Below, one piece after another: positions 1-21,865 of a stretch of DNA of 21,865 bases. The stretch is from Candidatus Rifleibacteriota bacterium. GTDB lineage: Bacteria > Muiribacteriota > Ozemobacteria > Ozemobacterales > Ozemobacteraceae. The stretch covers positions 1 to 21,865 of the forward strand of contig JBNJGH010000056.1 of NCBI GenBank assembly GCA_051747585.1, in the 5' to 3' direction. A model generated the notes under the pieces. That model saw only the letters and a list, made by a program, of their open reading frames with translations, was not told where the DNA came from and made no database searches. Numbering within the stretch: the first letter of the stretch is position 1; each line of letters begins with the position of its first letter. Made by a program: the position numbers and the translations under genes.

Positions 1-2
1 TA

Positions 3-660
3 GATTGCTTCGTCACATTCGTTCCTCGCAATGACGTCTTGTGTGGTCTCTGAGCGGAGTCGAAGAGACCCTGTAACCATCCATTGGTCATTTCGACTAA
101 CGCTCAATGACCAGTAATCGGCTGCTCAATGACCGTTTTATCTGTTGGTTGAGCGTTAGTCGCACTGGGGCACTTTGTATCCTCATGTGCCCCAGTATTA
201 GGGCATCCTGCCCGTCAAAACCACCAGTTCACGCCAACTCGGTCATTTCGACGCTTCGACTTCGCTCAGCGCATCGCTCCGCTCAATGACCTAAAGGTAT
301 GTTATTGCGAGGAGGTGTAGGGCAGATCGGCTGATCTGACCCGAAGCCGACGAAGCAATCGCTTTTTCGATAAGCGAGACCCGATATCGATAGCGACCCC
401 GAAAAACGGCCCGTCATTCCTGACAAGCGTAGCGCGATCAGGAATCCAGAATAATCGTCGTTTATGTTATTAACAAATATAAGCCGGAAGCTATAATAAA
501 AGGTATCTGCACAATCGGTATATTTGCTCTAACCCTGGATGCCTGCTTGCGCAGGCATGACGGTTCATTACGTTATCCTGATCCTAATCGATTTAAATGT
601 TGAATTTTCGATTGCGATTACTGCTTCGACAGGGCTTCGAAGGACAAGCCTCGGGCAGGA
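3..660. repeat. Intergenic cluster of short palindromic REP/RPE-like repeats of at least three families, some nested
   Basis: Family TGAGCG-N2-3-GTCGAA (or its reverse complement) inside short inverted flanks at 45-70, 86-112, 146-223, 241-291 and probably 621-658. Family GATTGCTTCGTC..CCTCGCAATGAC at 3-35 with a reverse-complement copy at 301-360. Inverted pair CCGTCATTCCTGA..TCAGGAATCCAG (411-449) / CTGGATGCCTGC..GCAGGCATGACGG (535-563). Confidence 0.85.
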
Positions 661-667
661 AGTGTTA

Positions 668-878
668 AACCACAGAGATCACAAAGAACACAGAGAAACT
701 TTTTCAGTCAGGGATTGTCCGTTTGGACAATCCGCCGGCGGTTTTCACCGCCGGACTTTCCCGGTAACAATAAACCTTTAGAAAAACACTGGTGCTTTTC
801 TAAAGGTATATTGTTACCGGGAATACTGGCTGAAAACGATTAAAAAATCATCTCGGTGCCCTCTGAGCTCTCTGTGGT
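668..878. mobile_element. ~210-bp non-autonomous composite palindromic element (MITE/REPIN-like), copy 1
   Basis: Terminal inverted arms built of three ~9-bp units (ACCACAGAG 669-677 / CTCTGTGGT 870-878). Inner inverted repeat TTTTCAGTCAG 701-711 / CTGGCTGAAAA 826-836 encloses hairpins at 712-733, 735-754 and 758-823. Related copy at 14129-14338. Mobility is inferred from the dispersed copies. Confidence 0.7.
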
Positions 879-955
879 GAAATTTCAATTTCGTTACATT
901 AGTTGGCTAACGATAGTTAAAGGCGAAGGGGTCTTGTTGCCTTCAGGAAATGTAT

Positions 956-1558
956 TCAGCCTTTGAATTTGTCGGCGACGAGGAACACCTCTCGGCTTCG
1001 ACTCAGCGAAGCTTTGGGGTTTACAGATTTGGCAAAGGAAAACATTTTTTTTGCCCGATCTAACAGCTCTTTGTATTCTGAGCCTTCAAAAACCTTTGCC
1101 ACAAAGCTTCCTCCGGGTTTAAGCAGTTTCTCGGCCATATCAAGTGCCAGATGAACCAACTGGGCAGAGTTTTCTGTGTCTGCATGATGAACCCCGGTGG
1201 TATCAGGTGCCATGTCGCTTAAAATCAGGTCGACCTTGCCGCCGGCCAGTTCGGTAATCTGGTTTTGATTAGCCTCATCTCGTATGTCGCCTTTGATAAT
1301 TTCGACTTTGCTTATGGGATCGATCTCAAGAAGATCGATAGCAATTATTTTTGCTTTGCCTTTTGCTTTTCGTTGTGCATACTGCGACCAACTGCCCGGA
1401 GCAGCCCCAAGATCGAGAATTTTTTGTCCCGGCTTGATTAACCGGTATTTTTTATCAATTTCTTCGAGCTTGTAAGCTGCTCTTGAACGGTAGTTTTCGC
1501 CTCTTGATTTCTTTAAATAATGATCATTGAGGCGGTTTTTATACCAGGCTTTGGCCAT
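956..1558 (-). CDS. rlmE: 23S rRNA (uridine-2552-2'-O)-methyltransferase RlmE/FtsJ
   Basis: YRSRAAYKL, SAM-binding LDLGAAPGSWSQ, SDMAP, KVF and SREVF motifs supply the K-D-K-E tetrad; 200 aa. Confidence 0.95.
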   Translation of the reverse strand: MAKAWYKNRLNDHYLKKSRGENYRSRAAYKLEEIDKKYRLIKPGQKILDLGAAPGSWSQYAQRKAKGKAKIIAIDLLEIDPISKVEIIKGDIRDEANQNQITELAGGKVDLILSDMAPDTTGVHHADTENSAQLVHLALDMAEKLLKPGGSFVAKVFEGSEYKELLDRAKKMFSFAKSVNPKASLSRSREVFLVADKFKG

Positions 1559-3214
1559 TCAGTTTGTTCTTTCTGAGCTTAATTTAGTATTGATCAAACG
1601 TTTTTGCGGATAGGCTTTTATTTCTTTTTTTGCTTTTATATAATTAATCAGTGCGTCTCTAACCAGAATATCCGATTTTACCCGATCCGTAATTTTTTTC
1701 AGATTGGTAAAACCATCTCCGCCATTAGCTACAAAATCACTGATAGCAACTTTGTATTTTTTAGAATGGATGATCTTATTGCCGTCAAGATCTGTTACCG
1801 AGATAATTCTATTCATTGGCTCGCGAGATGGATCAAAAGTTATTTTAAGATTAGAAGGATGAAGATATCCGTAATCAGGACCGACAACCCGTCTGAGTCC
1901 ATCTGCCTTGATGTGGTAATGTTTGGTTACATATTGTCTGTCTTCTTCGTTCATGGGCCTGAATTCATTTGAAAGAAATCGTTCTATTAAATCGATAAGC
2001 TGCGTACCAGTCATGTTTAAAGTGAAAATTTTATTATTAAAAGGCTGAACCAGAAATGCATCGCCTACGGTAATCTTACCGGCAAAAATCGGGTTTCTTA
2101 TTCCTCCAAAATTGATGAAAGCAAAGTCGGAATTAACTGCATGACTCATGGCATCGGCTATAAATGAACCTTCGGGAGAATCTCCGCCGTTGACGCCCCG
2201 GTGCAAGTCTATCTCGGAATAACCTATTACTCTGGCCATTTTTTTGCGGATTTCTTCGAGATACTGGTCTTCAAGTTCAAGTATTTGTTTATCCTGGCCA
2301 ATTTCATCAACATAGAGTGGCCGTATCTCAGCGTCCAGGGTGCTGCTGCCATCATCGTCAAGAACTACTTTAACAACAGTTGCATGTTCCAGAGAGGAGC
2401 CGGGATGAATCAAGGCAGTGTTACAGGGGCCAACCCAGTCGGCTTTAGTTGAGACGGTGTGGCTATGACCACCAAGAACCAGATCGATTCCTTCAACCTT
2501 TTCGAGAAATTTAAGGTCGGCCTCATAACCAAGGTGTGACAATAGTATAATATAATCTACTTCTGCCATTCGCATATTTTTTACCAGATCTTTAACTATA
2601 GAAACGGGATCCAGAAAAATTAGATCTTTAATGTTCTTTTCGACAGAAATGCTTGGTGTTTCAGGGGAATCGATGCCTATAACACCAATTTTAAAGCCTT
2701 TATGGGAAAAAACCAGATAGGGTTTGGCATAAGAGGCGAGTTTCTGAGTTTCTTTTTCGATTAGATTACAGCACACAATCGGAAATTTCTTGTGCTGCAT
2801 TTGTTTTAATAATGTTTGATAGGTGTAGTCGAATTCATGATTGCCAAGGGTTGCGGCATCGAGCCCAAGGTGATTGAACATGTCGATCATTACTTTTCCT
2901 TTGGTTTTATCGACTACCGGAGTGCCCTGAAAATAATCGCCGCTGTCGAAATAGAAAAATCTTGCGTTAAAATTTTCGGGCCTGGATTTGTAAGAATCCA
3001 TTAATGCCTTTAAAGTAGAAAAACCACCCATTAAAGGTTTGGGTTTCTCTTGAGAAGTTGGGTCAGGATGGGCTGAAATTGCTCCATGAATGTCGCTTGT
3101 ATGAAAAATAACTATCTCGGCAGTGCGGCCAAAAACCGAAAGCGGCAAAAGAACCAATAGTGCCAGGACAAAAATGCGTAATTGTAGCTTTTTAAAATCT
3201 GTGACTTTATTCAT
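1559..3214 (-). CDS. Secreted bifunctional 5'-nucleotidase / UDP-sugar hydrolase family metallophosphoesterase (UshA-like)
   Basis: Signal peptide; HTSDIHG, DSGDYFQG, LGNHEFD, LSHLG and GGHSH motifs; C-terminal domain with NFGGIR, PFNN and FVANGGDGF; AGGAG RBS. Its stop codon abuts the rlmE ATG. Confidence 0.92.
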   Translation of the reverse strand: MNKVTDFKKLQLRIFVLALLVLLPLSVFGRTAEIVIFHTSDIHGAISAHPDPTSQEKPKPLMGGFSTLKALMDSYKSRPENFNARFFYFDSGDYFQGTPVVDKTKGKVMIDMFNHLGLDAATLGNHEFDYTYQTLLKQMQHKKFPIVCCNLIEKETQKLASYAKPYLVFSHKGFKIGVIGIDSPETPSISVEKNIKDLIFLDPVSIVKDLVKNMRMAEVDYIILLSHLGYEADLKFLEKVEGIDLVLGGHSHTVSTKADWVGPCNTALIHPGSSLEHATVVKVVLDDDGSSTLDAEIRPLYVDEIGQDKQILELEDQYLEEIRKKMARVIGYSEIDLHRGVNGGDSPEGSFIADAMSHAVNSDFAFINFGGIRNPIFAGKITVGDAFLVQPFNNKIFTLNMTGTQLIDLIERFLSNEFRPMNEEDRQYVTKHYHIKADGLRRVVGPDYGYLHPSNLKITFDPSREPMNRIISVTDLDGNKIIHSKKYKVAISDFVANGGDGFTNLKKITDRVKSDILVRDALINYIKAKKEIKAYPQKRLINTKLSSERTN

Positions 3215-3235
3215 CTGGTTTGACTCCTGTTGTTA

Positions 3236-3487
3236 CTATTTTTCTTCTTGTTCTTCCATTACAAGTTCAATGTGATTTTTATTGATACTTATAAAATTTG
3301 ATTGCTCAATTTTTCCTGTGTCTAAATCAGTTATATCAGCATCGATTATTGGTAGAAAATCTTTTGATAAGTTTTCTGTATTTAAAATATCACTTAATCT
3401 GCTGTTTTCATAAAGGTGAATTTTTCCGTTAATTTTGTGTTTTGAGGTAAAAATTGTTACCCGCAACATTTCGTTTTTTTGTTCCAT
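3236..3487 (-). CDS. Small conserved hypothetical protein (resembles DUF6812-type beta-rich proteins)
   Basis: 83 aa, AGGAG upstream, fills the gap between operon genes. Pattern TxxHKIxGxIHL..RLSDxLN..FLPxxDA..NKxxI recalled from that family. Confidence 0.7.
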   Translation of the reverse strand: MEQKNEMLRVTIFTSKHKINGKIHLYENSRLSDILNTENLSKDFLPIIDADITDLDTGKIEQSNFISINKNHIELVMEEQEEK

Positions 3488-3521
3488 TTATTCATGCTCC
3501 TGAAAAAATATCAAAATTAGA

Positions 3522-4907
3522 TTAGATTTCTGCAAATCTTCCTTCGGCTTCTGCTAATACTGTGCCATCCGGTAATAGAACCGAAGCTCGGGCAAAATGT
3601 AAGTTTCGGCGCTGACCTACCCGGGTGGCAACAAATTTAAGTGGCACTCCAACCGGAGCCGGTCGAGCGAACCTGACTCTCATATCTGCGGTTACTGCCA
3701 TAATTGAATTGTTCATGACGGCATGAGCCATTGATTCATCCATCATGGTGCTTAAAATGCCACCATGAACAATGCCCGCATAGCCTTGAAAAGCGGGGCC
3801 GGGGGTCCAGGTGAAATTGCAGGTATTGTCTTTGACCGATTCCTTCATGGGAATATGCAGGCCAATTTTATTATTGGTGCCACAAACAAAGCAATGATTG
3901 TTGTCAATAAGGTTTAAACCATTTGCATTGCGTTTCTCTATTATAGATCTTGTAGCATTTAGCGCTTTTGTTAAAGCGGGTCGATTAATCGCTGCGGGTG
4001 TGCAGAAAGTGCCTCGTTCAAAAAGGGCAATGTTGGATTTTTCCAGTCGTGCTTTCATTGTATCAAAGCTTGGAACTTCTAATTCTTCATAAGAAGGATC
4101 ACCAGTTACAATAGGGACTGAGCCCAGGTCATTCAGACCATGGTCTGCAAGAGCAGGATAGCGGAAAAACAGGTAAGGTGGCACCGAAAGATGATGAACC
4201 GGAAAAGCTTCCTTTGCTTTTTCGACAGCCCGGCTGACCGATTCGAAAGGCAGGGGCGGTCGTTGATTCATTGTACAGTTTTCGGTTGGCTGAAAAGGCA
4301 CAATTCTTACATCTTGAAGATATGGGTCTGCAGTGCAATATCGGCCAATCTCTTCGATAAATTCGAGGCGGTCTTCTTCTGTTTCGCCGATTCCGATTAC
4401 AAAGCCGGCTGAGTAAGGGACACCGGCTTTATGAAGGGACTCAATGGCAGCTTTTCCGCCGCTCGGATTTCGGCCTCTGGCCTTCTCGAGGGCCTGGCCG
4501 GGCTTGGAAAGCGAAGCACAAACCAGATTTACTCTGATCAAGCAGCCTGCATCGACAAATTTTTCTGCGGTAAATTCATCGATATAGCCAACTGATAAAA
4601 CCGGCATAAGATTATAGTTAAGCGCAATTTCACATGCCGCCAGCAGGTAATCGTTAAACGAGGAAAAGCCGTTTCGATGAAGTTCAATCTGAATATGTGG
4701 GTATTCCTGGGGGGTCTCACCGGCAACAAGAACCACTTCGGTTGCGTTATGTTCGGCAATATTTTTCAGCTGTTGTTTAAGCTCTTCAATCGGTAATAAC
4801 GCAGCTTCCTCGCGAAAAAAAGAACAGTATCCGCACCTTTGGTGGCATGTTCGGGTTAATGCAACAAATGAACTGAATATATATGTTATGGATGCGCTTT
4901 TATTCAT
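3522..4907 (-). CDS. Divergent CofG-like (FO synthase subunit 1-like) radical SAM protein fused to a C-terminal PaaI/hotdog thioesterase
   Basis: LTRTCHQRCGYCSF (CxxxCxxC), GETP, GFVIGIGET and GLNDLG blocks are colinear with CofG. C-terminal ~130 aa has CFVCGxNNxxGL, FQGYxGIVHGG, MDE and VRFxRPxP. Confidence 0.85.
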   Translation of the reverse strand: MNKSASITYIFSSFVALTRTCHQRCGYCSFFREEAALLPIEELKQQLKNIAEHNATEVVLVAGETPQEYPHIQIELHRNGFSSFNDYLLAACEIALNYNLMPVLSVGYIDEFTAEKFVDAGCLIRVNLVCASLSKPGQALEKARGRNPSGGKAAIESLHKAGVPYSAGFVIGIGETEEDRLEFIEEIGRYCTADPYLQDVRIVPFQPTENCTMNQRPPLPFESVSRAVEKAKEAFPVHHLSVPPYLFFRYPALADHGLNDLGSVPIVTGDPSYEELEVPSFDTMKARLEKSNIALFERGTFCTPAAINRPALTKALNATRSIIEKRNANGLNLIDNNHCFVCGTNNKIGLHIPMKESVKDNTCNFTWTPGPAFQGYAGIVHGGILSTMMDESMAHAVMNNSIMAVTADMRVRFARPAPVGVPLKFVATRVGQRRNLHFARASVLLPDGTVLAEAEGRFAEI

Positions 4908-4914
4908 GACAATA

Positions 4915-4942
4915 AGATTACCATAACCCCCCGGAAAATCAA
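4915..4942 (-). promoter_or_regulatory. Putative sigma70 promoter for the radical SAM-rlmE operon (probably leaderless)
   Basis: Minus strand TTGATT-N16-TAATCT with extended TGn; ATG lies 7 nt after the -10; no Shine-Dalgarno. Confidence 0.5.
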
Positions 4943-4980
4943 AAAAGAAAAATTTAAGAGAAAAGACTTGGAAAAAAAGC

Positions 4981-5008
4981 GGAACTTTTGTTAGTAAACT
5001 GTGTCTAT
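4981..5008 (+). promoter_or_regulatory. Putative sigmaE/ECF-type promoter upstream of the moxR/bat operon
   Basis: GGAACTT (4981-4987)-N16-TCTAT (5004-5008), matching the RpoE consensus GGAACTT-N16-TCnAA; GGAGG RBS at 5027-5031. Confidence 0.55.
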
Positions 5009-5037
5009 ATTTATTGAAAACAAAATGGAGGTAAACT

Positions 5038-6030
5038 TTGTATTGCTCATCAAGGGGAAAACAAACCTTTTTAGCTATATTAACTTTATTTTTGCTGGGA
5101 GCAACCGCTCTTTATGCGCAGTATGAAATAAAAGCCGAAGTTGACCGAACAGAGGTCGCATTCGGTGAAGCCCTTACTCTGGCCGTAACGATCACCCAGG
5201 AACTCGGTGCCGGCGGTAATGTGCGCATGATGACCCCCAACATCGAGCAGATACCTGGATTTGATATTGCTTCCAGTAGATCTAATCAAAGCACCCGATT
5301 TATTAACAATTATGGCTATGCAAGGAATCAAATCGTATTTGAGTTGGTTCCAAGAGAGCCGGGCAAGAAAACTATTCCGGCCATAAGTTTTAAAGACCCG
5401 GAAGGGAAAATGCACAGTACCGACCCAATAGAAATAACAGTTCTTCCATCAGAAAAAACAGAACAAGAGCCAGAAGATAAAACGGAAACAAAAGACGAAA
5501 AAGAATCCGGCGGGTATTTGTTTAAAGGATTATTAATAGCAGGAATTGTTTTCGTTTTTTTGATCGCCATACCCTTTGTTCTTTCGAGTTTCTTTTCTAA
5601 TAACAAAGAATCCTCAGTCGCTGAGATAGAACAAACGTCTGATTCTATTAAATCAGCAGTCACTGAAGCCGAGATTATCGAAGAAAAAGTCAAAAATATA
5701 GTGCCAGATAAAAAATATTTTGATTTTAGTGCAGAATTGGCTGAATTGAAAAAAAGATACCAGGAGTTTGATAAAGAATTTTGCGGTGAATACTTTGCCT
5801 TGTTTAAAAAGGCTGCTGTTAATAAAAATAGTGCTTTAAGCAAAGATATGACCCCCGATGAGTTGATGAAAAAAATCACTGAACTCAGCGATTCAAAAGG
5901 GGTAAAAGAAGCAGGACAAAAACTGGCAATAGATATTGAAATGGTTATGTATGCCGGGCAGAAACCTGCACGGAATTTTAAAGCTATCGAAGAAGATGTC
6001 GGCCTGGTCTTGCGGGCAATTGAAGATTAA
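5038..6030 (+). CDS. batD: BatD-family membrane protein (single BatD Ig-like repeat, TM helix, C-terminal helical domain)
   Basis: TTG start with GGAGG; signal peptide; AEVDRTEVAFGEALTL..LVPREPGKKTIPAI..TDPIEITV repeat; TM LLIAGIVFVFLIAIPFVL; operon context. Confidence 0.75.
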   Translation: MYCSSRGKQTFLAILTLFLLGATALYAQYEIKAEVDRTEVAFGEALTLAVTITQELGAGGNVRMMTPNIEQIPGFDIASSRSNQSTRFINNYGYARNQIVFELVPREPGKKTIPAISFKDPEGKMHSTDPIEITVLPSEKTEQEPEDKTETKDEKESGGYLFKGLLIAGIVFVFLIAIPFVLSSFFSNNKESSVAEIEQTSDSIKSAVTEAEIIEEKVKNIVPDKKYFDFSAELAELKKRYQEFDKEFCGEYFALFKKAAVNKNSALSKDMTPDELMKKITELSDSKGVKEAGQKLAIDIEMVMYAGQKPARNFKAIEEDVGLVLRAIED

Positions 6031-6051
6031 TAATCTCCGGGAGAGTTTGAA

Positions 6052-7047
6052 ATGAATGAAAGTGCAGAACTTCAAAAAAGAGTTGAAACAGCGGGAATAA
6101 CTATTGAAAAAATCAGAGAGCAGGTGCGCAAAGTTCTGGTCGGTCAGAATGATCTGCTCGAAAGTTTGCTTGTGGCAATGGTAAGCGATGGGCATATATT
6201 GCTTGAGGGTGTTCCCGGGCTGGCAAAAACTTTAGCGATTAAAGCCTTGGCACGCACAGTTGAGACCGGTTTTTCCAGAATTCAGTTCACTCCAGATCTT
6301 TTGCCGGCTGACCTTATCGGCACCCGAGTTTTTGACCCGAAAACAACTGAGTTTCAGACTCATAAGGGCCCGATTTTTTCTAACTTTATTCTTGCAGATG
6401 AAATCAACAGAGCCCCGGCCAAGGTTCAAAGTGCTTTGCTCGAATCAATGGAAGAGCGGCAGGTTACGATTGAGCATGAAACATTCAAGCTCACAGAGCC
6501 ATTTCTGGTGCTGGCAACCCAAAACCCGATAGAAACAGAGGGTACCTATACTCTGAGTGAAGCCCAGGTAGACCGATTCCTTTTTAAGGTTGTAGTTTCT
6601 TACCCATCATTTGAAGAAGAGCGACAAATCGTTAAAATGATGGGACTTGAAGAAAAGAGTCATGGCATAGAAGCGGTTCAACCGGCTGTTGATGCAAATG
6701 ATGTAATCGCATTGCGAAAACTTGCCCGCGATATTTATGTAGATGAAAAAATTATTGAGTATATTTTGCGCCTGGTAGATGCTACCCGTAATCCTGAAGC
6801 TTACAATCTGGATTTAAAAGAATATATAAGGTTTGGCGCTTCTCCCCGTGCATCAATTTATCTGACCCACGCTGCACGCAGTTTGGCGATGATCAAAGGA
6901 AGAATATTTGTCAAGCCCGATGATGTTAAAGCGGTTTTACTTGAAATACTGCGACACCGGGTAATACCAACCTATGAAGCTGAAGCCGATGAAATTACTT
7001 CAGATGAGATAGTAAAAAGAATTCGTGACGGGGTTGCCGTTCCCTGA
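6052..7047 (+). CDS. moxR: MoxR-family AAA+ ATPase (MoxR-proper subfamily)
   Basis: Walker A GVPGLAKT, RIQFTPDLLPAD, Walker B LADEINRAPAKVQSALLE, ATQNPIE..EAQVDRF, GASPRA. Confidence 0.96.
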   Translation: MNESAELQKRVETAGITIEKIREQVRKVLVGQNDLLESLLVAMVSDGHILLEGVPGLAKTLAIKALARTVETGFSRIQFTPDLLPADLIGTRVFDPKTTEFQTHKGPIFSNFILADEINRAPAKVQSALLESMEERQVTIEHETFKLTEPFLVLATQNPIETEGTYTLSEAQVDRFLFKVVVSYPSFEEERQIVKMMGLEEKSHGIEAVQPAVDANDVIALRKLARDIYVDEKIIEYILRLVDATRNPEAYNLDLKEYIRFGASPRASIYLTHAARSLAMIKGRIFVKPDDVKAVLLEILRHRVIPTYEAEADEITSDEIVKRIRDGVAVP

Positions 7048-7063
7048 GGAGTAAATAAAGTCT

Positions 7064-7954
7064 ATGTTGCCTAAAGAGCTTTTGAAAGAAGTTAGACGAA
7101 TTGAGATAAAAACCAGAAATCTGGTTGATTCTCTCTACGCTGGTGGATATCGTTCCATGTTCAAAGGGCGTGGTATAGAATTTGCCGGAATCCGCCAATA
7201 TTATCGGGGCGATGAATTTAAGTCTATAGACTGGAAAGTCAGCGCTCGCTCCGGTGAGTTCCATGTTCGAGAACATATTGAAGAGCGAGAACTTCAGGTA
7301 GTGGTGGCTCTTGATTTGTCTGCCTCTATGGAATTTGGCTCGGGCAATAGAGAAAAACGAGAGAGCGCGGTAGAATTTGCTGCTGCTATGAGTATGGCAG
7401 CCGAAAAAAATAATGACAGGGTAGGGGCTTGTCTTTTTACCGATGAAGTTGAAAAATTTATTGTTCCGGCCAAGGGAAAAACGCATATTTTAAGACTTAT
7501 TCGTGATTTGCTTTATTTTGTTCCGAAAAGAAAAAAAACAGACCTGCGTTCTGCTTTAAATTTTTTAAATGCAACCATTGGTCGCAGATCGGTTATTTTT
7601 CTGGTAACAGATGCTATTAACATTGCCGCAATTGATCGTGAGCTGCGGGTAACTGCAGCTAAACACGATTTTGTTCTTGTGCTCTTAAGAGACCCGCGTG
7701 AACATGAAATACCGGATATCGGACTCATAGAGATAGAAGACCCTGAAACCGGACACGAAATATTGTTCGATACTTCTGACCGTCGGGCAGTTGAAGAATT
7801 ATTACAAAAACGTATAAAGGCAGAAAAAGAGCTTTTACAGAGGTGCGGTAAGCTTGGCATTGATCATATCGAATTGATGGCCGGGGAATCGGTTGTTAAA
7901 TCTATTTGTCGCTTGTTTGCCGAGCGCGAAAAGCGCATCAGTCTTATTAAATAA
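7064..7954 (+). CDS. DUF58 domain protein (MoxR-associated)
   Basis: GGYRSMFKGRGIEF, RQYYRGDE..IDWKVSAR, EERE, DLSASM, DRVG; directly after moxR. Confidence 0.92.
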   Translation: MLPKELLKEVRRIEIKTRNLVDSLYAGGYRSMFKGRGIEFAGIRQYYRGDEFKSIDWKVSARSGEFHVREHIEERELQVVVALDLSASMEFGSGNREKRESAVEFAAAMSMAAEKNNDRVGACLFTDEVEKFIVPAKGKTHILRLIRDLLYFVPKRKKTDLRSALNFLNATIGRRSVIFLVTDAINIAAIDRELRVTAAKHDFVLVLLRDPREHEIPDIGLIEIEDPETGHEILFDTSDRRAVEELLQKRIKAEKELLQRCGKLGIDHIELMAGESVVKSICRLFAEREKRISLIK

Positions 7955-7970
7955 TTTAGAAGAGGTGGTT

Positions 7971-9215
7971 ATGAACAGCCTTAGAGGTATATCGAAAAAA
8001 ATTAATGCAATTTTGATTATTGTTATGGCAGGTCTTGCATTAGGACTTGTGTTAGCCTGGCATTATTATCAGACTCGAAAGCTGGTAACGGTTGAAAAGG
8101 ATCAATATGCTGCCGAATTGCTGGCACACGATTTGCCCGGTCAGGCTGTAAGAATTCTTGAAGACTCGATTTCACGCGATCCTCTTTCAGAAAAGAGTTT
8201 AAAAAAGCGGAAAACACTGGCTGACATTTATATGAAAGAACTTGACCAATACGAAAAAGCTTTGGCAGAGCTGGTATTTATTAGAACCTTTGCCCCCGGA
8301 AATGCTTCAGAAACTGAAAGCGAAATTAGATACTGCCTTAACCGCCTGGGTAGAACCTATGACGTTGAAAGGCGCCAAATGCTGGCTGAGGGTATTAATC
8401 CGCTTAAAAATGAAGTTGCCTCCGATACTGTTATACGTATTGGCAATAAAGAGGCATTGTCGCTTGCCGATCTCAAGAATCGTCTGCAATCAATGAATCT
8501 GGATTCTGATAATCTGCAGAAATCCCAACTCGATAAAATTGTCCATTCTATTGCAAGAGAAAAACTTCTCAAGCGGGCTGCTGAACGAGAGAAGATTTCA
8601 CAGAGTGAAGATTTTGTCAGACAAATTCGGGAATTTGAAGAAAATCTTAAAATAAAACTGTTTCTGGAAAAAAATGTTTTCAGCGAAATAACTGTAAAAG
8701 AAGCTGAAGTAGATGCTTTTATAAAAAATAACGCAGACCAGTTTAAAATGCCCGACAGGGTTAAATATTCCTGCTTTGCTTTTCAAAATGCCGGGCAGGC
8801 TGAATTTTTTATCGAGCAAAAAGAGGCGGATTCAGCATTTGAATATGCCCAAAGCGCAAGTGCTCCTCAAGTGATTGCCGATGAGATCGAACGGCCGGTA
8901 GAAAAGCTGCCCGCTGAGATTAGAAGTCTGAATTTCAGCCTGGCTGATCAAATTGGATTCTTTGGACCCATCAAAATCGATGATAAATATCTGGTTTACC
9001 AGATTCATTCTTTCGTTCCGGGCCAGAAGTTACCGCCAGCGCAGGTGCGTAATTATGCAAAACAAAAACTGACCGAAAGAAAACAACAGGAAATACTGAG
9101 CGCAGCAATTTCTGAGCTGGCAGAAAAAGAAGAAATGAAAATCAACGAGGAAGTTATAAAGAACGCTTTTTTTGCTCAAGCTTCCGAGACCCAAAAGCTG
9201 AAAAATGAACAATAA
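7971..9215 (+). CDS. Membrane-anchored TPR plus SurA-N/parvulin (PpiC)-like chaperone
   Basis: Start moved from 7893 to ATG 7971 (GAGG upstream, removes the overlap). N-terminal TM; TPR-like LADIY..YEKALAEL; REKLLKRAAERE, ITVKEAEVDAFIKNN..F..P and GPIK segments typical of PrsA/SurA-like proteins. Confidence 0.65.
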   Translation: MNSLRGISKKINAILIIVMAGLALGLVLAWHYYQTRKLVTVEKDQYAAELLAHDLPGQAVRILEDSISRDPLSEKSLKKRKTLADIYMKELDQYEKALAELVFIRTFAPGNASETESEIRYCLNRLGRTYDVERRQMLAEGINPLKNEVASDTVIRIGNKEALSLADLKNRLQSMNLDSDNLQKSQLDKIVHSIAREKLLKRAAEREKISQSEDFVRQIREFEENLKIKLFLEKNVFSEITVKEAEVDAFIKNNADQFKMPDRVKYSCFAFQNAGQAEFFIEQKEADSAFEYAQSASAPQVIADEIERPVEKLPAEIRSLNFSLADQIGFFGPIKIDDKYLVYQIHSFVPGQKLPPAQVRNYAKQKLTERKQQEILSAAISELAEKEEMKINEEVIKNAFFAQASETQKLKNEQ

Positions 9216-9217
9216 TT

Positions 9218-9808
9218 ATGAAAAGTTTCGGGCATAAAATTGAATCAAATTATAGAATTCCAGTGGCCGGGGTGGTTGCATCTCAGTCCTTGCCAGAACT
9301 CCCCCCGGGTGAAGAAATCTATGACCTCATGCCCTTTGCAAAACTTGCTTTTCCATGGCTTTACTGGTTTTTACAGCTGCTAATATTTCTTTTTGCCATT
9401 TTTGTTTTTTTCAAATTGTGGCGCTGGCTGAACACTGAACCCGAGAAAGTAAGAAAGCCGATAATACAAAGCCCTGAAAAGCAGGCTGAAAGGGCCTTGA
9501 GACGTTTGAAGCTTTCGCCGGTATGGAATAACAGGCAAATGAAAGAAATCTGCGAAGTTCTGGTAAAAATACTGAAGACCTTTATAAAGCAGAAATACGA
9601 TATTGGGCTTGGTGCAGCTGCTACCTCTGATGAAATGATGGAAAGTTTAAATAAAGAAAATATTGCCAAAGGGGTGCTCAAAGATATAGGTGATCTATTC
9701 AACACCTGTGACAGAATCAAATATACCGGAAAGACTTACGAAGCAGATGCCGAAAAATTGGCCAGTCTGGTTAAGAAGCTTATTCTTTCCCGGAGGTGGC
9801 AGACATGA
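9218..9808 (+). CDS. Single-TM Bat-operon protein (DUF4381-like)
   Basis: IYDL..P.PW then TM; AERALRRL; TSDE and DRIKY motifs; usual position just upstream of batA; ATGA overlap with the next gene. Confidence 0.7.
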   Translation: MKSFGHKIESNYRIPVAGVVASQSLPELPPGEEIYDLMPFAKLAFPWLYWFLQLLIFLFAIFVFFKLWRWLNTEPEKVRKPIIQSPEKQAERALRRLKLSPVWNNRQMKEICEVLVKILKTFIKQKYDIGLGAAATSDEMMESLNKENIAKGVLKDIGDLFNTCDRIKYTGKTYEADAEKLASLVKKLILSRRWQT

Positions 9809-10818
9809 AGTTTAATAACCCTGAATTTTTGCTGCTTCTGGCTTTGATACCGGTAATAGTTTTTTACAAACTTTTCGTTTTAAGAAATGTTCCCAAAGGT
9901 GGTATAAGGTTCCCTCTGGCATTTCTATCTGCGCAAATCAGGCAATCATGGAGAACAAGACTTATATTTATACCTGACTTGTTGCGTATCGTTACATTAA
10001 CTTTGCTGGTCTTTGCCCTTATGCAGCCTCAATATGGTTTCGAGCGCGAAGAAATCAGCCGCAAAGGCATTGATATTATGATTTCTTTAGATGTTTCGGG
10101 CAGCATGGCAGCCGAAGATTTTAAACCTAATCGCTTAAAAGCTGCCAAAAAAATTACGGAAAACTTTATTACCGGTCTGGTCGACCATCGAATCGGGTTG
10201 GTAGTATTTGCCGGATTGTCTTTGACTCAGTGCCCATTAACCATAGACTATGGTGTGGTTACCGAATTGTTGAGCCGCGCATCGTTGCAAATGATTAAAG
10301 CAGATGGAACCGCAATAGGTGACGCTATTGTAAACGCAGTTTATAAGTTCGATGTCGCTAAAGACAAAAAGCGTGACCGGGTTATTGTTCTTTTAACCGA
10401 TGGTGAAGCCAACGCCGGTGCTGTCGATCCCCTCGAAGCCGCCAAAATTGCTTCTGATAAATCCGTTAAAATTTATACCATTGGGGTTGGCAGTATCGAT
10501 GGAGCAGCGATTCCAATAATACGTAACGGCCGCAAATTTTATGCCCGCAATAATGACGGAAGTCTTTATATTCCCAAAATAGATGAGCAGTTGCTTAAAG
10601 ATATCGCCTATATGACCGGTGGGCAGTATTTTCGTGCAACAGACAACGAAGCTTTAAAGAAAATTTATGATAAGATTGCAACCCTCGAGAAGGGTGAAAT
10701 AGATGTTAACAAAACCACACAGTATTCACACAGATTTTACTGGTTTCTTGCACCGGCTTTTTGTCTGCTCTTAATTGAAATTTATCTGAGAACCAGAGTT
10801 TTTCAGAGGGTATTCTAA
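9805..10818 (+). CDS. batA: BatA-like von Willebrand factor A membrane protein
   Basis: Start ATG 9805 (GGAGG 9792-9796). FNNPEFLLLL N-terminus, MIDAS DVSGS, GTAIGDA, LLTDGE, TGGQYFRA, C-terminal TM. Confidence 0.9.
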   Translation: MKFNNPEFLLLLALIPVIVFYKLFVLRNVPKGGIRFPLAFLSAQIRQSWRTRLIFIPDLLRIVTLTLLVFALMQPQYGFEREEISRKGIDIMISLDVSGSMAAEDFKPNRLKAAKKITENFITGLVDHRIGLVVFAGLSLTQCPLTIDYGVVTELLSRASLQMIKADGTAIGDAIVNAVYKFDVAKDKKRDRVIVLLTDGEANAGAVDPLEAAKIASDKSVKIYTIGVGSIDGAAIPIIRNGRKFYARNNDGSLYIPKIDEQLLKDIAYMTGGQYFRATDNEALKKIYDKIATLEKGEIDVNKTTQYSHRFYWFLAPAFCLLLIEIYLRTRVFQRVF

Positions 10819-11852
10819 TGTTTAAATATCCGGAAAACATAATAATCTTAATTGCCGTTGCAATATGGCTGACAATTCTATGGCGCCACGCGTCTAAAAC
10901 TCTGCTTAAAAAAAGAACCACTTTTGCAAGCAAGCTTATGCTGACAAGAATTGCCGGTCACAAGTCTACTCGGCGTCCCGTTTACAAATGGATTCTGGTA
11001 ATCCTGGCAGTATTGTTAATTTCAATCGGATTAATGCGACCCCAGGGTGGAATGACCGAAGAAGAAATTTTTGGCAAAGGCCTTGATCTTGTAATTGCTC
11101 TGGATATTTCCAAATCGATGAAGGCACAGGATATAGAAGGAAGATCGCGTCTCGATGTCGCCAAAGCCATATTGGCGAGAATGATGAACGGTCTGCGTGA
11201 CGACAGAATCGGTCTGGTAGTTTTTGCCGGGGAAACTATGATTCAAAGCCCCTTGTCGCGAGATAAAGATACTTTTTTAACTTTTCTTGAACGAGTTAAT
11301 CCTTCGTTGTTGGCAAAACAGGGCACCAACCTTTCTTCGGCAATTGAAACCTCAATTGATCGTTTTGACATTAATGCCTCACAGACCAAAGTTATAGTGC
11401 TGTTTTCTGACGGAGAAGATCGAGACAAAGAACGGCTCGACCGAGCTATCGATGAAGCAGGCAAAAAAAACATTCCCATTTTTACCGTAGGACTGGGTAG
11501 CGAAAAAGGTGGCTATATTCCCGAAGGGCGCACCTGGTTCGGAGAAACAGAGTATAAAACTTATAAAGGGGAAAGGGTTATAACTAAATTAAAAGATGAT
11601 GTTTTAAAAAATATAGCAGCTCGAACCAATGCCGAATATTTACGAGCTTCAGATATAAGCAGTGCAAGAGACGTAGTTTCACGATTGAACGAGCTTGACC
11701 GAATCGCCGTATCTGGCGGAACGCGTGAAATTCGAGTTGAATTATTCTGGTTGCCTGCTCTGATTGCATTTCTGTTTTTGTTGTTTGAATGGATGATATC
11801 AGAGCGAATACCCTATGAGCGAGAAAAGGATCATTGGTTAAAAAGAATATGA
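10818..11852 (+). CDS. batB: BatB-like von Willebrand factor A membrane protein
   Basis: TAATG overlap with batA; RPQ, MIDAS DISKSM, DRIGLVVFAG, QGTNL, SDGED, GGYIP; C-terminal TM. Confidence 0.9.
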   Translation: MFKYPENIIILIAVAIWLTILWRHASKTLLKKRTTFASKLMLTRIAGHKSTRRPVYKWILVILAVLLISIGLMRPQGGMTEEEIFGKGLDLVIALDISKSMKAQDIEGRSRLDVAKAILARMMNGLRDDRIGLVVFAGETMIQSPLSRDKDTFLTFLERVNPSLLAKQGTNLSSAIETSIDRFDINASQTKVIVLFSDGEDRDKERLDRAIDEAGKKNIPIFTVGLGSEKGGYIPEGRTWFGETEYKTYKGERVITKLKDDVLKNIAARTNAEYLRASDISSARDVVSRLNELDRIAVSGGTREIRVELFWLPALIAFLFLLFEWMISERIPYEREKDHWLKRI

Positions 11853-12952
11853 AAAAGTTGTATTTAACTTTAATATTGTGTTGTGTTGTTGTTTCTTTAT
11901 CTGCTCATCCGGCTTTTAATAATAAAAAAGCCAGAAAATATCTGCAGGCAGGTAAGCTCGAGGCTGCCGAAAAAGAGTTGCATCTTGCACGGTTTGCTGA
12001 ACCTCAAAGAGCGGAAATAAAATATAATCTCGGTTATCTAAGTTATCGTAAAAGAAATTATAAAAAAGCCATCCAATATTTTTCCGATGCTGCTCAAAAC
12101 ACTGATGACAAAGAACTGAGATTCAGCAGTCTGCATAATCTGGGGAATGCCTCCTACAGGCAGGGTAATTATGCCAAAGCTGTTGAAGCCTACAAAAAGG
12201 GTCTTGAGATTGAACAAAATGCAGAAACCTCTTATAACCTTAAAAAGGCTGAAGAAATGCTGAAAAAACAAATTGAGCAGCAGCAGAAAGAACAGCAAAA
12301 TAAAGAGCAAAAAAAGCAAAAACAGCAAAAATCTGGCGAGCAACAACAAAATAAGCAACAGCAAGGTAATAATAAACAACAAAACCAGGGTCAGAAAGAC
12401 CAGGGGCAGCAGAATAAAGATTCGCAACAAAATAAAGGTAGCCAGCAAAAGAATGGGCAGCAAAAGCCTGAGAGTGATAAAAAACAAAGTGGCTCGAATG
12501 AACGACAAAAAGCCGACAAATCAGAAAAAGGCCAGCAGAAGCAGCAGCAAAGTGGCGAAAAGTCTGAACAGCAAAAGCAGAACCAACAAAAACAGAACCA
12601 GCAGGGGCAGTCTGATAAGGGTGAGCAGCAGGAAAGAGGCGAAGGCAATAACCAAGAGCGTCAAGATGTTCAAATGGGCGATAAAAAAGGCGATGATAAA
12701 AAAATGCCTCAAGCTTCACAACGTGCACGAGCTTTAAAAAACCGTAAGCTGAATCCTTACATGGTTGAGAAACTTTTGCGAGATCTCAAAGAACGAGAGA
12801 AAAAAGGGCAGCTGTATTACCGCAACGAGCCCAGGCGTCAAGAAGAAACCGATCCATTTTCAATGAATGCTCGCCAACTACGCGATTTTTTCAGAAACCG
12901 CGGAAGAAGGGGCCGAAGCAAACCCGGGACTGATGATGAACCTGACTGGTAA
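11849..12952 (+). CDS. batC: BatC-like TPR protein with Gln/Lys-rich low-complexity linker
   Basis: Start ATG 11849 (ATGA overlap with batB). Signal peptide, TPRs YNLGYLSY and HNLGNASY, long Q/K/N tract, terminal DW. Confidence 0.82.
   Translation: MKKLYLTLILCCVVVSLSAHPAFNNKKARKYLQAGKLEAAEKELHLARFAEPQRAEIKYNLGYLSYRKRNYKKAIQYFSDAAQNTDDKELRFSSLHNLGNASYRQGNYAKAVEAYKKGLEIEQNAETSYNLKKAEEMLKKQIEQQQKEQQNKEQKKQKQQKSGEQQQNKQQQGNNKQQNQGQKDQGQQNKDSQQNKGSQQKNGQQKPESDKKQSGSNERQKADKSEKGQQKQQQSGEKSEQQKQNQQKQNQQGQSDKGEQQERGEGNNQERQDVQMGDKKGDDKKMPQASQRARALKNRKLNPYMVEKLLRDLKEREKKGQLYYRNEPRRQEETDPFSMNARQLRDFFRNRGRRGRSKPGTDDEPDW
12270..12665 (+). repeat. Low-complexity Gln-rich coding tract (CAA/CAG/AAA) within batC
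   Basis: Imperfect QQKxQ, SGEQ and SDKG units visible in the translation. Confidence 0.8.
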
Positions 12953-12954
12953 GC

Positions 12955-13941
12955 TCAGGCTTCAACAATAAGGGCTCCTTCGCCTGTCTTGCGTGCATTG
13001 TACAATGCGAGTTGAGCTCTATGAATAAAGCTTTCCAGATCGTCTTCGGTATGAAGACCGGTTAAACCAAAAGAAAAATTGGCTGTAATCTTGTGCTCTG
13101 TCATTTCCATGTTTTCAAGCTTGGCTCTGAATGATCTGATTATTTTACCTGCCTGGTTTACCTTTGTATCGGGCATAAACAAGACAAATTCATCTACTCC
13201 GAGTGAACCAAGAACATCGCATCCCCTGATATGAGCTTTAAGTTCTTCTGCAGATTCTTTTAAAATTTCGTGAGCGGTTTCGTTGCCATGAAGGTTTACT
13301 ATCTGTTTGAAATTTTCCATGTCCATGATAATTAATGAAAGGTCTTCATCTTCATAGTGAGCATGATATATAGCTTCTTCAAGCTTTGATATAAAAAATT
13401 GATGGGTGTAAATACCGGTTTCAGTATCAAATTGTTTTAGTTCGGAAATAATTCTTAACAGGTTTTCTTTTTCGAGAGCAGCAGAAATTGCCCCTGCCAT
13501 TGCCATTAAAAAGTTTAGAGTTCCCTGTTCAATTGAAAATTCTTCTTCAAAATAGTTTGCTAAAAAACCGAAGGTTCTTCCTTCCCAGCCGATATGAATG
13601 GCTATGCACATGGCATAATCTTTATCTATTTTCATTTCTTTGTAGTCGTCAGGGTTTTTTTCAGGAGTTATCAAGGTGAAACTATCTTTAAAAAAAACTC
13701 TACCGATTGTATTGCTGCCGATTTTTTTGTGAAAATTAGTCAAAGCCTGACGTGGAATATTATGAGAATGTGGTATGTCGAGATAAGATGTCTGATTGTT
13801 TTGTAACGCTATGTATGAGTAACTTGCATGCAGCTGTTGTTCAATTGTTCTAAAAGCTTTTTGAATTAACCTGGTAGCGTTGGGTTCGGTTAAATATCCC
13901 TTAAGAGTATGCGAAAGGGCAATGAGCATTTTTTCTTTCAT
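12955..13941 (-). CDS. GAF plus degenerate GGDEF domain protein
   Basis: AAGGAG RBS; N-terminal GAF-like region; DTETGIY, DMENFK, RGCD-VLGSL-GVDEF, SFG, ALYNARKTG. Confidence 0.88.
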   Translation of the reverse strand: MKEKMLIALSHTLKGYLTEPNATRLIQKAFRTIEQQLHASYSYIALQNNQTSYLDIPHSHNIPRQALTNFHKKIGSNTIGRVFFKDSFTLITPEKNPDDYKEMKIDKDYAMCIAIHIGWEGRTFGFLANYFEEEFSIEQGTLNFLMAMAGAISAALEKENLLRIISELKQFDTETGIYTHQFFISKLEEAIYHAHYEDEDLSLIIMDMENFKQIVNLHGNETAHEILKESAEELKAHIRGCDVLGSLGVDEFVLFMPDTKVNQAGKIIRSFRAKLENMEMTEHKITANFSFGLTGLHTEDDLESFIHRAQLALYNARKTGEGALIVEA

Positions 13942-14002
13942 ACCGGCTCCTTATAATACAGATCAGCTGGGACATGAATATTCACTATTTTGCACTGACT
14001 AA

Positions 14003-14011
14003 ATTATAGCA
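14003..14011 (-). promoter_or_regulatory. Extended -10 promoter for the GAF-GGDEF gene
   Basis: TGCTATAAT on the minus strand, ~60 nt upstream of the ATG. Confidence 0.55.
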
Positions 14012-14128
14012 TATCATTAAAATTTACGCTTAATTGCCGGTTTTACTTAGCAATTCTCGGTAAGCGTCTATCAGTTGGCTTTCGAAAAGAATATTCCTCA
14101 CACCAAGTCTCAAAGCCACAAAGAAAAT

Positions 14129-14338
14129 AACCACAGAGCGCACAGAGAACACAGAGAATCTTTTTCAGCCATTGTTTCCTTCTTCAGCAAGCCTTCAGAA
14201 AAGCACTCGTGTTTTTCTGAAGGCTTGCTGAAGAAGGAAAAGCCGGGCGGTGAAACCGCCGGCTATTTGTCCACAGGACAAATCCTGGCTGAAAAAGAGT
14301 AAAAAATCAACTCTGAGCTCTCGGTGGCCTCAGTGGTT
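14129..14338. mobile_element. ~210-bp composite palindromic element, copy 2 (inner core inverted relative to copy 1)
   Basis: Arms AACCACAGAG.. / ..CTCAGTGGTT. Perfect 13-bp inner inverted repeat 14159-14171 / 14286-14298. Hairpins at 14175-14240, 14241-14264 and 14265-14283. Confidence 0.7.
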
Positions 14339-14420
14339 TAAATTCTATATTTGACAGAAAGAAATAAAACCAGAACTTTTTGTAACCAGCTAATAATAAT
14401 TGACCGAGGACTGCTGGGTT

Positions 14421-16421
14421 TTACTTCTTTTTTATGATTTCAATCAGTTTTTTACTGTGGTTCAAAATTTTGTTGCAGGTTTTTTCCATATTTTCAGGCT
14501 GGTATTGTTTCTGAAAATTATCATCAAAAATAAATTGATTATTGCCGGTTACTCCCCATTTAAGTCCTTGAAGTTCGCTGAAATGGTAAAGGCTGCTGTT
14601 CTTATCGCTTCGGTAAACTATACGATTCTTACCCGAAACATCAAAAGTTGCTACTCCTTTGTTTGTATCTTCAAGCATATTGTAACCGTAAGAATTTTTT
14701 ACCTTAAAGTCTGCTAAATGGCCGAGTGTCGGTAAAATATCAATATGACTTGTGAGCTTGTTTACTTTGACAGAAGGCAAACCCCCGCCTAAAATTATAC
14801 ATGGAACCCGGTTCTGCAAAATATCCGGGCTGGTGCTGTGAAACAAAACTCCGTTTTCACCCAGAGCCTGCCCATGGTCGCCGGTAATAACAACAATCGT
14901 ATCAGAAAAAAGATTTTTACTTTTTAACTGGTTAATGAAGTATTCAATAAGATGGTCGCTGTAAAGAATACTGTTACGATATCTGTTAGCCAGACGATTT
15001 GAAACGGTTTTAAAATCAGAGGTTAATATTTCGCGATTTTGCTTTAATACCGGAGTATATTTTTCAAATTCGGGCGGATACCAGTATTTATAATGAGTAT
15101 GAAAAAGAAGCCCTTCTATTATGCACTGATCTGATTTTTGCAGCTTATCAACTATTGCATCACAGATTAACTTGGAGTCTTTAACGACGCCGAGCTCGTC
15201 GGGTTTGAGCTCATATTTATCTTTCAGATAATCTTTAACGGATACATATTGGTATTCCGGATAAAAAAGATTTCCATAAGAGTGACTCAGGCGCAGAAAA
15301 TCGTAACCGCTTTTTTTCAGAAATTCTATCCAGGCGGCGGGGTTTTTATCGTAATAACTGCGTTGCGAGGCCAGGGGCAGGGTGTTGTAATAAATAGCAA
15401 TTATTCCACCTTCGGTTTCATTTGAGTTCGATAAATGGTTAGCGCACCATATTCCTTCTTCAGCCAGTTTTTTTGTCCTGGTCATAAGGTTTGCAACCAT
15501 ATCTGCCCTGAAACTTTCGAAAACCAGAAAAACAAAATTTTTCTTTTTGTGCTTTTTCGTCCATCCGAATTCAGGTTGCTGGTTAAAATCAGCAGATTTT
15601 ACTTTTGCATTTTTAAGAAAGTTGTCAATCTTGTCGAAATTTCGGTTTGCAAGCATCGGATATTGAGGAAGAGGGAACCAGAAATTTCTGATTTTAAATT
15701 CAAAATATTCATTAAAAGGAATACCGGCAGCAAAAATAAAATATTGAATGTAAATAAACAAAAAAGAAAGGGAAAAAACTGCACCGCATATTTTATTTCT
15801 GGCAGTGAATTTTAACTTTGGTCCGTATTTAAAAATAAAGAAGGAAACAATTATAAATAGTGCGATTGCTGCCAGAGGAATTAAAACCATGTTAAGAGTA
15901 AGACCGGCATTGGTAAGGTTCTCGAAAAATGAGCCGCCAAAGGATTGAATTTTTCTTAAGTAAAAACTTTTAATATGTTGCCGGGTCAGGGCGTAATGTT
16001 TGTAGTCGATATAGAGAAAAAGACTGAGAAAAAGATTGAAGGGCAGATAAACAAAAATCAAACGAGGAAAATAATGGCAGGTTACACTTTCCCAGAACCA
16101 TAAAAAATAAGCTGAAAAAAACAATACCCCCCAGAACCAGAATGCCATAGAGTTTAAAGCAACAGAGGCAAAAATAAAGATCAAAAGAAAAATGGCCGGC
16201 AAGTAAACAAATATAAGTTTGTCGGCGAACTGCTTTTTGATTATGCTAAAAATTAGCAAAGCCGCAAAAAACAAGCTTAGGGCAACTTCAATGTTAAAAA
16301 ATGGGATAACCACACTTAAAGCAAAAAAATCAACCGGAAAAATGGCGCTGCTGAAAAATACAATAAGTATGTTTAAAATAATAAACTGAAAAAATAACAA
16401 AAAGCTGTGTCGGTTCTGCAA
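14421..16421 (-). CDS. Polytopic membrane protein with C-terminal sulfatase-like domain (YejM/PbgA / LTA synthase family)
   Basis: TTG start with GAGGG; multiple N-terminal TM helices; FLVFESFRAD, NHLSNSNET, HYKY, YRNSILYSD, ITGDHG and TSHIDILPTL. Confidence 0.85.
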   Translation of the reverse strand: MQNRHSFLLFFQFIILNILIVFFSSAIFPVDFFALSVVIPFFNIEVALSLFFAALLIFSIIKKQFADKLIFVYLPAIFLLIFIFASVALNSMAFWFWGVLFFSAYFLWFWESVTCHYFPRLIFVYLPFNLFLSLFLYIDYKHYALTRQHIKSFYLRKIQSFGGSFFENLTNAGLTLNMVLIPLAAIALFIIVSFFIFKYGPKLKFTARNKICGAVFSLSFLFIYIQYFIFAAGIPFNEYFEFKIRNFWFPLPQYPMLANRNFDKIDNFLKNAKVKSADFNQQPEFGWTKKHKKKNFVFLVFESFRADMVANLMTRTKKLAEEGIWCANHLSNSNETEGGIIAIYYNTLPLASQRSYYDKNPAAWIEFLKKSGYDFLRLSHSYGNLFYPEYQYVSVKDYLKDKYELKPDELGVVKDSKLICDAIVDKLQKSDQCIIEGLLFHTHYKYWYPPEFEKYTPVLKQNREILTSDFKTVSNRLANRYRNSILYSDHLIEYFINQLKSKNLFSDTIVVITGDHGQALGENGVLFHSTSPDILQNRVPCIILGGGLPSVKVNKLTSHIDILPTLGHLADFKVKNSYGYNMLEDTNKGVATFDVSGKNRIVYRSDKNSSLYHFSELQGLKWGVTGNNQFIFDDNFQKQYQPENMEKTCNKILNHSKKLIEIIKKK

Positions 16422-16448
16422 CTTATGCCCTCAACTAAAATTTTACAA

Positions 16449-16457
16449 ATTATAACA
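16449..16457 (-). promoter_or_regulatory. Extended -10 promoter for the sulfatase-like gene
   Basis: TGTTATAAT on the minus strand, 27 nt upstream of the start codon. Confidence 0.5.
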
Positions 16458-16469
16458 CAGAATAAAAAC

Positions 16470-16507
16470 CAAAATGCCACAGCTGTAAAAACAGCTGTGG
16501 CATTTTG
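16470..16507 (-). terminator. Intrinsic terminator after the ECF operon
   Basis: Perfect 17-bp stem CAAAATGCCACAGCTGT / ACAGCTGTGGCATTTTG, 4-nt loop, T-rich tail on the minus strand, 24 nt after the TPR gene stop. Confidence 0.75.
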
Positions 16508-16531
16508 ATTGCCTGAATATGTTTTTATTAC

Positions 16532-17224
16532 TTATTCTTTAAGCGACTTTTGGTTTATTAAAATAACTTTTTTCATCATTTCTTCGGCTTTTTCGAGCTT
16601 ATTGTTACGGCTGTAAATTTCGCCGAGTTCAAGGGTAAGTTTTGTAGCAGATTGCGGGGCTTCTTTTTCAAATTTGGCAATGCCTTCGAGCATAATTTTT
16701 TCAGCATCATCAAGTCTGCCATTTTGCATATACAATCGTGCTATCTCATGATATACGGGTATAATTTTTCTTGATATACCGACCTTTTTTAAACTTTTCT
16801 TATTTTCTGGCAGCTTCATGGCTGCCTGATGTTCTTCAAAAAGGTCCAGAATCTTTTTTAATTCTGCAGCCGCTTTATCGATTTCGTTTTGTTGTTCATA
16901 AATTCGAGCCAGATTTTTGTGCGCTTCTGCAATAGCCTGTAAAGCTTGCATTTTTTCGCGCTGCTTCATCATTTCTTCGTTTGGCATACCCTTGCCGGGT
17001 TTGCGTTTAAGCCCGGGCATTCCGGGGCGTTTTGGGTGTTGATTTGATCCTGTTGGGCGTATACCCGGTTTTGACGGGCGTTTGTCGTCGTCGAAGGCAG
17101 GCATCTGGGGTTTGCCCAGCGGATCTGGAGCCATTGGGCCTGTGGGTTGTGCCTGGGCTACAACAGCCATAGCAAATAGAAACATACTTACAATGAGAGT
17201 CAGCCTGAATTGTTTTCGTACCAT
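16532..17224 (-). CDS. Exported TPR protein with Pro/Gly-rich N-terminal region
   Basis: AGGAGG RBS; signal peptide ending AQA; RPGMPG-like low complexity; TPRs LARIYE, IARLYM and LGEIYS. Confidence 0.8.
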   Translation of the reverse strand: MVRKQFRLTLIVSMFLFAMAVVAQAQPTGPMAPDPLGKPQMPAFDDDKRPSKPGIRPTGSNQHPKRPGMPGLKRKPGKGMPNEEMMKQREKMQALQAIAEAHKNLARIYEQQNEIDKAAAELKKILDLFEEHQAAMKLPENKKSLKKVGISRKIIPVYHEIARLYMQNGRLDDAEKIMLEGIAKFEKEAPQSATKLTLELGEIYSRNNKLEKAEEMMKKVILINQKSLKE

Positions 17225-17772
17225 AAATCTTCCTCCTGTGTTGTTTCCTCTATAAAAGAGGGGATTGGGTCAGTTTCGTCGTTTTTGTCAACGAAGCTCA
17301 ATAATTTAGAGTCTTCGTATTCATAAAAGGTTACATCTGAAAAATTCTTTTCATAAAAACTTGGTAATTCTTTTTCCGTATCTTCAAGAAAGCTTTGAAT
17401 TTTTGCGGGTTTTAAATTGTTTTCTTTAATATGATTTTGCTGCAGTTGAATAACGGCAATAGCGGTAATAATAGAAAGTCCAAACACTATGCCGTATTTT
17501 AAACCGTTTAAAAAGCCTGCAAATAATGACTTGTCGTTATTCTCGCTTTCAGGTTGTTTTGCTGCGTCAGTGTTGTTGCTTATTTCTGTTGTGTCGGGCA
17601 TACACCTTGCTGTTGCCGACTGCCATTCTGCTTTAGAAAAGCCTTCAGGTGGATTTTTAAGCTCCTTGTTTAACCAGAGGGCGCATTCGTCACATTTATT
17701 CAGGTGTTTTTCAAGGCTTTGCATATCTTCGCCGTCATTTAAGATCTGTTTGCGAAATTCTTTACATTTCAT
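17200..17772 (-). CDS. Zinc-binding (ZAS / zf-HC2) single-TM anti-sigma factor
   Basis: MKC...HLNKCDEC (HxxxCxxC), one TM helix, overlaps the sigma gene end, AAGGAG RBS. Confidence 0.85.
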   Translation of the reverse strand: MKCKEFRKQILNDGEDMQSLEKHLNKCDECALWLNKELKNPPEGFSKAEWQSATARCMPDTTEISNNTDAAKQPESENNDKSLFAGFLNGLKYGIVFGLSIITAIAVIQLQQNHIKENNLKPAKIQSFLEDTEKELPSFYEKNFSDVTFYEYEDSKLLSFVDKNDETDPIPSFIEETTQEEDLWYENNSG

Positions 17773-18301
17773 TGGCGATTTCTCCTTTCTGATGGGTTTT
17801 TATCCATAGCTCGGCAAACCTTTTACGGGCTCTGAATAAGCGCACCTTGGTATTAGTTAAGGTCAGACCAAGAATTTCTCCAATTTCTTCCAGTTTTAAC
17901 TCATCCCAGTAAGCCAGCATAAGCAGGGCGCGATCATTTTCCGGCAATTGGTTAAGAATTTCTCTGGTATCGAGTTTCTGTTCGGCATCTTTATATTGTT
18001 GTTGTTTTGAATCATTTACCGGCTCAAGTGTTTTTTGTTTGTCTTTGTTGATTCGTTTAAGCGCTTTGCGATAAAGAATAGTATAAAGCCAGGTGCGAAG
18101 GCTTGAGTTGCCTTTGAAGCTTTGAATATACCTGAAAGCATCTTTAAATGTTTCTTGAACAACGTCTTCGGCATTTTCGCGGTTCCTGAGGAACCTCAAA
18201 GCGTGGGTAAACAAAAACTTCGAATGGTTGGTAAATAAAGCACGAAAGCCTTCTTCGCGTTTTTCTTTGGCTAGTTTTATCGCTTTTTGATCATCCATCA
18301 T
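17762..18301 (-). CDS. ECF RNA polymerase sigma-70 factor
   Basis: Region 2 AEDVVQETF..FKGNSSLRTWLYTI; region 4 LEEIGEILG..TKVRLFRARKR; 179 aa. Confidence 0.93.
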   Translation of the reverse strand: MMDDQKAIKLAKEKREEGFRALFTNHSKFLFTHALRFLRNRENAEDVVQETFKDAFRYIQSFKGNSSLRTWLYTILYRKALKRINKDKQKTLEPVNDSKQQQYKDAEQKLDTREILNQLPENDRALLMLAYWDELKLEEIGEILGLTLTNTKVRLFRARKRFAELWIKTHQKGEIANEM

Positions 18302-18306
18302 AATAT

Positions 18307-18336
18307 TTAGAGTATAAGTTCCTGCATCAGGTTACA
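18307..18336 (-). promoter_or_regulatory. Putative autoregulatory ECF promoter (leaderless)
   Basis: Minus strand TGTAACC-N16-ACTCTAA ending 5 nt before the ATG; no Shine-Dalgarno. Confidence 0.5.
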
Positions 18337-18380
18337 AAAAAAATCACCTTTTTGAAAAGAAATTTCAAAAAGGTGATTTT
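18336..18380 (-). terminator. Intrinsic terminator after murB
   Basis: Perfect 18-bp inverted repeat 18340-18357 / 18363-18380 with a T8 tract on the minus strand (18336-18343). Confidence 0.8.
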
Positions 18381-18390
18381 GGAGTCTAAT

Positions 18391-19296
18391 TTATTTACCT
18401 ATATAGAGAACTTCTTCTTGTAACTCTATGCCAAAATCTTTAAGCACCTTTGCTTTGAGCATATCAGCAAGTTCTTGTACGTCTTTTGCCGTAGCAGAGC
18501 CTTTATTGATAATAAAATTTGCGTGTTTATGATAGACCGAAGCTCCACCGCAGCTCATTTGCTTGGCACCAGCCTGCTCTAAAACAGCACCGGCCGCTCT
18601 TCGTCTTGTTTCACCAGGCAGGGGTGGGAGATTTTTGAAAAAAGAGCCGGCGCAGCCTACCGATTGATTGGGATGCTTGCTATGCCTTGTGGTTAATATT
18701 TCTTGTCTTCTTTTTTTGATTTCAGCAGGATTTCCCGGGTCCAGTTGAAATCGAGCATTCAAGACAATGTAATCTGTTGTTTTCAGTAAACTGGTGCGAT
18801 AAGAGAATTTAAAAAAAGAATTATCAACTTTTTTTACACTGCCATCGGGAAAAAGAACTTCGGCATCGATAAGAATGTCAGCTATGCTTCGTCCGTAAGC
18901 ACCAGCATTTCCATAAATAGCACCACCAATGCTTCCGGGAATGCCGCTGAGATACTCAGCTCCGGCAAAACCGTGCATGTAGGCAGTTTCTACCAGTTTT
19001 TCCAGAGGAAAACCTGTAGCAATTTCAATCTGCTTTCGGGTGGTGTTAACCAGATTTCGATCTTTACAGACGTTTCGAATTACAAGCCCTTCTATGCCTT
19101 CATCTGAAACCACAAGATTCGAGCCGCCCCCGAGAACAAACCACTTGAGTTTGTTCTCTCGGGCATAATTGATTGCCTGAACCAGACCCTGAACATCCTG
19201 AGCTTCATAAAAAAGCTCGGCCGGACCTCCTATTCGGAAAGTCACATATTTGTTCAGCAATACATCTTTTTCTAAATTATCAGGATTAAAAGTCAA
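18391..19296 (-). CDS. murB: UDP-N-acetylenolpyruvoylglucosamine reductase (UDP-N-acetylmuramate dehydrogenase)
   Basis: TFRIGGPA, LGGGSNLVVSD, GIPGSIGGAIYGNAGAYG, FSYRTS, AGSFFKN, HANFIIN, LQEEV. TTG 19296 is better spaced from GGAGG (19305-19309) than TTG 19302. Confidence 0.95.
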   Translation of the reverse strand: MTFNPDNLEKDVLLNKYVTFRIGGPAELFYEAQDVQGLVQAINYARENKLKWFVLGGGSNLVVSDEGIEGLVIRNVCKDRNLVNTTRKQIEIATGFPLEKLVETAYMHGFAGAEYLSGIPGSIGGAIYGNAGAYGRSIADILIDAEVLFPDGSVKKVDNSFFKFSYRTSLLKTTDYIVLNARFQLDPGNPAEIKKRRQEILTTRHSKHPNQSVGCAGSFFKNLPPLPGETRRRAAGAVLEQAGAKQMSCGGASVYHKHANFIINKGSATAKDVQELADMLKAKVLKDFGIELQEEVLYIGK

Positions 19297-19325
19297 ATAC
19301 AAAGCCTCCGCTTCAGTAAAAAAAA

Positions 19326-19877
19326 TTAGTTTTTATAGTTGCTTTTAATCTGAGTTGCAAGACCTTCATTTAATATAGAAACTTTCATTTTGTCGCCCTG
19401 GTCGATTTTTTCAGGAATGTCTTTTCCTTTTACTACCTGACCAAAAACAGTGTACTGGTTGTCAAGATGGGGTATTTTATCAAGGCAGATATAAAACTGG
19501 CTTCCGGCTGAATTTGGATCGCCGGCTCTTGCCATTGCCAAAGCGCCTTTCAGATGCTTACGTTCATTGAATTCTGCATTGAGGTTGTAACCGGGGCCGC
19601 CTGTGCCGTCACCTTTTGGGCAGCCACCCTGAACAACAAAGCCCGGAACGACTCTATGAAAAGTAAGATCATCGTAAAAACCGTCTTTAATTAGATCAAT
19701 CATGCTTTTTACGTGCATAGGCGCAACATCCGGATAAAGCTCTAAAAGCATGTCACCTTTATCGGTAGATATTTTTATTAGTGGGTTTTCCTGATTTTCC
19801 ATGGTTACATCAGCTGGAACCTGTGCCATACACATTGGGGTTACGAGTAAAAGAGTGATTAGAATAATTTCGAACAT
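19326..19877 (-). CDS. Cyclophilin-type peptidyl-prolyl cis-trans isomerase, probably exported
   Basis: FYDDLTFHRVVPGFVVQGG, AMARAGDPNSAGSQFYI, HLDNQYTVFGQV. Start moved to ATG 19877 (AGGAGG 19886-19891), which gives a signal peptide. Confidence 0.93.
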   Translation of the reverse strand: MFEIILITLLLVTPMCMAQVPADVTMENQENPLIKISTDKGDMLLELYPDVAPMHVKSMIDLIKDGFYDDLTFHRVVPGFVVQGGCPKGDGTGGPGYNLNAEFNERKHLKGALAMARAGDPNSAGSQFYICLDKIPHLDNQYTVFGQVVKGKDIPEKIDQGDKMKVSILNEGLATQIKSNYKN

Positions 19878-19904
19878 AAAAAAAGCCTCCTGTGAATTTA
19901 CTGT

Positions 19905-19933
19905 ATTGTATAATAAAGCTGATTTGGCTTCAA
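19905..19933 (-). promoter_or_regulatory. Putative sigma70 promoter for cyclophilin-murB
   Basis: TTGAAG-N17-TACAAT on the minus strand. Confidence 0.55.
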
Positions 19934-20106
19934 ATACAATCTTACAGTTTGGCAATATCATGACAGCGACGATCAAATCTTTTAAAAAATCGTCTCGGTG
20001 CGTTCTGTGCTATTATTGGTAAAAATTAAATTTTTAACAAAAAGAATAAAAGCAAAATCTTTGAAAACCACCTGATAACAGTTCACTGAGAATTGCTGGC
20101 AAAAAA

Positions 20107-20134
20107 TTGACAATTAAAAAATAGATGGTAAAAT
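20107..20134 (+). promoter_or_regulatory. Strong sigma70 promoter for the lipoprotein gene
   Basis: TTGACA-N16-TAAAAT with extended TG; A-rich upstream region; AAGGGAG RBS at 20161-20167. Confidence 0.7.
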
Positions 20135-20172
20135 TTTAAAATAAAATTTTTTATTTAATCAAGGGAGAATAC

Positions 20173-21699
20173 GTGGTGAACCACAGGTCAGTTTTTGTTT
20201 CTTTTTCCGTTTTAGTTCTTTTATCATTAGCATTATTGCCTACCGGTTGTGATTTTTTCGGAAATCAACCTGCCGGGCCATCGGCAATAAATCCATTAGC
20301 CCTTTCATCAGAAAAAGCTAATGTAAAATTTAATCTTGTGGTTCCACATAAGGGAGATGGTAATCCTTTACCGTCTATTCGTGCCCAATCAAGTGTTTCG
20401 ATTGTTTTCAGACTTATTGTTGCCCGACCGGGAGACACAGAGAAAACCAGGGATGTTTTTCTTAAAAATGCTCAAGTCGGTGCTGATGGTTCTGTTAGCG
20501 TAACTTTTAATAATATCCCCGAAAAACCCTGTATTGGTCAGTTAAGCATAACTAACGGCAGCTACCAGGGTTATAAGGATTTCCATGGCGCTCTGGATTT
20601 GAAAGAGGGCGATAACACTATGGAAATAGCCCCCACCGGTTCCAAACTTCCTCAAGATATTCTGGCGCATGCAGCAAATGCGGCTTTTAATAGTCCAGAA
20701 CTTATGGAGAATGCCAATGATTCTATTGTTCAGACAATTAATAATTCGATAAAAAATATAGATAAGACCAAAGATGATCTTTATTCTGTTGCTGTTAACA
20801 ATGCAATCGAGGTTTTACGCCCTCCGACTTCGACCTACTTTGCTATCAGTGCTGACAAAAAAAATCTCAAGGGTTTTTCCAATGGTGTAAAAAGTTGGGA
20901 AAATAGTACTTCTGATTATTTTTCAACTGACGACCTATGGGGTACCAGCATTTCTGATATGTACATTCAGCAGATTGTTCGTCAAAATCTTGGTGGGGTT
21001 GGTTACGTTTCCTGGAAACATAGCAGTCTTTCACCTTTCGCTATAGGCGCGGTTGATTCGGGTGGCTCAATGCTTGCATTTGTTAAAAATCCAGGTGTTT
21101 GTGAGCAAATTCTTGCGCTTTCTGATGGTTCTGTAATTATTGGTGGTTCTAACGATGATAAAGGTTGCCCGGTTCTTTTTCGTTGGTCGGGAAAGGAAAA
21201 TGCCAATACATGGTCAAATTCAGGTGGTGCTGAATCGGGTTTGATCTGGTATCATTATTTTACCGACCAGACTCATGACGGTTCAGGCGACAGACCCACT
21301 GTTAAAAGCTTGCAGTATGATGGCCAGGACACCCTTATAGTAACTGTTGACAATGTTGAAGATGATACGGTTAGAAGCTATCGAGTTTCACTTTCTGGCG
21401 GTAGTGTATTTGACCAGCAGGATGAGAAGCCAAACGATTTTCCTTCTGTGGTTCTTAAGAATCCAGCGAGTGGAAATTCATATTCGGTTGGTGATAATAT
21501 TGTTTTTGAAGCCGTTGCCTCAGATACAGATGGCAGTATTGCCAGGGTTGAATTTTTTGCTGAAGATATTAAGTTAGGATCAGATACATCTGAACCTTAT
21601 ACGCTAACAACCGACTCATTGACTAAAGGTTCTTATAAATTAAGCGCAGTTGCCTTAGACGACAAGGGAGCAAAACCCAATCAACCTTTTCAAAAATAA
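20173..21699 (+). CDS. Putative lipoprotein with C-terminal bacterial Ig-like domain; appears truncated by a frameshift
   Basis: Hydrophobic leader ending PTG-C; Ig-like PSVVLKNP..ASDTDGSIARVEFF..PYT..GSYKLSAVALDDKGA. The last Ig strand lies in the -1 frame. Confidence 0.8.
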   Translation: MVNHRSVFVSFSVLVLLSLALLPTGCDFFGNQPAGPSAINPLALSSEKANVKFNLVVPHKGDGNPLPSIRAQSSVSIVFRLIVARPGDTEKTRDVFLKNAQVGADGSVSVTFNNIPEKPCIGQLSITNGSYQGYKDFHGALDLKEGDNTMEIAPTGSKLPQDILAHAANAAFNSPELMENANDSIVQTINNSIKNIDKTKDDLYSVAVNNAIEVLRPPTSTYFAISADKKNLKGFSNGVKSWENSTSDYFSTDDLWGTSISDMYIQQIVRQNLGGVGYVSWKHSSLSPFAIGAVDSGGSMLAFVKNPGVCEQILALSDGSVIIGGSNDDKGCPVLFRWSGKENANTWSNSGGAESGLIWYHYFTDQTHDGSGDRPTVKSLQYDGQDTLIVTVDNVEDDTVRSYRVSLSGGSVFDQQDEKPNDFPSVVLKNPASGNSYSVGDNIVFEAVASDTDGSIARVEFFAEDIKLGSDTSEPYTLTTDSLTKGSYKLSAVALDDKGAKPNQPFQK

Positions 21700-21865
21700 C
21701 AGTTGGAGAAGCTGCGGCTTTAAGTTCCACTGAAGTCGACCTGGGCGGTGGAATCAAGATGAGTTTTGTGGCTATCCCAAATGGTAGTTTCTTAATGGGA
21801 GATGCCACAGACGATGGTTTTTTAGATGAAAAGCCTACAAGAACCGTTACTATCAGCGACGATTT
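21675..21865 (+). CDS. Partial -1 frame continuation encoding the start of a formylglycine-generating enzyme (FGE-sulfatase/SUMF1) domain; runs off the window
   Basis: Own translation: TQSTFSKITVGEAAALSSTEVDLGGGIKMSFVAIPNGSFLMGDATDDGFLDEKPTRTVTISDD. The MxFVxIPxGxFxMG..DExP.RxVTI signature is present; no stop to the window end. Confidence 0.8.

Follow-up and report, generated by a model that had tools for sequence, protein, structure and literature searches.

The window, that is, the whole 21,865-nucleotide stretch of Candidatus Rifleibacteriota DNA that was analysed, carries two copies of a nested palindromic element and the decayed half of a third. Each full copy consists of an outer frame with a left (L) and a right (R) arm and of a core with three hairpins (A, B and C) between inner inverted repeats. 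The features are as follows:

668..878, + strand: copy 1, frame and core in the order L-A-B-C-R, without MITE ends (from flank scores)
668..696, + strand: copy 1 left arm, three CAC(A)GAG-type units
697..709, + strand: copy 1 left inner inverted repeat, two deviations from the consensus
711..734, + strand: copy 1 hairpin A
735..757, + strand: copy 1 hairpin B
758..823, + strand: copy 1 hairpin C, with 32-bp arms, a copy-specific outer stem and a conserved tip
828..840, − strand: copy 1 right inner inverted repeat
841..878, + strand: copy 1 right arm, an A-rich spacer and three CTC-G-G units
14039..14047, + strand: copy 2 left target-site duplication, GGTTTTACT; empty site known
14048..14416, + strand: copy 2, complete 369-bp MITE of the young subfamily, L-C-B-A-R
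14048..14063, + strand: copy 2 left terminal inverted repeat, ISNCY-type
14129..14157, + strand: copy 2 left arm
14158..14170, + strand: copy 2 left inner inverted repeat
14175..14240, − strand: copy 2 hairpin C
14241..14264, − strand: copy 2 hairpin B
14265..14283, − strand: copy 2 hairpin A
14287..14299, − strand: copy 2 right inner inverted repeat
14300..14338, + strand: copy 2 right arm
14401..14416, − strand: copy 2 right terminal inverted repeat
14417..14425, + strand: copy 2 right target-site duplication, GGTTTTACT
19975..20098, + strand: third copy, decayed right half with a right-arm piece, the right flank and a terminal repeat (20085–20098), without core

The outer frames of the two copies match directly, with 37 of 42 identical positions on the left and 40 of 51 on the right (alignment scores 69 and 69, against 35 and 47 for the crossed pairings), whereas the cores match as reverse complements (83/118, score 125; direct only 60/118, score 25). 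These scores agree with an earlier note on this DNA, which had described, with coordinates and sequences that hold, two frames of the same orientation around a reverse-complemented core; the hairpin order it had given, A-B-C in copy 1 and C-B-A in copy 2, is seen in the folds. Both copies fold into a closing stem and three hairpins separated by linkers of 0–3 nt, with folding z values of −13.6 and −14.7, and none of 200 shuffles was as good. The inner inverted repeats, with the consensus AATCTTTTTCAGCC(A), are present as noted earlier, their length being 13–15 bp rather than 11–13 bp. Likewise, the extent of copy 2 formerly given as 14129–14338 delimits the frame and misses the outer MITE ends; the unit spans 14048–14416, ends in terminal inverted repeats and is flanked by a 9-bp target duplication. 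The flank scores of copy 1 (17 and 16), which has no MITE ends, are at shuffle level. Its core is unique, and its flanks lie about 30 bp away from the inner repeat.

In the assembly of the source genome (G000; 93.6% complete, 330 contigs), about 124 cores were found. The 91 complete units of frame and core divide into 35 L-ABC-R and 56 L-CBA-R, and 255 arm–core junction sites comprise 76 L-C, 72 R-A, 46 L-A and 45 R-C junctions, with 16 unclassified. With each of the four junction types found many times over, the two orientation classes cannot be due to assembly error. The earlier note had named three circumstances as speaking against it, namely that only two copies exist, that all others share one orientation after a one-off inversion, or that a copy is mis-assembled; the ~124 cores, the split of 35 to 56 with more than one flip needed, and the 45–76 occurrences of each junction type show otherwise. 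It had also proposed to tabulate core orientation against frame together with empty frames and free cores: beside the 35/56 split, none of 241 arms in this assembly belongs to an empty frame and none of 127 core matches is a free core, which speaks against its suggestion of a small element that enters a host repeat in either orientation. Many contigs end inside hairpin C.

Both orientations occur in 4 of the 8 core clusters with several members, and cores identical over the 76 bases compared are found in both. The core tree needs 17 orientation changes, 8 of them forced by well-supported branches, and the flank tree of 43 copies needs 5, of which 2 are forced; such counts overstate the true number of flips, since flank haplotypes recombine among copies and two cores have the order C-B-C. 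These two cores, which differ in their stems, have the appearance of chimeras with the junction at hairpin B; the order A-B-A was not encountered in the assembly. On the other hand, orientation is clustered on the core tree (0 of 500 shuffles as low), and the young subfamily is split 32:3 (p = 4e-7 against 50:50), although C31_1015, a copy whose core and left flank are both young and whose duplication matches at 9/9, is flipped. Core flips thus recur but slowly, and orientation is inherited along lineages rather than random. At the window loci, no strand-change joint was seen among the joints listed, which come from contigs of other strains only (best run, 0.40 of words).

The outer layer identifies the element as a multi-copy non-coding MITE. 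Both terminal repeats are present in 44 of the 91 units; among these 44, the target duplication matches at 9/9 positions in 13, at 8/9 in 10 and at 0–7 of 9 in the other 21. The unit mostly measures 367–373 bp and contains no ORF of at least 80 aa. An empty site is seen in two runs of one study, X2 (depth 3.5) and X4 (depth 3.8), whose contigs join 14038 to 14417 and so skip 378 positions, the 369 of the unit plus 9. In a contig of run X1, position 463 is connected to 960 through 15 other letters, and copy 1 may be absent there, although this joint is weak (single contig, 30-letter side, likeness setting 88). In a relative (G022), the terminal repeat of the MITE also delimits an IS of 1564 bp that has a DDE transposase frame of 443 aa; plasmid homologs of this transposase include 2 named ISNCY among the 10 matches listed, and a Nostoc ISNCY element ends in 11 bases identical to the MITE end. 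More finely, these ends may belong to the ISMae2 group. Ends, target duplication, size, IS-shared ends and insertion polymorphism all fit a MITE, and the spread of the element is explained by its outer ends.

The source assembly, incomplete as it is (93.6%, 330 contigs), yielded no IS having these ends. As autonomous partners, an IS1380, a broken transposase piece and a RAYT-like gene of this genome were rejected as being without the ends, as was a homolog of the ISNCY-like transposase on contig C307 (22–24%). The RAYT-like gene, which scores below the family cut-off, lies at the end of contig C196, and its locus, with one flank unassembled, shows no element motif. All four combinations of left and right flank haplotypes occur with intact target duplications; flank haplotypes recombine among copies. 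Both MITE ends are missing in 13 of 80 classifiable copies, copy 1 included. Most of these stop sharply at the frame, with no target duplication evident by eye.

The frame has its own relatives. In related genomes, GxxExxY genes carry the same CAC-GAG arms in inverted orientation, on both sides at 4 of 20 loci by count and at a fifth by eye. The gene is present in 22 of 51 genomes of the family; it was found in none of the 5 genomes of the genus, the source assembly among them. The earlier proposal to look for GxxExxY genes flanked by these arms was thus borne out in relatives, not in the own genome. A GIY-YIG locus (L107) was rejected, having no element motif. Outside the species, the exact hairpin A+B pattern matched once in GTDB contigs and three times in metagenome contigs, in each case without the rest of the element; the C-tip pattern has 106 sites in the source assembly and single one-mismatch matches in 2 of 86 other genomes of the phylum. 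No Rfam family scored above its gathering cut-off, and the weak generic hairpin matches reached at best 34 bits (cut-off 84).

Within the element, sequence is copied from arm to arm at every palindrome. Hairpin-C stems are free of mismatches over 26 bp in 66 of 89 cases despite 56 different arms, and of the distinct changes in the young subfamily, 10 affect both arms and 3 a single arm. Either orientation of the C tip is found (A.C 44, G.T 28), flipped loops of hairpins A and B occur too, and hairpin A was perfected by the same extension in two unrelated copies. As for the inner repeats, 55 of 91 units have the consensus on both arms and 36 deviate; an identical two-base change is present in both repeats of copy C115, across the core, and copy C218 has one base shared between them. 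The C stem drifts, in contrast to the conserved hairpins A and B and the conserved C tip; its outer part diverges by 0.53 against 0.21–0.23 in the flanks (13 cluster representatives), a value inflated by the definition of clusters on the core. A guide-like origin of this stem was rejected: element fragments left unmasked accounted for an early excess of long matches, under stricter masking the longest matches averaged 13.1 (maximum 15) against 12.3 for shuffled and 12.6 for reversed stems, and own flanks gave no excess (6.0 vs 6.3).

The layered anatomy, the copy number, the target duplications, the empty site, both orientations in several sub-lineages and the copying from arm to arm are established by observation. 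With moderate confidence, we read the whole as a non-coding MITE with ISNCY-type ends and a GxxExxY-type frame, whose three-hairpin core has been turned over several times, likely by template switching. An ISNCY-family DDE transposase would move the 369-bp unit in trans. In single-stranded DNA, the three hairpins, folding almost without linker, would bring the inner repeats together, and a polymerase in replication or repair could switch strand at one inner repeat and back at the other, leaving the 116-bp core inverted. Transposition would then amplify the flipped copies, and recombination between copies would shuffle them. On this view, flipping would arise slowly as a by-product of mutation rather than act as a phase-variation switch. 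Template switching is suggested by the loop flips, by the changes found on both arms (10, vs 3 single) and by the C115 change in both inner repeats. Several points stand against this reading: the listed joints from other strains show no strand change; the tree counts overstate the flips; spacers inverted in yeast are far shorter than 116 bp, and folding is only presumed to shorten the spacer; homogenisation of the inner repeats is not strong, C115 being the only clear case; the divergence of the outer C stem is not predicted by passive copying alone; and the source assembly has no IS with these ends, while 13 of 80 copies are without both MITE ends.

Exchange between copies could mimic many of these flips. 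One or two old inversions may have been followed by gene conversion of cores into resident frames of either orientation, with few flips in place, an account that we hold to be rather unlikely. Young cores differ by 2.9% on average and flanks by 10–11%, a contrast due partly to the selection of copies by core; the four flank haplotype combinations with intact duplications, the two chimera-like C-B-C cores with different stems, and a flank tree needing only 5 changes, 2 forced, fit it as well. It is opposed by C31_1015, flipped though young in core and left flank and with a 9/9 duplication, by the want of any A-B-A core, and by the loop flips and the double inner-repeat change of C115, which need copying within one element.

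It is also conceivable, though quite improbable, that frame and core form a separately mobile GxxExxY satellite, in which the inner repeat and three hairpins would make a four-way junction recognised by the GxxExxY nuclease or a host resolvase, copying through the fold would give flip/flop and matched arms, and an ISNCY transposon would have captured frame and core later. Similarly, and distinctly improbably, the ~211-bp frame and core would be a gene-less element with GxxExxY arms that was copied via a folded single strand before IS ends captured one such unit, its flips and arm matching being products of its own copying mode. The inverted CAC-GAG arms enclosing the relatives' genes, the 13 of 80 copies without both MITE ends, most with sharp frame ends, and the conservation of A, B and the C tip beside a drifting C stem, as for a protein-binding scaffold, are in keeping with such an element. 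Yet neither the source assembly nor the 4 other genus genomes searched has the gene, frame-only copies show no target duplication by eye and could be decayed MITEs, and no mobility mechanism for GxxExxY genes was described in the mostly open-access literature searched. If the satellite reading were true, two kinds of mobile DNA would be nested in one, and a frame mobile on its own would offer a handle on the movement of the widespread GxxExxY arm elements.

The earlier note's invertible cassette is right as a description, since the element has many copies, is common in either orientation and must have flipped more than once between the inner repeats; its enzymatic side fares poorly. That a trans-acting site-specific recombinase inverts the core at the inner repeats, as an inverton-like switch, is very unlikely: the repeat is conserved (55/91 units with the consensus on both arms) and the inversion ends lie at it, but the search for a tyrosine or serine recombinase gene in the source assembly (93.6% complete) gave only two tyrosine-recombinase matches, in catalytic domains only and best as XerC and XerD, and no resolvase/invertase domain. 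Moreover, lineages pass on their orientation (32:3 in the young subfamily), a simple consensus scan saw no sigma-70-like promoter site in either core, core direction is unbiased relative to transcription (19 to 13), and a recombinase would leave loop flips and double-arm changes unexplained. A single ancient inversion with amplification of two subfamilies, or mis-assembly, is already largely refuted and scarcely credible, for although orientation clusters on the trees and many contigs break inside hairpin C, identical cores (76 bases compared) occur in both orientations, supported branches force 8 changes, a flipped young copy has a 9/9 duplication, and each of the four junction types is seen 45–76 times.

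Template switching in a MITE remains our preferred explanation. With ~120 copies of one nested palindrome, the genome naturally documents how arms are copied and segments inverted on four scales; these copies suggest that 13–15-bp arms suffice for a folded 116-bp spacer to invert. They also carry a warning: 'compensatory' changes and repeat segments in two orientations need not imply a functional RNA or a phase-variation switch.

Invertons of the Hin and Fim type likewise have a segment between short inverted repeats in both orientations. The present element differs in having no cognate recombinase, ~120 dispersed copies, inherited orientation and no promoter-like site in the segment. REP/REPIN–RAYT systems, in the portions of the sources available, resemble it as lineage-specific palindromic intergenic repeats in mosaics with other repeats (PMC3116915, PMC3337134, PMC3733652), whereas here there are DDE-type ends and target duplications, and no link to the genome's RAYT-like gene was seen. 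ISNCY-family IS, such as that of Nostoc punctiforme pNPUN02 (locus L109), have ends that also begin CAGCAATTCTC and a 9–10-bp duplication; unlike them, the element has no transposase inside, and its cognate IS is found in relatives, not in the own assembly. Type II MITEs (Correia/CREE, ERIC, Nezha, QMITE), as far as the available part of a review describes them, are equally short, non-coding, multi-copy, intergenic and strongly folded, with IS-shared terminal repeats, target duplication and presence varying by strain (PMC10969869); they are unlike the present element in its three nested inverted-repeat layers and in the inner 116-bp segment that turns relative to the ends. That part of the review mentions inversion of the Correia element and not of an inner core (PMC10969869), and no description of a MITE with an internally flipping core was found in the mostly open-access literature searched; the 'internal inversion' of PMC6267812 concerns prophages. 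The closest parallels lie in template-switch mutations, which are described, in the text available, as causing arm homogenisation and inversion of spacers or loops, the inverted spacers in yeast being 2–5 bp (PMC8604942, PMC8794818). These mutations, and the plastid small inversions associated with hairpins (from partial sources as well), share arm homogenisation, stem extension, loop inversion and parallel recurrence with our element; unlike the yeast cases, a folded 116-bp spacer is inverted here between 13–15-bp arms, and unlike the template-switch cases known from these sources, four nested levels are affected in one repeat family.

Comparison of the two copies bore out the earlier note's claim that their frames share one orientation and that their cores are reverse-complemented. 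Both copies are predicted to fold into a closing stem with three hairpins joined by linkers of 0–3 nt. The window is the entire contig C56 of an assembly (G000) of 4.14 Mb in 330 contigs, and it carries the following features (L and R, frame arms; A, B and C, core hairpins).

1–560, adjoining copy 1: other short palindromic repeats packed into a dense mosaic, presumably similar to those beside GIY-YIG and four-helix-bundle genes
668–878: copy 1, L-A-B-C-R
3522–4907, minus strand: a 461-aa ORF, which on reading its sequence looks like a fusion of a radical-SAM-type and a thioesterase-like domain
14048–14416: copy 2 between its two terminal ends, with target duplication GGTTTTACT; frame and core, L-C-B-A-R, at 14129–14338
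19975–20098: a third MITE copy, right half only, without core and left end

Inner-repeat sites with a frame arm numbered 255 in G000 (L-C 76, R-A 72, L-A 46, R-C 45, unclassified 16). Pairing of the arms yielded 93 units; with two typed R/R left out, 91 remained (35 L-ABC-R and 56 L-CBA-R), so that the tabulation of core against frame proposed in the earlier note reveals many copies in both orientations. A separate search for hairpins A and B returned 127 matches, including three second-strand duplicates, of which 98 have repeat and arm on both sides and 12 reach a contig end, the remainder being deleted, decayed or chimeric. The free cores and empty frames that the same proposal had envisaged did not appear among these 127 matches and among 241 frame arms of G000, respectively. 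On rough ORF calls, gaps between divergent genes are over-represented among the element's sites (25 of 63, vs. 334 of 2024 gaps). At least four amplified copies, on contigs C13, C18 (at 4972), C78 and C126, make up a derived subfamily in which a different tandem repeat stands in place of hairpin C and the greater part of the left arm.

The flanks of most units in G000 are conserved and terminate in a 16-bp terminal repeat. Both terminal ends are present in 44 of the 91 units, mostly 367–373 bp apart, and the 9 bases flanking these 44 match at all nine positions in 13, at eight in 10 and at 0–7 in 21. The exact empty site of copy 2, with 14038 joined to 14417, occurs in contigs that come from two runs of a single study. 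When 9 truncated and 2 unparsed units are left out, 80 can be classified by their MITE flanks: 55 have both, 12 have one, and 13, copy 1 included, have neither. Several relatives contain this terminal repeat in large numbers, among them genomes G003 with 62 sites and G017 with 49 (reversed patterns, as control, gave 0–3 per genome). The repeat bounds a 1564-bp element enclosing a 443-aa DDE_Tnp_1 frame in G022, and in G006 both ends, on separate contigs, are flanked by identical 9 bp. Plasmid homologs of the G022-type transposase (~35% identity) are in some cases annotated ISNCY, and a Nostoc ISNCY element has the same 11 terminal bases and a 10-bp duplication. A cognate IS with the MITE's ends was not found in G000, where a distant ISNCY-like transposase homolog (L061, C307:1346–2548; 22–24%) was rejected, as it is without the MITE terminal repeat.

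Other cargo lies between the same ends, in G000 and in relatives. In G000 these ends surround unrelated repeat mosaics (C7:4172–4581, C25:11727–12276, C203:1377–1731 and C248:1388–1744), and short deletion forms occur on C3, C4, C5, C11, C209 and C318. Relatives' loci L048, L049, L028, L030, L040 and L043 hold other MITE families of 127–287 bp with ISNCY-type ends, each with its own palindromic cargo, and a 31-bp element in genome G035 (L018:1486–1516) consists of two such ends alone within a perfect 9-bp duplication. Beneath this outer layer, each frame arm consists of tandem CAC-GAG units, the two arms being inverted relative to each other. Arms of this type enclose relatives' GxxExxY nuclease genes at 4 of 20 loci by count and at a fifth by eye, and most other loci among the 20 have different arm units. 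The gene, present in 22 of 51 family genomes, was not found in G000 or in the four other genomes of its genus.

When the 91 units are compared over the initial 76 bases of the core, the resulting tree, with few columns and many forks left open, needs 17 orientation changes (bootstrap 15–17; 25 in shuffles), 8 of them forced by supported branches. A second tree, built on the flanks of 43 complete units, requires 5 changes, of which 2 are forced, and among 38 core clusters both orientations occur in 4 of the 8 with several members. From these two trees and the mixed clusters, the core has therefore flipped several times, plausibly 4 to 8. Such counts are biased upward, because flank haplotypes, read by eye, recombine between copies whose duplications are intact, and because two C-B-C cores exist without hairpin A and with two different C stems (C52:1328–1517 and C92:8206–8400), which are likely chimeras joined at hairpin B. 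Flipping is slow, since orientations in the young subfamily, the youngest group of copies, stand at 32:3.

As to mechanism, the two arms of hairpin C, compared in 89 units (2 unparsed), have no mismatch in 66, one in 14 and two in 6, with 3 apparently mis-parsed, and 56 different arms occur, with a mean difference of 8.5 of 26 bases. Of the distinct changes in the young subfamily, 10 fall on both arms and 3 on one. The tip mismatch of hairpin C is A.C in 44, G.T in 28 and resolved in 16; retention of both forms would fit strand-symmetric DNA copying better than RNA selection. Flipped loops of hairpins A and B occur too, hairpin A is lengthened to a perfect palindrome in two unrelated copies, and the copy on contig C115 has an identical two-base change in its left and right inner repeats. 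Arm matching, loop flips and stem extension are patterns ascribed to template switching in two papers (PMC8604942, PMC8794818), and template switching is the probable source of the matched arms, the flipped loops, the paired change on C115 and the core flips themselves. Against it, the inverted spacers in the yeast paper are 2–5 bp, only one of 36 deviating units shows clear homogenisation of its inner repeats, and C stem variability (0.53 vs. 0.21–0.23 for the flanks, subject to ascertainment bias) exceeds the passive-copying expectation. A recombinase-driven switch of the core is improbable: the tyrosine recombinase search called for in the earlier note gave two matches, scoring best as XerC and XerD, no resolvase was found in G000, neither core of copies 1 and 2 contains a promoter-like site, and core direction, judged from rough ORF calls, has no bias relative to transcription (19 to 13), whereas the frame is biased, lying opposite in 24 of 32 co-directional sites.

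Searches beyond this species did not recover the core, and the literature searched, in which subscription papers were few, yielded no MITE whose core flips inside it. The feature is real. In the characters checked here it agrees with MITEs and departs from invertons.
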